The notes under the pieces: model-generated | What the model was told of the DNA's origin: nothing | The model's database searches: none | The model's input: only the letters and a program-made list of their open reading frames with translations | NCBI GenBank assembly: GCA_964540825.1 | Contig: CAZINT010000002.1 | Span: 64,477-128,476 of the forward strand | Direction of reading: 5' to 3' | DNA: 64,000 nt | From: an uncultured Gammaproteobacteria bacterium | GTDB lineage: Bacteria; Patescibacteriota; Patescibacteriia; Magasanikbacterales; GWA2-37-8 | Position numbers and translations under genes: made by a program | Part shown: one piece after another, positions 1 through 64,000 of the stretch | How positions within the stretch are numbered: the stretch's first letter is position 1 | Layout of the letters: every line of letters begins with the position of its first letter

Positions 1-59
1 CTCAATACACGAGTAAAACAATTGCCATTTATTGGAGCCAGATAAAAAAACATGGTCTT

Positions 60-1757
60 TTGGTACTGATAACCTGGACTGCAGCTATTGCCGCTGCGAG
101 CTTAGCGGTTATCAGTCCGCTTTATTTTAAGCGTTTTTTTGACATACTTTCAACCGGGAGCCCCAGCGACAGCACTTCAGCAATGCTTATTACAACGCTT
201 GGCGTAATCGCTTTTTTGGAAATTTTACGCTGGCTTGCCTGGCGCATTGCGCTTGTTCCAAACACAAAATATCAGGCGCAAGTATTAGCAGAGCTCGCCG
301 AAAAATGCTTTGCGTATCTGCATAAGCATTCTTTTTCTTATTTCAATAACAATTTTGTGGGCACGCTGGTAAAACGGGTTAACTGGTTTACGAAGGCATT
401 TGAGGGAATTATGGATCGTTTTACCTTTAATCTACTACCCCTCCTTACAAACTTAGTAGTAATTTTTTATGTGCTGAGTCGTAAAAATGCCTGGCTCGGA
501 CTCGCAATAGGTATTTGGATTGTTGTTTTTTTAGTTATTAATTGGTTTTTGACTAAATATAAACTTAAATTTGATATTCAGCGTAACGAGGCAGAATCGG
601 AAAGCACGGCAATTTTGGCAGATACCATTACCAATAACGCCAACGTAAAATTATTTTGCGGCTATGATCGTGAAGTAAATGGTTTTAAAGCGGCACTTGA
701 AAAAGTTAGAAAAATCCGTCAATTTACCTGGACGCTCGATAATATCGTAGACGGAGTGCAAGGACTTATGGTTTTTCTCCTTGAAATGGGCATTTTTTAT
801 GTAGCCATCGGTCTTTGGAGACAAGGTATTTTAACGGTAGGAGACTTCGTGTTGATTCAGTCGTACGTTATTATTATTTTTGATAAAGTGTGGGATTTTG
901 GCAAAATTATTCGCCACATTTATTCAAACTTGGCAGATGCGGAAGAAATGACTGTTATGCTTTCAACACCGCACGAAATTCAGGACGTACATAATGCCGG
1001 AATATTAGCTATAATAAAAGGTGAAATAGAATTTAAAGAGGTTGATTTTTACTATCACGAAACTCGTAAAATTTTCTCACATTTCAACCTCCATATTGCG
1101 CCGCACGAAAAAGTAGCTTTTGTAGGGCCTTCGGGGGCAGGTAAATCAACAATCGTGAAGCTGCTTTTACGCATGCATGATGTCGCCCGAGGAAAAATAC
1201 TTATTGATGGACAGAAAATCGATCATGTAACTCAAGAAAGCTTGTGGGCAGCAATCAGTTTGGTGCCTCAGGACCCCATATTATTTCATCGGTCACTCCT
1301 CGAAAATATCCGCTACGGCAAGCCAGAGGCTGCAGACGAGGAAGTTTTCGAGGCTGCGCGTAAAGCTCATTGCCATGAATTCATTAGCGGCTTTCCAGAA
1401 GGTTACAGCACGATGGTTGGCGAGCGCGGCATCAAACTTTCCGGCGGCGAACGTCAGCGCGTAGCAATTGCCCGCGCCATACTTCGCAATGCGCCGATTT
1501 TAGTTTTGGACGAAGCAACGTCGAGCCTTGATTCTGAATCTGAAGCAATGATCCAAGATGCTTTGGCTACCCTTATGAAAAATAAAACGGTTATTGTGGT
1601 GGCTCATCGACTTTCCACAATTATGAAAATGGATCGTATTGTTGTTGTTGATCACGGTGAGATTGTCGAAAGCGGAACACATGCTCAGCTGCTTAGAAAA
1701 AAGGCGGGAATGTATAAAAATTTGTGGACGCTTCAGGCGGGAGGGTTTATTGCCTAA
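60..1757 (+). CDS. ABC transporter, fused permease/ATP-binding protein (MsbA-like exporter); N-terminus probably continues upstream of the window
   Basis: Walker A GPSGAGKST, ABC signature LSGGERQRVAIARA, Walker B ILVLDEATSSLD, H-loop region; N-terminal hydrophobic TM segments; TTG at 60 with no in-frame stop between position 3 and 60. Confidence 0.9.
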   Translation: MVLITWTAAIAAASLAVISPLYFKRFFDILSTGSPSDSTSAMLITTLGVIAFLEILRWLAWRIALVPNTKYQAQVLAELAEKCFAYLHKHSFSYFNNNFVGTLVKRVNWFTKAFEGIMDRFTFNLLPLLTNLVVIFYVLSRKNAWLGLAIGIWIVVFLVINWFLTKYKLKFDIQRNEAESESTAILADTITNNANVKLFCGYDREVNGFKAALEKVRKIRQFTWTLDNIVDGVQGLMVFLLEMGIFYVAIGLWRQGILTVGDFVLIQSYVIIIFDKVWDFGKIIRHIYSNLADAEEMTVMLSTPHEIQDVHNAGILAIIKGEIEFKEVDFYYHETRKIFSHFNLHIAPHEKVAFVGPSGAGKSTIVKLLLRMHDVARGKILIDGQKIDHVTQESLWAAISLVPQDPILFHRSLLENIRYGKPEAADEEVFEAARKAHCHEFISGFPEGYSTMVGERGIKLSGGERQRVAIARAILRNAPILVLDEATSSLDSESEAMIQDALATLMKNKTVIVVAHRLSTIMKMDRIVVVDHGEIVESGTHAQLLRKKAGMYKNLWTLQAGGFIA

Positions 1758-1786
1758 ACTCTTTATAGATCAATTATAAAAGCAAA

Positions 1787-1818
1787 GAACGAACGGTGAC
1801 GCGGCCGTTCGTTCAAAA
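1787..1818. terminator. bidirectional hairpin terminator between the ABC transporter gene and the convergent GC-rich small gene
   Basis: perfect 10-bp inverted repeat GAACGAACGG (1787-1796) / CCGTTCGTTC (1805-1814) with 8-nt loop; T-rich on the minus strand side, AAAATCTT on the plus side. Confidence 0.6.
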
Positions 1819-1837
1819 TCTTAGGACTTGTCCACCC

Positions 1838-2038
1838 CTAGAGCTTGCAGGGGGGCTCGGGTGGAGGGTCGTCAGGGGGCGGGGGAGGCGGAGGGGGCGG
1901 AGCCGAGGGCGGACCGGTAGGTTCTGGGCATGGATCTGGTCTTTCGGCGCTGAACCCGGTCGGATCAAAGCACTTTGCGGGAAGGACACGAGCAGTGCCC
2001 AGCGTGGACAGCAAGCTTATGGCAAGCAATGTGCGCAT
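1838..2038 (-). CDS. small secreted proline-rich peptide (about 66 aa) encoded in a GC-rich island
   Basis: strong SD GGAGGTG 8 nt upstream of ATG at 2038; N-terminal hydrophobic signal-like segment MRTLLAISLLSTLGTARV; poly-Pro tract PPPPPPPPPDDPPPEPP; 3 Cys; local GC far above window average. Confidence 0.5.
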   Translation of the reverse strand: MRTLLAISLLSTLGTARVLPAKCFDPTGFSAERPDPCPEPTGPPSAPPPPPPPPPDDPPPEPPCKL

Positions 2039-2068
2039 TCCTGTTTCACCTCCTTTCCGGTGCCAGGA

Positions 2069-2099
2069 TAAAGGTGCGGTTTCTTCGCACACCTTTTTA
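2069..2099 (+). terminator. hairpin plus T-run (terminator-like) in the leader region of the minus-strand peptide gene; function unclear
   Basis: AGGTGCG (2072-2078) ... CGCACACCT (2086-2094) imperfect stem followed by TTTTT. Confidence 0.3.
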
Positions 2100-2189
2100 G
2101 GTTTTTGCGTCGACTAACCTAAAAGCGAAGAAATTTACCCTAGCATCGTTTCCGGTCGACGTCAAGATACTTGCCAAAATAAGCCAAAT

Positions 2190-3284
2190 TTGATAGAGTT
2201 TATCGACTATATGGCTTCTCAATATCAACAACTTAAAGAAATTTTGGCTAAAGAGCCGCGATATCGCCAAAACCAAGTTCAAAAAGCTTGGTTTGATTGG
2301 AATATTTCCGGTTACGAACAAATTACGACTTTGCCCATTGATCTGCGCGAATCCCTGAAGGGCTTTCCTTGGTTTTCGGTAAATACCCATACGCTTTTAA
2401 CCAGCAAGGAAGACAATACTCGCAAAGTACTTTTGGAGCTCCACGACAAACAATACGTAGAAATGGTTATCATGGGCCGTGAAAATATTAAAAAAGATGC
2501 GAGTGATGACGCGCCCGACCGTTACACCATCTGCGTTTCTTGCCAAGCTGGCTGCCCTATGAAGTGTGCTTTTTGCGCGACCGGTAAACAGGGTTTTAAA
2601 CGCAATCTTTCGGCTCAAGAAATTGTTGATCAGTATCGCTACGCACAGAAAATTTTGGTTGGCGAAGGTGCGCGTGTGGCCAACATTGTGTTTATGGGTC
2701 AGGGAGAACCGATGCTTAATTATGAAAATGTTAAAGAAGCGATTAAAATTTTACTTGCCAACACTGACTTAGGAGAAACAAAAATCACTGTTTCTACAGC
2801 GGGCGTTGTACCGAGTATGGAAAAATTATTAAAGGATGATTTTCCCCCCGTGCGCTGGGCAATTTCGCTCCATAGCGCCATTGAAGCGTCGCGCAAAGAA
2901 ATTATGCCTTCAAACCCTAATGGTTTCTTAGATTTTTTGGTACGCTGGTCAAACGACTATCACACTCGTTTTCCAAGCAAGTCTCATTTTATCGGACTTG
3001 AGTATATTATGCTCGGCGGGGTAAACGATGACGAAAAACATCTGCAGGCACTCATCAAACTAATTCGTCGTATGCCGCACGTTCGGGTCAATTTGATTCC
3101 GTATAATAATATTTCTGATGAAATTGTTGATAACAAATCTGTTTTTGGACGCACCCCGCACGAACAAATCGAACACTGGCACGAAGAGATTATGAAGGCT
3201 GGCTTTATTTCAACTATTCGCTACTCGCAAGGGCAAGATATTGCCGCCGCGTGCGGACAGCTCCGGAACAAAGCAGAAGTCTAA
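2190..3284 (+). CDS. rlmN: 23S rRNA (adenine2503-C2)-methyltransferase RlmN, radical SAM
   Basis: CxxxCxxC radical SAM motif region CVSCQAGCPMKCAFCATG; RlmN-like N-terminus and C-terminal catalytic Cys (AAACGQL). Confidence 0.85.
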   Translation: MIEFIDYMASQYQQLKEILAKEPRYRQNQVQKAWFDWNISGYEQITTLPIDLRESLKGFPWFSVNTHTLLTSKEDNTRKVLLELHDKQYVEMVIMGRENIKKDASDDAPDRYTICVSCQAGCPMKCAFCATGKQGFKRNLSAQEIVDQYRYAQKILVGEGARVANIVFMGQGEPMLNYENVKEAIKILLANTDLGETKITVSTAGVVPSMEKLLKDDFPPVRWAISLHSAIEASRKEIMPSNPNGFLDFLVRWSNDYHTRFPSKSHFIGLEYIMLGGVNDDEKHLQALIKLIRRMPHVRVNLIPYNNISDEIVDNKSVFGRTPHEQIEHWHEEIMKAGFISTIRYSQGQDIAAACGQLRNKAEV

Positions 3285-3290
3285 ACTATT

Positions 3291-3321
3291 AAAAAACAGG
3301 CCGAAAAAGCCTGTTTTTTAA
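3291..3321. terminator. rho-independent terminator after rlmN
   Basis: AAAAAACAGGCcgaaaaaGCCTGTTTTTT; A-run before and T-run after the stem. Confidence 0.8.
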
Positions 3322-3329
3322 TTATTTAC

Positions 3330-3358
3330 GAAGGTTTGCAAGCTCGCTGCGCCTACGC
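3330..3358 (+). promoter_or_regulatory. sigma70-like promoter for the helicase-nuclease gene
   Basis: -35 TTGCAA, 17-nt spacer, -10 TATACT; 20 nt upstream of ATG at 3378. Confidence 0.55.
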
Positions 3359-3377
3359 TATACTACCCGTTAAGAAT

Positions 3378-6314
3378 ATGAAAACACTCAACACGGCCCA
3401 GCAGGAAGCGGTTGATTACGTCGGCGGCCCGCTGCTTATCGTAGCTGGAGCAGGAACCGGTAAAACGGCGGTAATTACCCAAAAAATAGCATCGCTCATT
3501 GAGCGCAAATTAGCGTTGCCTGAACAAGTTTTAGCGCTCACCTTTACTGATAAAGCCGCTGGAGAAATGCGCGAACGCGCAGACGCGTTGATCGGATCAA
3601 CCTATTCCTCGGTAGAAGTTTCAACTTTCCACTCATTTTGTCAGCGTATTCTGGAAGACTACGCTCTGGATATCGGTCTTCCAAATCGTTTTAAGCTTCT
3701 TACAACTACCGAAACATGGCTTCTTGTCCGCGAAAAATTGGATCGTTTTAAGCTTGATTACTATCGCCCGATGGCCAACCCGGAGCGGCATATCCATGAA
3801 CTCATTAAACACTTCAATAAATGTAAAGATGAGCTCGTTAGTCCGGAAGAATATTTGGCGCACGCTGAAAGTGTCGCCATGGAAGCCGGGGATACGAACG
3901 CGATTGAAAAAAATCGTTTATCTGAAGTTGCGAACGCGTACCATGTTTACAACCGGATACTGCTTGAAAATAACGCACTTGATTTTGGTGACTTATTATT
4001 CTATGTCATTAAACTGTTTCGTGAGCGCCCACACATTCTCTCTAAAATACAAAAACATTTTAAATTTATTCTTGTCGATGAATTCCAAGACGTTAATTGG
4101 GCACAGTATGTACTCGTTCGTCTCTTAGCCAACGATCAAAGTCAATTAACCGTGGTAGGGGATGATGACCAAAGTATTTACGCTTTTCGCGGGGCTTCAG
4201 TTTCCAATATTTTGCGTTTTAAAGACGATTTCCCAAATGCCAAAAATATTATTCTAACCAGTAACTACCGCTCTCAACAAATCATTCTTGATGCGGCATA
4301 TTGTCTCATCCAGAATAATAATCCCGATCGTCTTGAAGTTAAATTACAAATTGACAAACACTTAACTGCTGAGCTGCCCGTTACTGAAAAGGGCGTGATC
4401 GAACATATCAGCGTTGCTTCCGCCCACGACGAAGTCCGGGCTGTTTTAGAAAAAATAGCTGAACTCAAAAACCTTAATTCAGAAACAAAATGGTCAGACT
4501 TTGCAGTGTTGGCACGCGCTAACGGGCACCTTGAACCTTTTGTAGATGCGCTGGGGAAAGCTGGAATACCCTACGAATTTTTGGCTTCGAGCGGCCTGTA
4601 CAGTCAAAGCAGCATTTTAGATTGTCTTAATTTCTTTAAGGCCATAGTCAACAATCAGGATTCTACAGCTATCTATCGGCTTATTACCATGCCTTTTTTG
4701 CATTTGAGTGCCCATGATTTGCAGAAATTTACGTACCACGCCAAGAAAAAAAGTATTTCGTATGCAGAGGCGCTTAAACGGGCGCGTGAATTTGGTTTGT
4801 CGGAAGAGGGTGTTCAAACTATCGAGCGTGTCAGATCGTTTCTCAACGAAGGCGCTAAAGGAATAACAGCCAAAAAACCCTCCCTTTTGTTATTAGGTTT
4901 TCTTGACGCCAGCGGTTACAAACAATTTTTGGCCGACGAAGATATGGCCGGGCGTATGTCGATTAGCCGGCAGGCACTTCTCTTGACGCAGTTTTTGGAA
5001 GAAGTAATTGCTTATGAAATAGCTCACCCTGGCGAAGCGCATGTGGCCGGCTTTTTAGAACATTTCAACCACGTGGTTGAGTCAGGAGACGAAGGAAGTC
5101 TTAAGCAAAATCTTGATGTAGCGCACGAAGCTGTGCGAGTCATGACCGTGCACGCCTCAAAGGGTCTGGAATTTAAATATGTATTTGTAGTGAACGTTGT
5201 AGAAGAACGCTTTCCTACCCGCCGACGCGGGGAGGCAATCGAGTTACCTGCCGAACTGATTAAAGAACAGCTGCCGAGCGGAGATAGTCACTATGAAGAA
5301 GAGCGGCGTCTTATGTACGTAGCGGTTACACGCGCTAAAGACCGTTTGTACTGCACAAGCGCAAGTGACTACGGCGGCGTTCGAGCAAAAAAGGTGAGCC
5401 GATTTTTACATGAAATGAAGTGTGCGAATGGCGATGCGAAACTGTTTGTTCAAGAAAAGCCTGCGTTTATCGCTCCGGAACCAGAAAAAATAACCCCTTT
5501 TATATACGATACACCGGCCAGCTTTTCATTTTCGCAGCTTAAAAGCTACGAAACATGCCCGTATCAATACAAACTAGCCCACGTTATTAAAATCCCACAG
5601 CCAGCAGGGAACGCCAGCTTTAGCTTTGGGCAAACCATGCATAGCACCCTCCAAAAATTTTACGAACGCATGCAGGAATTGAATAGTTTAAAACAAGTGT
5701 CGCTTTTTAGCCAAGAACCAGCTCAAAAATCTGGCAATGAAATTAAAGTGCCGGCGTTTGAGGAACTCTTAAAAATATATGAGCAGGTTTGGATAGAGGA
5801 TTGGTACAAAGATAAAGCGCAGCGTGAAGAATATTACGCCAAAGGCAAAGAGATTTTAAGGACTTTTTATGCGAGTCATGAAGGAAAATGGAATGTACCA
5901 ATAACGCTCGAAGGCGGATTTAAGATTAAAGTCGGCGATTATCTTATTAATGGACGTATTGATCGCATTGATCAGTTGCCTGATGGCACCCTTGAAATCA
6001 TTGACTATAAAACCGGGAAACCCAAAGAAAAAATTGTTGGTAGCGATAAAGACCAGCTGCTTTTGTACCAAATCGCTACTGAAGAACTGCCTCAGTATCG
6101 TCATTTAGGTGCAACGCAAAAATTAACCTTTTATTATCTTAATGATAATAGCCAAATTTCTTTTGTCGGTTCAGAAAAAGAGCTTGCAACACTTAAGGAA
6201 AAATTAATTGAAACAATCAATCAGATTCGTTCTGGTGACTTTACTCCTACGCCAAGTACGTTTGTTTGCGGCAGCTGCCCCTATAAAGATATTTGTGCTT
6301 ATCGTGTACTATGA
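3378..6314 (+). CDS. UvrD/PcrA-family ATP-dependent helicase fused to a C-terminal PD-(D/E)XK Cas4/AddB-type Fe-S nuclease domain
   Basis: N-terminal MKTLNTAQQEAV...GAGTGKT (Walker A), DEFQD (Walker B), VVGDDDQSIYAFRGA; C-terminal GRIDRID...EIIDYKTGK nuclease motifs plus Cys set ETCPYQY ... CGSCPYKDIC typical of Fe-S RecB-like nucleases; ATG at 3378 chosen over the upstream TTG of the ORF track. Confidence 0.85.
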   Translation: MKTLNTAQQEAVDYVGGPLLIVAGAGTGKTAVITQKIASLIERKLALPEQVLALTFTDKAAGEMRERADALIGSTYSSVEVSTFHSFCQRILEDYALDIGLPNRFKLLTTTETWLLVREKLDRFKLDYYRPMANPERHIHELIKHFNKCKDELVSPEEYLAHAESVAMEAGDTNAIEKNRLSEVANAYHVYNRILLENNALDFGDLLFYVIKLFRERPHILSKIQKHFKFILVDEFQDVNWAQYVLVRLLANDQSQLTVVGDDDQSIYAFRGASVSNILRFKDDFPNAKNIILTSNYRSQQIILDAAYCLIQNNNPDRLEVKLQIDKHLTAELPVTEKGVIEHISVASAHDEVRAVLEKIAELKNLNSETKWSDFAVLARANGHLEPFVDALGKAGIPYEFLASSGLYSQSSILDCLNFFKAIVNNQDSTAIYRLITMPFLHLSAHDLQKFTYHAKKKSISYAEALKRAREFGLSEEGVQTIERVRSFLNEGAKGITAKKPSLLLLGFLDASGYKQFLADEDMAGRMSISRQALLLTQFLEEVIAYEIAHPGEAHVAGFLEHFNHVVESGDEGSLKQNLDVAHEAVRVMTVHASKGLEFKYVFVVNVVEERFPTRRRGEAIELPAELIKEQLPSGDSHYEEERRLMYVAVTRAKDRLYCTSASDYGGVRAKKVSRFLHEMKCANGDAKLFVQEKPAFIAPEPEKITPFIYDTPASFSFSQLKSYETCPYQYKLAHVIKIPQPAGNASFSFGQTMHSTLQKFYERMQELNSLKQVSLFSQEPAQKSGNEIKVPAFEELLKIYEQVWIEDWYKDKAQREEYYAKGKEILRTFYASHEGKWNVPITLEGGFKIKVGDYLINGRIDRIDQLPDGTLEIIDYKTGKPKEKIVGSDKDQLLLYQIATEELPQYRHLGATQKLTFYYLNDNSQISFVGSEKELATLKEKLIETINQIRSGDFTPTPSTFVCGSCPYKDICAYRVL

Positions 6315-6598
6315 AGTTAATCGGCAGCATTTTAGAACGTCACTCTAAGGCCGGCATGTTTCAGGGGGTAAGTGCCGCGATGGCAATTGAAATTGCTGAA
6401 CAGGTGCTCGAGAAGGCTTGGGGGGCAAAAATCAAAGAATATGCTAAGCCTCTGTATGTCAAACATCGAACTATGGCTATAGCCTGTATCAGCTCTGTAA
6501 TAGCGCAGGAAATTCGCTTTCGTGAAGCAGAAATAATAAAAGAAATTAACGAAAAACTAGGCCAAGAAGCAGTGGTAAAACTGCGGTATTTAGACTAA
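6311..6598 (+). CDS. DUF721 family protein (zinc-ribbon-like small protein often linked to replication/repair genes)
   Basis: motifs KPLYVKHRTMAIACISSVIAQEIRFREAEII and VVKLRY typical of DUF721; ATG at 6311 overlaps the helicase stop TGA (ATGA), implying translational coupling. Confidence 0.6.
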   Translation: MKLIGSILERHSKAGMFQGVSAAMAIEIAEQVLEKAWGAKIKEYAKPLYVKHRTMAIACISSVIAQEIRFREAEIIKEINEKLGQEAVVKLRYLD

Positions 6599-6618
6599 AA
6601 AACTGGTTCACACGCAGT

Positions 6619-7068
6619 TTGCCAGATAGACTTATTTTTGATATACTTACCGCTCTAAACAAGAGTATGCATTTACGCCATTATCTTCTCTTAATGTCGC
6701 TTGGAACTGCGCTGTGCTGGGCTTCCCTGGCCTTTATCATTTGGAGTGTAAACCCGTTTGATGCAGGAGTCTTTGTGATTGGTTTTTTTTACTTAGCGTT
6801 GTTCTTGGCTATCATGGGAAGTTTTTCGGTTATCGGTTTTTTGGTCAGGCGTTTAATTATCAAGAACGATGAGATTATTTTTCGTCATGTCAAAAAAACC
6901 TTTCGCCAAAGCATTGTTCTTAGTGTCTTTATCATTGTTGCGCTCATGCTTGCGCATGCGGGCTTTCTGGCCTGGTGGAATAGCATTATTCTCATTATCT
7001 TGTTTGGAGTTATTGAAGGAGTAGTGTTTACGAACCGTAAGTTTAGCAATCACGATTATGTTGCCTAA
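6619..7068 (+). CDS. hypothetical integral membrane protein (4 predicted TM helices)
   Basis: four long hydrophobic stretches; no recognisable motif. Confidence 0.5.
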   Translation: MPDRLIFDILTALNKSMHLRHYLLLMSLGTALCWASLAFIIWSVNPFDAGVFVIGFFYLALFLAIMGSFSVIGFLVRRLIIKNDEIIFRHVKKTFRQSIVLSVFIIVALMLAHAGFLAWWNSIILIILFGVIEGVVFTNRKFSNHDYVA

Positions 7069-8104
7069 AGTATTTGGACGTTTTAGAAAGGAACTGGGTA
7101 TTGATCTTGGAACCGCCAACACCCTTGTGTACGTCAAGGGCAGGGGAGTTGTTATCAACGAACCCAGTATTGTTGCAATTAACACCCGTACCGAACAGAT
7201 TTTGGCCGTGGGCAATGAAGCCAAGGAGATGCTGGGTAAAACCCCGCCGCACATTGTTACCACCCGCCCCTTAACTAACGGCATCATCTCGGATTTTGAA
7301 GTAGCTGAAAAAATGCTGCGCTATTTTATTGACAAAGTATACGAAGATACCGGCATGAGCTTTTTTTCAAAGCCAAAAGTCGTTATTGGCGCGCCGGTTA
7401 ATATTACTGAAGTAGAACGCAAAGCTATTGCCGACGCAATCATTAATGCCGGAGCGCGCGAAGTATGGATTGTCGAAGAGCCGATGGCTTCGGCGATCGG
7501 ATCGCGCATGCCTGCTCGCGACCCTATTGGCAACATGGTTATTGAAATAGGCGGGGGAACGACTGAAATTGCCGTTATATCGCTCAGCGGTATTGCTGCT
7601 AAAAAATCAATCAAAATTGCGGGTGACGAACTGAACCGCAACATCATTCAATACGCGCGTGATGTTTTTAAATTACTTTTAGGCGAGCGTCAGGCTGAAG
7701 AAATTAAAATAAAAATCGGTTCAGCGATTGAACTCTCTGAACCTATGGAATTTCCAATGCGCGGCCGTGATCTAGTAACTGGCCTGCCGCGCGAGGTAAT
7801 GATTAACGATTCGGAAGTCCGCGAGGCAATGATTAAATCGCTTCGAACAATCGTAGAAAGTATTAAGGCAACCCTGGAAATCACTCCGCCAGAACTTGTA
7901 GCCGATATCCATGAACGTGGTATTTTACTTTCCGGCGGGGGATCGCTCTTACGCGGTTTTGATCGCCTCATTGGTAAAGCCCTTGAAATCCCGGTTCGCA
8001 TTGCTGACGACCCGCTTACATCGGTTGTACGTGGTGCAGGAATATTACTCGATGAACCCGAACTTCTTCAGGAAGTGGCTGTCTGGCCAACTTCCCATAA
8101 ATAA
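7058..8104 (+). CDS. mreB: rod shape-determining protein MreB (actin homologue)
   Basis: GIDLGTANTLVYV, EPSIVA, IGGGTTEIAVISL phosphate/adenosine motifs of the actin/Hsp70 fold. Confidence 0.95.
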   Translation: MLPKVFGRFRKELGIDLGTANTLVYVKGRGVVINEPSIVAINTRTEQILAVGNEAKEMLGKTPPHIVTTRPLTNGIISDFEVAEKMLRYFIDKVYEDTGMSFFSKPKVVIGAPVNITEVERKAIADAIINAGAREVWIVEEPMASAIGSRMPARDPIGNMVIEIGGGTTEIAVISLSGIAAKKSIKIAGDELNRNIIQYARDVFKLLLGERQAEEIKIKIGSAIELSEPMEFPMRGRDLVTGLPREVMINDSEVREAMIKSLRTIVESIKATLEITPPELVADIHERGILLSGGGSLLRGFDRLIGKALEIPVRIADDPLTSVVRGAGILLDEPELLQEVAVWPTSHK

Positions 8105-8118
8105 AGCAGTTACTTTGT

Positions 8119-8928
8119 ATGTTTGATAAACGGTCTAAGAAAACATACCCGTATATCGGCGTAATTTTATTGTTGTTAATTGGTTTGCACTATACGGGGC
8201 TTATTTCTGGCCTAGAAAATTTTTTGCGCTCACTCGTAATTGCTCCATTTACCGGCGTGCATTCTTTTAGCGTTAAGACGGGGACTGACTACCAGTTTTT
8301 TAAAGACAAAGAGGCGTTTATGAGTGCGTACAATGCCTGTCTTAAGGATGCGGGCCAAACAAATGTCTTAAGCGCTCAAATTAAACTGCTTCAAAAAGAC
8401 AATGCAGAACTGCGCAAGCAATTAGAATTTAAACAAAAGCAGGCAACCCAAAGTATCGCAGCCGAAGTTGTTGGAAATAATTTAGACGGCGCCGAGCAAA
8501 CGCTGGTCATAAATCAAGGAAGTCAGGCTGGGGTCGCAATTGACCAGCCGGTAGTGGTTGGTGACGGAATTTTAGTTGGAAAAGTCATTAAGGCCGAAGA
8601 AGCAATTGCTATGGTTCGGTTGATTAACGATAACCGCAGTAAAATCGGAGCAACAGTCCTTAATGACGAAACAAGTCAGGGGGTCGTTGAAGGTGGCTAC
8701 GGAATCAGTTTGCGAATGCAGTTTATTCCTCGCAATGAAACCGTTCAAGTCGGGCAGCAAATTGTCACCTCCGGATTGGAAGACAAAATTCCCCGCGGTC
8801 TTTTGATCGGGACAGTTGCAGTGGTCGAAAACGAAGCATACCAGCCATTTCAACAAGCGATTCTTACTCCAGCGGTAAATCTTACTAAGCTAACCTTGGT
8901 AACCGTGCTTACCGATGTTCATAAATAG
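8119..8928 (+). CDS. mreC: rod shape-determining protein MreC
   Basis: N-terminal TM, coiled-coil segment (LQKDNAELRKQLEFKQ), C-terminal beta-domains with GDGILVGKV motif; gene order mreB-mreC-mreD. Confidence 0.85.
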   Translation: MFDKRSKKTYPYIGVILLLLIGLHYTGLISGLENFLRSLVIAPFTGVHSFSVKTGTDYQFFKDKEAFMSAYNACLKDAGQTNVLSAQIKLLQKDNAELRKQLEFKQKQATQSIAAEVVGNNLDGAEQTLVINQGSQAGVAIDQPVVVGDGILVGKVIKAEEAIAMVRLINDNRSKIGATVLNDETSQGVVEGGYGISLRMQFIPRNETVQVGQQIVTSGLEDKIPRGLLIGTVAVVENEAYQPFQQAILTPAVNLTKLTLVTVLTDVHK

Positions 8929-8931
8929 CCT

Positions 8932-9471
8932 ATGCTTCGCTGGATTTTTCGTATTTGCCTTACCATTCTTATTATCACTATTATCATAGTGCTTCAAATT
9001 AGTGTGCGCGAATTTTTGCCCTTTCCATTTAACCATATTAATATACTTTTTTTAAGCTTAATCTGGCTCATACTGTTTACCAACAGTACCAGCGTGCTTT
9101 GGGTGGTTCTGCCGCCCACAATACTCCTCGAACTTTTTTCACCGCTACCGTTTGGTCTTAATAGTATTGCGCTGGTCACCGGACTCTGCGTTTCAAGCTG
9201 GCTTTTATTAGCGCTTTTCACCAATCATTCAAGCGCAATTGCTTTTTTGGTAGGTCTTATCGGCATGGTAGTATATCGGATTTTATTTTTACTGCTTACC
9301 TTTTTTGCGACTTTCTTTAAGTACCAGCTTGTTTTTTCTGGAAATGTTGCGCTCGAATGGTTGGCCGAAATTATCCTGACCAACATCTTTTTGGTTGTTG
9401 CTTATTTTATCAGCCAAAGATTTTTCAAACGTCTCCAGCCGCAATACGTTAAACTTAACCCATTACGTTAG
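8932..9471 (+). CDS. mreD: rod shape-determining protein MreD (polytopic membrane protein)
   Basis: 179-aa multi-TM protein immediately after mreC and before PBP2. Confidence 0.6.
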   Translation: MLRWIFRICLTILIITIIIVLQISVREFLPFPFNHINILFLSLIWLILFTNSTSVLWVVLPPTILLELFSPLPFGLNSIALVTGLCVSSWLLLALFTNHSSAIAFLVGLIGMVVYRILFLLLTFFATFFKYQLVFSGNVALEWLAEIILTNIFLVVAYFISQRFFKRLQPQYVKLNPLR

Positions 9472-9474
9472 CCT

Positions 9475-11460
9475 ATGAGCGAGAAGGGATTGTTCGAAAT
9501 TTCAGAAAAAAAATCTCGCCGCTTTGATCTTGACGGCAAGTATCGCCTTGCCTGGGTGGAAGATGCGCTTGATTATGAAAAAGAAACAAATGAGCGCCTC
9601 GCAACACCGCACACTCGGTCGTACCTCGGTACGAGCATTCGCAGAAGCAAAATAATTATCTTTTGCTGTATCCTGGGAGTATTTTTTTCATTGATTATTG
9701 GCAAAATATTTTATTTGCAAATTATTCAAGGCGATCATTATCGGGCACTTGCTGAACAAAACCGCATCCGAACACTTCCGGTGCCAGCCGAACGCGGAAT
9801 TATTTACGATCGTTATAACAAGGAGCTCGTTCAGAATATTCCTAGTTTTACTCTCAGCATTATTCCTGCGGATTTGCCGCGTCCAGTAGCAGAGCGAGAA
9901 ACGATTCTTGAGCGCGTGGCTGGCATTAGCTCAATTCCACTTGATGATATTAAAAAAAGCATTGCTAAATTTAACTCCTACAGTTATCAGTCTTTAGTCA
10001 TTAAGGAAAATTTAGACTACCAATCTGCACTTAAGCTTTACATTGAAAATGCTGACCTGCCCGGAATTCTTATTGAAAGCGCCTCGAAGCGAAGTTATCC
10101 GTTTACTGATCAAACCTCTGCGAGCAGCACGCTAAGCCTTTCGCATATTTTAGGTTATTTAAGTAAAATTAACGACAATGAACTTGAAGATCACAAAGGT
10201 GAAGGATATCAGCTTTCTGATTCAATTGGTAAAACGGGTTTAGAGAAAGAGTATGAAACAGCCCTTCGCGGAACTTATGGCACTAAAAAAATAGAGGTAG
10301 ATGCTCGCGGCAAAGAGCGTAACACGCTCGCAATAGATCCGCCCCTTCCGGGTAAAAACCTTATTTTAAGCATCGATCTCGAAGCGCAGCACAAACTTGA
10401 AGAAGCGGTTAAAAATAATCTAGAAAAGGTTAAAAAAACTAAAGCAGCCGCTATTGCCATGAACCCTACGACCGGAGAAATTTTGGCTATGGTGAGCTGG
10501 CCGGCTTTTGACAATAATGACTTTTCTGGCGGTATTTCATTTGCTGATTATGAAAAATATTCTACTAATACCGATTTACCTTTATTTAACCGGAGTATTT
10601 CTGGGACATATCCACCCGGCTCAACCATCAAATTAATCGTTTCAGCTGCTGCGCTTCAGGAAAAAATTATTAGTTTTGATACTGCTTTCAATAGTATCGG
10701 CGGCCTCAACGTTGGCGGACATTACTTTAAAGACTGGAAAGTGGGCGGACACGGGATCACCAATGTTACCAAGGCTATTGCGTGGTCGGTAAATACTTTT
10801 TTCTACTATGTTGGCGGAGGCTATGGAGATTTTGTCGGCATGGGAGCAGATAAATTGCTAAGCTACTACCGGGCATTTCACCTGGATCAAAAAAGTGGAA
10901 TTGATATTCCGGGCGAACGCAGCGGTTTTTTACCCAGCAAAGAATGGAAAATGCAGCAAATTCACGAACCGTGGTATGTAGGCGATACATACAATATTTC
11001 CATTGGACAGGGAGATATTTTGGTAACCCCGCTCCGGGTAGCTTTATGGACAGCAGAAGTTGCGACCGGCGGAAAAATAGTTACACCCCATATTATCTCT
11101 AAAATAATTGATCCGACAACCAAACAAAATTCCGCCCCAACCTTTCCAACCGGTCAGCAAGAAGAAGTTTCGGCAGCCGCCTACGCGACTGTTCGCCAAG
11201 GTATGAGCGACTGTGTCAGCTATGGCAGCTGTAAACTGCTCCAAAACATAGGATTTAGTGCGGGCGGCAAAACAGGTACAGCACAATGGAACAGTAATCG
11301 GCCAACTCATGCCTGGTTTACCTCTTTTGCGCCACTTGCTAATCCGCAAATTGTTGTGACCGTACTGGTTGAAGAAGGCGGAGAAGGCTCAACAGCTGCC
11401 ATGCCAATTGCTGATGACTTTCTCAATTGGTGGGGTAAGAAGTATTTGACACACAACTAA
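9475..11460 (+). CDS. mrdA: penicillin-binding protein 2 (elongasome transpeptidase)
   Basis: N-terminal TM, dimerisation domain, transpeptidase SXXK (GSTIK), SXN (WSVN), KTG (KTGTAQ) motifs. Confidence 0.9.
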   Translation: MSEKGLFEISEKKSRRFDLDGKYRLAWVEDALDYEKETNERLATPHTRSYLGTSIRRSKIIIFCCILGVFFSLIIGKIFYLQIIQGDHYRALAEQNRIRTLPVPAERGIIYDRYNKELVQNIPSFTLSIIPADLPRPVAERETILERVAGISSIPLDDIKKSIAKFNSYSYQSLVIKENLDYQSALKLYIENADLPGILIESASKRSYPFTDQTSASSTLSLSHILGYLSKINDNELEDHKGEGYQLSDSIGKTGLEKEYETALRGTYGTKKIEVDARGKERNTLAIDPPLPGKNLILSIDLEAQHKLEEAVKNNLEKVKKTKAAAIAMNPTTGEILAMVSWPAFDNNDFSGGISFADYEKYSTNTDLPLFNRSISGTYPPGSTIKLIVSAAALQEKIISFDTAFNSIGGLNVGGHYFKDWKVGGHGITNVTKAIAWSVNTFFYYVGGGYGDFVGMGADKLLSYYRAFHLDQKSGIDIPGERSGFLPSKEWKMQQIHEPWYVGDTYNISIGQGDILVTPLRVALWTAEVATGGKIVTPHIISKIIDPTTKQNSAPTFPTGQQEEVSAAAYATVRQGMSDCVSYGSCKLLQNIGFSAGGKTGTAQWNSNRPTHAWFTSFAPLANPQIVVTVLVEEGGEGSTAAMPIADDFLNWWGKKYLTHN

Positions 11461-11473
11461 CCTGTGTTATACT
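11446..11473 (+). promoter_or_regulatory. sigma70-like promoter for greA
   Basis: -35 TTGACA (11446-11451), 16-nt spacer, -10 TATACT (11468-11473). Confidence 0.55.
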
Positions 11474-11518
11474 GGCCTTACGCAAAAATTGTTATTTTAT
11501 TGAGTTAATACAACTTGT

Positions 11519-11980
11519 ATGGACGATTCAATCCACTATCTTTCGCCCGAAAGTTTAGAGGCGCTTAAAAAGGAATATGAAACGATAAAAAATCAGACGA
11601 TTCCAGATATTGCCAAGCGGATTGATGAGGCCAAACAGCAAGGCGACTTGTCTGAAAACGCCGAGTACCACCAGGCCCGTGAAGACATGTCGTGGGCGCA
11701 AGGCAGACTGATTGAAGTAGAGCAGCTTATTAATAATTCTAAAATCATTAAGCACGAAAAGTCCGGATCCGTTGCTGTCGGCAATAAAGTTACGGTTAAA
11801 GTCGGCTCGTCCGAGCGGTCATATACGATCGTCGGTCCACAAGAAGTAAGTCCGGCCAAGGGCCTCATTTCAAATGAATCACCTCTTGGCAGCAGTCTCT
11901 TGGGCCATAAAGTAGGGGACAAGGTAACCATAGAAGTTCCCGCCGGAAAACAAGTCTACCAAATCACTGCAATTGAGTAA
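11519..11980 (+). CDS. greA: transcription elongation factor GreA
   Basis: GreA N-terminal coiled coil with GDLSENAEYHQARE and C-terminal FKBP-like domain. Confidence 0.9.
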   Translation: MDDSIHYLSPESLEALKKEYETIKNQTIPDIAKRIDEAKQQGDLSENAEYHQAREDMSWAQGRLIEVEQLINNSKIIKHEKSGSVAVGNKVTVKVGSSERSYTIVGPQEVSPAKGLISNESPLGSSLLGHKVGDKVTIEVPAGKQVYQITAIE

Positions 11981-12002
11981 CCTTAGCAAAATTTTAGGCT
12001 CA

Positions 12003-12035
12003 AACCACCCTTTCTGCAGCGGGGTGGTTTTTTTG
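12003..12035 (+). terminator. rho-independent terminator after greA
   Basis: AACCACCC-11nt loop-GGGTGGTT followed by TTTTTTT. Confidence 0.8.
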
Positions 12036-12062
12036 ACGAAAACCTCTTCTTTAGGGTATACT
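12033..12062 (+). promoter_or_regulatory. sigma70-like promoter for lysS
   Basis: -35 TTGACG, 18-nt spacer, -10 TATACT. Confidence 0.5.
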
Positions 12063-12079
12063 TACTCTATTATTTTTTA

Positions 12080-13570
12080 ATGTTTTTCTCCTGTATGGAT
12101 GAAACGACACCTGAAAAATCACTTCAAGATGAAACAGAAGTTCGTTTAAACCATTTAGAAAATTGCCTAGCCGCCGGTATTAATCCTTATCCGGCGCTGA
12201 GTTATTTTTCTCATTCTTTGGCCGAAGCAACACAGCTGCCCAGCGACAGTCCTGTTACGGTTGTTGGACGCATGGTTGCAAGGCGTGATATGGGAAAATT
12301 ATGTTTTGCTCACCTCGAAGACGGCAGCGGGCGTTTACAGGTAGCTATTTCTGAAAAGGAACTTGCCAAAGAAAGTTATAAATTTTTTGTTAAAAATTTT
12401 GATATCGGTGATTTTATCCAAGTTGAGGGCACCATGTTTGTCACGCATAAAGGAGAAATTTCGGTGTTAGTTAAAAAATATACACTACTCACTAAATCAC
12501 TGCTGCCGCTCCCTGAAAAATGGCATGGCCTCTCAAACGTTGAAACGCGGTATCGCAAGCGGTATTTAGATCTTTTGGCTAATAAAGAATCAATGCGTAT
12601 TGCCAAAGTTAGAAGTCTTTTAGTTCGTGAAATTCGCAACTATTTTGATGCCAAAGGGTTCTACGAGGTTGAAACTCCTATTTTGCAAACACTCTATGGG
12701 GGCGCAAATGCTCGTCCGTTTGTGACACATCACAACGCGCTTGATCTAAAACTATACTTGCGCATAGCTCCAGAGTTGTACTTAAAACGCCTCATCGTTG
12801 GCGGATTTGAAAAAGTATATGAAATCGCTCGCTGTTTCCGAAATGAAGGCATCGACCAAAATCATAATCCCGAGTTTACGCAGATTGAATTCTACTGGGC
12901 CTACGCTGACTATACCAAAGCAATGGATTTAGTAGAGGATTTACTGCCCAAACTCATTCAATCGATTGGCTTGCCCCTCCAGTTTGCCGTAGGGGGTCAG
13001 GAAGTAAATTTTACCGCCCCTTTCCCGCGCCGCACTATGCGCGATCTTATCCAGGAATATGCCAAAATGGATATCGAGGAGTTCCCTGATCAGGCATCAA
13101 TCTTCGAAAAGGCAAAGACACTTGGGGTAGAAGTTGAAGGGTATGACGGACGCGGAAAAATTATTGATGAAATTTACAAGAAATTCGCCCGGCCTAATAT
13201 CATAAACCCGATTTTTGTCATTGATCACCCCGTTGAGCTTTCACCGCTCGCAAAACGTAAAATCAGTGACCCGCGCTACGTTGAGCGGTTTCAACTTCTG
13301 TGCGTTGGCGGAAACGAGCTTTGTAACGCTTTTTCGGAATTAAATGACCCGCTCGATCAAGAGGCTCGTTTTAAGGAACAAGAAAGTCTGCGTGAAGGAG
13401 GGGATGAAGAGGGAATGCAGCATGACGAAGATTTTGTCACCGCACTTAAGCACGGCATGCCGCCGGCCACCGGTCTTGGCATGGGAATCGACCGTCTCGT
13501 CAAACTTCTCGTTGACGCCGAAAACCTTAAAGAAGTAATTTTGTTTCCAACGCTTCGCCCTGAAAAATAG
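12080..13570 (+). CDS. lysS: lysyl-tRNA synthetase, class II
   Basis: OB-fold anticodon-binding N-domain; class II motifs including ARCFRNEG and GLGMGIDRL. Confidence 0.95.
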   Translation: MFFSCMDETTPEKSLQDETEVRLNHLENCLAAGINPYPALSYFSHSLAEATQLPSDSPVTVVGRMVARRDMGKLCFAHLEDGSGRLQVAISEKELAKESYKFFVKNFDIGDFIQVEGTMFVTHKGEISVLVKKYTLLTKSLLPLPEKWHGLSNVETRYRKRYLDLLANKESMRIAKVRSLLVREIRNYFDAKGFYEVETPILQTLYGGANARPFVTHHNALDLKLYLRIAPELYLKRLIVGGFEKVYEIARCFRNEGIDQNHNPEFTQIEFYWAYADYTKAMDLVEDLLPKLIQSIGLPLQFAVGGQEVNFTAPFPRRTMRDLIQEYAKMDIEEFPDQASIFEKAKTLGVEVEGYDGRGKIIDEIYKKFARPNIINPIFVIDHPVELSPLAKRKISDPRYVERFQLLCVGGNELCNAFSELNDPLDQEARFKEQESLREGGDEEGMQHDEDFVTALKHGMPPATGLGMGIDRLVKLLVDAENLKEVILFPTLRPEK

Positions 13571-13597
13571 TTTGTCATTAACCCTAACTTCTGGCTT

Positions 13598-14029
13598 ATG
13601 AAAAAGGTAATTGCGTTTGGTACATTTGATGTCGTCCATCCGGGCCACGTACACATGCTTACCGAAGCCAAAAGTTATGGTGATTACTTGGTAGTGGTCA
13701 TTGCGCGCGATGCAACGGTAGCCGAAGTTAAAAAACATTCAACACTCCATTCAGAAACAACCCGGCTTAAACATATTGAGGCTTTAGGCATAGCCGACAA
13801 AGTCAGACTTGGCAATCTGGGTGATAAGTTCAAAGTAATCGCCGAGGAAGAGCCTGACATTGTTGCGCTCGGATATGACCAAAAGGTACCGATTGATAAA
13901 CTTTCAGCAGCCATAGACGATCATGTAAAAATTGTCCGTCTTTCGCCGTTTAAACCTGAAATTTACAAAAGTTCAAAATTAAAAAAATATGAAGATTCTT
14001 ATCGCGACGACCAATCCGGGAAAATTTAA
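13598..14029 (+). CDS. cytidylyltransferase-family nucleotidyltransferase (TagD / RibL-like)
   Basis: MKKVIAFGTFDVVHPGHVHMLTEAKSYGDYLVVVIARD closely resembles glycerol-3-phosphate cytidylyltransferase N-terminus (GTFDxxHxGH). Confidence 0.7.
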   Translation: MKKVIAFGTFDVVHPGHVHMLTEAKSYGDYLVVVIARDATVAEVKKHSTLHSETTRLKHIEALGIADKVRLGNLGDKFKVIAEEEPDIVALGYDQKVPIDKLSAAIDDHVKIVRLSPFKPEIYKSSKLKKYEDSYRDDQSGKI

Positions 14030-15014
14030 AGAAGCAATTTCCTTGTTTGCTGATTTGGACTACACATTCGTCAACCTTAAGGATCTTCACCTTGATGCAG
14101 ACGAACCTGACGAACCCTATGATACTACTTTTGAAAACGCGGTTCATAAAGCTCGTTATTACGGCAATAAATCTAAACTTCTGACTATTGCCGAAGATAC
14201 TGCTTTTCATGTAGATTTTTTACAAGGCGAACCTGGAGCTCGGGCAAAACGTTTTGGCAAAACCTCCGAAGAGCGTAATGCTAAAGTGCTCACGTCCCTG
14301 CGCGGGGTACCTAAAGCGCGGAGGGGAGCACATTTTCAAACTTCTGCCTGCCTTTACGACCCGTCAACACAGGCAGTAACGGTATTTAACGGGAAAGTTA
14401 ACGGCATTATTACGGACCAACCGCTCGGGGCAGTCCAAAAAGGGTTGGGGTATGATGTTATTTTTTACTACCCACCGCTTAAAAAAACTTTTGCGGAACT
14501 AACGCTTGAAGAAAAGAACACCGTTAGCCATCGGGGCCAAACCATGGCGCAGGTCAAACTTTTTTTAATGCGCTATTTTGCTTTTAAACAAATTATTGTC
14601 CCTTTGGGCATTATTGTAAAAGATCGCAAATTTTTCCTCAGCAAACGCCGCGACACCAGGCCTGAGTTCAACAATAAATGGGAATTTCCCGGCGGAGGAG
14701 TAGATAATGGCGAGGGAATAGTGGACGCATTGAAGCGCGAGCTTAAAGAAGAAACTGGTTTTAGTGTAACTGTTCTTGAACAATTGCCTAAAATATTGAC
14801 TGCAAGCGATAAAAAAGGTAGTTTTCCGTATCAGGTTTTTTTAATAGTGCACGTTTGTTCGATTGTATCCGGCAAACTTAGGACCGCTCCCGCAGAGTCG
14901 TCCGGCAGCGGATGGTTTACCTTAAAAGATATCAAAAAATTAGATTTGATGCCCTTGAATACAAAATGTTTTCAAGGTAAAAATCTAGCAATTCTTAAAA
15001 AATATATTGACTAA
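13989..15014 (+). CDS. RdgB/HAM1 non-canonical purine NTP pyrophosphatase fused to a C-terminal NUDIX hydrolase domain
   Basis: N-terminal ILIATTNPGKFKEA ... TVSHRGQ (Ham1 fold); C-terminal Nudix box GGGVDNGEGIVDALKRELKEETG. Confidence 0.85.
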   Translation: MKILIATTNPGKFKEAISLFADLDYTFVNLKDLHLDADEPDEPYDTTFENAVHKARYYGNKSKLLTIAEDTAFHVDFLQGEPGARAKRFGKTSEERNAKVLTSLRGVPKARRGAHFQTSACLYDPSTQAVTVFNGKVNGIITDQPLGAVQKGLGYDVIFYYPPLKKTFAELTLEEKNTVSHRGQTMAQVKLFLMRYFAFKQIIVPLGIIVKDRKFFLSKRRDTRPEFNNKWEFPGGGVDNGEGIVDALKRELKEETGFSVTVLEQLPKILTASDKKGSFPYQVFLIVHVCSIVSGKLRTAPAESSGSGWFTLKDIKKLDLMPLNTKCFQGKNLAILKKYID

Positions 15015-16254
15015 TATGCTCGATATTAAGTTTATCCGTGAAAATAAAGAACTGGTTGAAAAAAATAATGCCTCACGCAATGTAACTGTTGACCTAACAG
15101 CTTTGCTGGAACTTGATCAAGAGCGGGTGCGTTTGCAGCAGGAAGTCGACAAACTGCGCGGTGAACGCAACAAGCGTTCCAAGTCAAAGCCAACAGACGA
15201 AGAAATTAAGCTTATGCGCAAGCTGGGGGAAGAAGTTTCAGGTCTTGAAGATCTGGTGCAGAGCAAAGAAGCGGCAATGGTTAAACTGCTGGCGAGAATT
15301 CCCAATATTAACCATGAGTCGACCCCGCTTGGACCCGATGAAAGCGGTAATAGCATAGTGAACACAATTGGTGTTCAACCTGAATTTAGCTTTGCTCCAC
15401 AAGAACATTTCGCTGTAGGACATATCAAAGATCTTATCGACCTTGAACGCGGAGCAAAAGTTTCTGGCTCACGCTTTTTTTACCTTAAGGGGAAACTGGC
15501 CATTTTAGAACGTGCCCTCATGCAATTTGCCATTGATACCCTCGTAAGCAAAGGTTTCGAGTTAGTGCTGCCTCCGCTTTTAGTCGAAGAAGGAGCAATG
15601 TACGGAACCGGCTTTTTCCCCGCTGATAAAAACGAAATTTATTCTGTTAACCCTGAAGACGATGACCTTTATTTAGTGGGGACATCTGAAGTGCCGCTTA
15701 TTTATATGCATAGCGGTGAAGTATTTGAAGAAGCTCAGTTGCCGAAAAAGTACATCGGTATTACACCGTGTTTCCGTCGCGAAGCAGGGAGCTACGGTAA
15801 AGATACCAAAGGAATTTTCCGTGTTCACCAATTCTACAAAGTAGAAATGGTAGTCTTTGCTAAACCTGAGGATTCCTGGAATATACATGAAGAAATTCTG
15901 GCCCATGAAGAAGCTCTTTTACAAGTACTTGGCTTACCGTATCAGGTAGTCAATATTTGTTCTGGTGATCTCGGCTTTCCAGCAGCTAAAAAATACGATT
16001 GTGAAGGGTGGTTCCCGGGGCAGGGGCGGTACCGCGAGCTTACGTCCACGAGCAATACTACTGATTACCAGGCTCGTCGCAGCAATGTTAAATATAAGAC
16101 AGGGGAGGGGAATCGTGAATTTTTACACACACTCAATGGCACTGCGGTAACAGATCGAGCGCTCTTAGCCATTATCGAAAATTTCCAGCAAGCTGATGGC
16201 AGCGTCGTTGTGCCCGAGGTGCTTCGTAAATACACAGGCTTTGATACTATTTAG
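15007..16254 (+). CDS. serS: seryl-tRNA synthetase
   Basis: N-terminal coiled-coil arm; class II motifs GTSEVPL, FRREAGS, GWFPGQG. Confidence 0.95.
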   Translation: MTNMLDIKFIRENKELVEKNNASRNVTVDLTALLELDQERVRLQQEVDKLRGERNKRSKSKPTDEEIKLMRKLGEEVSGLEDLVQSKEAAMVKLLARIPNINHESTPLGPDESGNSIVNTIGVQPEFSFAPQEHFAVGHIKDLIDLERGAKVSGSRFFYLKGKLAILERALMQFAIDTLVSKGFELVLPPLLVEEGAMYGTGFFPADKNEIYSVNPEDDDLYLVGTSEVPLIYMHSGEVFEEAQLPKKYIGITPCFRREAGSYGKDTKGIFRVHQFYKVEMVVFAKPEDSWNIHEEILAHEEALLQVLGLPYQVVNICSGDLGFPAAKKYDCEGWFPGQGRYRELTSTSNTTDYQARRSNVKYKTGEGNREFLHTLNGTAVTDRALLAIIENFQQADGSVVVPEVLRKYTGFDTI

Positions 16255-16255
16255 T

Positions 16256-16696
16256 ATGGATAACGTCTTTACACGCACCACAAAATCACTCATTAAAGAG
16301 TTTAAAGAATTTGCCATTAAAGGCAACGTCATAGATTTGGCTGTTGGTATTCTCATCGGCGGCGCTTTTGGAAAAATCGTGTCTTCATTGGTAGCCGATA
16401 TCATTACACCACTCCTTGGGCTCGCGCTCACAACTATTGATTTTAAAAACCTTGTTGTGATACTCAAGCCGGCAATGAACGGAAATCCGCCCCTGACACT
16501 CAACTACGGACTCTTTATTCAAAATCTAATAGATTTTGTTATCGTTTCTCTAGCTATTTTTGCAGTCGTCAAAGCAATTAATTCCTTCCGCAAAAAGAAA
16601 GAAGCGGCACCAGAGCCGCCCACCCCGCCCAAGCAAGAGCAATTACTTGCTGAAATTCGCGATATCCTTAAAGATACTAAAAAAATCCCGAGATAA
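16256..16696 (+). CDS. mscL: large-conductance mechanosensitive channel MscL
   Basis: FKEFAIKGNVIDLAVGILIGGAFGKIV signature; ATG at 16256 preferred over the longer ORF that overlaps serS. Confidence 0.9.
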   Translation: MDNVFTRTTKSLIKEFKEFAIKGNVIDLAVGILIGGAFGKIVSSLVADIITPLLGLALTTIDFKNLVVILKPAMNGNPPLTLNYGLFIQNLIDFVIVSLAIFAVVKAINSFRKKKEAAPEPPTPPKQEQLLAEIRDILKDTKKIPR

Positions 16697-16710
16697 CCGG
16701 GATTTTTTAT
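16685..16710 (+). terminator. rho-independent terminator after mscL
   Basis: ATCCCG-agataa-CGGGAT followed by TTTTTTATTTT. Confidence 0.8.
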
Positions 16711-16789
16711 TTTACACAAAAGGTATCCACAGTTTAAAAAAAGGTGAAAAAGGAGTATACTATACCCAGTAGCTCAGTACCGTTTTTGT

Positions 16790-17908
16790 ATGCTTACATG
16801 GGTTGAAATTGATCGACACGCCTTAACGCACAACATTGCTGCATTCAGGCGTTTTATTGGACCAAAAACACTTTTCATGCCGGTAATAAAGGCCAATGCT
16901 TACGGGCACGGCTTTTTAGAAATCGCATCAATTTTGGCAAAAAGTAAAGCCGTCGATCGATTGTGCGTGGCAAGTCTTACTGAAGCGCTCACACTTATCA
17001 GCGCAAAAATTCTCCAAAAGCAAATTATCATTCTTAGCTTTTACGATTTAGATGAAGCTGCCCTCGCGATCGCTGTCCGTAATAATGTAGTATTCGCAGT
17101 CTATAGCAGCGAACAAGCTGATTTTTTAAACACACTTGCTTTGCGCCTTAACAAAAAAGTAAACGTGCATGTAAAAATTGACACCGGCACATCCCGAGTA
17201 GGGGTTTTGCCGCAGGAGGCGTTGTCCTTTGTTAAAAAATTGCAAAAATATTCTTCGCTTACGCTCGAAGGCGTCTGGACGCACTTCGCGGCTAGTGAAA
17301 GTAATGCGAAATTTACCAAACAGCAATTGCAATCTTTTAACGAAGTGCAACAAACACTTCAACCCCTCCTTCCAAGAACTACACTTTGGCACACCAGCTG
17401 CACAGCGGCAACACTCTTACACCCCAATGCCAAAAAAACCGCGGTACGTGTCGGCATAGGACTGTACGGATTATATCCCAGCAGTTCAACCAAACGTCTT
17501 GTAGAATTGCGTCCGGTTTTAAGCTGGTATACACGGCTTATTCAGGTAAAAAAAGTCGCTGCCGGCACACCCATTGGCTACGACTCCACGTACCGGACTC
17601 AACGTCCGACTACTCTGGGAATAATCCCGGTTGGCTATTACGATGGGTTTGATCGACGTTTTTCTAATAGAGGCTTTGTGCTTATCCAGGGAAAAAGATG
17701 TCGCATCCTGGGGCGGATTTGCATGAACCTGAGCATGATCGATCTTACCGATCTTCCCCAAAAACCAAAAGCAGGGGATAGAGTAACGCTTATTGGCAAG
17801 GAAAAGCGCGGCAGTATTACCGCCGATGATGTAGCTCAGCTAGCCGGAACCATTCATTACGAAATTGTCGATCGCATCAATCCACAATTGCCGAGAATAG
17901 TAATTTAA
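16790..17908 (+). CDS. alr: alanine racemase
   Basis: PLP-binding motif VIKANAYGHG near the N-terminus; alanine racemase length and C-terminal beta domain. Confidence 0.9.
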   Translation: MLTWVEIDRHALTHNIAAFRRFIGPKTLFMPVIKANAYGHGFLEIASILAKSKAVDRLCVASLTEALTLISAKILQKQIIILSFYDLDEAALAIAVRNNVVFAVYSSEQADFLNTLALRLNKKVNVHVKIDTGTSRVGVLPQEALSFVKKLQKYSSLTLEGVWTHFAASESNAKFTKQQLQSFNEVQQTLQPLLPRTTLWHTSCTAATLLHPNAKKTAVRVGIGLYGLYPSSSTKRLVELRPVLSWYTRLIQVKKVAAGTPIGYDSTYRTQRPTTLGIIPVGYYDGFDRRFSNRGFVLIQGKRCRILGRICMNLSMIDLTDLPQKPKAGDRVTLIGKEKRGSITADDVAQLAGTIHYEIVDRINPQLPRIVI

Positions 17909-17910
17909 GT

Positions 17911-18978
17911 ATGCAACGATTTGGACGACCAGAAACACGCTACAAAGCTCCTAAGAAGGGCCTGTTTTCTCGTGCCAAAAAGACCCCTGTCTATCGCTCT
18001 CGCCGCCATATTCGGCATGCCGCTGAACCCTTGGTATTTAACAATAAAGCACGCTTCAAGACCTATGGTGCCCCGGTAAAAATGACTGTTATCTGGAAAC
18101 GTTTCAAGCAATGCTTAGTACCCGTTCTTTTTTTGACCTGGTTTAGTTTACTTGTCTATCTGCCGTATTTTAAAGTAACCAACGTTGTTTTTTACGGCCT
18201 GCAGCTTATCAAGAAAGATGACGTTAACAGCTATGTTCAAAGTACAATTTTTAAAAATCGTGCTCTTTTGCCGGGAAATAACTATTTTTTCTTAAACCCC
18301 CGCAAAATAGAAGCTGAACTAGAAAAGAAATTTTCTGTAAGCTCCGTAACAGTTACCAAAGTGTTTCCTAACGAGATTCATATTGAACTAACAGAAAAAG
18401 TATCAACGATGATTTACGAAAACAATAAACAATATTTTTTACTTGATCAATCCGGCAACATTATTAAGTTCTTAGGCCAGGAGACACCGTCCGGATTTAG
18501 CACTTCCACCGAAAACAATCCGCTGGAGCAGCACAGCGCCATTGGCGTTGCTATGACCCCATCTAGCACATCGACTGTTCTTGACGCTTCTTCCACACTG
18601 CCAGTAGCTCCAGCACCCATTAAACCGCCCAACTTTCTAAAAATACGCAATCTTTTTGGCAACCTGCCCGTACTTCTTGATACAAGTTTTGTATCTTCTA
18701 CTGCGGGCGAGACAAATATTGTTCCAGCCGGCAGCATTGAGGGGGCGCTTGCTTTCGAGGAAATGATTGAAAAACGAGGCGTAGCCACAGTTCAATATTT
18801 TGAGCTTCAAGATCCTGGGGCGGGCATGGCGATACACACTACCCAGCCTTGGATAATCTATTTTCAGCCAAAGAACGATCTTGAAAGCCAATTTTCGAAC
18901 CTTAAAATGATACTGCAATCCAACCGTCCTACCCAATATATTGATCTAAGGTACGGCGAAAGAGTTTATTGGAAGTAA
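17911..18978 (+). CDS. ftsQ: cell division protein FtsQ/DivIB-like (POTRA domain)
   Basis: basic cytoplasmic N-terminus, single TM (LVPVLFLTWFSLLVYLPYF), POTRA-like segment VVFYGLQLIKKDDV ... EIHIELTEKV. Confidence 0.65.
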   Translation: MQRFGRPETRYKAPKKGLFSRAKKTPVYRSRRHIRHAAEPLVFNNKARFKTYGAPVKMTVIWKRFKQCLVPVLFLTWFSLLVYLPYFKVTNVVFYGLQLIKKDDVNSYVQSTIFKNRALLPGNNYFFLNPRKIEAELEKKFSVSSVTVTKVFPNEIHIELTEKVSTMIYENNKQYFLLDQSGNIIKFLGQETPSGFSTSTENNPLEQHSAIGVAMTPSSTSTVLDASSTLPVAPAPIKPPNFLKIRNLFGNLPVLLDTSFVSSTAGETNIVPAGSIEGALAFEEMIEKRGVATVQYFELQDPGAGMAIHTTQPWIIYFQPKNDLESQFSNLKMILQSNRPTQYIDLRYGERVYWK

Positions 18979-19250
18979 TTTTAGCTAATGTTAGCCAAAA
19001 ATTGACCCTTATGGGGTCTTTTTTGGTATTAAAGCCCTTATTTTTAGCCAAAATAGGGGATATAAGGTTAAAAAACAATGTCCAAAGTATTAAAACCGGA
19101 TAAATACTACAAATAAATATTTGGGAGCAGCATATAAAAGAATACACATAAGTAACAATTTATTCGACTAAAGCAAAAAGCTGACACCCGGCGCCGCATG
19201 CATCCAGGCGACGGTAGGGCCAGAAGGGAAGTGCTGTATTTTATAGGTTT

Positions 19251-19328
19251 AGGGGCATACTCTACGTCGTATAACATAGATTAAGCGACGTATTATAGAC
19301 CTTTTATTGGTAATAAAGACATGCCCCT
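19251..19328 (+). other. 78-nt element closed by a 8-9 bp long-range inverted repeat (AGGGGCAT ... ATGCCCCT) with two internal hairpins; function unknown
   Basis: outer arms 19251-19258 / 19321-19328; internal CGTCG...CGACG and CTTTTATT...AATAAAG stems give a three-way-junction-like layout; sits upstream of the promoter of the GC-rich lipoprotein gene. Confidence 0.3.
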
Positions 19329-19386
19329 GCTCTACAGGCAAGCTGGGTCTTCTGATGTGCTCAAAAAAGAAACATTGCTTTTAGCA

Positions 19387-19466
19387 TTGACAAAATCTGT
19401 ATTTAGTGTAAACCTATCTTTTGGACAAGTTTTGCCCAGCGTTTCAAACACTGTCTGATCAAGGAG
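19387..19466 (+). promoter_or_regulatory. promoter-like sequence and Shine-Dalgarno for the GC-rich lipoprotein gene
   Basis: -35 TTGACA at 19387-19392 (weak -10 around TAAACC), SD AAGGAG at 19461-19466 8 nt before ATG 19475. Confidence 0.4.
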
Positions 19467-19474
19467 CTATAATC

Positions 19475-19924
19475 ATGAACCGACTCGGAAACTTCCTCGC
19501 CGCAGCCGCCCTCACACTGCCCCTGTTCGGGTGCTACAACCCGGACCTGTCGTCGGGCAAGTTCCGTTGCGACAACAGCGCGCGCAGCTGCCCCGACGGG
19601 CAGGTGTGCTTGCCGTTCGCGAACCAGGGCCTGTTCTGCGTCAAGCCCCAGGAGTGCTGGCAGACGATGCTCGACTGCCAGCGCACGTGCCGCGACAGCG
19701 CCTGTTCGGCGATCTGCCGCAACATGGCGGTCAACGTGCAGAGCACGAGGATCGCCTTCAGCGTCTTCGCCGGCTGCATCGAGCAGCAGTGCCAGGGCAC
19801 CGCCCAGGGCAGCTCCAGCTGCGGGCCCGAGGCTGACGACCTGTCCTGCATCACCTGCATCCAGGACGTCTCGGCGGCCGGCGGCGCCTGCGCGGCCCAG
19901 GCCAAGACCTGCCTCACGAACTAG
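19475..19924 (+). CDS. Cys-rich secreted lipoprotein (149 aa) encoded in a GC-rich island (about 68% GC)
   Basis: signal peptide MNRLGNFLAAAALTLPLFGC with lipobox L-F-G-C; about 20 Cys in the mature part; strong GC3 codon bias unlike neighbouring genes; SD upstream. Confidence 0.7.
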   Translation: MNRLGNFLAAAALTLPLFGCYNPDLSSGKFRCDNSARSCPDGQVCLPFANQGLFCVKPQECWQTMLDCQRTCRDSACSAICRNMAVNVQSTRIAFSVFAGCIEQQCQGTAQGSSSCGPEADDLSCITCIQDVSAAGGACAAQAKTCLTN

Positions 19925-19950
19925 CCGCCCTCGCGCCGCGAGTTCGCCCC

Positions 19951-19980
19951 GGCGCACGACTCACCCTCGTGCGCCTTTAT
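19951..19980 (+). terminator. GC-rich hairpin terminator after the lipoprotein gene (first of two tandem hairpins)
   Basis: GGCGCACGA-ctcaccc-TCGTGCGCC followed by TTTAT. Confidence 0.6.
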
Positions 19981-19982
19981 CT

Positions 19983-20013
19983 AGAAGAGCTTAATGCATA
20001 GGCTCTTCTTTTA
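19983..20013 (+). terminator. second tandem terminator hairpin
   Basis: AGAAGAGC-12 nt-GCTCTTCT followed by TTTT. Confidence 0.6.
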
Positions 20014-20049
20014 GTTAAGGTCGCTTAATATTCACCTCACCCCCAAAAT

Positions 20050-21039
20050 ATGCTAGACTACTGGCATATGCAAAAATCTTCTACACCACTATTCAAACAC
20101 ATTCCTAATTTTCTTGATTACTGCGAAGTAGAAAAGGGCCTCTCCCCTACAACTACCAAAAATTATTACAACTTCCTCAAAATGTTTAAGGACTGGCTGG
20201 CTGACCAGTCCCTCACCAACCTTAAACCTCACGAACTCACGGCCGAACATATCTGGAATTACCGCCTCTACCTGTCGCGTAAAAAGGATAAAAAGACTAA
20301 TCAGCCCATCAAAAAAACCACCCAGAACTACTACCTTATCGCCTTGCGCAATCTGATGGCGTATTTTGCGACGCGGGATATCGTAGCCTTGCCAAGTGAC
20401 AAAATTCAACTCCCCAAATTAACTGAAAAAGAAAAACGAATTAAGTTCCTCAACTACGACCAGGTCAAAAAACTCATGACCATGCCGGATATGTCGACGA
20501 TCGAAGGCGTCCGAGATCGGGCAATCCTTGAGGTCCTCTTCTCTACCGGCATGCGTATCTCGGAGTTAACGTCGCTTAATATACGCCTCTTCGATATCCG
20601 CAATATTGTCGCTAAAAAAATTAAAGATTTGGAAATCAGTATTGCCGGTAAAGGCGGGTCGGTCCGCACCGTGTACTTCTCTACCGAAGCCCTTAATTGG
20701 CTCGGTAATTACCTTAAAACCCGCGTAAGCGACATGTACCCTCCCCTCTTTATTAACTACGCCAAAGCTCAAAAAGGCAGTGCTGAGCGTCGCCTGACCA
20801 CCCGCTCAATAGAGCGTGCTGTTAGGCGTTATGCTGGCATGGCCGGCCTCCCGGTTGACGCTACCCCGCATACCCTGCGCCACAGCTTCGCCACTGACCT
20901 TCTCGACCAGGGGGCGGACATGCGTTCGGTGCAGGAACTCTTGGGGCACAAAAATATTGTCACCACGCAGATTTATACGCATGTGACCAATAAAAAATTG
21001 CATGATGTACATGCAAAGTTTCATCGGGGGAATAAATAA
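20050..21039 (+). CDS. tyrosine site-specific recombinase, XerC/XerD family
   Basis: catalytic R (GMRISEL), H-x-x-R (HTLRHSFAT), H (LLGH), Y (TQIYTHV); C-terminal GADMRSVQELLGH...TTQIYTHV is typical of Xer recombinases. Confidence 0.85.
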   Translation: MLDYWHMQKSSTPLFKHIPNFLDYCEVEKGLSPTTTKNYYNFLKMFKDWLADQSLTNLKPHELTAEHIWNYRLYLSRKKDKKTNQPIKKTTQNYYLIALRNLMAYFATRDIVALPSDKIQLPKLTEKEKRIKFLNYDQVKKLMTMPDMSTIEGVRDRAILEVLFSTGMRISELTSLNIRLFDIRNIVAKKIKDLEISIAGKGGSVRTVYFSTEALNWLGNYLKTRVSDMYPPLFINYAKAQKGSAERRLTTRSIERAVRRYAGMAGLPVDATPHTLRHSFATDLLDQGADMRSVQELLGHKNIVTTQIYTHVTNKKLHDVHAKFHRGNK

Positions 21040-21044
21040 TTTGT

Positions 21045-21626
21045 ATGGAAGAAACTATTGTCTACTTTGTTCGGCATGCTAAGGCGCCATTTAGCCTAAA
21101 AAACTACCACGACAGGAGTTTGTCGGTTGAAGGCGAAGCAGCCGCTAAAAATCTGGTCAAAATTTTTGATTCTGTACCTGTTGATGTATTTGTTTCAAGT
21201 TCAAGTCCCCGAGCGGTTGAAACCATAAACCCCATTGCTTTGGCTAAAGGTAAGCCTATCGAAATGCACGACGAGCTGCGCGAGCTGCTCTTGCGAGGAT
21301 CTCAAACATTTATCGAGGAAGACAAAATTGAAGCTGAGATAGAAAAAGTTTTTGCTGATGAAAATTATAAATTAGTTGGAGGTGAAAGTGCTGCAGAAGT
21401 ACTTGGGCGTGGCCTACCTATTTTTCAAAAAATACTTGAGCAGCATGCAGGTAAATCTATTATTTTAGGAACACATGGTATCATTATGACCCTGCTACTA
21501 CAGAGTTTTGACTCAAGTACAGGGTTTAATTTTTGGAAAAAGACTACGAAGCCCGATGTGTATCGGGCGGTGTTTAGCGAAGGGAGAATGAAACAATTAG
21601 ATAGGTTTTTTAAGCAAGTAATTTAA
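21045..21626 (+). CDS. histidine phosphatase family protein (phosphoglycerate mutase-like / SixA-like)
   Basis: N-terminal VYFVRHAKA (RHG-type catalytic motif variant), later GTHG. Confidence 0.7.
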   Translation: MEETIVYFVRHAKAPFSLKNYHDRSLSVEGEAAAKNLVKIFDSVPVDVFVSSSSPRAVETINPIALAKGKPIEMHDELRELLLRGSQTFIEEDKIEAEIEKVFADENYKLVGGESAAEVLGRGLPIFQKILEQHAGKSIILGTHGIIMTLLLQSFDSSTGFNFWKKTTKPDVYRAVFSEGRMKQLDRFFKQVI

Positions 21627-21639
21627 TTTAAAAAACAAA

Positions 21640-21658
21640 AACGGTAACTTTTACCGTT
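21640..21658. terminator. bidirectional rho-independent terminator
   Basis: AAAAACAAAAACGGTAActtTTACCGTTTTTG; A-run and T-run flank an 8-bp stem. Confidence 0.8.
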
Positions 21659-21745
21659 TTTGAAAATAATTGCGATTCGCATTTGGTCTTGAACGCAATA
21701 AAGTCTCGAGTTAAAGCATCTAGTCCTCTTGCTCTAATAACTTAA

Positions 21746-21833
21746 TTATTTTTTTTTCTTCCTTGGCATTTTAATTTCACCTCCTTTCTTCTTAAGAAGA
21801 AACTAATATACCATATATACTTTTGTCAATCAA
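21746..21833 (-). other. compact unit on the minus strand just downstream of the AKR gene: promoter-like sequence, 18-bp perfect palindrome, strong SD, 7-codon ORF (MPRKKKK)
   Basis: -35 TTGATT, 17-nt spacer, extended -10 TGgTATATT; palindrome TTTCTTCTTAAGAAGAAA (21785-21802); SD AGGAGGTG 8 nt before ATG 21769; ORF ATG CCA AGG AAG AAA AAA AAA TAA ends 21746; the bidirectional terminator at 21640 lies about 100 nt downstream. Confidence 0.35.
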
Positions 21834-21847
21834 TCCATAATTTTATT

Positions 21848-22675
21848 TTAACCCAACTCACTCGGATCCCAGCACGTCCTAAAATCCTCATTCAAAGCAT
21901 CTAATCTCGCCATTTCCTCACCCGTCAACTCAAAATCAAACACCGCCAAGTTCTCCCCTATCCTCTCGGGGTTCGTTGACTTCGGCAAGATAATATTCCC
22001 ATGCTGGAGGCTCCAGCGGAGCATGACTTGGGCATTCGATTTACCATGTGCCTCGGCAATAGCGGTAATTACCTTATCTTTCTGACGTTCGCCGTGCGCG
22101 AGCGGGCTGTAGGCTTCGAGGGCAATATTGTTGCTTGCACAGTACTCAAGCAATTCTTTTTGATATAAAAATGGATGAAATTCTACCTGGTTCACCATAG
22201 GCATTACCTTCGCATACGTTTTCATTTCTTCAAGGTGTTTGATGGTGTAGTTCGATACGCCAATCGCCCGGCATTTCCCTGCCTGGTAGATTTCTTCGAG
22301 TGCTCGCCAGCTCTCTTGCCGGGTGCGCGGTTCTGGCCAGTGAATAATATACAGGTCAAGATAATCGAGCCCCAGTGCTTCTTTAGATTTTTCAAATGCA
22401 TCGAAGGCTTTTTCATAGCCCTGGTCCCCATTCCAGAGTTTGGTAGTTACGAAAATTTCGCTGCGTGGTACGCCGCTTTCCTGAATAGCCTCCCCTACCT
22501 CGCGTTCATTGCCATAAATCTTGGCCGTGTCGATATGGCGATACCCGGCGGCCAGGGCGGCAAGAACAGCATTTTTGACTTTGCTGCCTGTCGCCTTCCA
22601 GGTGCCCAGGGCAACAACGGGAATTTCGACGTTATTTGCTAGTTTTTTCTGGTGGTTCATACGGTTCGCGTTCAT
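21848..22675 (-). CDS. aldo/keto reductase (2,5-diketo-D-gluconate reductase-like)
   Basis: LGTWKATGS, AGYRHIDTAKIYGNE, IIHWPEP, GVSNY motifs of the AKR superfamily. Confidence 0.9.
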   Translation of the reverse strand: MNANRMNHQKKLANNVEIPVVALGTWKATGSKVKNAVLAALAAGYRHIDTAKIYGNEREVGEAIQESGVPRSEIFVTTKLWNGDQGYEKAFDAFEKSKEALGLDYLDLYIIHWPEPRTRQESWRALEEIYQAGKCRAIGVSNYTIKHLEEMKTYAKVMPMVNQVEFHPFLYQKELLEYCASNNIALEAYSPLAHGERQKDKVITAIAEAHGKSNAQVMLRWSLQHGNIILPKSTNPERIGENLAVFDFELTGEEMARLDALNEDFRTCWDPSELG

Positions 22676-23090
22676 TAATTAACCACATTAAACGATCATA
22701 CTGCTCCCCTGTCAAATGTGCTGGTGATATGCTCAGCAGGTCCTCCAATTCTCCCATTTCACGTTCTTCTTGTTCGGTTAAATGAGGGTGATACCATTCT
22801 TTAGGGCCTTGCGTTTTAGCATCATTAATGGCTTTGATTTCAGCCTGTGCTTGTTTTTGCAGCAAATCATTTCGAGCTTCATCAAGCGGATTTTCAGGCG
22901 TAAAAGCACCATGCTCGCGTGCTAAAAATTTTTCTACAAGAATATCAAGTTCTGCCTGCTCATGCGGCTGCAATTCTACCCCTTTTTTCCATATGGCAAC
23001 TATACGCTCTTTAAGTGGAACAAGGTCATTCTCGTGGGAAGCAACGTTTTCTTCAGGGTTTTTGAAAAACCGGGATTCTGTTGAGCGCAT
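22632..23090 (-). CDS. hypothetical protein (152 aa, acidic)
   Basis: ORF in operon context; N-terminal FKNPEENV resembles the ENP-EN motif of the two paralogues below. Confidence 0.5.
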   Translation of the reverse strand: MRSTESRFFKNPEENVASHENDLVPLKERIVAIWKKGVELQPHEQAELDILVEKFLAREHGAFTPENPLDEARNDLLQKQAQAEIKAINDAKTQGPKEWYHPHLTEQEEREMGELEDLLSISPAHLTGEQYDRLMWLINEREPYEPPEKTSK

Positions 23091-23105
23091 AAACGGAAAT
23101 TAATT

Positions 23106-23534
23106 CTATCGCAAGTAGGTATTATTCGGATTATTGCTTTTCCTGTCAAGGCTGATTTTTTCGTAGGTCGCTTTCCCCATTGGAGTATGCAATACCGTCC
23201 TAAAAGTATGGTGCTCAATTTTACCATTAACCACCAATTCAAAGCCTTTATCAACAAACTCCAGCAGCTCGGGATCAGTTATGAGTGCTCCATTCTTAAA
23301 ATTATACGCTTCAATTAACGCTGCAAGGCGCTCTATTTCACCTAAAACAGCAACCTGTCCATTTGGCTGGGTCACAACAGCGGTTCCATTGATAGATTCA
23401 ATATAGCGAGCTAATTGTGTTTGGGGGTTGAGCGATTCTTTAGTTTCTTTAGGGATTGCTGTATCCGCTTTTTTTAAAGCCGTAGAAGAAACTATTTCAC
23501 CTACAAAATTTTCATCCGGGTTTTCTACTGACAT
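23106..23534 (-). CDS. hypothetical small protein, paralogue 1 of a local family
   Basis: N-terminal MSVENPDENFVGEIVSSTALKKA and C-terminal TVLHTPMG shared with the 24909-25316 product. Confidence 0.55.
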   Translation of the reverse strand: MSVENPDENFVGEIVSSTALKKADTAIPKETKESLNPQTQLARYIESINGTAVVTQPNGQVAVLGEIERLAALIEAYNFKNGALITDPELLEFVDKGFELVVNGKIEHHTFRTVLHTPMGKATYEKISLDRKSNNPNNTYLR

Positions 23535-23543
23535 ACAAAAAGA

Positions 23544-24899
23544 TTAGCGTGGATCAAAGACCGATTTTTCAAGCTTGGGATATGTCAAAAACTGAGAAAT
23601 GCGTTTACCCCCGTACACAGACGACAAAATACCGACCCCGTTACAGCCTAAGTTGTACATAAGTACCGGGTTTTTGGGTTCAGGCCCAATAACGCGGAGG
23701 CCCGTTGGCGTATACCCCATCAGCCCGTGCCACTGAAAGAGGTAATCAATATTTTCGTGCGGGGCGTACTGATAACTGCTGCGGATGAAGGCATCAAGTT
23801 CGCGTTTAGCGCTTTCTGGGTAAACATGCTCTTCCCGGTGGTACATGCCTTTGAGTTCGAGGTCGCCTTCCGGTCCTCCAATGCAAATAAGGTTCTCTTC
23901 ACCTTTCTCTTTGTGAATAAACCGGCGGCGGGTGAAATAGTAATACGGCGTTTCTTCATTAATTCCCGGATTAGAAAAATAACTGATAGCCACCGGTTTA
24001 TGATCAGCGTGCTCGAGGTAGGCCGACATATACCCCACTTTGGCATTCACACAGCTATGGAATGAAGCGTTTACATCTTCACCGCCTTCGTAGTTGGTAA
24101 TCGTAAAATTTTCGAATCCATTGGTGCAAAGAACAACGCGCTTGGCCGTAACTTCGGCATCGTTAATTTTTAAAAGAGCATTTGTTGGTGAAAGTTTAAT
24201 TTCTTCGACCGGGCTGTGCTCATAGACGGCGAAACGATCCGGGTACGCGCCAAGCAAATATTCAATAATATCCTCGCAAAATAAGGCACTGTTAAGACAG
24301 CCTTTTTTGGAGGCAAGTGCCCCGATATAACGCGTGTCGTTGGTTTCCAAAATTTTCAGAATATACTCTTGCTCAACTATCGCATATAAACCTTCGAATT
24401 CTGATGAAATATTTTCTACTACCCCGGGCAGGCGCGCTACCAACACTTCCTCTACGCGGAGCCCTGCTTCGCGCTGATATTTAAGATTACGCAGGTGCAA
24501 ATTAAGCTGGTCAATACTTGAGCAACCGGCGTATCCGGTGCAAATACTGAGTGGTGTCGCGATTTTGGTTTCCGCAAAAACTTCTTCGAGCAAATCCCAC
24601 GAATGATAAATTGACTCTTGAGCTTTGGCTGCCATGGTAAGCCCATACTCCTTGACGAGATCGGCAAACGGGTGCTCAAAATAGCTGACAATTTGGCCGG
24701 CGTTATGCCCCGTAGCGCCATGCGCGACTTTGTATCCTTCGATAAGCGCAATTTTTTTAACGGTGTGTTTAAGCGCAAAGTACGCCGTACTTACTCCGGC
24801 AATTCCGGCTCCAACTATAGCAATATCTGTCGCAAAATTATGATCAATACGGCCATGTTCACGATTGAGTTTGAGCTGATGAATCCAAGGTGATTGCAT
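23544..24899 (-). CDS. FAD-dependent oxidoreductase (DAO family)
   Basis: Rossmann dinucleotide motif DIAIVGAGIAGVSTAY at N-terminus; HGATGHNAGQI; C-terminal G-rich FAD-binding segment LGCNGVG. Confidence 0.8.
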   Translation of the reverse strand: MQSPWIHQLKLNREHGRIDHNFATDIAIVGAGIAGVSTAYFALKHTVKKIALIEGYKVAHGATGHNAGQIVSYFEHPFADLVKEYGLTMAAKAQESIYHSWDLLEEVFAETKIATPLSICTGYAGCSSIDQLNLHLRNLKYQREAGLRVEEVLVARLPGVVENISSEFEGLYAIVEQEYILKILETNDTRYIGALASKKGCLNSALFCEDIIEYLLGAYPDRFAVYEHSPVEEIKLSPTNALLKINDAEVTAKRVVLCTNGFENFTITNYEGGEDVNASFHSCVNAKVGYMSAYLEHADHKPVAISYFSNPGINEETPYYYFTRRRFIHKEKGEENLICIGGPEGDLELKGMYHREEHVYPESAKRELDAFIRSSYQYAPHENIDYLFQWHGLMGYTPTGLRVIGPEPKNPVLMYNLGCNGVGILSSVYGGKRISQFLTYPKLEKSVFDPR

Positions 24900-24908
24900 A
24901 TGACAAAG

Positions 24909-25316
24909 TTAATCTCTAAGCGGCTGACGGCTAAAATGGATTTGATCGGTATAGGGATTTAAAAACAGCCCATATTGTATCAAGCCTCGGGGTGTATGCA
25001 CAGTGCAGGCAGGCCGTTCGTTTTTTACCCTATTTTTAATCGCCTCACTTGCCGACGCTTCTATGGCGGAGAGTTTGTGATACAGCGATAAAAAGGCATT
25101 ATCAAAATACTGGTACGCGGTTTCGTCAAGCGTAGTACCATTTTTTTCTTTAAGCAGCTCAATGGCCTGTTCAAACAGGGCATCGGCACTTTCTGCTGTT
25201 TCCCGTCCTTCACTGCTCGCTCGCGCCAAGGCACGCGGAGCTTTTTTAAATTGTTCTTCCGAAACAATTTCACCTGTAAATTCCTCTTCATTAAAAACGG
25301 GGTTTTCGGCTGTCAT
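24909..25316 (-). CDS. hypothetical small protein, paralogue 2 of a local family
   Basis: N-terminal MTAENPVFNEEEFTGEIVSEEQFKKA and C-terminal CTVHTPRG; see paralogue 1. Confidence 0.55.
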   Translation of the reverse strand: MTAENPVFNEEEFTGEIVSEEQFKKAPRALARASSEGRETAESADALFEQAIELLKEKNGTTLDETAYQYFDNAFLSLYHKLSAIEASASEAIKNRVKNERPACTVHTPRGLIQYGLFLNPYTDQIHFSRQPLRD

Positions 25317-25320
25317 ACAG

Positions 25321-25644
25321 TTATGCTGAAGCGGTAATAATGAGTTCTAAATTAGTATCATGAGTATGCAGCGAAAATACTTTTTTACTCCCGCCGACCC
25401 AGGCGCTAAAGTATACGGCTTCCCCGGCCAACTGCTTAGCTTGTGGCAAACTGCTTCGAAGCGACATTTGCTCTTGGTAGCTGGCAATACACTCCGTAAC
25501 TTCGCGCGGCGTCATGAAAGGACTTAATTTTTCTTGCATAAAAGCAAGCTTTTTTTCCTCAGAAATTTCAAAAAATTTTGCTTGAAATTTTTGCACAACA
25601 TGAGCGCTCGGCTCGCCATCCCACGCTGCCGATTCGTAGCTCAT
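25321..25644 (-). CDS. hypothetical small protein (107 aa), distantly related to the paralogue family
   Basis: contains FFEISEEKKLAF resembling the FxGEIVSEExxKKA motif; start overlaps ddl stop by 4 nt. Confidence 0.5.
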   Translation of the reverse strand: MSYESAAWDGEPSAHVVQKFQAKFFEISEEKKLAFMQEKLSPFMTPREVTECIASYQEQMSLRSSLPQAKQLAGEAVYFSAWVGGSKKVFSLHTHDTNLELIITASA

Positions 25645-26642
25645 AAACTGGCCAAAATGATGAGGTCCAGCATTTCACCAAAAGGTATACCCCCCTTTTG
25701 CGCTGCTTCGGGCAAAAGGCTCGTCGGCGTCATCCCCGGAATAGTATTGGTTTCGATTGCCCAGACCTTTTTTTGTTCATCGACAAACACATCGGTTCGA
25801 GACACGCCCTGGCACCAGAGTGCCCGGTGCGCCCGGATAGCAATTTCTTGAATTTTTTCATTTACCGCATCGTCAAAATCAGCGGGGCAAATATGCGTCG
25901 AACCGCCAGCCTTATACTTGGAAGTATAATCATAAAATTCCCCAAAGTTTGGCAAAATATGCGTTGGAGGCAGTGCAAAAGGCAAACCGCGCTTTTCAAG
26001 GACGCCGCAGGTGGCCTCACTCCCCCTAATATACCGCTGCACCATGAGAGAGTTAAATTTTTTGAGCACACGGCCAATGCCTGCTTCCAATTCAGCTTTA
26101 TTTTTAGGAATTAAGACGCCGACTGCCGAACCCTGGTCAACCGGCTTTATCACTACCGGAAAACCAAATTTGCCGGTTTGATCTAAAATATCTAGTTTAT
26201 TTTTAGTCCATTCCGCTTTGGTAAAAGCAACAAAATCCGGGGTTGGTATGCCGGCTGCTCGGTAGATATCGGCGGTACGTATTTTATTCATGGCAACACT
26301 GCTGGCAAGCGTTTTTGGACCCGTATATCGAATACCCAAAAGCTCTAATAATCCTTGCACGGTGCCGTCTTCACCGGGCGTTCCATGGAGAGCGATAAAC
26401 ATGACGTCAACAAACTTTCGATCTTTGTTAACAAGGTCAAGGAGGCGCTTTTTACCTGTATCCGGCACAAAAGCAAACTGACATTTTGGCGTCAGCACAA
26501 TACGCTTTACCGTATATTTTTTACGATCCAAATTTTTATAAACCGCCTCTCCGGTCACCAGGGAAATTGCTTGCTCGCTGGAAGGACCACCCATGAGAAC
26601 ACCGACAACTAATTTCTTTTTCATACTCAAAAACAAGGACAA
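25641..26642 (-). CDS. ddl: D-alanine--D-alanine ligase
   Basis: ATP-grasp fold; N-terminal KKKLVVGVLMGGPSSEQAISLVTG, C-terminal ETNTIPGMT motif. Confidence 0.9.
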   Translation of the reverse strand: MSLFLSMKKKLVVGVLMGGPSSEQAISLVTGEAVYKNLDRKKYTVKRIVLTPKCQFAFVPDTGKKRLLDLVNKDRKFVDVMFIALHGTPGEDGTVQGLLELLGIRYTGPKTLASSVAMNKIRTADIYRAAGIPTPDFVAFTKAEWTKNKLDILDQTGKFGFPVVIKPVDQGSAVGVLIPKNKAELEAGIGRVLKKFNSLMVQRYIRGSEATCGVLEKRGLPFALPPTHILPNFGEFYDYTSKYKAGGSTHICPADFDDAVNEKIQEIAIRAHRALWCQGVSRTDVFVDEQKKVWAIETNTIPGMTPTSLLPEAAQKGGIPFGEMLDLIILASL

Positions 26643-26656
26643 TTGATACGAACATT

Positions 26657-27886
26657 TTATTGATTCAAATAACCAAGCGGATCTACCGGAATACCGTTTA
26701 AGCGAACTTCAAAGTGCAGGTGCGCGCCTGTTGTAAATGGCCCGGCTCCAACTGTGCCGGGTGTCGCCCCAGACAAACCGATAATATCACCGGCCGTAAC
26801 GAACTGATCGGGGGCAACATCGATGCGGCTGAGGTGGCCATAGACCGTGGAAATATTACCCGTGTGGATGATGAGCACATACGCATAACACGACGCAGTC
26901 GTACATTTACGTGCTACGCCAACATACCCTGAAGCGGCGGCCCGTACGGGTGTGCCTTGAGGGTTGCGGATATCGATCGCGCTATGCTGAAAAACATTTT
27001 TAAAAGGATAGGTGGAGTCGTGAAAATAAGCCGTGATAAAATGACTGGTAGTTGGCCAGCTAAACGCCACATCGCCTTTAATCGGGATTTTGTTTTGCTC
27101 TTCTAATTTTTTGCGGACAGTGGCTTCATTGCTATTTATCTCTGCCTGTTCACTGGCATATTGCTTTTTCAGGCTGGAGAGCAGTGTTTGATATTTTTGT
27201 TCAGAGTTGCGGGTTTGTGAAAGAAGCGTTTGTTTGGCTCCGATTTGGTCTTCGAGAACGCCTTTTTTTTGAATAAGTTGTTTTTGTAAATCTTCGTAGG
27301 CAACCTTACGCTCAGTTACTTGTTTTTGCTTAGCATCGAGCTCTTCTTTACTGATGCGTACGTTTTTTACAGACTTTCCAAGATCGCTATACACATTTTG
27401 CAAATAGGTGAGCTGGCTAAAAAAGTCCGCAAAATTGCGATTGGTAAGCATGATCTCGAGATAATTCTTTTGATCGTCTTCTTGAATACTTTGAATCATT
27501 TTGCTGACCAGTGCCTTTTGACGATCCATTATAGCTTGTTTGCTTTTGATGGTGATATCAAGTGACTGGATTTCGAGTTTTGTTTCGTCAATTCGAGCCT
27601 GAGTTTGTTCTATATCTGCCTCCGCCTGGGCTACCCGATTGTCCAAAATGCTTAATTGATTCTTCAGCGAGGTTGCCTGAAGCTGTGTGGCTTCGATATT
27701 TTTCTTGTATTTATCAATAGTGCCATCGAGTTCTTTAATTTTTGCTTTTTGAGCAGCAATTTTATCATTTAAAGCCTTAATTTCTTCAGAAGTGTCGGCA
27801 TGCACAAAAGCAGCCTGAAAACCGATTCCGGCAATAATCACGAGGAGAAAGACGAAAAAAGATGCTAAATGTTTGGAAAACTTCAT
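26657..27886 (-). CDS. M23 family peptidoglycan DD-metallo-endopeptidase with long N-terminal coiled coil (EnvC-like)
   Basis: signal/TM N-terminus, about 250 aa coiled coil, C-terminal M23 motifs HSAIDIRNPQGTPVRAAASGYV and GAHLHFEV. Confidence 0.85.
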   Translation of the reverse strand: MKFSKHLASFFVFLLVIIAGIGFQAAFVHADTSEEIKALNDKIAAQKAKIKELDGTIDKYKKNIEATQLQATSLKNQLSILDNRVAQAEADIEQTQARIDETKLEIQSLDITIKSKQAIMDRQKALVSKMIQSIQEDDQKNYLEIMLTNRNFADFFSQLTYLQNVYSDLGKSVKNVRISKEELDAKQKQVTERKVAYEDLQKQLIQKKGVLEDQIGAKQTLLSQTRNSEQKYQTLLSSLKKQYASEQAEINSNEATVRKKLEEQNKIPIKGDVAFSWPTTSHFITAYFHDSTYPFKNVFQHSAIDIRNPQGTPVRAAASGYVGVARKCTTASCYAYVLIIHTGNISTVYGHLSRIDVAPDQFVTAGDIIGLSGATPGTVGAGPFTTGAHLHFEVRLNGIPVDPLGYLNQ

Positions 27887-27905
27887 GTTTTCCAGTATAG
27901 CATTT

Positions 27906-29411
27906 TTAAGAAAGTACGCCTAGAGCGTGCTTGAGGCGATGGAGCGATTCGGATTTGCCAAGCACAGCGGCAATTTCGAATGGTCCCGGAGAGTTCTGCT
28001 GACCGGAGAGCGCCACCCGTAGCGGTGAAAGAACTGCGCCTTTTTGATATTCTTTTTGCACGGTCCATTCCATCACAGCCGATTCAATCAATTCTCTGCT
28101 CCATTTACTTTCAGGCAACTGCTGCAAGAGCGTTTCAAGTTCTGACAAAACTGTCAGAGCTTCTTCTTTGGAAGATTTTTTCCACACTAACAGTTCCGGC
28201 GCATACACCGGCAGCTCAAAAACAAACTTGAGCGCCGCCGGGAACTCCGCCAGTGTCGTAACACGCTCTTTTTCAAGAGCGAGCACTTCGGCGAGCCATG
28301 GCTTTTGAAGATCAGCAGTGCCGGCCTCGCTTTTGATTAATCCTGCCTCAATCAAAAACGGCAAAGCGCGCGCTACCAACTCATCATTCGGGATGCGTTT
28401 TAAATATTCACGATTATACCAATCCAGTTTATCCAAATTGAACACCGCTCCGGCTTTACTTACCTTTTCGAGGCTAAATTCAGCAACCAACTCTTGAAGA
28501 GTAAACAATTCTTTTTCCGTACCCGGGTTCCAACCCAAAAAAGCCACAAAATTGATGAGCGCTTCGGGCAAATACCCCTTTTTTTCATAATCTGCTACTG
28601 CCACATCTCCTTGACGCTTGCTGAGCTTGCTCTTATCGGCATTGAGGAGGAGTGGCAAGTGCCCAAACTGCGGCGCTTCCCAACCAAAATATTTATAAAG
28701 CTGCAAATGCTTGGGGGTGCTGCTAATCCATTCTTCACCGCGCACTACATGGGTAATTTTCATGAGATGGTCGTCAACCACCACTGCAAAGTGATAGGTT
28801 GGGAAACCGTCGGATTTAATAAGCACCTGATCATCAATCAGTTTATTTTCAAAACTGATTTCGCCGCGAATAAGGTCGTTAAAAACAGTCTGTCCCTCTT
28901 TCGGCATCTTGAGGCGAACGACATGCTTTTCACCTGCCGCAATTTGTTTTTGAATTTCTTCGGGGGATAGCTTTAGACACAAGCGATCGTACGCAGTTGG
29001 TAATTTATTTTTTTGCTGTTCCTCGCGCAGCGCTTCGAGGCGTTCCGTAGTACAAAAACAATAGTAGGCATTCCCCGCTTCGATAAGCGGTTTAATGTGT
29101 TCTTGATATATCTCCAAGCGCTCCGATTGAATATAAGGCCCGGCATCTCCTGCCTGCATCACCTGCGATTCATTGGGCTCAAAATCCGTTTCGAGCTGCA
29201 CCCCTTCATCAGGGATAATGTTTGCCCAATACAGCGACTTCAAAATATTTGATGTGCCATCGGCCACAAAACGCTCACGATCAGTGTCTTCGATGCGCAG
29301 CAAAAATTGACCCTTATTTTGTTTGGCAAGCAAATATGAATAGAGAGCGGTGCGCAATCCTCCAACATGGAGGTAGCCGGTCGGACTGGGGGCGAAGCGG
29401 GTGCGGATCAT
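27906..29411 (-). CDS. gltX: glutamyl-tRNA synthetase
   Basis: class I HIGH motif (PSPTGYLHVGG) and KMSKS motif (KLSKR). Confidence 0.95.
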   Translation of the reverse strand: MIRTRFAPSPTGYLHVGGLRTALYSYLLAKQNKGQFLLRIEDTDRERFVADGTSNILKSLYWANIIPDEGVQLETDFEPNESQVMQAGDAGPYIQSERLEIYQEHIKPLIEAGNAYYCFCTTERLEALREEQQKNKLPTAYDRLCLKLSPEEIQKQIAAGEKHVVRLKMPKEGQTVFNDLIRGEISFENKLIDDQVLIKSDGFPTYHFAVVVDDHLMKITHVVRGEEWISSTPKHLQLYKYFGWEAPQFGHLPLLLNADKSKLSKRQGDVAVADYEKKGYLPEALINFVAFLGWNPGTEKELFTLQELVAEFSLEKVSKAGAVFNLDKLDWYNREYLKRIPNDELVARALPFLIEAGLIKSEAGTADLQKPWLAEVLALEKERVTTLAEFPAALKFVFELPVYAPELLVWKKSSKEEALTVLSELETLLQQLPESKWSRELIESAVMEWTVQKEYQKGAVLSPLRVALSGQQNSPGPFEIAAVLGKSESLHRLKHALGVLS

Positions 29412-29430
29412 AAAAAAATAACTATAAAAA

Positions 29431-30216
29431 CTATTGAGTTACGTTAAGAAAAGGAACCGGTCCGGTCATATACTGCGGTAAATGTCCATCCCATTTTTTT
29501 ACCGCTTCCAGTTCCACCAACCCAGTATTGCCTTTCAATGCTTCGGCCTGGATACGAATCGCTTCGGCTTCAGCTTTGGATTGCACGATACGCTGTTCCG
29601 CTTCATATTTAACTTGTTCCAATTTATTTTTAGAAGCAAGCGCTTGTTGTTCAGCAGTTACTTTGGCTTCAATCGCCTCGTTAAATGATTTTGAAAAATC
29701 AAAACTGACGATATTAACTTCAACTACTTGGATATAATTTTTACTTAAGCGGTCCGTCAAATTAAGCTTCATTTCACTCTTAACTTGTTCACGTTTAGTG
29801 ATTAATTCTTCAGCGGTGTACTTGGCTGTTGCTGCCTTGATCGATTCCTGAAGTGCCGGGGAGAGCAAGCGATTTTCGTAGTCTAATGCCACTTCTTTAT
29901 ATAATTTATCGACTTTAGCAGCTTCAAGCTGAAAATTTAAAGCAATTCTGGCCGAGACTGTTTGCAAATCTTTACTCGCCGCACTGGCTTCTACTTCTAC
30001 TTTTAAAATTCGAACATCGACATCTTTAACCGACTCAACTAAGGGTATTTTAAAATGCAACCCTTCATCGAGGACTCGATTAACCGAACCTAAACGAATA
30101 ACGATCCCTCGAGTTCCTGGGTTAATAACAGTCCATGATCCGGATGCTATAACGAGAACAATTAACCCAAAAATGATACCGACGATTAACTTGACAACAG
30201 GTACTTTATTTTCCAT
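29431..30216 (-). CDS. SPFH/band-7 (prohibitin/HflC-like) membrane protein
   Basis: N-terminal TM followed by SPFH domain and alanine/glutamate-rich coiled coil. Confidence 0.8.
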   Translation of the reverse strand: MENKVPVVKLIVGIIFGLIVLVIASGSWTVINPGTRGIVIRLGSVNRVLDEGLHFKIPLVESVKDVDVRILKVEVEASAASKDLQTVSARIALNFQLEAAKVDKLYKEVALDYENRLLSPALQESIKAATAKYTAEELITKREQVKSEMKLNLTDRLSKNYIQVVEVNIVSFDFSKSFNEAIEAKVTAEQQALASKNKLEQVKYEAEQRIVQSKAEAEAIRIQAEALKGNTGLVELEAVKKWDGHLPQYMTGPVPFLNVTQ

Positions 30217-30244
30217 AGATACAGAGTTACACTAAAAAAATATA

Positions 30245-30967
30245 TTATTTTTTCGGTGTTTTAATAAAAAGATATAAAAATTTAAAGGTGGCATTAATAA
30301 TTCTTCCAATTCTTTTTGGCTCGCTCATTAATCGATACAGCCATTCTAGCCCCATTTTTCGCATAAGTAAAGGCGCGCGCTTGATTTTTCCAGAGATAAA
30401 ATCAAATGACCCTCCTACTCCCATGGCTATTTTTACAGTGGGTAGTTTATTCAAATTTTGATCGATCCATTTTTCTTGCTTGCCCATACCAAAGGCAACA
30501 AACAAAATAGTCGGTTGCACGTGGTTTATTTGTTTACACGTGTCATCTGTTTCTAAGACAGTTTCTGTAAGTCTCGGCCCCTTATCAAAACCGACAATAC
30601 TGAGTTTAGGAAATTTTTCTTGTAACTTTTTAGCAGTCATGCTGACCACCTGGTCACTTCCTGAACCGAGCAGGTAGACAGAAACGCCTTTCTTTTCAGC
30701 AAGACCACAGACCTCAAGCATAAAATCTATACCTGCCAGGCGCTCAAGCTTTCCGCCCGATACAAGCTCGAGTCCCCGCCCATCGCACAAGTTTAGGTCT
30801 CCCCTATTTAATACTTCTTTAAAATAGGGGTCAGTGTAGGCTTTGACGAGCATCTCAGGGTTAGGGGTAAAAATGGTTTTTGGACTGTTCCCGATCAAAA
30901 AACCGGCTGCTTTTTGCAGCGCTTCTTCCTGGGTAACTTCATCCACGCGAACGTCTAAAATACGCAT
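30245..30967 (-). CDS. WecB/TagA/CpsF-family glycosyltransferase (N-acetylmannosaminyltransferase-like)
   Basis: GVGGSFDFISGKIKRAPLLMRKMGLEWLYRL C-terminal signature; ATG at 30967 (MRILDV...) preferred over the longer ORF that runs into the promoter. Confidence 0.8.
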   Translation of the reverse strand: MRILDVRVDEVTQEEALQKAAGFLIGNSPKTIFTPNPEMLVKAYTDPYFKEVLNRGDLNLCDGRGLELVSGGKLERLAGIDFMLEVCGLAEKKGVSVYLLGSGSDQVVSMTAKKLQEKFPKLSIVGFDKGPRLTETVLETDDTCKQINHVQPTILFVAFGMGKQEKWIDQNLNKLPTVKIAMGVGGSFDFISGKIKRAPLLMRKMGLEWLYRLMSEPKRIGRIINATFKFLYLFIKTPKK

Positions 30968-30990
30968 AACAAAGCCAGTATAGCACGTAT

Positions 30991-31020
30991 TTGACAAAAC
31001 ATTCAACCCTGGTTATACTA
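30991..31020 (+). promoter_or_regulatory. sigma70-like promoter for the DUF218-clpB unit (overlapping a divergent minus-strand promoter)
   Basis: -35 TTGACA (30991-30996), 18-nt spacer, -10 TATACT (31015-31020); on the minus strand TTGAAT-N18-TATACT lies 9 nt upstream of the wecG-like ATG. Confidence 0.55.
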
Positions 31021-31023
31021 GAT

Positions 31024-31060
31024 TTATCACTCTAGTATAGCGAGTGATAAATTATCACTT
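31024..31060 (+). promoter_or_regulatory. CIRCE-like inverted repeat (putative HrcA-type operator) plus a third half-site
   Basis: TTATCACTC-N9-GAGTGATAA (31024-31050), perfect 9-bp arms; CIRCE consensus is TTAGCACTC-N9-GAGTGCTAA; an extra TTATCACTT at 31052-31060 abuts the ATG; located between the -10 and the start codon of a clpB-containing unit. Confidence 0.6.
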
Positions 31061-31777
31061 ATGGAGCATGCACCCTCAGACTACTTTAAAAACGACTGGC
31101 AAAGTTCACGTGAAAAAATTGTTAAGGAATTTCGTGAACTTATAGAACGTGGGCAACCCATGCCTCAGGAAGACTGGTCGCTTATTTGGGTTTTTAGTGG
31201 CCCAGAAGCAACATTTGAAGACAAACCCAATATTGAAACCAACGCGATTACCGGCACAAACTACCCTAATCAAACCCGAGAACGCTTTGAGACAGGCATT
31301 CGTATAGTGAGAGCAGTGACCGCGCTTCGTCTACGCAAACAAGAAGACCAAATTTCGAGTGAAGATATTAAAAATGCTGGTCCGATACTTTATTTTAATG
31401 GCCGAGACGAACAAAACGAGTATTTGCGAGGCATGTTGGCAACGGGAGAAAATAAAATTTTAAAAGAAATTCCTGCAAACAACATTGTTATATCAACGAG
31501 TACGGATATAGAAAACACCGGTCATCAGTTTATAGATTTTACCGAGCATTTTCCACATTTGCCACCAGAAGAAAAAACAATTTTAGTAAGCGACCTCTAC
31601 CACCTCCCCCGCATCAAACGATACGCCGAAACTAAACGGTACAGCTTAAAAAAAGATACCCTTGTTTTGTACCCAACAAAGCCGTACATCTTGCCCTTCG
31701 ATGAAAGCCTGGCAGAAATTCAGAAGATACTCCCCTATGAAAAAAAAGGTTTTATTGATCCAACTAAAGACATTTAA
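31061..31777 (+). CDS. hypothetical protein, possibly DUF218/YdcF-like
   Basis: IVISTSTDIENTGHQF ... TILVSDLYHLPRIKRY resembles the DUF218 core; weak assignment. Confidence 0.45.
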   Translation: MEHAPSDYFKNDWQSSREKIVKEFRELIERGQPMPQEDWSLIWVFSGPEATFEDKPNIETNAITGTNYPNQTRERFETGIRIVRAVTALRLRKQEDQISSEDIKNAGPILYFNGRDEQNEYLRGMLATGENKILKEIPANNIVISTSTDIENTGHQFIDFTEHFPHLPPEEKTILVSDLYHLPRIKRYAETKRYSLKKDTLVLYPTKPYILPFDESLAEIQKILPYEKKGFIDPTKDI

Positions 31778-31796
31778 AAAATGTTAAAAGTAACCT

Positions 31797-34430
31797 ATGA
31801 ATCCTCAAAATTTTACCAATAAGTCGCAGGAAACAATCCAGGTAGCGGCCCGCCTGGCCCATGAAAACGGTCAGGCCCAAATTGAACCGCCACATTTATT
31901 TCTGGCCTTTCTCCAAGACAGCGAGGGTATTGTTGTTTCTATTTTGCAAAAATTAAACGTGAACATCAACAATTTTGCCTTGGAAATGCAGAGCATGATT
32001 AACCGGCTCCCGAAGCAAGGCGAAAATTTTGGCGCCGCCCCCGTCGGCCAAGTGCTCCTAGGGCAGGCCATGGTCGGCATTTTTCAAAATGCCGCGAACG
32101 AAGCCAAACGTATGGGCGACGAATATGTAAGTGTCGAACATCTGCTGCTGGCTTTTTTGGTCACTAAAAATCCCATTAGCGATTTGTTGTCCGAAGACAA
32201 AGCAACGTATGATGCAGTGCTGCAAACATTGGTTACAATTCGCGGTACGCAGCGCGTAGACTCGCCAGAGCCGGAAAGCAAGTATAATGCGCTTGAAAAA
32301 TATGGTAAAAATTTGACTGAACTCGCGCGCAAAGAAAAAATTGATCCGGTCATCGGGCGTGATGACGAAATCCGCCGCGTCATGCAGATTCTCAGTCGCC
32401 GCACCAAAAATAACCCGGTGCTGATTGGTGAACCGGGAACCGGTAAAACAGCGGTAGTCGAAGGGCTCGCTCAGCGCATTGTTAACGGTGACGTTCCGGA
32501 GTCGCTCAAAAACAAAGAAATCATGTCGCTCGATATTGGCGCGCTGGTGGCCGGTGCAAAATTTCGCGGTGAATTTGAGGATCGTCTTAAAGCAGTTATC
32601 AAAGAAATAAATAATGCCGCCGGTAAAATCATTCTCTTTATCGACGAACTGCACACCATTGTGGGAGCAGGCTCAAGCGAAGGATCGATCGATGCATCAA
32701 ACATGCTAAAACCCATGCTCGCTCGCGGCGAACTCCACACAATTGGTGCAACCACGCTTAAAGAATACCAAAAATATATTGAAAAAGATGCAGCCCTTGA
32801 ACGACGCTTTCAACCCGTCATTATTAACGAACCGAGCGAAGATGATGCGGTCGCCATACTCCGCGGGATTAAAGAAAAATATGAAGTACACCACGGTGTG
32901 CGCATTACCGACGCTGCCCTTATTAGTGCCGTGAAATTATCCGAACGCTATATTACCGATCGCTTTTTACCTGATAAAGCAATTGATCTCGTGGACGAAG
33001 CAGCTTCCGCCCTTCGCCTGCAGATGGATTCGATGCCTGAAGAGCTTGATAAGATGAAGCGATCGATCATGAAACTTGAAATTGAAAAGCGCGCCCTTAA
33101 TAATGAAAAAGATACTGAATCCAAAGAACGACTGACTAAAATTGAAAAAGATTTGGCCGAGATTCACGAAGCAAGCAACGAACTGGAAGCCAAGTGGAAA
33201 AATGAAAAAGAAATTATTACCCTCATTCAGGATTCCAAAAAAGAAATGGATCGCTTGAAGCAGCAAGCAGATATCGAAGAGCGTCGCGGTGATCTTCAAA
33301 AAGTTGCCGAGATTCGCTATGGACGCCTGCCGCAACTTGAAAGTGAAATTAAAAAGAACGAAAAGAAATTAACGGAACTCCAAAAAATTCGCGGCATCCT
33401 CAAAGAAGAAGTGGGTGAGGAAGATATTGCCAGCGTGGTCGCTCGCTGGACTGGCATTCCGGTTAAGAAAATGCTTCAGAGTGAAACCAGCAAACTGACT
33501 CAAATGGAAAAGGTTTTGGGGGAACGTGTCATTGGACAAGAAGAAGCAGTAAAAGCTGTTTCAAACGCTATTCGCCGCTCCCGCGCGGGCATTGCACCGC
33601 CAAATCGTCCAATCGGTTCGTTTATTTTCCTCGGGCCTACAGGGGTGGGCAAGACCGAACTTGCGAAAGCACTCGCCGAATTTATGTTTGATACCGAAGA
33701 AGCGCTGGTACGCATTGACATGAGTGAATACATGGAAAAACACAGCACATCAAAATTAATCGGCTCCCCGCCGGGGTATATTGGCTACGATGAAGGCGGA
33801 CAGCTTACCGAGATCATCCGCCGGCGCCCCTACGCAGTCGTACTTCTCGACGAAATTGAAAAAGCACACCCTGATGTTTTCAACATCTTACTTCAAGTGC
33901 TCGATGATGGACGAGTCACCGACGCCAAAGGACGGGTGGTTAACTTCAAAAACACGGTTATCATCATGACCAGTAATATCGGCAGCCAGATGATTCTTGA
34001 CATGAATAAGCGCGGCGAATTCGGTTTTAAATCTGCTGAAAAGGGCAAAAAAGCGGTTGATACCTCTGTAAAAGAACGGGTCATGGCCGCGCTCCAGGAA
34101 CACTTTAAGCCGGAATTCCTCAATCGTATCGATGAAACTATCATGTTCCAAACCTTATCGGAGGCCCAGATTGAAAAAATTGTTGACCTGCAACTTGAGG
34201 TTATTCAAAAACGCTTGCACGAAAAAAGAATTACGCTATCCGTTGACCCCGCTGCCAAAAAGTATTTGGCTAAAGAAGGCTTTAACCCGGATTATGGTGC
34301 ACGCCCGCTCAAACGGCTTTTGCAAAATGAAATTCTGGACGAATTAGCCCTTAAAATTATTGAAGGAACAGTTGTCGAAGGGCAAAAAGTTAAAGTGAGC
34401 GTTAAGAGTAATAAAATTTTCTTAGAATAA
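31797..34430 (+). CDS. clpB: ATP-dependent chaperone ClpB
   Basis: Clp N-domain, two AAA+ modules (GEPGTGKT and GPTGVGKT Walker A), long coiled-coil middle domain between them. Confidence 0.95.
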
Positions 34431-34442
34431 AAAAACAAAAAA

Positions 34443-34470
34443 AGATCCACTTTAAATGGATCTTTTTTTC
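34443..34470. terminator. bidirectional rho-independent terminator after clpB
   Basis: AAAAAAAGATCCActttaaATGGATCTTTTTTT. Confidence 0.8.
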
Positions 34471-34479
34471 TTTCAAAAA

Positions 34480-34541
34480 CTTCGTTCACCCCATCTTCAC
34501 GACTTTGTAAGGCGTAAAAATGGGGACATGAGTGAACGAAG
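34480..34541. repeat. 62-nt nested inverted repeat at the left flank of a GC-rich island
   Basis: outer arms CTTCGTTCAC / GTGAACGAAG (10 bp), inner CCCCAT / ATGGGG. Confidence 0.5.
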
Positions 34542-34560
34542 TAGTGATAGCCCCCTTAGG

Positions 34561-34926
34561 TCACAGGCCGCCGAAGCGCCTACCAGGAGAACCGGTACGC
34601 TCCCGCTCCTCATACAGGTCCGGCACGTCGACCAGAAGACCCGCCTCCATTGAGGCACGGCCAGCCTTATCGGCCTCCTCTCTACTCATTCGCTCATCGA
34701 GCTGGGCGTGCAGGTAGTCCGCCAGCAAGGACGTGACGATCGCCGGCTGCGTAGTGAGGTCGAAGGAGCCGTCGGGCTCGAACTTGAACCCGCTGCCGAG
34801 CAGCACATCCTTCGCATTCTTGAGGTGCTGACGGGCTGCCAGCCAGCGCCTCATAGCGGCCAAAGCCAGCTCAAAAATTTTGATGGCGCTCGTGATCTCC
34901 TCGTGAGAATCGAACTTTGGACCCAT
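34561..34926 (-). CDS. hypothetical protein (121 aa) in a GC-rich island (about 60% GC)
   Basis: SD GGAGGTG 7 nt upstream of ATG 34926; promoter TTGTCA-N17-TATATA upstream; GC3-biased codons unlike neighbours; no recognisable domain. Confidence 0.55.
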   Translation of the reverse strand: MGPKFDSHEEITSAIKIFELALAAMRRWLAARQHLKNAKDVLLGSGFKFEPDGSFDLTTQPAIVTSLLADYLHAQLDERMSREEADKAGRASMEAGLLVDVPDLYEERERTGSPGRRFGGL

Positions 34927-34947
34927 ACGCGCACCTCCACGTGGCTG

Positions 34948-35002
34948 AATTGGTTTGTTTTTGGCTTATATACAGGTAAATAAGCCATTTGACAAACCAA
35001 TT
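34948..35002. promoter_or_regulatory. 55-bp nested palindrome overlapping the promoter of the 34561-34926 gene
   Basis: AATTGGTTTGT (34948-34958) / ACAAACCAATT (34992-35002) 11-bp perfect arms; inner GGCTTAT / ATAAGCC; the -35 TTGTCA and -10 TATATA for the minus-strand gene lie inside. Confidence 0.5.
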
Positions 35003-35125
35003 ACGAACATTACTTTTTACCATAAAAAGGCTTTTTTGTCAATACTTGGTCCCAAGGTTTAGCTATGCTATACTACTTTAATCCATTCCTCTTTTTTAAG
35101 CGTGGAATTGAATTTTAGCGAAAAT

Positions 35126-37603
35126 ATGGTAAAAAACAAAAAAAACTTTTTTTTATTTTTTATAACGAGCTTGATTTTATTTTTCCTCTCCTTCCTATCA
35201 CCTGAAAAAACTTTAGCCCAAGCCGAATTCAATCCGAATTTTATCATCTCAGACCAAGAACTACAGGATTATCAAACCTGGACGAGAAATGATGTGCAGA
35301 ATTTTTTAACCGGAAAAGGTAGTTTTTTAAGTGAATTTAGAACTGAAGATTACACCGGAACAGTTAAATCAGCCGCTGATATTATCTATGAGGCTGCTCA
35401 AAATTACCAAATTAACCCTAAATTTATTTTGGTAACCCTGCAAAAGGAGCAAAGCCTGATTACCGACGATTCCCCCGCTCAAAAACAATTAGACTGGGCA
35501 ACGGGCTACGCTGTCTGCGACAGCTGCTCCAGGACTGACCCGAGTGTCGCCAAGCATAAGGGATTTGGCAAACAAGTTGACGACGCGGCCGGTGTAATGC
35601 GGTGGTATTATGACCACAAAGACATTGCAACCCGACCTTTTCGTAAGGACGTAGCGGTTTCGGTCGACAATATGCAGGTTATCCCGCAGAGCTGGGCAAC
35701 GGCCTTTTTGTACACCTATACGCCGCATTTGCACGGCAACATGAACTTTGCCCGTATTTGGCAGACCTGGTTCAAACAAGTCTACCCTGATGGCTCGCTT
35801 TTGGAGTCGGACACTACCCGTGATGTGTATCTTATTCAAAACGGCCAGCGCCGCAAGTTTAAAAACAAGTCAGCCCTTATCAGTCGGGCTGATCCAAAAT
35901 TAGTTGTTACCATTTCGGATGTCGACCTTGGCAATTATCCGGTGGGTCCTGATATTAACTTTTCAAATTATTCACTGCTTCGCACTCCAACTCAAACGTA
36001 CTTGGTTGACTACGACACCGTCCGCCCATTTGCTTCACCTGACGTCGTGCGGCAATTTGGCTATAACCCCGATGAAATTGTCGATATACAAGAAAGCGAT
36101 CTCGCCGGGTACACTATTGGCAGCACGATTACTTCGAGCAGCCTGCAACCGATCGGTGCAATATTTCAGATTACTGATTTGAAAGACACGTACTATCTCT
36201 ACAAAGACGGCGTTCTTCACCCTATTCTCGACAAAAAAATTATTGACGCTAATTATAAAAATTTAACTATTGAAAAACACACGAGCCGGGAACTTGGACA
36301 ATACCAGGTGGCTGATATGCCCGTTACCTTTGCAGATGGTACTTTGCTTCAAAACAAAGATAGCAACCAAGTCTACGTTATTGAAAAAGGTAAAAAACGT
36401 CCGATCGCGGACAACGATACTTTTCTGGCACTTGGATACAAGCGAGCAAACGTCCTTATGGTCGACGTTTTGACTACCCTTAATATTCCTAACGGTGATC
36501 CGCTTTTCCTTAATACGAGCCTTTTATCTGCTAAAAATAAATACCTGGGCGATGCCGAGACAACTGTCAGCGATCTTTATAAGTCAAAGGTGCCCGCCTA
36601 TGTAATTGCGGAATATCCAACCGGCCGTATTATTAGCGGTAAAAATATCGACACTCGGTTTTCCATCGCTTCGCTTACCAAAGTACTGACAGCCAACGAA
36701 GCGCTGAATCAAAATTTTAAACCCACCGAATCTACCACCTATTCAGCAGCTAAGTATGCTATCGAAACTAACACGCTCGGTTTAAAGGAAGGTGAGAAAA
36801 TAAAAAATAACGATCTCCTTAATACGATGCTTATCGGTTCAATTAACAATATTGCCCGCATGGTTGCCCAGGCAACGGGCCTGACTGAACAGGACTTGCT
36901 TGCTAAAATCACCGATCGTTTAGCCACTTGGGGAGCGGATAGCACCACAATTACCGATGTTACCGGACTTGACGAAGGCAACAAATCGACCGCCCGCGAT
37001 CTTTTAAAGATCTTTACGCGCACGCTTGAAAATACTGACCTTAAAAAAATCATGGCTAAAGACGGGTATACCTTTACGTCGACAATTGGCACCAAAAAGG
37101 TCACCCATGGCGTAAAAAATACCAACCAACTTTTCTTTACGAAGAATAAAAACTATACTATTCTTGATAGTAAAACGGGCTATACTGATGAAGCCGGAGG
37201 TGTTATGATGATGTTAGTTCAAACCGGCAAGGCGGCCAGTAGCCCAGCAACACTCAAAACCACCCTTAAACAAGGCGCTAGCGGCACGGAAGTTACCCTC
37301 CTTCAGCAAATGCTTCAAAATAACGGCTACCTCGCTAAGACAATTAAAGCGAACGGTAATTTTGGAGTAAGCACGCTCGAAGCGGTTAAAAAATTCCAAA
37401 AGGATCACAATGTAACAGCCGAAGGACTGGTCGGACCCGCCACGCGAGCCGCGCTTAATGCAACGATCAAAACAACGTCAACTGCCGGCAAACAATATGT
37501 AATTATTACGCTCGGCAACACTGATTACGCCCACCGTTTTGATGAACCAAATAAAATGGCTGAATGGCTTGCTAAAGGAAACTTTACCGTGGCCAGCAAA
37601 TAA
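35126..37603 (+). CDS. large secreted cell-wall protein: N-terminal unknown domain, four tandem Y-x-[IV]-x-x-G-[KQ]-[KR]-[RH] repeats, S11 D-Ala-D-Ala carboxypeptidase domain, C-terminal peptidoglycan-binding domain
   Basis: signal peptide; S11 motifs SxxK (SIASLTK), SxN (GSINN), KTG (KTGYT); PG_binding_1-like GASGTEVTLLQQMLQNNGYL...GLVGPATRAAL; ATG at 35126 (ORF track starts at a GTG at 35102). Confidence 0.8.
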   Translation: MVKNKKNFFLFFITSLILFFLSFLSPEKTLAQAEFNPNFIISDQELQDYQTWTRNDVQNFLTGKGSFLSEFRTEDYTGTVKSAADIIYEAAQNYQINPKFILVTLQKEQSLITDDSPAQKQLDWATGYAVCDSCSRTDPSVAKHKGFGKQVDDAAGVMRWYYDHKDIATRPFRKDVAVSVDNMQVIPQSWATAFLYTYTPHLHGNMNFARIWQTWFKQVYPDGSLLESDTTRDVYLIQNGQRRKFKNKSALISRADPKLVVTISDVDLGNYPVGPDINFSNYSLLRTPTQTYLVDYDTVRPFASPDVVRQFGYNPDEIVDIQESDLAGYTIGSTITSSSLQPIGAIFQITDLKDTYYLYKDGVLHPILDKKIIDANYKNLTIEKHTSRELGQYQVADMPVTFADGTLLQNKDSNQVYVIEKGKKRPIADNDTFLALGYKRANVLMVDVLTTLNIPNGDPLFLNTSLLSAKNKYLGDAETTVSDLYKSKVPAYVIAEYPTGRIISGKNIDTRFSIASLTKVLTANEALNQNFKPTESTTYSAAKYAIETNTLGLKEGEKIKNNDLLNTMLIGSINNIARMVAQATGLTEQDLLAKITDRLATWGADSTTITDVTGLDEGNKSTARDLLKIFTRTLENTDLKKIMAKDGYTFTSTIGTKKVTHGVKNTNQLFFTKNKNYTILDSKTGYTDEAGGVMMMLVQTGKAASSPATLKTTLKQGASGTEVTLLQQMLQNNGYLAKTIKANGNFGVSTLEAVKKFQKDHNVTAEGLVGPATRAALNATIKTTSTAGKQYVIITLGNTDYAHRFDEPNKMAEWLAKGNFTVASK

Positions 37604-37637
37604 AACTTATTCCTAGATTATTTATTAGCCTAAACTT

Positions 37638-38429
37638 ATGTCTCTCGTCTTTGCGGCAATTGTGCCGCATCCCCCGCTCCTTATTCCGAGTATTGGCAAG
37701 GATGGCATTAAGAAGATTGACAAAACTAAACGCGCGCTTGAAAAAATGGAAGAAGACTTATACCTCAGCCACCCCGATACGATTATTATCTTTTCACCGC
37801 ACAGCCACGGGTTAAAAGAGGCATTCACCATCAATATTTCCCCCGACCACCAGAGCGATTTACGTGAATTTGGAGATTTAGCCACAACCATAAAGGTCAA
37901 AGGTGAACTCAACCTTATGAGCCAGTTGCGCAAAGCGGCTGAGGAGCAAAAAATTGCAACTGCGATGATAACAGAAAAAATAATGGATCACGGCCTGACG
38001 GTTCCCTTATACTACCTAACACCGCATCTTCCTAACGTGAGCGTGCTCCCGATCGGATTTTGTGACGCAGACCCAAAAACACACCTTGAATTTGGATCCC
38101 TCCTCAAAGACCAAATAATGAACAGCACCAAACGTGTAGCCGTAATTGCTTCGGGCGATTTGTCGCACGCCTTAACTACTGATGCGCCCGCAGGCTTTAG
38201 CCCGGCCGGAGCCGAGTTTGACGCTAAAGTACAACAGCTGCTCGCCAGTCAAAACACTACCGGACTCCTTCAATTAGACCCGGAGATAGTCAAAAATTCA
38301 GCCGAATGTGGTTTCCGCACCTTTCTTATGCTTATGGGGGTTTTGCGTGGCGTACATTATACTTATCAATCGTACGCCTATGAAGCTCCTTTTGGCGTCG
38401 GCTATTTAACTGCCAACTTCGCTATCTAA
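37638..38429 (+). CDS. LigB-family (class III extradiol dioxygenase-like / MEMO-like) protein
   Basis: N-terminal AIVPHPPLLIP and internal His residues typical of PF02900-type proteins; assignment from motif memory. Confidence 0.5.
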   Translation: MSLVFAAIVPHPPLLIPSIGKDGIKKIDKTKRALEKMEEDLYLSHPDTIIIFSPHSHGLKEAFTINISPDHQSDLREFGDLATTIKVKGELNLMSQLRKAAEEQKIATAMITEKIMDHGLTVPLYYLTPHLPNVSVLPIGFCDADPKTHLEFGSLLKDQIMNSTKRVAVIASGDLSHALTTDAPAGFSPAGAEFDAKVQQLLASQNTTGLLQLDPEIVKNSAECGFRTFLMLMGVLRGVHYTYQSYAYEAPFGVGYLTANFAI

Positions 38430-38436
38430 ATTTAGT

Positions 38437-40338
38437 ATGCCTTTTTGCCGAGTGATTGTGGCCGGTCGAATGCCGCTCAGCCTCCCTTTTTTTGATTATA
38501 CTATTCCCAAAGAACTTGAAAACAAGCTTGTGGTAGGCCAGCTTGTTAGCGTTCCATTTCGCGGCAAAGAAAACTATGCAGTTATTCACTCCTTCCCAAC
38601 CGAAATACCCTTTAAAAACGGCAAACCACTTCCGCTCAAAACGCTGAGCGGACTCGTCAATCCCATCCCCGCCTTTAGCACCTCGCAGTTAGACTTCCTC
38701 ATGGAGCTAGCCGAATTCTACGCTGTTTCGCCAGGGTTTATTATAAAGTCGGCTTTGTTTGAAATAAACAAGAAAAATAAAAACTTGTTTCAAAATTTAG
38801 AACAAATTGTTGCAAAGCAACGTAACGCTGAAGTGCAAAAACCCGTTTTGGCAGTATATGAAACTGAGGCAGAGAAAAAAGCGTTGCTCACCAAGAATCT
38901 TGGCACGGCCGGGCAAAAACTTATCTTAGTGCCTGAAGTGCACGAGATAGAAAAAACTGCCCGTTTACTCTTTGGCGATGAATATCTCGATCACTGCACA
39001 CTTTTGAGCAGCAACACAAAGCCGGCAGCAGCGACTAAAATCTGGCTCACCGTATGGCAAGGAAAGCCCCTAACGATGATAGCAACTCGCCGCGCGCTTT
39101 TTTTACCCTGGAATAATTTGCAGACTATTTGGCTGCTTGATGAGGGTAATTCAGACTACAAAAGCTGGGACATGGCACCGCGATTTGAAACGCGCGATGC
39201 TGTATTTTTTTTAAGCAAACACCACCTGGCTCAAGTCCACCTTATGAGTCATACGCCCAGCGTCGAAAGTTTTTTCTTTGCCAAAAAGCAAGTATACTCA
39301 TTTGCTACTGAAAAGCAAACACCGTTTACACCTGCTAAAACTGAAATAATTAACCTAAAAGATGAACAGCGGGGCGGTAATTATGGTTTTTTTGCAGACG
39401 AAACACTAGAACGTTTACGAACCGCTCTTACGGCAGGAAATGTTTTTATTCTTGCCAATCATCGCGGGAGTGTAAGCTCGGTGGTCTGCCATGATTGCGG
39501 TTTTGTGCCGCGCTGCCCGGCATGCAAAAGGCCTTACAGCTATCATGAAGATACCAAAGAATTGGTTTGTCATTTTTGCACAACACACAAACCCATGATC
39601 CTATTTTGTGAAAACTGCCGGGGAACCAATTTGGGGGCACGCGGTATCGGAACGCAAAAAGTTGAACGGGAACTCCGGCGCAAATTTAAAGATATTTTAG
39701 AAACACTCGCTTTTGTGCGTATCGACAGTGATTCCGAAGAAGTTCCTGTGTTTGACAGTGCAAAGAAAAATATTATTATTGGCACCGAGCGAGCACTCGG
39801 CTTTATTGACTGGAATAGTATTGCCTGTACCCTGCTGATTGATCCGGACACACTGCTGTTTATCCCTGAGTATAAAATTACCGAACGGCTCTGGCAAACC
39901 GTGCGCGCAATTGATTATGCTTCTCGAAACGGCTCACCTGTTTTGATCCAGACCAAACATCCTGAGCACGCTGTGTTTGAAAATCTCAGGAGACCAGAAC
40001 GGTTTTATGTAAAAGAATTGCAGCAACGCAAATTCTTCGAGTATCCGCCCTTTAGTTTTATCCTTAAGCTATCCTACGGGCATACCGAAAGCGCAAAAGC
40101 AGCAATGGAAGCCGAGCGTCTTTTTTTGACCCTAGAGCGATTGACGAAAGACTCAAAAATGTGTACACTAACCCATCCTTTGGCCACAATGCCAGAGTTT
40201 TACAAGAAGCGTTATTGGCAGGTTTTACTCCTTAAGGTAGACTATAGGAGCTATAAACGGACGATAAAAGAGCTGCTTAAAGCAGTCCCCGAGGAATGGA
40301 AAGTCGACCCTAATCCTACTTCATTACTTGGTTTTTAA
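38437..40338 (+). CDS. priA: primosomal protein N' (PriA)-like, with degenerate helicase ATPase motifs
   Basis: PriA Cys-rich zinc-binding region CHDCGFVPRCPACKRPYSYH...CHFCTTH...CENC; Walker A position reads VYETEAEKK and DExH box reads DEGN. Confidence 0.7.
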   Translation: MPFCRVIVAGRMPLSLPFFDYTIPKELENKLVVGQLVSVPFRGKENYAVIHSFPTEIPFKNGKPLPLKTLSGLVNPIPAFSTSQLDFLMELAEFYAVSPGFIIKSALFEINKKNKNLFQNLEQIVAKQRNAEVQKPVLAVYETEAEKKALLTKNLGTAGQKLILVPEVHEIEKTARLLFGDEYLDHCTLLSSNTKPAAATKIWLTVWQGKPLTMIATRRALFLPWNNLQTIWLLDEGNSDYKSWDMAPRFETRDAVFFLSKHHLAQVHLMSHTPSVESFFFAKKQVYSFATEKQTPFTPAKTEIINLKDEQRGGNYGFFADETLERLRTALTAGNVFILANHRGSVSSVVCHDCGFVPRCPACKRPYSYHEDTKELVCHFCTTHKPMILFCENCRGTNLGARGIGTQKVERELRRKFKDILETLAFVRIDSDSEEVPVFDSAKKNIIIGTERALGFIDWNSIACTLLIDPDTLLFIPEYKITERLWQTVRAIDYASRNGSPVLIQTKHPEHAVFENLRRPERFYVKELQQRKFFEYPPFSFILKLSYGHTESAKAAMEAERLFLTLERLTKDSKMCTLTHPLATMPEFYKKRYWQVLLLKVDYRSYKRTIKELLKAVPEEWKVDPNPTSLLGF

Positions 40339-40368
40339 TTTTCTTCTATCCAACAGTGAACAACGTAT

Positions 40369-40869
40369 ATGATCTACGACATCGTATTTGATCCAAATCC
40401 CATTTTACACAAACGCAGCAGCGATATTGACCCCAAGGAAATCGGATCGAAAGACATGCAAAAGTTTGTAAAAGATATGGTTGAAACCATGTATGCCAAA
40501 GACGGCGTTGGACTTGCCGCTGTTCAGATTGGCGTATCCAAACAAATGTGCGTGATCGCTAAAGAGTATAACGAACTGAACAAACGCAAATGCCTCACCC
40601 TTATTAATCCTACCTGGGTAGCCTTATCAAAAAAAACGGTTTGGGACGAAGAAGGATGCTTATCGGTCCCCGGCATCTACGGACAAGTGAAGCGGTATAC
40701 AAAAATTAAAGTAAAAGCGCTTGATGAACACGGCAAACCGCTCGATTTTATCGCCGAAGACTTTTTTGCCCGTATTGTGCAGCATGAAGCTGACCACTTG
40801 AACGGAACACTCTTTATTGAAAAAGCTAAGGACCTCAGAAAAATTGATAAAGATCAAATTGGTATTTAA
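40369..40869 (+). CDS. def: peptide deformylase
   Basis: motifs GVGLAAVQIG, EGCLSVPG, HEADHLNG. Confidence 0.95.
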   Translation: MIYDIVFDPNPILHKRSSDIDPKEIGSKDMQKFVKDMVETMYAKDGVGLAAVQIGVSKQMCVIAKEYNELNKRKCLTLINPTWVALSKKTVWDEEGCLSVPGIYGQVKRYTKIKVKALDEHGKPLDFIAEDFFARIVQHEADHLNGTLFIEKAKDLRKIDKDQIGI

Positions 40870-40875
40870 TATTCT

Positions 40876-41808
40876 ATGGCTCAGCTCCCCAAAATTACTT
40901 TCTTCGGCACACATGATTTTGGCGCAGCGATGCTGACCGCCCTTATTTCGAGCGGTCTTTTTGTTGTTGAAGCAGTGGTGACCCAGCCCGACAGGCCGGC
41001 CGGGCGAGGCAACGAACTACATGAATCGGCTGTCAAAAAAATTGCTCTGCAAAATAATCTGCCAATTATTCAGCCCGAAACACTTAAAAAAGAAAATTGT
41101 ACCGCCGAATTTCCAGTTTCCGACCTCTTTGTTGTCTGTCAGTACGGTCTTATCATCCCACAATGGGTGCTCGATATTCCGAAAAAAGGTACTATTAACG
41201 TGCACACTTCTCTACTTCCAAAATATCGCGGCGCATCACCTATTCAAACCGCACTCCTTAATGGTGAGACTGAAACCGGGGTGACAATCATGCTCATGGA
41301 CGCCAAAATGGATCACGGCGCAATTTTGGCTCAGCAAAATCTGGCTATTCTGCCTGACGAAACATATCCAGAGCTGAGTAAAAAAATGGAACCCCTTGCA
41401 GCAAACCTCCTTATTATCACATTGCCGCTCTGGTTGACAGACTCCCTCACTCCCGAAGCACAAGATGAGTCAGCGGCAACACACTGCCGCATGTTTACAC
41501 GCGAGGATGGTAAAATTGATTTCACGAGATCAGCTACAGAAATTTATAACCAGTACCGCGGACTTACCCCCTGGCCCGGTATTTGGACGACGTGGAACCG
41601 GAAGCGCTTGAAACTACTAAAAATTAAAAAGTCCATTCACTCAGGAGAACCCGGTAAAGTAATTTCAGAAGGTGGAAAATTATACATTGGGTGCAAGTCT
41701 GGTTCGCTTGAAATTGTTGAACTTCAACTTGAAGGCAAAAAAGCCATGACCTCCCAAGAATTTTTAAATGGTTTTAAAGAGTTTAATTCTTCGCAACTGC
41801 CTTCCTAA
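40876..41808 (+). CDS. fmt: methionyl-tRNA formyltransferase
   Basis: N-terminal formyltransferase domain with HTSLLPKYRGASPIQ; C-terminal domain. Confidence 0.9.
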   Translation: MAQLPKITFFGTHDFGAAMLTALISSGLFVVEAVVTQPDRPAGRGNELHESAVKKIALQNNLPIIQPETLKKENCTAEFPVSDLFVVCQYGLIIPQWVLDIPKKGTINVHTSLLPKYRGASPIQTALLNGETETGVTIMLMDAKMDHGAILAQQNLAILPDETYPELSKKMEPLAANLLIITLPLWLTDSLTPEAQDESAATHCRMFTREDGKIDFTRSATEIYNQYRGLTPWPGIWTTWNRKRLKLLKIKKSIHSGEPGKVISEGGKLYIGCKSGSLEIVELQLEGKKAMTSQEFLNGFKEFNSSQLPS

Positions 41809-43227
41809 ATGAACTTCAAACACCTGAGGTACTACTTGTTTACAGCCTACCTCCTTGTGCGAGGGGTTTCTTTTTTTTACCCTCCTGATACTCCGCTTCA
41901 CAGCGCATCGATAGTCAACATGCTTGTTGCCGGAATCTTGATTATAGCCACAGCGTACCTGCTGATTAAAAAAAATGTGTGGGGATGGTACGTAGTCGCG
42001 AGCGAAATAATTCTAGGCGGAGCAGGTAATTTTTTTGCTCTGGGCGGCGTGTCGCTTCGAACGTGCCTGTTATTTCTTTCCTTGGGAATATTTTTTGTTC
42101 AAAATTTTGGTAACCTTAAAAATCTTTACAGAGAAAATAAAACCTTTATTTACACCCTTAGCGCACTCTATGCCGTGGCGGCCCTAGCAGCAGTGCGCGG
42201 CGCTGTGGCCGGGCATGGTTTTGGAGCAGTTTTTGCCGATACTATTCCCTACTTGTTTTTTCTGTATTATTTTCCTATCCGGCAACTGCTCGATTCTGAC
42301 CACAGCGAAGACTTTAAAAATTTCGTACAAACAGGTGCGATTGCAGCGATTATTGGCAACGCTCTCTTTATACTTTTTACGCTTTTTGCCTTTTCGAGCG
42401 GCCTTAGTGCGCTCCAGGGAACCTTGTACCACTGGTTCCGCGATGTGGCGGGCGGGAAAATCACCGAACTGCCATTTCATTTCTACCGCATCGTACTTAA
42501 TGAACAAGTAATACTTATTCCACTCATTCTCTGGCAATTCAACAGCATGCTTCAGCGAACAGGCAGAAAATGGTTAAGCATTACGTTGACTGCATCACTC
42601 TTAATTATCCTCTCACTCAATCTAACCCGTAGTTTTATTTTAGCACTGGGGGTCGGCATACTTTTGGTGTTCAGACCAAAAATATGGAAACGCTGGTTGG
42701 TGGGCAGCATCGTTCTAGCCACTTCGTTTATTGCTATTTTTATCGGCATTCACCTGACTGCCAGTCGAGGACAAAGTCTTGGCCTTGAAATTTTCGGACT
42801 GCGCCTGCAAAGCATTGTTACACCATCAATGGAAGAAAGTTCGCTTAGCCGACTTTTACTCTTACCAAAAATTGTAGATAAAATTAAGGCTAGTCCAATT
42901 ATTGGCGACGGGCTTGCTGACACAGTCACGGTCTATAGTCCGGTAGTAAAAAAAGAAATTACCACCTCGCAGTTTGATTGGGGGTATCTTGAAATCTGGG
43001 CCGAACTCGGGCTGGTTGGCCTTGTTGCCTGGGGATCACTACTCCTCTACCTCAGCCTTCAACTAAAAAAGGATCGCTTCGTGCCTGCTTGGAAACTTGG
43101 CAGTACCGTAGGGATCCTCATTATTACCCTTACTTCACCCGCACTTTTTCATGTGCTTGGAATTGTTTGGTTGGCAACAGTAGCCGCTACTCAGTCAATC
43201 CGTGTTTCTCAAAAATCTTTTTCTTAG
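41809..43227 (+). CDS. polytopic membrane protein, O-antigen ligase / Wzy-like
   Basis: 10 or more TM helices, large periplasmic loop near C-terminus; adjacent to glycosyltransferases and a Wzx flippase. Confidence 0.5.
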   Translation: MNFKHLRYYLFTAYLLVRGVSFFYPPDTPLHSASIVNMLVAGILIIATAYLLIKKNVWGWYVVASEIILGGAGNFFALGGVSLRTCLLFLSLGIFFVQNFGNLKNLYRENKTFIYTLSALYAVAALAAVRGAVAGHGFGAVFADTIPYLFFLYYFPIRQLLDSDHSEDFKNFVQTGAIAAIIGNALFILFTLFAFSSGLSALQGTLYHWFRDVAGGKITELPFHFYRIVLNEQVILIPLILWQFNSMLQRTGRKWLSITLTASLLIILSLNLTRSFILALGVGILLVFRPKIWKRWLVGSIVLATSFIAIFIGIHLTASRGQSLGLEIFGLRLQSIVTPSMEESSLSRLLLLPKIVDKIKASPIIGDGLADTVTVYSPVVKKEITTSQFDWGYLEIWAELGLVGLVAWGSLLLYLSLQLKKDRFVPAWKLGSTVGILIITLTSPALFHVLGIVWLATVAATQSIRVSQKSFS

Positions 43228-43945
43228 CGAGTTCGTAGGAAGCCATATTTTTATTCTTCCACGGCATCTTGTACATGAAACTCGGCAACCAGGAACTGAT
43301 TTTAATTTCATCACGCTCGCCTATGAGCTTGGTAAACAACACTTCAGGGATAAATATACCCGTCTTATTTTGAGCTAAAAGCGTAAGCCACATATCCCAA
43401 TCCTGAAAGCGTTTAAGGCTTTCGTCAAATCCCGGGAACGCCTCGCGGCGCAGTAAACTGGTGGTATCAATATAGTTTGTTTTCTTAAGTTCTTCGGGAT
43501 TAAACGGCGCGGAGCGCATAGTCTTCCAGCCAAACTTAAATCGGCTATACGTATAAGAATTCTCAGGATGATCAAGAAGTGTTTGATGCATTTTGGCAAT
43601 CATTTCAGGCTCAGCAACCGTATCGGCGTCCCAAAAAATAACAAAATTTCCTGATGATTTTTTAAAGCCTCGATTGCGCGCTGCTGCCGGACCTTGATTT
43701 TCCTGATTAAGTATAACCAGCGGAAATTCATTTTTTTCACCAAAGTCTTGAAGTATCGGCAATAGCAAATCAAAACCGTCGGTACTGCCATCGTTAACGA
43801 TAACCACTTCAAGGGGTCGATAGGTCTGATTAATCAAACTTTCCAGGCTTGTTTTAAGCGCGTCTGCGTGATTGTATACTGGAATTATGATGCTTATAAG
43901 GTCATTCATAGGGAACGGGAAAATTTCAATAGTTGTTTTTGCCAC
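43187..43945 (-). CDS. glycosyltransferase family 2
   Basis: ISIIIPVYNHADALKTSLESLINQTY and VIVNDGSTDG (DxD region). Confidence 0.85.
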   Translation of the reverse strand: MAKTTIEIFPFPMNDLISIIIPVYNHADALKTSLESLINQTYRPLEVVIVNDGSTDGFDLLLPILQDFGEKNEFPLVILNQENQGPAAARNRGFKKSSGNFVIFWDADTVAEPEMIAKMHQTLLDHPENSYTYSRFKFGWKTMRSAPFNPEELKKTNYIDTTSLLRREAFPGFDESLKRFQDWDMWLTLLAQNKTGIFIPEVLFTKLIGERDEIKISSWLPSFMYKMPWKNKNMASYELAKKKIFEKHGLTE

Positions 43946-45033
43946 GTGTATTCGTTCTGTGCACGCGTTTTAGCTGCTTGGCCGAGCGATGTAGCTTGTG
44001 CCGGGTCAAGCAAAAGATCCGAGATAGCTGCGAGCATTGCTTCTTCGTTCGTGGGAGGCACTACGCGACCGGTAACCTTGTCGAGTACAGCTTCAGGAAC
44101 ACCACCGACTCCGCCCGCAACCACCGCGAGCCCACTGGCAGCAGCTTCCATGAAAACGGTTCCCCACCCTTCTTCGGTGGTGCTATCCGAACCTGCAAGC
44201 AACACAAACAGATCCGCAAGCTGATAGAACACCGGGAGTTCAAGCTGGTCAACTGAACCCAAAAACCTAATGACATGTTGCACGTTTGTTTTTGTTGCCA
44301 TCTCCACAATTCGGGCTTTTTCCGGCCCGTCGCCAATACAAATCCACACTAAATCCGGGAATTTTTCGAGGAGGCGCGGCAAAAGCCGGGTCAGAGTCGC
44401 ATACCCTTTACCAGGAACCATGCGACCAACACTCAGGAGTACTTTTTTACCCTGCAAAGCTAATTGAGATTTAAGTTTTTTAATTTTTTCCGAGTCTACT
44501 GTTTCAAAAAAATAATCAGCGGGAGCCGGATTAAGCACGCGAACCGGGGTTGGCAAAAAAATTGCTTTAGTAAATTTTTCAGCTAAAAACGAACTGTTAA
44601 CTACGACACTATGCGCTTCGGAAACAATTTTAATAAGATGCTTCCGTTTACGAGGGAAGGCAAGTGCATGGTCAAGATCTGTTCCATGCAGAAAAACTAT
44701 ATAGGGAACCTTGAAGAGCTTCTTAATGATTCGAGCAACATGCCCGCCCGGCAAAACTTGATGGACATAGATGGTGGCAATGGTCTCTTTTTTGACGATG
44801 CGGTAAACCTGCCACAGCATGCGTAGCCAATGGGGCCAGAGCAGCCAATACGGTTTATGACGAAAAACTTTCCAGGCATTCGCTGCATCAAATGATGCAG
44901 AACCTTTTATTTCTGGCGCATACACTATCGTTTCTTCAGCCAAAGTATGAGCGGCAAAATTGTAAACATAACTAGCAATACCACCAATTTGGGGTGGATA
45001 CTCAAGTGTAAGATGCAGTGTTTTATATATCAT
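43906..45033 (-). CDS. glycosyltransferase family 4 (GT-B fold)
   Basis: C-terminal EGWGTVFMEAAASGLAVVAGGVGGVPE motif. Confidence 0.85.
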   Translation of the reverse strand: MIYKTLHLTLEYPPQIGGIASYVYNFAAHTLAEETIVYAPEIKGSASFDAANAWKVFRHKPYWLLWPHWLRMLWQVYRIVKKETIATIYVHQVLPGGHVARIIKKLFKVPYIVFLHGTDLDHALAFPRKRKHLIKIVSEAHSVVVNSSFLAEKFTKAIFLPTPVRVLNPAPADYFFETVDSEKIKKLKSQLALQGKKVLLSVGRMVPGKGYATLTRLLPRLLEKFPDLVWICIGDGPEKARIVEMATKTNVQHVIRFLGSVDQLELPVFYQLADLFVLLAGSDSTTEEGWGTVFMEAAASGLAVVAGGVGGVPEAVLDKVTGRVVPPTNEEAMLAAISDLLLDPAQATSLGQAAKTRAQNEYTWQKQLLKFSRSL

Positions 45034-46463
45034 GTACGACGAAGTTTAAAACGAAATTCCTGAAGCATGGCCTTCGTAAGGCCGCCAGAAACATACAGAA
45101 GTGCGCCATAGCATACCACAGCCACAGGAATCGTAAAGAGCCAGTGGATACGCGGCTCCAGCAGCCACACGAGACCCCCCATGCCGGCCGCAGGCCAGAA
45201 AGTCTGATTGAAAAAACGGGCAAAATCTTTAAAGGGAAATGAAATTATTTTAACAATCGCAATAAATCCAACCAACCAAAGCATTAGATTGCTTATAAAC
45301 GCGGCCAAGGCAGCTCCACGAATACCAAAGCGAGGCAACATGATCAGATTAAGTGCCACGTTTATGACAAGTGCCATTGTGATTAACAGTGTTTGCGTTT
45401 TCTGTCTTCCAACAGCATTAAATAAAGCTCCATTAATAAGCGTCAAAAAAATAAAGACAAGCCCGGCTAATAAAATCTGCAACACCGGAATTGCCGGAGT
45501 ATATTTTATTCCATAAAAAGCTACGATAACCGGACGCGCCAAAACTCCAAGCCCGATAGCTAACGGAAATATAATCGTGAATAAATAACGATACGCTTTG
45601 GTAATCAGTTCCCCTATTTTACCCGGTTCTGTCAAAAACAAAGAACTAATTACTGGATACAAACTCGCCGCCAGAGCAACGGGAATAAACTGAAAAGCAA
45701 AGGTTGTTTTATACGGAACACTCCATAACCCCAACTCTAGAGGCGAAACCATTTTGGACATTAAAAGCGAGTCACTGTACGCGTAGAGGCGGCCAATTAC
45801 GCCAGCTAGAGCTATGGGCCAAGCAAGTTTTAAAAATGATGTGGCTATAGTGCTGTCAAAAGCATGCCTTAAGCTCATCGACTGCAAACGCCGCGCGACG
45901 ATGCTGGCATACACCAAATTACACAAGCTGGGAACTGTATAAGCAATAATAAGCGAGTACAGCGGCCAACGAAGATACAGGGCAAGCCCTCCAATGCCAA
46001 GCGTAAGCAATTGTGAAGAAACCATGCCAATAGCTTCAAAAAATAAATTTTTACGCGCACGCAGCACGCTGTAAAAAACAGTTTGTAAATTATCAAAAAA
46101 CATGGTTATACCAGACAGGCAAACAAGGAGTTTGAGCGACGCTGGATACTTTAAAATTTCAAGGGCGCTGAGTACTAATCCATACGCTAAAAAACCGAAT
46201 ATAATTTTTAACCAAAAAACTGTTGCGGCATAGGTACTGCTTTTTTCCGGAAACTGAGCCGCTTCGCGAGTGAGCGTATTTGCCAACCCAAAATCCGCCA
46301 CAACGCTAAAAATGGTTGTGAACGTTAAGGCAAAAAAATATTGACCGACATTTTCTACCCCCACCACCCGAGCCAAAAGCGTAAAATAAAAAAAGGAAAT
46401 AACCTTTTGGAGGACAGATGCGGCGGTTAAAAAAGACGTGTTTTGAGCAACAGAATACGCCAT
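45030..46463 (-). CDS. polysaccharide biosynthesis protein, Wzx-type flippase (MOP superfamily)
   Basis: 12-14 TM helices, MATE/Wzx-like N-terminus MAYSVAQNTSFLTAASVLQKVISFFY. Confidence 0.8.
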   Translation of the reverse strand: MAYSVAQNTSFLTAASVLQKVISFFYFTLLARVVGVENVGQYFFALTFTTIFSVVADFGLANTLTREAAQFPEKSSTYAATVFWLKIIFGFLAYGLVLSALEILKYPASLKLLVCLSGITMFFDNLQTVFYSVLRARKNLFFEAIGMVSSQLLTLGIGGLALYLRWPLYSLIIAYTVPSLCNLVYASIVARRLQSMSLRHAFDSTIATSFLKLAWPIALAGVIGRLYAYSDSLLMSKMVSPLELGLWSVPYKTTFAFQFIPVALAASLYPVISSLFLTEPGKIGELITKAYRYLFTIIFPLAIGLGVLARPVIVAFYGIKYTPAIPVLQILLAGLVFIFLTLINGALFNAVGRQKTQTLLITMALVINVALNLIMLPRFGIRGAALAAFISNLMLWLVGFIAIVKIISFPFKDFARFFNQTFWPAAGMGGLVWLLEPRIHWLFTIPVAVVCYGALLYVSGGLTKAMLQEFRFKLRRT

Positions 46464-46469
46464 GTAAAA

Positions 46470-46492
46470 AAGCTAGGAATACATCCTAGCTT
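46470..46492 (-). other. hairpin with T-run immediately upstream of the wzx start codon (terminator-like but leaves no room for a wzx promoter)
   Basis: AAGCTAGGA-ataca-TCCTAGCTT; on the minus strand followed by TTTTTT then ACATG (wzx ATG). Confidence 0.4.
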
Positions 46493-46536
46493 ACCAGATA
46501 CTGAGGTTTTTATCCATTGAACGAAGAAGGCACCCC

Positions 46537-46585
46537 CTTTCCCCCGTCTTAAAGTATAAAGCGGGTCGGGGGTGCCGAGATGCTC
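46537..46585. repeat. 49-nt GC-rich hairpin at the boundary of a GC-rich island
   Basis: GGCACCCCC (46537-46545) / GGGGGTGCC (46577-46585) perfect 9-bp arms, inner CCCG/CGGG. Confidence 0.5.
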
Positions 46586-46587
46586 CT

Positions 46588-46821
46588 CTAGTGCTGGAGC
46601 GGAACGAGGCGCTTGAGCTGCCCCGGGCGGCGCTTGGCGATCCGGGCCAAACGTTCCTGGCTACTCAGCCCGCGCTTGCGCTGGAGGATCGTCCGCGGCG
46701 GGTGACGCATCGTCCACTCGCCCTCACCACGGGTTCGTGCCCGCGGTTCACGCCTTAGTCGGCGTTCTTTCTTCTCCTTTCGCCGACCCTTTTCACGTCC
46801 CGGAACTTTTTCTCGTACCAT
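46588..46821 (-). CDS. very basic Arg/Lys-rich small protein (77 aa) in a GC-rich island
   Basis: SD AAGGAGG 5 nt before ATG 46821; promoter TTGACG-N17-TGgTATAGC upstream; about 40% R+K; no recognisable domain. Confidence 0.4.
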   Translation of the reverse strand: MVREKVPGREKGRRKEKKERRLRREPRARTRGEGEWTMRHPPRTILQRKRGLSSQERLARIAKRRPGQLKRLVPLQH

Positions 46822-47026
46822 TCGCTCCTCCTTATAAGAAGCCTTTGGATGCTATACCAAAATTGACCAGCTCGTCAAGCACTTGAGGTCATAAAAAATC
46901 TCATGGTACATAAGCAAAAATACCCTAAGATTAGTGGAGTACGCACTGTCGTACTCCCCAGGCTGCTTATTGAGAGCAGCGAGTCAACAAAGTCCCGGTC
47001 CGCGATCGCAGCGGACAGATCACGTA

Positions 47027-47515
47027 CTAGGGCACCGAATACGGAAACAGGTCGTTCCAAAGACCCTCTGTGCACTCGTTCGCACCTGTATACGCACGAA
47101 GCGTTATGTGGCCCTGCGCATCAACCAGCAGGCAGATCGGATACGGAACCAGCCAGCCCTTTTGTGCGAACAATTTACACCGCTCGTGATCTTTGCGCAG
47201 CTCGCAAAAGCGTGTCGAGATATCACGTCGGAACAGTTCCCATTCTTCTTGCGCTTCATTACCTGTGCCTTCTTCTTTGTGCACCGACGAGACGCTGATG
47301 AGTCCCGGGTGTTCATCGGCACGGGTTTTGAGCCAACCCATCGTCCACCAGCAAGCTTCGCAGTGGTTTCCCCCAAGAACTACAACCTCGTACTTCGTTT
47401 TTACCACAGGCTCGCTGTAGTTAAGTTGTTTCGCAACGAGCACGTGGCCCACAAACAGAATCGAAAAGAGGCCCGAGAAAAGCAAGAAAACTCTTGATTT
47501 GAGTAGCGTTGCCAT
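47027..47515 (-). CDS. secreted protein with CxxC motif (HCEACW), possible thiol-disulfide oxidoreductase-like
   Basis: signal peptide MATLLKSRVFLLFSGLFSILFVGHVLVA; VVVLGGNHCEACWW resembles a thioredoxin-fold active site; SD GGGGAAG before ATG; GC about 55%. Confidence 0.45.
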   Translation of the reverse strand: MATLLKSRVFLLFSGLFSILFVGHVLVAKQLNYSEPVVKTKYEVVVLGGNHCEACWWTMGWLKTRADEHPGLISVSSVHKEEGTGNEAQEEWELFRRDISTRFCELRKDHERCKLFAQKGWLVPYPICLLVDAQGHITLRAYTGANECTEGLWNDLFPYSVP

Positions 47516-47669
47516 CGTCTTCCCCGATTGTAAGGTTCAAGTTGACGCATTGCACGCTAGCACTTTTTTATACTTTTGAAAAGGGTTTTGGTGGATAAAA
47601 AAGCAGCTATTGCACTTTATTAAAAAACCATTTACCATTCTTAACAAGCAATCTACCCGGGAGTAAACG

Positions 47670-47879
47670 ATGACACTCGAACAGATGTTTGTAGAGTGCT
47701 CAAACCTGGCAGAAGGTGAAACAAAGACCTTTGTCTTCCCGCGGCCTGTAGCTCGCCGAAAGGTAGCTCGTCTGGCTGAACGCGTTATGGCTGAAAAACT
47801 TCGCCAAGGCGGCTATCACTCGGTCACGATTGACGGGCTGCACGATCGGTGGACTGCGACCTGCATTCCGGTCATTTAA
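47670..47879 (+). CDS. hypothetical small protein (69 aa) in the GC-rich island
   Basis: GGGAG 7 nt before ATG; divergent from the 47027-47515 gene; no recognisable domain. Confidence 0.35.
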   Translation: MTLEQMFVECSNLAEGETKTFVFPRPVARRKVARLAERVMAEKLRQGGYHSVTIDGLHDRWTATCIPVI

Positions 47880-47920
47880 TTATTGCTTTTTACGGCAGAA
47901 CATATCCAAACAGTTCCTTC

Positions 47921-47942
47921 CAGCTCCCACAACCGGGAGCTG
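47921..47942 (+). terminator. GC-rich hairpin after the 69-aa ORF
   Basis: CAGCTCCC-acaacc-GGGAGCTG followed by TTCTATTT. Confidence 0.4.
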
Positions 47943-47978
47943 TTCTATTTAAAAAACTATTGATTTTAATTTCTAAAA

Positions 47979-48005
47979 AAGCATGCCATTGGGCATGCTT
48001 TTTTG
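47979..48005. terminator. bidirectional rho-independent terminator (ends the ribosomal protein operon on the minus strand)
   Basis: AAAAAAGCATGCCattgGGCATGCTTTTTT. Confidence 0.8.
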
Positions 48006-48021
48006 ATGATGAAGTTTAAAA

Positions 48022-48429
48022 TTAACGTTTGCTCCACTGTGGTGCACGACGAGCTTTTTTCAAACCTGGTTTCTTGCGTTCCTTAACGCGAGCGTCGCGA
48101 GTAAGAAGACCAAGAGCTTTGAGCGTTTTTTTGAACTCTTCATTCCAGAGCACCAGGGCGCGTGAAAGGCCGAGCTGCACTGAGGTAGCCTGTCCTTTTT
48201 TACCGCCGCCAGCAACTTTAGCAGATACATCCAGATCTTTATCTTTGCCAAGTGCTTTGAGCGGAGCCAAGACAGTTTCCTGCCATTCAAAATAAGGGAA
48301 ATACTTTTCAAGCGGCTGACCATTTACAGTCACGGTGCCTTTACCTTTTTCAAGGCGAACGCGGGCAGAGGCAGATTTGCGGCGGCCAACAGCGCGTAGT
48401 TGATCGGTTTTAGTAGTAAGCTTTGTCAT
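48022..48429 (-). CDS. rpsI: 30S ribosomal protein S9
   Basis: GGGKKGQATSVQLGLSRAL and C-terminal ...RRAPQWSKR. Confidence 0.95.
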   Translation of the reverse strand: MTKLTTKTDQLRAVGRRKSASARVRLEKGKGTVTVNGQPLEKYFPYFEWQETVLAPLKALGKDKDLDVSAKVAGGGKKGQATSVQLGLSRALVLWNEEFKKTLKALGLLTRDARVKERKKPGLKKARRAPQWSKR

Positions 48430-48441
48430 ACAACGTGCAGT

Positions 48442-48798
48442 TTATTTAAAAGACAGGCGGAGAAGTCTAGCCTCACGCAGTTTATTTTTTGGAAGCATTT
48501 TCACCACAGCATGGCGGATAACATCTTCTGGTTTTTCAGCCATAACTTTCTTAACCGGAACGCGCTTCAACCCACCTGGATGCATCGTGTGGTGCAAAAA
48601 TTCTTTCTGATCAAGTTTCTTACCAGTAAACAAAACTTTGTCAGCGTTGATAACCACAACCTTGTCTCCCATATCACGGTGAGGCACAAAGCTGGCTTTG
48701 TGTTTGCCGCTGAGGAGCGTAGCGATCTTTGTGGCGAGGCGGCCAGGAGCCTGGTTTGTCGCATCAAGTTCGTGTTTTTTACGTTTAATACTAGCCAT
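48442..48798 (-). CDS. rplM: 50S ribosomal protein L13
   Basis: L13 signature and position upstream of rpsI. Confidence 0.9.
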   Translation of the reverse strand: MASIKRKKHELDATNQAPGRLATKIATLLSGKHKASFVPHRDMGDKVVVINADKVLFTGKKLDQKEFLHHTMHPGGLKRVPVKKVMAEKPEDVIRHAVVKMLPKNKLREARLLRLSFK

Positions 48799-48821
48799 AA
48801 CAGTTATTAAGACAAATAAAT

Positions 48822-49172
48822 TTAGACGAATTCAATCTGTACTTCTTCGGCTCCGTCCCCTACACGGTTGCGAAGACTGGTGGTGCGGGTATATCCGCCA
48901 GCACGATCTTTATAACGCGGACCAAGCTGCTCCATCAATTTTTTGACGGCATTCTCAGTGTACAATTCTTTGATAATTTCGCGGCGGGCAGCGAGCGTAT
49001 TTGGTTTTGATTTGGTAATCAATTTTTCAACATACGAACGCAGCGCACGGGCTTTGGCTTTGGTAGTTGTAATCTTTTCGTAGATAATAAGGCTTTCAGC
49101 CAAATTAGCTAAGAGCGACCGGCGGGCAGCCGAGTTGCGGTCAAGGGTAATTTTAGTTTTTTGATGTCTCAT
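48822..49172 (-). CDS. rplQ: 50S ribosomal protein L17
   Basis: MRHQKTKITLDRNSAARRSLLANL N-terminus typical of L17; follows rpoA. Confidence 0.9.
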   Translation of the reverse strand: MRHQKTKITLDRNSAARRSLLANLAESLIIYEKITTTKAKARALRSYVEKLITKSKPNTLAARREIIKELYTENAVKKLMEQLGPRYKDRAGGYTRTTSLRNRVGDGAEEVQIEFV

Positions 49173-49207
49173 AACAATGCGTTACAGCTGGTAGTTTTAA
49201 TAAGGGG

Positions 49208-50038
49208 TTATTTTTTCTTAGCCTTCTTAGCTTTTGGTTTTTTTTCAGTTTCATCATCACTTGCTTCATCTGCTGGCATTTCTTCCAGTGGTTCGCTAGC
49301 TGCTTCTTCGCTGGCAGCTTCCACACGTGCTGGAGCAAAATCGGCACTAGCGTTTACTTCATCTAAAATAATGTTGAAATGATTAATCAAAATCTGAGTA
49401 CTCTGAAGCAAAGCATCCTTTGGAGCGATGGTTCCGTTGGTTTCAATGTTGATGATCAGGCGTTCAAAGTTTGTGATGTCACCAACACGGGTGTATTCAA
49501 CTTTATACCCAACGTCTTTAACCGGAGTATAGACCGAGTCCATCACGATAGTACCGAGGTCATAGTTCTGTTTATCTTTTTCTTCAACCGGTTTATAACC
49601 GCGTCCTTTGCCAACCGTAACGTCGATGTCGAGCGTCTTGTTGCTGGTTAAATGAGCAATTACTAATTCCGGATTAACGATTTCAACATTAGAGTTAGCT
49701 TGAAAATCAGCGGCCGTAACCACTCCCGGGCCTTTTTTAACCAGATTCAAAACAACCGGTTCGTCGCTAAAAATTTTAACGGCCAGCTGTTTGAGGTTAA
49801 GCATGAGCTCCATGGCGTCTTCTTTGACACCTTCTACCGTACTAAACTCGTGCGAAACACCTTTTACTTTAAAGTGTTCAACAGCCGAGCCTGGCAGCGA
49901 AGACAAAAGCACACGACGGAGCGCGTTTCCGAGCGTCGTTCCATACCCGTGATAGCACGGTGTAATAACAACCGAACCGGAGTTCGGTGTCTGCCCCTCT
50001 TGGAATTCCACTTTGGAAGGAAGAAGAAAATTCTCCAT
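49208..50038 (-). CDS. rpoA: DNA-directed RNA polymerase alpha subunit, N-terminal domain only (no recognisable alpha-CTD)
   Basis: alpha-NTD motifs (TLGNALRRVLLSSLPGSAV); ends after about 235 aa in an acidic/lysine tail (ASEEAASEPLEEMPADEASDDETEKKPKAKKAKKK) instead of the HhH alpha-CTD. Confidence 0.85.
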   Translation of the reverse strand: MENFLLPSKVEFQEGQTPNSGSVVITPCYHGYGTTLGNALRRVLLSSLPGSAVEHFKVKGVSHEFSTVEGVKEDAMELMLNLKQLAVKIFSDEPVVLNLVKKGPGVVTAADFQANSNVEIVNPELVIAHLTSNKTLDIDVTVGKGRGYKPVEEKDKQNYDLGTIVMDSVYTPVKDVGYKVEYTRVGDITNFERLIINIETNGTIAPKDALLQSTQILINHFNIILDEVNASADFAPARVEAASEEAASEPLEEMPADEASDDETEKKPKAKKAKKK

Positions 50039-50049
50039 AGTGTAAAAAA

Positions 50050-50658
50050 TTAACGAGAATAAAACTCAATAATTGCTTTAGCATCAAAGTTCGGGTTCTC
50101 CGCAGTTGGCGCATTGAGAACTTTACCCGACAATGTTTTTGGCTCCACAGTAAGCCAGCTCTGAGCTTCAACTTTAGAGAGCGATTCTGCGAGTGTTTCG
50201 TAAAGCTTACTTTTTTGCTTGCTTTCTTTAATACCAACGACGTCCCCTACTTTAACACGGTATGATGGAATATCTACCGTCTTACCATTAACAACCGTAT
50301 GACCGTGACCAACGATCTGGCGAGCGGAGCGGCGGGATTTGGCAAGGCCCAGGCGGTAGACAACGTTGTCGAGGCGTGATTCTAAGTAGTTTAAGAGAAT
50401 TTTGCTGGTGTCACCAGTCTTCTTGGAAGCTTCTTCTACATAGTTAGAAAACTGACGCTCTAAAAGACCGTAAATTTGTTTTACTTTTTGTTTTTCACGA
50501 AGCTGCTTGCCGTAGGCAGACAATTTGGCTTTTTTCTTGTTTGGGCCATGCTGACCTGCTGGATAGCTGCGGCGGGTAATTGGGCATTTTGGAGAATCAC
50601 AGAGTTTTTCTCCAAACTTGCGACAAATTTTATGTTTTGGTCTGAGATCACGAGCCAT
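50050..50658 (-). CDS. rpsD: 30S ribosomal protein S4
   Basis: N-terminal MARDLRPKHKICRKFGEKLC...C zinc-binding-like region and S4 domain. Confidence 0.95.
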   Translation of the reverse strand: MARDLRPKHKICRKFGEKLCDSPKCPITRRSYPAGQHGPNKKKAKLSAYGKQLREKQKVKQIYGLLERQFSNYVEEASKKTGDTSKILLNYLESRLDNVVYRLGLAKSRRSARQIVGHGHTVVNGKTVDIPSYRVKVGDVVGIKESKQKSKLYETLAESLSKVEAQSWLTVEPKTLSGKVLNAPTAENPNFDAKAIIEFYSR

Positions 50659-50687
50659 AATGGTAGAATTTGGGGTAATAAAGAGTA

Positions 50688-51131
50688 TTAAACACGACGG
50701 CGTTTCGGTGGACGGCAGCCGTTGTGTGGAATTGGAGTCGTATCAGTAATTGAGAGCACATTCAAACCATTGGCATGGAGGGCACGGATAGCACTTTCAC
50801 GACCACCGCCAATACCCTTAACAAATACGTTAATTTCTTTAAGTCCGTAGTCAGCAACTTTGGTGAGGAGTTCTTTTACTACCACACTAGCAGCATAGGG
50901 AGTTGCTTTTTTAGGACCCTTAAAGCCAGTCGCACCGGCTGAACACCAACCAAGCACGTTTCCGTTTGGGTCGGCCACGGTGATAATGGTGTTGTTATAC
51001 GAAGCCTGAACATAAGCATTGCCGCGAGGGACCTGCTTCAAAACTTTCTTTTTCTTGGCTTTGACGACTTTGCCGCCTTTGGCATCAGCTTTATTTTCGC
51101 TTCCGGCTGCATTCGTTTTTTGTTCCATCAT
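50688..51131 (-). CDS. rpsK: 30S ribosomal protein S11
   Basis: GWCSAGATGFKGPKKATPYAA S11 signature. Confidence 0.95.
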   Translation of the reverse strand: MMEQKTNAAGSENKADAKGGKVVKAKKKKVLKQVPRGNAYVQASYNNTIITVADPNGNVLGWCSAGATGFKGPKKATPYAASVVVKELLTKVADYGLKEINVFVKGIGGGRESAIRALHANGLNVLSITDTTPIPHNGCRPPKRRRV

Positions 51132-51174
51132 ACAAAATAAGTATAGGATGATTTAGAGAGTAATCGGTTCAGAC

Positions 51175-51561
51175 TTATGTTTTCTGACCAGTGTCTTTAC
51201 GGCCACTGCCCATAGTTTTGCGAGTGTTGCCGCGAACGGTGCGGGAATTGGTTTTGGTGCGCTGACCGCGAGCCGGAAGGTGTTTCATGTGGCGGATACC
51301 GCGATAGCTTTTTATATCTTTAAGACGCTTGATATTACTCTGTACTTCACGGCGCAGATCGCCTTCGGTACGATAGCCTTTTTCAACAATAGCGCGAAGC
51401 TTATCCTGTTCGTCGTTGGTCAAATCTTTAACACGGGTAGCCCCGTCAACACCGGCAGCCTTTAAAACTTTTTTAGCCAAAGTCGGTCCGATACCATAGA
51501 TGTAACTGAGCGAAGCATCGACTCTCTTTTCATTAGGGATGTTAGTTCCAGCAATACGCAT
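51175..51561 (-). CDS. rpsM: 30S ribosomal protein S13
   Basis: [26 protein letters not shown]-terminus. Confidence 0.95.
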
Positions 51562-51604
51562 ACGTGGTAGTAGTAATTATTGAAGAGGTAAAGATATAAA
51601 GGGA

Positions 51605-51718
51605 TTAACCTTGGCGTTGTTTATGTTTCGAGTTGGCGCAAATGACGCGCAGGCGTCCATTGCGACGAACGATTTTGCATTTCATGCAGATTTTCTTTAC
51701 GGAAGCGCGGACTTTCAT
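51605..51718 (-). CDS. rpmJ: 50S ribosomal protein L36 (37 aa; not in ORF track because under 60 aa)
   Basis: translation [37 protein letters not shown] with the C-x2-C-x12-C-x4-H zinc ribbon; sits between rpsM and infA as in the conserved cluster. Confidence 0.9.
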
Positions 51719-51917
51719 ATTCGAAGGAATTAGGTTTAATTACAGATATTTTAAGTAAGAAAAAATACCAACCACTGCCGCGATATCGACGCCCAATATG
51801 TTCCTTCAGTCGGACAAAGTACCGGAAGACTGAAGAAGATCAAGCTACACCGCACTGGTTGATATTTACTAGAGTTGAACCAAAGGAAATTTTCTTTTAG
51901 TGAAACTCGACGTAAAT

Positions 51918-51934
51918 TCTGCGCATTGCGCAGA
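51918..51934. repeat. 17-bp perfect palindrome in the infA-rpmJ intergenic region
   Basis: TCTGCGCA-T-TGCGCAGA; could form a hairpin at the end of infA mRNA or be a protein-binding site. Confidence 0.5.
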
Positions 51935-51950
51935 TATTCTTATAAAGTTT

Positions 51951-52169
51951 TTAAAAGCGAAAGATGATTCTGCCTTTCGTTAGATCGTAGGGTGTCATAG
52001 CCACCTTTACTTTGTCGCCGAGCGATAAACGAATCTTGTTTAAACGCATTTTGCCGGCCAGGTGTCCGATGATCGTTTGGCCACTTTCGAGCTTAATCCG
52101 GAAAATACCGGCTGGTAAAAGCTCTTCAATAACCCCCACAATCTCGATAATTTCTTTGTCGTTAGCCAT
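51951..52169 (-). CDS. infA: translation initiation factor IF-1
   Basis: S1-like OB fold; [31 protein letters not shown] typical of IF-1. Confidence 0.95.
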
Positions 52170-52192
52170 TCAAGAAAAATTAATCTGTGATT

Positions 52193-52221
52193 AGTATAAC
52201 GGAAAAGCGCTCCCAAGTCAA
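52193..52221 (-). promoter_or_regulatory. sigma70-like promoter for infA and the downstream ribosomal genes
   Basis: on the minus strand -35 TTGACT, 17-nt spacer, -10 TATACT, about 25 nt upstream of the infA ATG. Confidence 0.6.
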
Positions 52222-52348
52222 GCGTTTTGCCTTTATTTAGCCGTTTCACCTATTTTGAGTCCTTCTTGGCAATAATTCCCTATAATTAGCCAAAAATTAC
52301 TACCCTCGATATGAGACCCCCTAGTACAGGTAGCAGTTGTACACACCC

Positions 52349-52810
52349 TTACTGCACAGCTTCGGTAACTGGGGGTTGAGGCGCAGCTTTGTAGACCCAA
52401 AATTTATATAATAAAAAATTCCAAGCAACAGCAAGTGCAATATTAACTGCTCGAAACAACAAATAATTGTAGCGAGCAGGCTCTATAATGACCACACGGT
52501 GATGCTCGGTAAAAAACCACATCCAGACAACCGAAATACCGTAATTCAAAGCTGCAATACAATAAAAACGGATGATTTGGGAACGTGTAACTCCATTCAC
52601 CTTGAACGTCCAGTACTTATTAAGGAAAAAAACATAATTGAGGATAAGTGCCTGATTGAGAACAACTGCCTCTACCGCTGACAGATGAAGGTATTCCTTA
52701 AATAGAAAGAGGGTTGCAATATCCAGTACAAAGGCGCTAAAACCAATAACAAAATATTTCGCGAATTGCGCGCGGAGTGACCAGGCTTTACGTAAGAAAT
52801 TTTTGTACAT
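52349..52810 (-). CDS. GtrA-family membrane protein (polysaccharide synthesis associated)
   Basis: 4 TM helices, GtrA-like size and hydrophobicity pattern; start placed at MYKNFLRK just after the alaS stop rather than at the longer ORF start that overlaps alaS. Confidence 0.6.
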   Translation of the reverse strand: MYKNFLRKAWSLRAQFAKYFVIGFSAFVLDIATLFLFKEYLHLSAVEAVVLNQALILNYVFFLNKYWTFKVNGVTRSQIIRFYCIAALNYGISVVWMWFFTEHHRVVIIEPARYNYLLFRAVNIALAVAWNFLLYKFWVYKAAPQPPVTEAVQ

Positions 52811-52820
52811 TAGATAAAAA

Positions 52821-54671
52821 TTATTCCAAGACCGCTTTAATACGGCGCACTCCGGCGCTGATCGCCTCTTCTTTAACAATTTTAAACTTTCCCATAGTAC
52901 CAGTCCGCTCAACATGCGGACCACCGCAGACTTCGCGACTATACGTCGGAGCTGCCGGATCAGCAGCGGCCATTTCATTAGCGTCCCCAACTGTATATAC
53001 TTTTACTTTTTCTTGATATTTATCTTCAAACAGTCCAATCGCACCTTTTGCTTTTGCTTCTTCAAAACTCATTTCAGCAAAACTAACCGGGTAATCATGG
53101 GCAATCGCACCATTAATCATATCTTCAGCCAGCTTAATTTGTTCGGCAGTCAATTTTTCCGGGTGCGCAAAATCAAAGCGCATGCGTTCTTGAGTAATAT
53201 TACTTCCCCGCTGCGTAGCGTGAGGACCGAGAATTTTAAGAAGTGTCGCATGGAGTAGATGTGTCGCAGTGTGATACTTGGTAGACATTTCGCTGTGATC
53301 CGCAAGACCGCCGGCAAATTTCTGTTCTGCACCCACACGAGATTTTTCCTGATGCTCTTTAAACGCTGCTTCAAAACCAGCCACATCAACCGTGAGGGCA
53401 TTTTCGAGCGCGAGCTCCTGAGTCATTTCGAGTGGGAAGCCGTAGGTATCATACAACTTGAAGGCATGTTTACCAGAAATTTCTTTAATAAGGACGCCGG
53501 TTTTTTCAAATGCCATTCTAAAGCCGTTAACTAATTTTTCAAATTCTTTAAGGCCCTGCTCAACGGTATTGTGAAACTTGGCTTCTTCGCGGGCCATTTC
53601 GGTTATCACAAATTCGCGGTTACGTTTGAGTTCTGGATAGACATCACCATAAATCTCGATCACCGTTTCGGCAATTGAAGAGCAGACATGGTCTTTGATG
53701 CCAAGCAAGCGTCCGTGGCGAACGGCGCGGCGAATCAGGCGGCGAACAATATACCCCTGATCAACATTGCTTGGGGCAACACCTTTATCATCGCCCATGA
53801 TCATGGTTGCAGTACGCAAATGATCAGCGACAATTCGCATGGAGCGCGTTACGTCTTTGTTTTCAATATATTCTTTACCGGAAACGGTTTGGATTTTTTG
53901 AATGATCGCCCACATCGTGTCAATCTGGAAGGCATCAGCAAAACCGTTCATAACCACGAGTGTGCGTTCAAGCCCCATGCCCGTATCAACATTTTGCTGT
54001 TCAAGCGGCCTAAAAGTACCATCTTCATTTTTAAAATACTGCATGAAGACATCGTTCCAAATTTCAAGCCAGTTGTCTTCGTCGTTGCCTGGATTACTAT
54101 TTTCGGGTGGAAATTCCCCTTCCCCCATCCAATAAAACATTTCGGTGTCTGGGCCACATGGCCCCGTTGTACCAGCCGGACCCCACCAATTATTTTTCTT
54201 CGGGAGATACGCAATTTTATGCTCGGGCATGCCGAGCGCCTTCCACTTGGCAGCAGACTCATCGTCACGCGGCGCATCATTGTCGCCGGCAAACACCGAT
54301 ACCGCCAATTTACGCAGATCGATTCCCAAATATTCTTTGCTGGTCAAAAATTCAAAGCTCCATTCAATCGCTTCGTTTTTAAAATAATCACCCAAAGACC
54401 AGTTACCCATCATTTCAAAAAAGGTCATGTGACGCGCATCCCCCACCTCATCTATATCTTGGGTACGGATACATTTTTGTACGTTGGTAAGACGGTTACC
54501 GGACGGATGTTTCTGGCCCAATAAATACGGAACCAGCGGATGCATGCCGGCAGTTGTAAACAAAACCGTCGGATCATTGTCCGGAATAACCGAAGCCGAA
54601 GCAATAGCCGCATGGCCCTTGCTTTGGAAAAAAGAAATGTATTTTTGACGGAGTTCCTGGCTCGTAAGCAT
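52821..54671 (-). CDS. alaS: alanyl-tRNA synthetase, short form lacking the C-terminal C-Ala domain
   Basis: N-terminal MLTSQELRQKYISFFQSKGH...DPTVLFTTAGM; editing-domain motifs HTATHLLH and CGGPHV near the C-terminus; about 617 aa versus about 870 aa for canonical AlaRS. Confidence 0.9.
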   Translation of the reverse strand: MLTSQELRQKYISFFQSKGHAAIASASVIPDNDPTVLFTTAGMHPLVPYLLGQKHPSGNRLTNVQKCIRTQDIDEVGDARHMTFFEMMGNWSLGDYFKNEAIEWSFEFLTSKEYLGIDLRKLAVSVFAGDNDAPRDDESAAKWKALGMPEHKIAYLPKKNNWWGPAGTTGPCGPDTEMFYWMGEGEFPPENSNPGNDEDNWLEIWNDVFMQYFKNEDGTFRPLEQQNVDTGMGLERTLVVMNGFADAFQIDTMWAIIQKIQTVSGKEYIENKDVTRSMRIVADHLRTATMIMGDDKGVAPSNVDQGYIVRRLIRRAVRHGRLLGIKDHVCSSIAETVIEIYGDVYPELKRNREFVITEMAREEAKFHNTVEQGLKEFEKLVNGFRMAFEKTGVLIKEISGKHAFKLYDTYGFPLEMTQELALENALTVDVAGFEAAFKEHQEKSRVGAEQKFAGGLADHSEMSTKYHTATHLLHATLLKILGPHATQRGSNITQERMRFDFAHPEKLTAEQIKLAEDMINGAIAHDYPVSFAEMSFEEAKAKGAIGLFEDKYQEKVKVYTVGDANEMAAADPAAPTYSREVCGGPHVERTGTMGKFKIVKEEAISAGVRRIKAVLE

Positions 54672-54679
54672 ACAATATT

Positions 54680-55786
54680 TTAAATAGTTTCGATCACTCC
54701 CCCACCCAAACATTCGCCATCCTTGTAGAAGACCGCAAATTGACCCGGGGTGGGTGCGCGTTGCGGTTCATTAAAAACGAGCGTTTGCGCAACTGCGGTG
54801 CTTGATGTGTCTTCTTGAAGCACCGCCTTTTGGAGCGGTTGGCGATGACGGAGTCGCACTTCACATTCTAATGGAAACGTAGGCGGTTGTCCACTAATCC
54901 AATGAATTTGGGTAAGCGATATTTCCTTTTTATAGAGCAAGGGATCAGTATCAAAACCAACAACAAGCTCGTTAGTCGCAAAATTTTTACCAACCACGTA
55001 CAAGGGCTTCGTATCTTGCCCCTTAACAGCCAACGATTTAGTTCCGGTTACACCAAAACTGCGCTGACCAATCGTATAAAATGCCAAACCCTCGTGGACA
55101 CCCAATACTTCACCGCTCGACGTAACAATTTTTCCCGGAGTTGGCTTAATGCGCGTTTGCAAAAATTCCTTCATAGGAACTTCACCGACAAAACAGATTC
55201 CCATACTTTCTTCTTTTTCAGCCACAGGCAAATTAAATTTTTTTGCCAATTCGCGAACTTCTGGTTTAGTGTATTCACCCACCGGAAATAGTGCGTGCGA
55301 CAACTGCTGCTGAGTAAGCTGATGAAGAAAGTACGTTTGGTCTTTATTTTCATCCTTTGCTTGAATCAAATGGACAATGCCTACATCTGAAACAGCGGTG
55401 CGAGCATAGTGCCCGGTAGCCAAATATTCAAACCCCAGTTCCCTTGCCTTATCGAGCCAGAAACCAAATTTAATATATTTATTACACAGCACATCAGGAT
55501 TAGGGGTACGCCCGGCTTCGTATTCACTGAACATGTATTCCAAAACTTTCGCCTGATATTCCTTTGTAAAATCAAATTTTAAAATCGGAATGCCGATACT
55601 TGCCGCAACGCGGACAGCATCTTGGTACTCCGGTACCCAGCAGGACTCCCCAAACTTATTTTGGCCGTCATAATTAATCATGTAGGCAGCAGTAACATCA
55701 TACCCTTGCGAAACCAAAAGCTCCGCAGCGACTGCAGAATCTACACCCCCAGAAAGGGCCGTGAGAATTTTTACTTGAGGTTTCAT
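54680..55786 (-). CDS. mnmA: tRNA-specific 2-thiouridylase MnmA
   Basis: PP-loop SGGVDSAVAA at N-terminus; MnmA-like central and C-terminal beta-barrel regions. Confidence 0.9.
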   Translation of the reverse strand: MKPQVKILTALSGGVDSAVAAELLVSQGYDVTAAYMINYDGQNKFGESCWVPEYQDAVRVAASIGIPILKFDFTKEYQAKVLEYMFSEYEAGRTPNPDVLCNKYIKFGFWLDKARELGFEYLATGHYARTAVSDVGIVHLIQAKDENKDQTYFLHQLTQQQLSHALFPVGEYTKPEVRELAKKFNLPVAEKEESMGICFVGEVPMKEFLQTRIKPTPGKIVTSSGEVLGVHEGLAFYTIGQRSFGVTGTKSLAVKGQDTKPLYVVGKNFATNELVVGFDTDPLLYKKEISLTQIHWISGQPPTFPLECEVRLRHRQPLQKAVLQEDTSSTAVAQTLVFNEPQRAPTPGQFAVFYKDGECLGGGVIETI

Positions 55787-55855
55787 AGGTCTTATTTTGA
55801 ATTTTTTTAGTATGCGTGCTAAACTACGGGGTATATTTAACTTTTAATTTTTTAT

Positions 55856-56146
55856 ATGGCCCAAGAAAGCATGAACACTATGCCCAATGGAACCAAAAAA
55901 TATTGGTTTGCAGCCAAAACCTATGGCTGGGGTTGGACACCTGCTACCTGGCAGGGATGGCTTATTTTGGTTATTTTCGTTGGACTTATCGTAGTCAATT
56001 TCTTGCGCATCGACGCTGCTTCGCACTCAATAAGCGATACGCTCCTTGCGTTTGTACCCGAAACATTTCTTTTAATTCTCGTTTTAATTCTTATCTGCTG
56101 GAAAACAGGTGAAAAACCACACTGGCAGTGGGGTGATAAAAAATAA
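55856..56146 (+). CDS. hypothetical small membrane protein (2 TM)
   Basis: two hydrophobic helices, Trp-rich; followed by a strong terminator. Confidence 0.5.
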   Translation: MAQESMNTMPNGTKKYWFAAKTYGWGWTPATWQGWLILVIFVGLIVVNFLRIDAASHSISDTLLAFVPETFLLILVLILICWKTGEKPHWQWGDKK

Positions 56147-56165
56147 AAGAAACAGCCTTCTACTT

Positions 56166-56196
56166 AAAACCCCGCGCCCTAAGGCGCGGGGTTTAA
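56166..56196. terminator. bidirectional rho-independent terminator
   Basis: AAAACCCCGCGCCctaaGGCGCGGGGTTT. Confidence 0.85.
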
Positions 56197-56212
56197 GTTT
56201 CAGCGTGATAGC

Positions 56213-56542
56213 TTAGCTGTTGCGGCGAGCCTGCATGCAGTCTCGGCAATATACTGGCTTGTCACCGGTTGGCTGGAAAGGAAGCTGAGTGATTTGAGCA
56301 CCGCAGCTAGCACAGTTCAAGTTGACACTGTACATTTGGCGAGGAGCGCGAGGACCGCGACTCATACCGCCACCCATTCCTCCAGCGCCACCAGCACGAT
56401 TTTGGCGATACGTGCGGTTACAGTCAGAGCAGTAAACCGGACGATCTCCAGAAGGTTGAAAAGGCAACTGTGAAACGTGGGCACCGCATTGTGAGCAGGT
56501 AAGGTCCACGTCAAACATTTGACGATCAGTACCAAAGGCCAT
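56213..56542 (-). CDS. tandem zinc-ribbon protein (two CxxC...PF-P...C-x2-C modules joined by a Gly-rich linker), YacG-like modules
   Basis: internal duplication TCSQCGAHVSQLPFQPSGDRPVYCSDC / NCASCGAQITQLPFQPTGDKPVYCRDC; linker RAGGAGGMGGGMSRGPR; GC about 55%. Confidence 0.65.
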   Translation of the reverse strand: MAFGTDRQMFDVDLTCSQCGAHVSQLPFQPSGDRPVYCSDCNRTYRQNRAGGAGGMGGGMSRGPRAPRQMYSVNLNCASCGAQITQLPFQPTGDKPVYCRDCMQARRNS

Positions 56543-56562
56543 AGAGATATTCTAAGGGAATT

Positions 56563-56620
56563 GTTCCCAAAATGTTTTTTGAGAGCGTATGTATAAATTG
56601 TTCGACCTCTTTTTGGGAAC
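56563..56620. repeat. long-range inverted repeat in the 5' leader of the zinc-ribbon gene
   Basis: GTTCCCAAAA (56563-56572) / TTTTGGGAAC (56611-56620), 10-bp arms with a 38-nt spacer. Confidence 0.4.
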
Positions 56621-56703
56621 CTTAGGTTACTATTGTTGCCCAAATTATTGACTATAGAGTAGCACAAAAACCTGGCTCCGTCAAGACAAGCTAAAAACGC
56701 ATC

Positions 56704-57198
56704 TTAGCGCTGCACATTCACAGCGGCCGCTCCCCCGCCGTCACAGGTAATATGGTTAAGTCCGAGCGTTTGAGGATTGACCAGCTTGTACCCATAACCG
56801 CCCACAGTATAGGTAACGGTACCAACTTTTATCTTGTGCGCTTTGCTATCACGGTTGTCGAGCATGAAAACAGTCCCCCGTTTAAGGGTAAGCGAACCCG
56901 GGTTGCCAGCGCAATTTACGAATTGAAAATAAGCACCTCGTGAACGATAGTCATTAAGCGCCTTTTCATAGTCAGTAGATGCCGACGTTGGCGGGCGAAC
57001 CGCAGCGCCTGCGGGAGTCTCTGCAGGAATTATTTCTTCCGGGGCCGTTGGCGTTTGAGGAACCGGGCGCTGAATTCCATTTAAGCTAGCAACAGAGCCT
57101 TCGGTTGGAACATACACCCGAATCCAAACAAAATACCCAATAATAAAAAGTGCAACCGCGCCAATTCCCGCTAAAATATAAGTGGTATTTTTTTTCAT
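56704..57198 (-). CDS. hypothetical membrane-anchored protein (N-terminal TM, Pro/Thr-rich linker, C-terminal globular domain)
   Basis: ORF with N-terminal hydrophobic helix ILAGIGAVALFIIGYFVWI. Confidence 0.5.
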   Translation of the reverse strand: MKKNTTYILAGIGAVALFIIGYFVWIRVYVPTEGSVASLNGIQRPVPQTPTAPEEIIPAETPAGAAVRPPTSASTDYEKALNDYRSRGAYFQFVNCAGNPGSLTLKRGTVFMLDNRDSKAHKIKVGTVTYTVGGYGYKLVNPQTLGLNHITCDGGGAAAVNVQR

Positions 57199-57201
57199 AT
57201 A

Positions 57202-57555
57202 TTAATTGGCTTTCTTAAATTTAACACTAAAAATTGGATCGTAGGTATTGTGGTATTCATCTTGAACTTCCACCTGCTCGCCTTTCATCATAAGTGATAA
57301 AGCCGCGTCGCTGAGAAGTACAAGGTCGGATTCCAAGTCTGTCTTATACGCGTCAAGCTGATTAAACTCGCTGGTAAATTGTGCTTTAGTATTTTCTTCA
57401 ATCTGTTTTTTCTTTTCCCGAAGCGCTTTCATTTTTTCCATTACTTCTTTATATTCAAGCGATGTTTCGAGCGCATCTTTATAAACGCTTTTTAAATCTT
57501 TTTGCTTTTTTCTATTTTCCTGCATGCGGGAAAAAATTTCTTGAACGTCCACCAT
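57202..57555 (-). CDS. hypothetical coiled-coil protein (117 aa)
   Basis: K/E-rich heptad-like sequence; 3-nt gap to the downstream gene. Confidence 0.45.
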   Translation of the reverse strand: MVDVQEIFSRMQENRKKQKDLKSVYKDALETSLEYKEVMEKMKALREKKKQIEENTKAQFTSEFNQLDAYKTDLESDLVLLSDAALSLMMKGEQVEVQDEYHNTYDPIFSVKFKKAN

Positions 57556-57708
57556 AGAAAAGTGATTTTAAATCTTAATGGCATCAGTATACCATGGAAG
57601 TGCTCGCATGCTCAACAAAAAATTCCTAGTTATGCACCTAAAAACCCTTGACAAAACGCTTAACCAGCGTAGCGTATGTGCCAGTTCTTTTTGGGAGGAA
57701 CTTGTATA

Positions 57709-57993
57709 ATGTCAGGTTTTACAAAAGCACTACGCGCACTTACCAATCCTTGCATGCGTCCCGGTCAGGAGCCCGGCAAGCTCTGTACGGGACTTCGGAT
57801 TGTTCCGGGTGATCAAGTCGTCCGAAAAGAAGACCCGCCAAAAGTGGCCGCACAACGTCTGCAAGTCGTGGAAGGGGCAGACCACGACATGTTCGCAGTC
57901 TGCGACGAGTGCGGCGATTGCAGGAGAATCGGGAGTGTTTCCCAAATCCTGGGACTGGCACCTCCCAAGGCCCTCACCACCTGTGAGGAATAA
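57709..57993 (+). CDS. hypothetical Cys-containing small protein (94 aa) in a GC-rich island
   Basis: GGGAGG 9 nt upstream of ATG 57709; 6 Cys including CDECGDC; GC-rich codons; followed by a GC hairpin. Confidence 0.45.
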   Translation: MSGFTKALRALTNPCMRPGQEPGKLCTGLRIVPGDQVVRKEDPPKVAAQRLQVVEGADHDMFAVCDECGDCRRIGSVSQILGLAPPKALTTCEE

Positions 57994-58007
57994 CCACCCT
58001 TACCAAA

Positions 58008-58034
58008 GCGGGCGCAGCGAAGACGCTGCCCCGC
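58008..58034 (+). terminator. GC-rich hairpin after the 94-aa ORF
   Basis: GCGGGCGCAGCG-aaga-CGCTGCCCCGC followed by TTGTTCAT. Confidence 0.45.
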
Positions 58035-58044
58035 TTGTTCATAT

Positions 58045-59022
58045 CTAAAGGATACTTTGGTGCTCCTGAACAATAGCTTCGACTTCATCGGCATTTTCCG
58101 CTTCCATGAGTTTCACGCGTAATTCTTTCGCTCCGTCAAAGCCATTCACATACGCCTTATAGTGTTTTTTCATTAAGGCAAAACTTTTTTTCTCACCGAG
58201 TAATTTTTCAAACAGATGCGTGTGCTCAACCAGTACGCGCGTTTTTTCTTCCGGCGTAATTGTCTTGTAATCTCGTTCGCGATTAAATAACCACGGATTG
58301 CCAAAAATTCCTCGCCCAATCATAACACCGTCACAACCGGTTTCGCGAACGCGTTGATTGGCTTCGTCTAAGTCTTTTACATCGCCATTTCCCAAAATAA
58401 GCGTCTTGTCCGAAGACGAATCATACTTATCGCGAATGGCTACGGCCCGCGCAATTTCTTCCCAGTGCGCCGGTACGAGTGACATTTCTTTTTTAGTGCG
58501 GGCATGCAGTGTAATTGCGGCTGGTTCTGCTTCGAGCAAATTGGGTAACCAGGTATCAAGTACATTTTTATTATACCCAAGGCGCGTTTTAACCGAGACC
58601 GGCAATTTGCCAGCACCTCGTTTGGTGGCCGCAATAATTTCTTTCGCTAATTCCGGATACTGGATAAGCGCCGCACCCGAGCATTGTTTACCGCTGATGC
58701 TACGCTCAGGGCAGCCCATATTAATATCGATACCGTCAAAACCAAGTTCTTGAACCAAAAGAGCAGTTTGGTAAAAATTTTCCGGTTTCGAGCCAAAAAC
58801 CTGAGCAATAATCGGGCGCTCCGATTCGTCATAGATGAAATCGGTTAGCAGCTCAGCTCTACCCGGCGAACATAAGCCGTCGCACGAAACAAATTCCGTC
58901 CAGAGCACATCAGGCTTGCCGTACTTGGCAATAATAAATCGAAAAGCCGCGTCCGTGACATTGGCCATGGGCGCGAGGACAAAAATGGGTTTGGGTAAGT
59001 TTTTCCAAAAGCCTTGAACCAT
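58045..59022 (-). CDS. tRNA-dihydrouridine synthase (DusB-like)
   Basis: N-terminal FVLAPMANVTDAAFR, TIM-barrel FMN-binding motifs, C-terminal helical domain. Confidence 0.85.
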   Translation of the reverse strand: MVQGFWKNLPKPIFVLAPMANVTDAAFRFIIAKYGKPDVLWTEFVSCDGLCSPGRAELLTDFIYDESERPIIAQVFGSKPENFYQTALLVQELGFDGIDINMGCPERSISGKQCSGAALIQYPELAKEIIAATKRGAGKLPVSVKTRLGYNKNVLDTWLPNLLEAEPAAITLHARTKKEMSLVPAHWEEIARAVAIRDKYDSSSDKTLILGNGDVKDLDEANQRVRETGCDGVMIGRGIFGNPWLFNRERDYKTITPEEKTRVLVEHTHLFEKLLGEKKSFALMKKHYKAYVNGFDGAKELRVKLMEAENADEVEAIVQEHQSIL

Positions 59023-59143
59023 ATAAAGCCTTTATTTTAGCGATTCTACATACTAACGAGTTCCCTCACTACTGTCAATTAGTGTGTTTGTTACATTTTT
59101 AGAATAGTGTTATTATACCAGAGTTTTAAAGGAGTCTATCTTT

Positions 59144-61555
59144 TTGTATATGAATAAAAATTCGCTACCAACGATTCTGGTAATCTTGGGCGCAACCGGC
59201 GATTTGATGACTAAAAAAATTGTCCCCGCGCTTTTTCATTTACACCTTGAAAATAATTTACCGGCTTTATTTCAAATTGTCGGCTATTCTCACCGCGCAC
59301 TTAACAACGACTCCTTTCGGGAACACCTAAAAGCAATTATTGAAAAAGACCCCCGTTACAATATAACCGACCCCGCAGAAGTCGGAAAATTTTTACACCG
59401 CTTTGTTTTTCAGCAAGGAGATTTTGAAAAACAGTCCGACTACGTTGCGCTGGCCAAGCGCTTGGGCGCAACGGATGTAGAATGGAAAGCCTGCTCGAAT
59501 AAATTGTTTTACCTCGCTGTTCCTCCGGACTTCTTGAAAACAATCGTTAATCACCTGGCGTCTTCGGAACTCACCAAACCCTGTTCCCCCGAAGAGGGCT
59601 GGACCCGGGTCTTGGTTGAAAAGCCTTTTGGGCGCGATTTGGCTACTGCAGAAAAACTGGATGAACTTCTCGGCAAACTTTTTAAAGAGGAACAAATTTA
59701 TCGCATCGACCACTATTTGGCCAAAGAAATGCTTCAGAATATTTTGACGTTTCGTTTTTCCAACAATCTCTTTGAAAAAATTTGGAACAATCAGTTTATC
59801 GAGCAGATTGAAATTAAACTGTGGGAAACTTTAGGCGTAGAACTCCGCGGACCGTTTTATGATGGTGTTGGGGCGCTACGCGATATGGGACAAAATCATA
59901 TCATGCAGATGCTGGCACTCGTTACCATGGAACGACCTAATGCTTTTACGGCCGCTGCGATTCGCGATCAGCGCGTGGCAATTTTAAAAACACTTCCCGA
60001 GCTTACCAAAAAAGAAGTTGCGGAAAATACGCTTCGCGCACAGTATGAAAGCTACCAGACGATTAAAGGCGTATCCCCCACTTCTACCACTGAGACCTAT
60101 TTTAAAGTTAAAACGGAACTGACGTCACCCCGCTGGAAGGGCGTGCCGATTATTATGGAAAGCGGCAAACGCATGGGCGAAAAGAAAAAAGAAATTATTA
60201 TAACCTTTAAACACGCTGCCCCGTGCCTGTGCCCGCCCGGCGACAAGCACAACAAAAATCAAATTATTTTTGGGCTTGATCCGGTAGAAGGTATTACGAT
60301 TAAGTTCTGGTCAAAAGTTCCCGGGCTTGATTTTAAAATCAACGAACGCACCATCGACTTCATGCTCCGCACGGAAGCAAGCACATCACAGTATGTTGAA
60401 GAATATAAAAAACTTTTGCTTGACAGCATAACGGGCGACCAAACACTCTTCAATGATACGCGCGAAGTACGCGAAATGTGGCGGTTTATCGATTCGATTA
60501 GCGATGTTTGGACAAAACAAATTCCAAAACTCCAAAGCTATGCGCCTGATACAAATACCATCGCAACCACCCACACTTTTGGATCACTCGAAAATACTTC
60601 GAAAGCCCCGCTTAAAAAAATGGGTTTAATCGGTCTTGGTAAAATGGGCGGCAACTTAGCGAGACGTTTGCACTCTCAAGGATGGGACATCACCGCCTTC
60701 AATCGCACTGCCGAAGTTACCCGAGAAATTGAAACCGAAGGAATTAACGGCGCGTATTCGCTACCTGATCTCGTCAAAAGCCTACCAACTCCACGCATTA
60801 TTTGGCTGATGGTGCCTGCAGGTAAACCGGTTGACGACATGCTGTTCGGTAAAACTGGACTCGTACCACTCCTTAAAAAAGGTGATATTGTTATTGACGG
60901 CGGAAATTCATTTTATGGCGACGCCGCTAAACGGGCAGCAAAACTCAAAAAGTTCGGTATACACTTTTTGGACTGTGGTACATCAGGGGGACCAGGCGGC
61001 GCACTGGCCGGCCCATGCCTCATGATCGGCGGAGAACGAAAAATATTTGAAAAAATTGAATATCTCTTCCGCGATTTGGCTGCCCCTGACGCCTATCAAT
61101 TCTTTGATGGGTTCGGCGCCGGGCATTTTGTGAAGATGGTTCACAATGGTATCGAATACGGCATGATGCAAGCCCTGGCCGAAGGATTTGCGGTGATGAA
61201 AAAATCCAAGTTTAAACTTGATTTAGAAAAGGTGACTGATATTTATAACCATGGCAGCGTTATTGAATCGAGACTCGTCGGCTGGCTAGCTTCCGGCTTT
61301 AAAGCCTACGGACAGGATTTGAAAGGCATATCCGGGTCAGTGAACTACACCGGCGAAGGAGAATGGACAGTGCAAGCAGCCAAAAAATTAAAAGTTCCAG
61401 CGCCAGTTATTGAAGATTCATTTAAATTCCGCGTGGCATCACAAAAAAAACCAAGTTACACGGGGCAGCTCTTGTCGACACTGCGCAATCAATTTGGCGG
61501 GCACAACGCAGTACACACCAAGGCAGCCAAACCTCTAGTTAAAAAGAAAAAATAA
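59144..61555 (+). CDS. fusion protein: glucose-6-phosphate 1-dehydrogenase (N-terminal about 490 aa) + 6-phosphogluconate dehydrogenase-like domain (C-terminal about 300 aa)
   Basis: G6PD motifs ILGATGDLMTKK and RIDHYLAKE; C-terminal MGLIGLGKMGGNLARRL NAD(P)-binding N-terminus of 6PGDH and GTSGGPGGALAGPCLMIGG; single uninterrupted ORF. Confidence 0.85.
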   Translation: MYMNKNSLPTILVILGATGDLMTKKIVPALFHLHLENNLPALFQIVGYSHRALNNDSFREHLKAIIEKDPRYNITDPAEVGKFLHRFVFQQGDFEKQSDYVALAKRLGATDVEWKACSNKLFYLAVPPDFLKTIVNHLASSELTKPCSPEEGWTRVLVEKPFGRDLATAEKLDELLGKLFKEEQIYRIDHYLAKEMLQNILTFRFSNNLFEKIWNNQFIEQIEIKLWETLGVELRGPFYDGVGALRDMGQNHIMQMLALVTMERPNAFTAAAIRDQRVAILKTLPELTKKEVAENTLRAQYESYQTIKGVSPTSTTETYFKVKTELTSPRWKGVPIIMESGKRMGEKKKEIIITFKHAAPCLCPPGDKHNKNQIIFGLDPVEGITIKFWSKVPGLDFKINERTIDFMLRTEASTSQYVEEYKKLLLDSITGDQTLFNDTREVREMWRFIDSISDVWTKQIPKLQSYAPDTNTIATTHTFGSLENTSKAPLKKMGLIGLGKMGGNLARRLHSQGWDITAFNRTAEVTREIETEGINGAYSLPDLVKSLPTPRIIWLMVPAGKPVDDMLFGKTGLVPLLKKGDIVIDGGNSFYGDAAKRAAKLKKFGIHFLDCGTSGGPGGALAGPCLMIGGERKIFEKIEYLFRDLAAPDAYQFFDGFGAGHFVKMVHNGIEYGMMQALAEGFAVMKKSKFKLDLEKVTDIYNHGSVIESRLVGWLASGFKAYGQDLKGISGSVNYTGEGEWTVQAAKKLKVPAPVIEDSFKFRVASQKKPSYTGQLLSTLRNQFGGHNAVHTKAAKPLVKKKK

Positions 61556-61573
61556 TTATCTAAGTACTTTTGT

Positions 61574-63421
61574 ATGTCGCAGACTCCAACTTCCGAATTG
61601 CAAAAATTAGCCACGCTCATTCGATATTTTATTTTGACTTCGACCACTGACGCAGGCTCAGGGCACGCCACTTCATCACTTTCTGCCACCGACCTTCTCA
61701 CGGTCCTTATGTTTGGAGGGTTCTTTAAAGCTGATCTTAAGAATCCCAAGAATCCCAACAATGACCGGCTTATTTTTTCCAAAGGCCATGCTTCCCCACT
61801 GTTTTACTCGCTTTACGCAGCAGCCGGCGCAATCGAAGCCAGCGAACTTGATACACTCCGCAAATTCGGGAGTCGCCTGGAAGGCCATCCTACGCTCATG
61901 TTTCCCTATACAGAAGTGCCGACCGGCTCACTCGGCCAAGGACTGTCTGTGGGGCTTGGCATGGCGTTGAATGCCAAATACTTAGACAAAACTTCGTATC
62001 GCACCTATGTGCTTTTGGGTGATAGCGAAATGGCGGAAGGGTCGGTTTGGGAAGCTCTGGAATCAGCCGCATTCTATAAAACCAATAATCTTGTTGCCAT
62101 TATTGATGTGAATCGCCTTGGCCAGCGCGGTGAAACGATGCTTGGCTATGACATGGAAAGTTATTACAAAAAGGTAACTGCCTTTGGTTGGAACGCTGCT
62201 GTTATTGATGGACATTCTTTGGAAGAAATCGCCGCAGCTTTTTCGCAAGCCGAAAAGAGCGATAAACCATTTTGTATTATCGCCAAAACAGTCAAAGGAA
62301 AAGGTGTTTCTTTTTTGGAAAATAAAGACGGCTGGCACGGCAAAGCACTTTCACAAGAAGAACTACAAAAAGCATTGCCTGAACTTGGTCAAATTAACAT
62401 GGATGTTCGAGGCGCCGTAGCTGCACCAGAAAAAAATGGTGTTACAAAAAAACGTACCGCAATCAAGGTTGCTGTGACAGACTATACCGACGGTAAATTA
62501 GTCTCAACGCGAAAGGCTTATGGCAACGCCTTGCTAAATTTAGCACCAGCATTTGAAAATCTTGTTGTGCTTGACGCCGAAACAAGCAATTCAACATATG
62601 CCGAAACCATGAAAAAAGTTGCTCCGGAACGGTTTTTTGAAATGTATATTGCTGAACAAAATATGGTTGGTACAGCACTTGGAATGGCCAAGCGCGGCAA
62701 AATTCCGCTTGTTTCAACCTTTGCAGCATTTTTTAGCCGCGCCTTTGATCAAATCCGCATGAGCCAGTATGCAGGCGCTCACATGGTGTTTGTCGGCTCC
62801 CATGCTGGCGTATCTATTGGTGAAGATGGTGCTTCACAAATGGCCCTTGAAGATATTGCCTTATTTAGAACGCTGCATAATAGCGCCGTACTCTACCCGA
62901 GCGATGCTATCAGCACAGAGGGATGCGCTCAAGAAGCCGCCAAGCATGAAGGGATTGTCTATATCCGTACCACGCGCAAAGATACCCCGGTCCTCTACCC
63001 CCAGACTGAGACATTTCCCATTGGGGGCAGCAAAACGTTGCGCGCTAGTCCTGCGGACACGGTAACGCTTGTAGGCGCCGGAATAACTGTTCACGAAGCA
63101 CTCACTGCGCATGACAAGCTTATAAAAGAAGGAATTACAGCTAGAGTTATTGATCTGTATAGTGTTAAACCGCTTGATACAACCACCCTTCGTAAAGCTG
63201 CGACAGACACCGGCCACGTGATTGTTATCGAAGATCACTATGCCGAAGGCGGAATTGCCGAAGCAGTTCGTTCAGCACTTGGGGAAATGGCGGGAGCAGT
63301 GACCAGCCTCGCTGTGACCAAACAACCCAAGAGCGGTAAGCCTGAAGAACTGCTTGATTACGAAGGCATCTCGGCAAACGCGATTGTAAACACAGTTAAA
63401 GAATTGCTTGCCAGAAAATAA
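61574..63421 (+). CDS. tkt: transketolase
   Basis: TPP-binding N-terminal region with GSGHATSS and GDSEMAEG; pyrimidine-binding and C-terminal domains present. Confidence 0.9.
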   Translation: MSQTPTSELQKLATLIRYFILTSTTDAGSGHATSSLSATDLLTVLMFGGFFKADLKNPKNPNNDRLIFSKGHASPLFYSLYAAAGAIEASELDTLRKFGSRLEGHPTLMFPYTEVPTGSLGQGLSVGLGMALNAKYLDKTSYRTYVLLGDSEMAEGSVWEALESAAFYKTNNLVAIIDVNRLGQRGETMLGYDMESYYKKVTAFGWNAAVIDGHSLEEIAAAFSQAEKSDKPFCIIAKTVKGKGVSFLENKDGWHGKALSQEELQKALPELGQINMDVRGAVAAPEKNGVTKKRTAIKVAVTDYTDGKLVSTRKAYGNALLNLAPAFENLVVLDAETSNSTYAETMKKVAPERFFEMYIAEQNMVGTALGMAKRGKIPLVSTFAAFFSRAFDQIRMSQYAGAHMVFVGSHAGVSIGEDGASQMALEDIALFRTLHNSAVLYPSDAISTEGCAQEAAKHEGIVYIRTTRKDTPVLYPQTETFPIGGSKTLRASPADTVTLVGAGITVHEALTAHDKLIKEGITARVIDLYSVKPLDTTTLRKAATDTGHVIVIEDHYAEGGIAEAVRSALGEMAGAVTSLAVTKQPKSGKPEELLDYEGISANAIVNTVKELLARK

Positions 63422-63470
63422 ATAACATGGTACTATCTAGGTATTATAAAACCTTCTAAATCACGTTTGT

Positions 63471-63584
63471 ATGAACAGCGCTCTCAAGGCTCGGATGAAC
63501 CAAGCCAAAAAGAATACGAAAATCGGCAAAAAACTTAAGAAAAAAACCAAGCACATCGTTAAGAAAAAAATCATCAAAACCTAA
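63471..63584 (+). CDS. putative 37-aa Lys-rich small protein
   Basis: ATG 63471, translation MNSALKARMNQAKKNTKIGKKLKKKTKHIVKKKIIKT, TAA stop, followed 13 nt later by a strong terminator; AT-rich -10-like TATTATAAA upstream. Confidence 0.35.
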   Translation: MNSALKARMNQAKKNTKIGKKLKKKTKHIVKKKIIKT

Positions 63585-63597
63585 ACTACCTGCTACA

Positions 63598-63629
63598 GCG
63601 ATCGGTTACACTAACCGATCGCTTTTTTT
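63598..63629 (+). terminator. rho-independent terminator
   Basis: AGCGATCGGTT-acact-AACCGATCGCT followed by TTTTTTT. Confidence 0.85.
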
Positions 63630-63685
63630 ATACCACAAAAGCTCAATAAAAAAACCGACTTTAGAGGCTAAAGTCGGTATAATTT

Positions 63686-63985
63686 TTATTCAGTTTTTTC
63701 AGCAGGCGCTTCTTCTGCAGGCATTACTTCATAACCATCTTCATGATAGACGCTCCATTTCTTTTTAACTTCCCGCAGTAATTTATTTTTCCAATAATTC
63801 ATGAGGCTTTTCTTTTCAGCATACTCACCAACGGCTTCTGAAGCTAATTCACAAAACTTATCTTCGGTAACATCAGTAACATTTTGTAATTTACGTTTTA
63901 CCTGCAAGTACACTGTGTAGACTTGAAATTCCCACCACTTGCGTTTAAGCTCGCGAATAATAATATCTTTCATCTCAAAAGCCAT
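63686..63985 (-). CDS. hypothetical protein (99 aa)
   Basis: complete ORF near the window edge; no recognisable motif. Confidence 0.4.
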   Translation of the reverse strand: MAFEMKDIIIRELKRKWWEFQVYTVYLQVKRKLQNVTDVTEDKFCELASEAVGEYAEKKSLMNYWKNKLLREVKKKWSVYHEDGYEVMPAEEAPAEKTE

Positions 63986-64000
63986 TTCTTTGCGCTTGGC

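What the first reader, a model, noticed from the sequence alone, without database searches (positions are those of the whole stretch)
59144..61555. Single-polypeptide fusion of G6PD and a 6-phosphogluconate-dehydrogenase-like domain
One 803-aa ORF carries a complete G6PD (RIDHYLAKE signature) followed without a stop by a short-form 6PGDH-type domain (GLIGLGKMGGNLA, GTSGGPGGALAGPCLMIGG). The product would join steps 1 and 3 of the oxidative pentose-phosphate branch. No stand-alone 6-phosphogluconolactonase is seen nearby, and transketolase follows. Such Zwf-Gnd fusions are not the canonical arrangement.
Basis: partly seen in the sequence, partly recalled or inferred. Interest (0 to 1): 0.55.

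Follow-up and report, generated by a model that had tools for sequence, protein, structure and literature searches.

The report
Fused G6PD–6PGDH pentose-phosphate enzyme gene
One gene really does encode glucose-6-phosphate dehydrogenase joined to a short-form 6-phosphogluconate dehydrogenase, but the same fusion sits in hundreds of uncultured bacteria in public databases, so it is a genuine, uncharacterised but not rare enzyme.

Summary
Window 59144–61555 (+) is one uninterrupted 803-aa ORF (801 aa from the ATG at 59150). It carries a complete Zwf/G6PD (aa 13–471), a roughly 20-aa variable linker, and a complete short-chain 6PGDH (aa 492–790). Both halves score above the curated NCBIfam cut-offs.

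It is not an assembly artefact. The gene is base-for-base identical in a separate Logan assembly. The 120 best database relatives of this protein are all four-domain fusions from Patescibacteria (CPR), and the 120 best relatives of a Coriobacteriia copy are too.

All catalytic and substrate-binding motifs of both enzymes are invariant or nearly so across 133 fusions. The linker is not conserved.

The most likely function is a bifunctional NADP-type enzyme for steps 1 and 3 of the oxidative pentose-phosphate branch, co-transcribed with transketolase. Lactone hydrolysis in between would be spontaneous or done by a lactonase encoded elsewhere. The window has none; a syntenic relative has one beside the fusion.

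The fusion probably arose by stop-codon loss in a tight, in-frame zwf→gnd operon. The only published precedent I found is a doubted diatom G6PD–6PGDH fusion. Interest is modest.

The parts
59088..59116 (+). Sigma-70-like promoter candidate (TTGTTA-17-TATTAT with an upstream TG) in the 121-nt gap between the divergent Dus gene and the fusion gene
   Evidence: This is a consensus match only, and the number of sites in the region is not above the shuffled controls. AGGAG at 59130-59134 lies 9 nt before the TTG and 15 nt before the ATG.
59144..61555 (+). zwf-gnd fusion ORF, 803 aa from TTG 59144 or 801 aa from ATG 59150; stop at 61553-61555
   Evidence: Identical in Logan contig L081.
59180..59740 (+). 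G6PD N-terminal Rossmann domain (aa 13-199): GATGDL 16-21, Arg51, EKPFG 159-163
   Evidence: Pfam PF00479, 2.3e-56. Motif conservation in 133 fusions.
59744..60556 (+). G6PD C-terminal beta+alpha domain (aa 201-471). The RIDHYLAKE motif (aa 187-195) lies just upstream, at the end of the N-terminal domain; the catalytic D247...QNH252 lies within this domain
   Evidence: Pfam PF02781, 5.5e-83. D189/H190/Y191/K194 and D247/Q250/N251/H252 are present in 132-133 of 133 fusions.
60557..60619 (+). Inter-enzyme linker (aa 472-492), variable in sequence and length across the family. Its disordered core is aa 481-487 (60584-60604). Met493 (60620-62) precedes the Gnd Rossmann loop
   Evidence: The AF2 model has pLDDT below 50 only at model residues 1-3, 479-485 and 791-801 (801-aa numbering). 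Linker alignment: no conserved residues, and a Met before GxIGLG in only 2 of 133.
60617..61084 (+). 6PGDH NAD(P)-binding domain (aa 492-647): GLIGLGKMGG 494-503, Asn520-Arg521-Thr522, GGNS 586-589, SGGP 614-617
   Evidence: Pfam PF03446, 5e-45. Alignments to the short-chain 6PGDH structures 4e21, 6vpb, 8ihe and 10gw. NR(T/S) is present in most fusions.
61121..61513 (+). Single helical hemi-domain of short-chain 6PGDH (aa 660-790). The adjacent catalytic block GAGHFVKMVHNGIEYG spans aa 658-673, and the C-terminal R781-x2-FG-x-H787 motif lies at 61484-61504
   Evidence: Pfam PF00393 matches profile positions 1-117 of 290 only. NF007161 aligns aa 492-790 to positions 2-299 of 302. The motif is invariant in 133 of 133 fusions, and its role is described in bioRxiv 10.64898/2026.01.21.700892.
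61505..61552 (+). Lysine-rich C-terminal tail (NAVHTKAAKPLVKKKK), predicted disordered
   Evidence: It is not conserved in the family consensus.
61574..63421 (+). Transketolase gene, 18 nt downstream on the same strand; probably co-transcribed
   Evidence: NF004559, 868 bits, and the Pfam Transketolase N/pyr/C domains. No terminator-like site lies between the two genes. The same fusion...tkt order is seen in relative L085 but not in L082 or L084.
63597..63623 (+). Terminator-like hairpin (12-bp stem followed by T7) after tkt; the likely end of the transcription unit
   Evidence: pattern match only.

Best explanation
This is a genuine gene for a bifunctional Zwf-Gnd enzyme in a Patescibacteria (CPR) bacterium. 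The N-terminal module oxidises glucose-6-phosphate to 6-phosphoglucono-delta-lactone and reduces NADP+. The lactone is then hydrolysed to 6-phosphogluconate outside the fusion, either spontaneously or by a stand-alone DevB-type lactonase encoded elsewhere. The C-terminal short-chain 6PGDH module oxidatively decarboxylates 6-phosphogluconate to ribulose-5-phosphate and makes a second NAD(P)H. The transketolase encoded 18 nt downstream passes the pentose phosphates into the non-oxidative branch. Because a hydrolysis step lies between the two reactions, the fusion most likely provides fixed 1:1 expression and co-assembly rather than direct channelling. The gnd module sits at the C-terminus, which leaves free the C-terminal helix and RX2FGXH tail that short-chain 6PGDHs swap between subunits of a tetramer. 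A tetramer of the fusion could in principle satisfy both the 6PGDH tetramer and two G6PD dimers. The fusion probably arose by loss of the zwf stop codon in a tightly packed, in-frame zwf-then-gnd operon, was occasionally re-split, and was transferred laterally between Patescibacteria and Coriobacteriia. Shown: the ORF, the domain identities, motif conservation, and the distribution. Inferred: both activities, NADP+ preference, the oligomer, co-transcription, and the evolutionary route.
For: There is one ORF with four domains, and both halves pass curated equivalog or subfamily cut-offs. The gene is identical over 2406 nt, and the surrounding 7779 nt have 0 mismatches, in a separate Logan assembly. 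All 120 best relatives are four-domain fusions of 765-834 aa from many CPR lineages. At least 12 full-length fused representatives at 50% clustering reach down to 38% identity. All 120 best relatives of a Coriobacteriia copy are also fused, on contigs up to 2.67 Mb. In 133 aligned fusions every catalytic or binding motif of both enzymes is present in at least 125 of 133, and most are 133 of 133, while the linker is unconserved and an internal Met occurs in only 2 of 133 (invariant columns). Asn-Arg-Thr at 520-522 matches the NADP+-defining triplet of 6PGDH (PMC8900737). The NAD+-type short-chain structures have Asp at the first position instead (alignments). The AF2 model has pLDDT 89.3 and pTM 0.74, with two folded modules and disorder only in the linker core and the termini. 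Among 80 species-representative loci there are 14 fusions, all zwf>gnd, and none among about 38 gnd>zwf pairs. In-frame unfused pairs with 12-60-nt gaps exist, such as L003 'VIV*RRTMQKTIG' and the Mycobacterium 'TAA-GGAGAA-..ATG' arrangement.
Against: No activity, cofactor or oligomer data exist for any member, and I found no paper on the bacterial fusion. The lactonase step is unaccounted for in this window, and the rest of the genome could not be inspected. Linkage to tkt is not conserved in the family. The promoter and terminator calls are pattern matches at background frequency. The argument from domain order rests on a sample biased towards relatives of the query, and the NJ trees are rough. 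PAE was not available, so the relative placement of the two modules in the model is unknown.
Confidence: 0.85

Rival explanations
1. The fusion is an artefact. A sequencing or assembly error, for example in the A7 run at 60614-60620, removed the zwf stop or shifted the frame, and the organism really has two genes.
For: A homopolymer lies at the junction. Unfused, in-frame zwf>gnd pairs with very short gaps do exist in relatives.
Against: The sequence is identical in a second assembly, although that assembly may come from the same reads. The 84%-identical P0002 and more than 240 further clusters carry the same uninterrupted architecture with unrelated linker sequences. Most family members have no Met where a separate gnd would start.
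Confidence: 0.02
2. The C-terminal module is not a 6PGDH but another beta-hydroxyacid dehydrogenase (HIBADH, tartronate-semialdehyde reductase or similar), so the product does not join steps 1 and 3.
For: The same superfamily gives weak hits to TIGR01692, TIGR01505, NF008592 and PF14833.
Against: Those hits score 73-82 bits against cut-offs of 292-397 bits, whereas gnd_rel and NF007161 pass their cut-offs. The best solved relatives are all 6PGDHs. The GHFxKMxHNGIEYG block and the 6PG-binding RX2FGXH motif are invariant.
Confidence: 0.03
3. The gene is fused but the cell makes separate enzymes, by internal initiation at Met493 (ATG 60620) or by proteolysis in the disordered linker. The fusion would then be only a transcriptional and translational packaging device.
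For: An ATG sits exactly where a free-standing gnd would start. The linker core is predicted disordered. Kroth et al. 2008 mention possible post-translational cleavage of diatom metabolic fusion proteins.
Against: No Shine-Dalgarno-like sequence precedes ATG 60620. Only 2 of 133 fusions have Met at this position, the usual sequence being 'KKEI', so internal initiation cannot be the family's mode. Cleavage was not tested.
Confidence: 0.1

Closest known systems
G6PDH/6PGDH fusion protein of the diatom Phaeodactylum tricornutum (protein 54663 / XP_002183714; Kroth et al. 2008, PMC2173943; Stover et al. 2011, PMC3148214)
   Same: It joins the same two enzymes, steps 1 and 3 of the oxidative branch, and is named in the same order (G6PDH then 6PGDH) with a short spacer (8-25 aa, or 39 nt). 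It also lacks a lactonase domain.
   Different: It is eukaryotic, was reported as restricted to one species, and its reality was doubted by the annotators. The present family is bacterial, contains hundreds of members, and uses the short-chain (tetrameric-type) 6PGDH. I did not compare sequences with the diatom protein, and which type of 6PGDH it carries was not checked here.
G6PD::6PGL bifunctional enzymes (Plasmodium GluPho, Giardia/Trichomonas G6PD::6PGL, metazoan H6PD)
   Same: G6PD is fused to another oxidative-branch enzyme. The fusion has been proposed to improve pathway efficiency.
   Different: Those fusions join consecutive steps 1 and 2 through a Glucosamine_iso-type lactonase domain. 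Here no such domain is present, and the fused steps are not consecutive.
Stand-alone short-chain 6PGDHs (Gluconobacter oxydans Go6PGDH 6VPB/10GW/6XEQ, M. tuberculosis Gnd2 8IHE, Geobacter 4E21; TIGR00872 gnd_rel)
   Same: The module is about 300 aa with a single helical hemi-domain, all catalytic residues, and the C-terminal RX2FGXH motif.
   Different: Here the N-terminus is tethered to Zwf. The solved short-chain enzymes have Asp at the start of the cofactor-specificity turn (D-L-N, D-R-D, D-H-D, D-R-T), whereas the fusion has Asn-Arg-Thr, the NADP+-type triplet.
Separate zwf-gnd and gnd-zwf(-pgl) operons of bacteria
   Same: The same two gene families are adjacent. Unfused zwf>gnd pairs occur in CPR, Bacillales and Mycobacterium, often in frame with 12-60-nt gaps.
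   Different: A stop codon and a separate start are present. In many phyla the order is gnd>zwf and a DevB-type pgl follows.

Membership tests
Glucose-6-phosphate dehydrogenase (Zwf; TIGR00871, PF00479+PF02781) | Whole-protein score above the curated equivalog cut-off | tested here: met
   464.4 bits against a cut-off of 400.6; aligned aa 10-467 to model positions 3-463 of 486.
Glucose-6-phosphate dehydrogenase (Zwf; TIGR00871, PF00479+PF02781) | Dinucleotide fingerprint GxxGDL, the EKPxG motif, the substrate/catalytic motif RIDHYLGKE, and the catalytic His in D..QNH (established G6PD motifs; the assignment of roles is from my own knowledge) | tested here: met
   GATGDL 16-21, EKPFG 159-163, RIDHYLAKE 187-195 and D247..Q250-N251-H252 are all present, and are conserved in 125-133 of 133 fusions.
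Glucose-6-phosphate dehydrogenase (Zwf; TIGR00871, PF00479+PF02781) | G6P-dependent NAD(P)+ reduction | not testable with these tools
   Requires an enzyme assay.
Short-chain decarboxylating 6-phosphogluconate dehydrogenase (TIGR00872 gnd_rel / NF007161) | Score above the curated cut-offs, with models for other beta-hydroxyacid dehydrogenases below theirs | tested here: met
   330.5 against 297.2 and 354.5 against 271. HIBADH scores 73 against 292 and tartronate-semialdehyde reductase 79-82 against 341-397.
Short-chain decarboxylating 6-phosphogluconate dehydrogenase (TIGR00872 gnd_rel / NF007161) | Catalytic Lys and Glu within GHFxKMxHNGIEYG, and the Ser-Gly-Gly loop | tested here: met
   K664, E671 and S614-G-G are invariant in 133 of 133 fusions. 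They align with the same blocks in 4e21, 6vpb, 8ihe and 10gw.
Short-chain decarboxylating 6-phosphogluconate dehydrogenase (TIGR00872 gnd_rel / NF007161) | C-terminal RX2FGXH motif that binds 6PG from the neighbouring subunit | tested here: met
   R781-N-Q-F-G-G-H787; R, F, G and H are invariant in 133 of 133. The motif is defined in bioRxiv 10.64898/2026.01.21.700892.
Short-chain decarboxylating 6-phosphogluconate dehydrogenase (TIGR00872 gnd_rel / NF007161) | A single helical hemi-domain (about 300 aa) rather than the duplicated one of long-chain enzymes | tested here: met
   The module is about 310 aa. PF00393 matches only profile positions 1-117 of 290, and the long-chain models TIGR00873 and NF006765 score below their cut-offs.
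Short-chain decarboxylating 6-phosphogluconate dehydrogenase (TIGR00872 gnd_rel / NF007161) | Homotetramer with a swapped C-terminal helix | not testable with these tools
   Only a monomer model could be made.
G6PD-6PGDH fusion (diatom type) | Both enzymes in one polypeptide, with G6PD N-terminal and no lactonase domain | tested here: met
   for this protein. The diatom architecture is taken from the papers only. Common descent was not tested and is unlikely given the taxonomic gap.
G6PD::6PGL bifunctional enzymes (GluPho/H6PD type) | Presence of a Glucosamine_iso (PF01182) lactonase domain fused to G6PD | tested here: not met
   There is no PF01182 hit in the 803-aa protein or anywhere in the window.

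The most novel reading that the evidence does not exclude
The fused enzyme makes a dedicated 6-phosphogluconolactonase dispensable. Within a Zwf4-Gnd4 assembly the lactone would be released next to the 6PGDH sites and hydrolysed there, by the complex itself or fast enough spontaneously. Streamlined genomes such as this one would then have lost pgl: compare relative L085, which still has pgl beside the fusion, with this window, where Dus abuts the fusion. That would be a three-step oxidative branch run by one polypeptide.
Probability: 0.1. Interest if true: 0.6.

Novelty: new member of a known kind. Interest (0 to 1): 0.3.

Why it matters
If both activities are confirmed, this family would be the first characterised bacterial enzyme that carries both NADPH-producing steps of the oxidative pentose-phosphate branch on one chain. 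It bears on how CPR bacteria with minimal metabolism obtain NADPH and pentoses, and on whether a lactonase is needed at all. It offers a natural test of what a fusion achieves when the fused steps are not consecutive. It also has an annotation consequence. Public records name these proteins only 'glucose-6-phosphate dehydrogenase', so gnd may be scored as missing in metabolic reconstructions of Patescibacteria and Coriobacteriia. A compact two-NADPH module could be useful for cofactor regeneration. None of this overturns current understanding.

Tried and rejected
1. Junction artefact: rejected, because the independent assembly is identical and the architecture is conserved.
2. Internal start at Met493 as a family feature: rejected, since only 2 of 133 have it.
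3. Apparent single-ORF 'fusions' in high-GC loci L043, L058 and L072 from the first stop-to-stop test: these turned out to be spurious alternative-frame ORFs once the frames of the tblastn matches were used.
4. Search for a lactonase in the window: Pfam on 20 candidate-size ORFs and a custom DevB-type HMM on all ORFs found nothing. Window ORFs outside those 20 were not scanned for a YbhE-type (PF10282) lactonase.
5. tkt linkage as a conserved operon: it is not general. It is present in L081 and L085 and absent in L082 and L084.
6. Nine literature searches for a bacterial or CPR Zwf-Gnd fusion found none. Only the diatom case and synthetic constructs turned up.
7. No tRNA genes were found in the window.
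8. Organism identity was not pursued beyond 'Patescibacteria-like', judged from the named relatives.
9. Fold search was not run, because sequence matches to solved G6PD and 6PGDH structures were already decisive.
Full report
**Observation**

The window holds one uninterrupted ORF at 59144–61555 on the + strand. It is 803 aa from a TTG start. An ATG two codons downstream (59150) gives the 801-aa form that is already in public databases.

Pfam places G6PD_N at aa 13–199, G6PD_C at 201–471, NAD_binding_2 at 492–647 and the first helical half of 6PGD at 660–770. NCBIfam's curated models are passed by both halves:
- TIGR00871 zwf: 464 bits against a cut-off of 401.
- NF007161: 354 bits against 271.
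- TIGR00872 gnd_rel: 330 bits against 297.

Models for other β-hydroxyacid dehydrogenases score far below their cut-offs, as do the long-chain Gnd models. The junction DNA has no stop or frame change. Its only weak point is a run of seven A at 60614–60620 that ends in the ATG of Met493.

**Artefact or real**

The protein-coding sequence (2406 nt), and 7779 nt around it, are identical with no mismatch in a separately assembled Logan contig from run SRR11567520. That assembly may come from the same reads.

The architecture is also conserved:
- The 120 best relatives among 5.8 billion clustered proteins are all 765–834 aa with all four domains. They are 55–84% identical and are named from many CPR lineages (Portnoy-, Taylor-, Harrison-, Roizman-, Buchanan-, Levy-, Magasanik- and Uhrbacteria).
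- In the exhaustive search of representatives clustered at 50% identity, at least 12 full-length fusions and several junction-spanning fragments appear, down to 38% identity.
- A second large fused group exists in Actinomycetota. All 120 best relatives of the fusion in a 'Slackia'-labelled MAG (GC 0.68) are four-domain fusions named Coriobacteriia, Anaerosomatales or Actinomycetota. Their contigs reach 2.67 Mb, well above typical CPR genome size as I know it.

An assembly error at this one junction is therefore excluded for practical purposes.

**Are both halves working enzymes?**

In an alignment of 133 fusions, every motif I checked is invariant or nearly so (invariant columns of a 69-sequence alignment).

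- Zwf half: GxxGDL, Arg51, EKPFG, RIDHYLAKE with D189/H190/Y191/K194, and D247…Q250-N251-H252.
- Gnd half: GxIGLGxMG, N588, S614-G-G-P, G658-x-GHFxKMxHNGIEYG with K664 and E671, W741, and R781-x2-F-G-x-H787.

The last motif is the RX2FGXH element. In tetrameric short-chain 6PGDHs it is supplied by the neighbouring subunit to bind the phosphate and a hydroxyl of 6-phosphogluconate (bioRxiv 10.64898/2026.01.21.700892).

The turn after the first β-strand of the Gnd module reads Asn520-Arg521-Thr522. This is the triplet that defines NADP+ specificity in 6PGDH (PMC8900737). The solved short-chain enzymes, including the NAD+-dependent Gnd2, have Asp at the first position (alignments). NADP+ preference is an inference from this.

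By contrast, the roughly 20-residue linker shows no conserved residue and varies in length. A Met before the Gnd Rossmann loop occurs in only 2 of 133 sequences, the query and its closest relative. Internal initiation therefore cannot be how the family works.

An AlphaFold2 model built on 69 homologues has mean pLDDT 89.3 and pTM 0.74. It shows two folded modules, with disorder confined to the linker core (residues 479–485 of the 801-aa form) and the two termini. No solved structure contains both halves.

**Context**

- Transketolase starts 18 nt after the stop. No terminator-like hairpin lies between the two genes. A strong one follows tkt, and a promoter-like site with a nearby AGGAG precedes the fusion. 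These signals are pattern matches only.
- The window contains no recognisable 6-phosphogluconolactonase.
- A relative whose fusion is 63% identical is informative. It shares the order AlaRS–MnmA–zinc-ribbon–Dus…fusion…tkt, but has four extra genes between Dus and the fusion. The first is a 220-aa Glucosamine_iso (DevB-type 6PGL) protein. In the window, Dus and the fusion are only 121 nt apart.
- The family therefore co-exists with a separate lactonase in at least one genome. Its absence here is local, reflecting either loss or relocation.
- Linkage to tkt is not general.

**Origin**

The 80 species-representative genome loci were classified by the reading frames of the two halves:

| Arrangement | Loci |
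|---|---|
| Single-ORF fusion, zwf→gnd | 14 |
| Adjacent but separate, zwf→gnd | 21 |
| Adjacent but separate, gnd→zwf | about 38 |
| Fused, gnd→zwf | 0 |

The separate zwf→gnd pairs come from CPR, Fictibacillus, Brevibacillus and Mycobacterium. The gnd→zwf pairs are often followed by pgl.

Many unfused zwf→gnd pairs are in frame, with only 12–60 nt between them. One Parcubacteria MAG reads '…VIV*RRTMQKTIGIIGLG'. Loss of a single stop codon would be enough to make the fusion, and the linker would correspond to the old Zwf tail plus the intergenic spacer.

In rough NJ trees, the fused genes and a few split ones (L003, L018, L021) intermingle within one CPR-type clade. The high-GC Coriobacteriia copies nest inside that clade. 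This suggests an old fusion with occasional re-splitting and lateral transfer. These trees are not robust, and the sample is biased towards relatives of the query.

The exclusive zwf→gnd order fits the need of short-chain 6PGDH for a free, swapped C-terminal helix. This is my inference.

**Mechanism proposed**

The product is most likely a bifunctional, NADP-type enzyme that carries out steps 1 and 3 of the oxidative branch. Because lactone hydrolysis lies between the two reactions, strict channelling is unlikely. Fixed stoichiometry, co-assembly and economy of regulatory sequence in a streamlined genome are the more likely benefits. A tetramer could satisfy both parent oligomers.

**Comparison with what is known**

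The only published G6PD–6PGDH fusion I could find is the Phaeodactylum tricornutum protein. It was reported as unique in nr in 2011 and was doubted by annotators. A 2024 review still cites it as the sole case.

The well-studied fusions join G6PD to the lactonase instead. Nine full-text searches found no description of the bacterial fusion. That library misses most subscription journals, so the point may have been made elsewhere.

Public records name these proteins simply 'glucose-6-phosphate dehydrogenase'.

**Verdict**

The finding is real and correctly interpreted. It is one member of a large, already deposited but uncharacterised family, and it extends a known kind of fusion. I rate it a new member of a known kind, with interest of about 0.3.

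Noticed in passing
P0241 (735 aa; found, scanned): A different fusion: phosphoglucose isomerase (PF00342, aa 64-430) joined to a short-chain 6PGDH (aa 442-713), 49% identical to the Gnd half of the query.
   Followed up: partly
P0136 (868 aa): A CPR-type Zwf (53% identical, aa 5-446) followed by about 420 residues with no Pfam match. This may be another fusion partner, or a read-through.
   Followed up: no
L008, L009, L010 and proteins P0273-P0392: A large clade of the same Zwf-Gnd fusion occurs in high-GC Coriobacteriia, Anaerosomatales and other Actinomycetota MAGs, on contigs up to 2.67 Mb. In rough NJ trees it nests within the CPR fused clade, which suggests lateral transfer of the already fused gene.
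   Followed up: partly
L003:4900-5000 (Parcubacteria MAG JBEEJY010000010.1): zwf and gnd are separated by a single in-frame TAG and three codons ('VIV*RRTMQKTIGIIGLG'), in a gene pair as close to the query as true fusions are. It is either the pre-fusion state or a recent re-split. Mycobacterium loci L022, L025, L026 and L029 show a similar in-frame TAA-GGAGAA-ATG arrangement.
   Followed up: partly
L085:6094-9806 compared with window 59022-59144: A syntenic relative carries four genes (a DevB-type 6PGL, a 238-aa ORF, glutamine synthetase and a 160-aa ORF) between Dus and the fusion. All four are missing from the window, where the gap is 121 nt.
   Followed up: partly
window 13989-15014 (+): A single 341-aa ORF combines a Ham1p-like (ITPase) domain (aa 3-190) with a NUDIX domain (aa 207-320), so two 'house-cleaning' nucleotide pyrophosphatases sit in one protein.
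   Followed up: no
window 56213-56542 (-): A 109-aa protein has two near-repeats of a CxxC...CxxC zinc-ribbon separated by a Gly-rich stretch. The corresponding gene in L085 hits PF23477 zf_Tbcl_2.
   Followed up: no
window 52821-54713 (-): The alanyl-tRNA synthetase-like ORF is only 630 aa (618 aa in L085, with the tRNA-synt_2c and tRNA_SAD domains). From my own knowledge, typical bacterial AlaRS is about 870 aa, so this looks like a truncated form.
   Followed up: no
window 63597-63678: Two strong hairpins lie back to back. One is at 63597-63623 on the + strand. The other, at 63654-63678, is readable on both strands. They sit between the convergent tkt gene and the next minus-strand gene and probably form a bidirectional terminator region.
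   Followed up: no
window 31061-31777 (+): A 238-aa ORF with no Pfam hit. An unrelated 238-aa ORF, also without a Pfam hit, sits near the fusion in L085; a tblastn search with it found no match in the window.
   Followed up: partly
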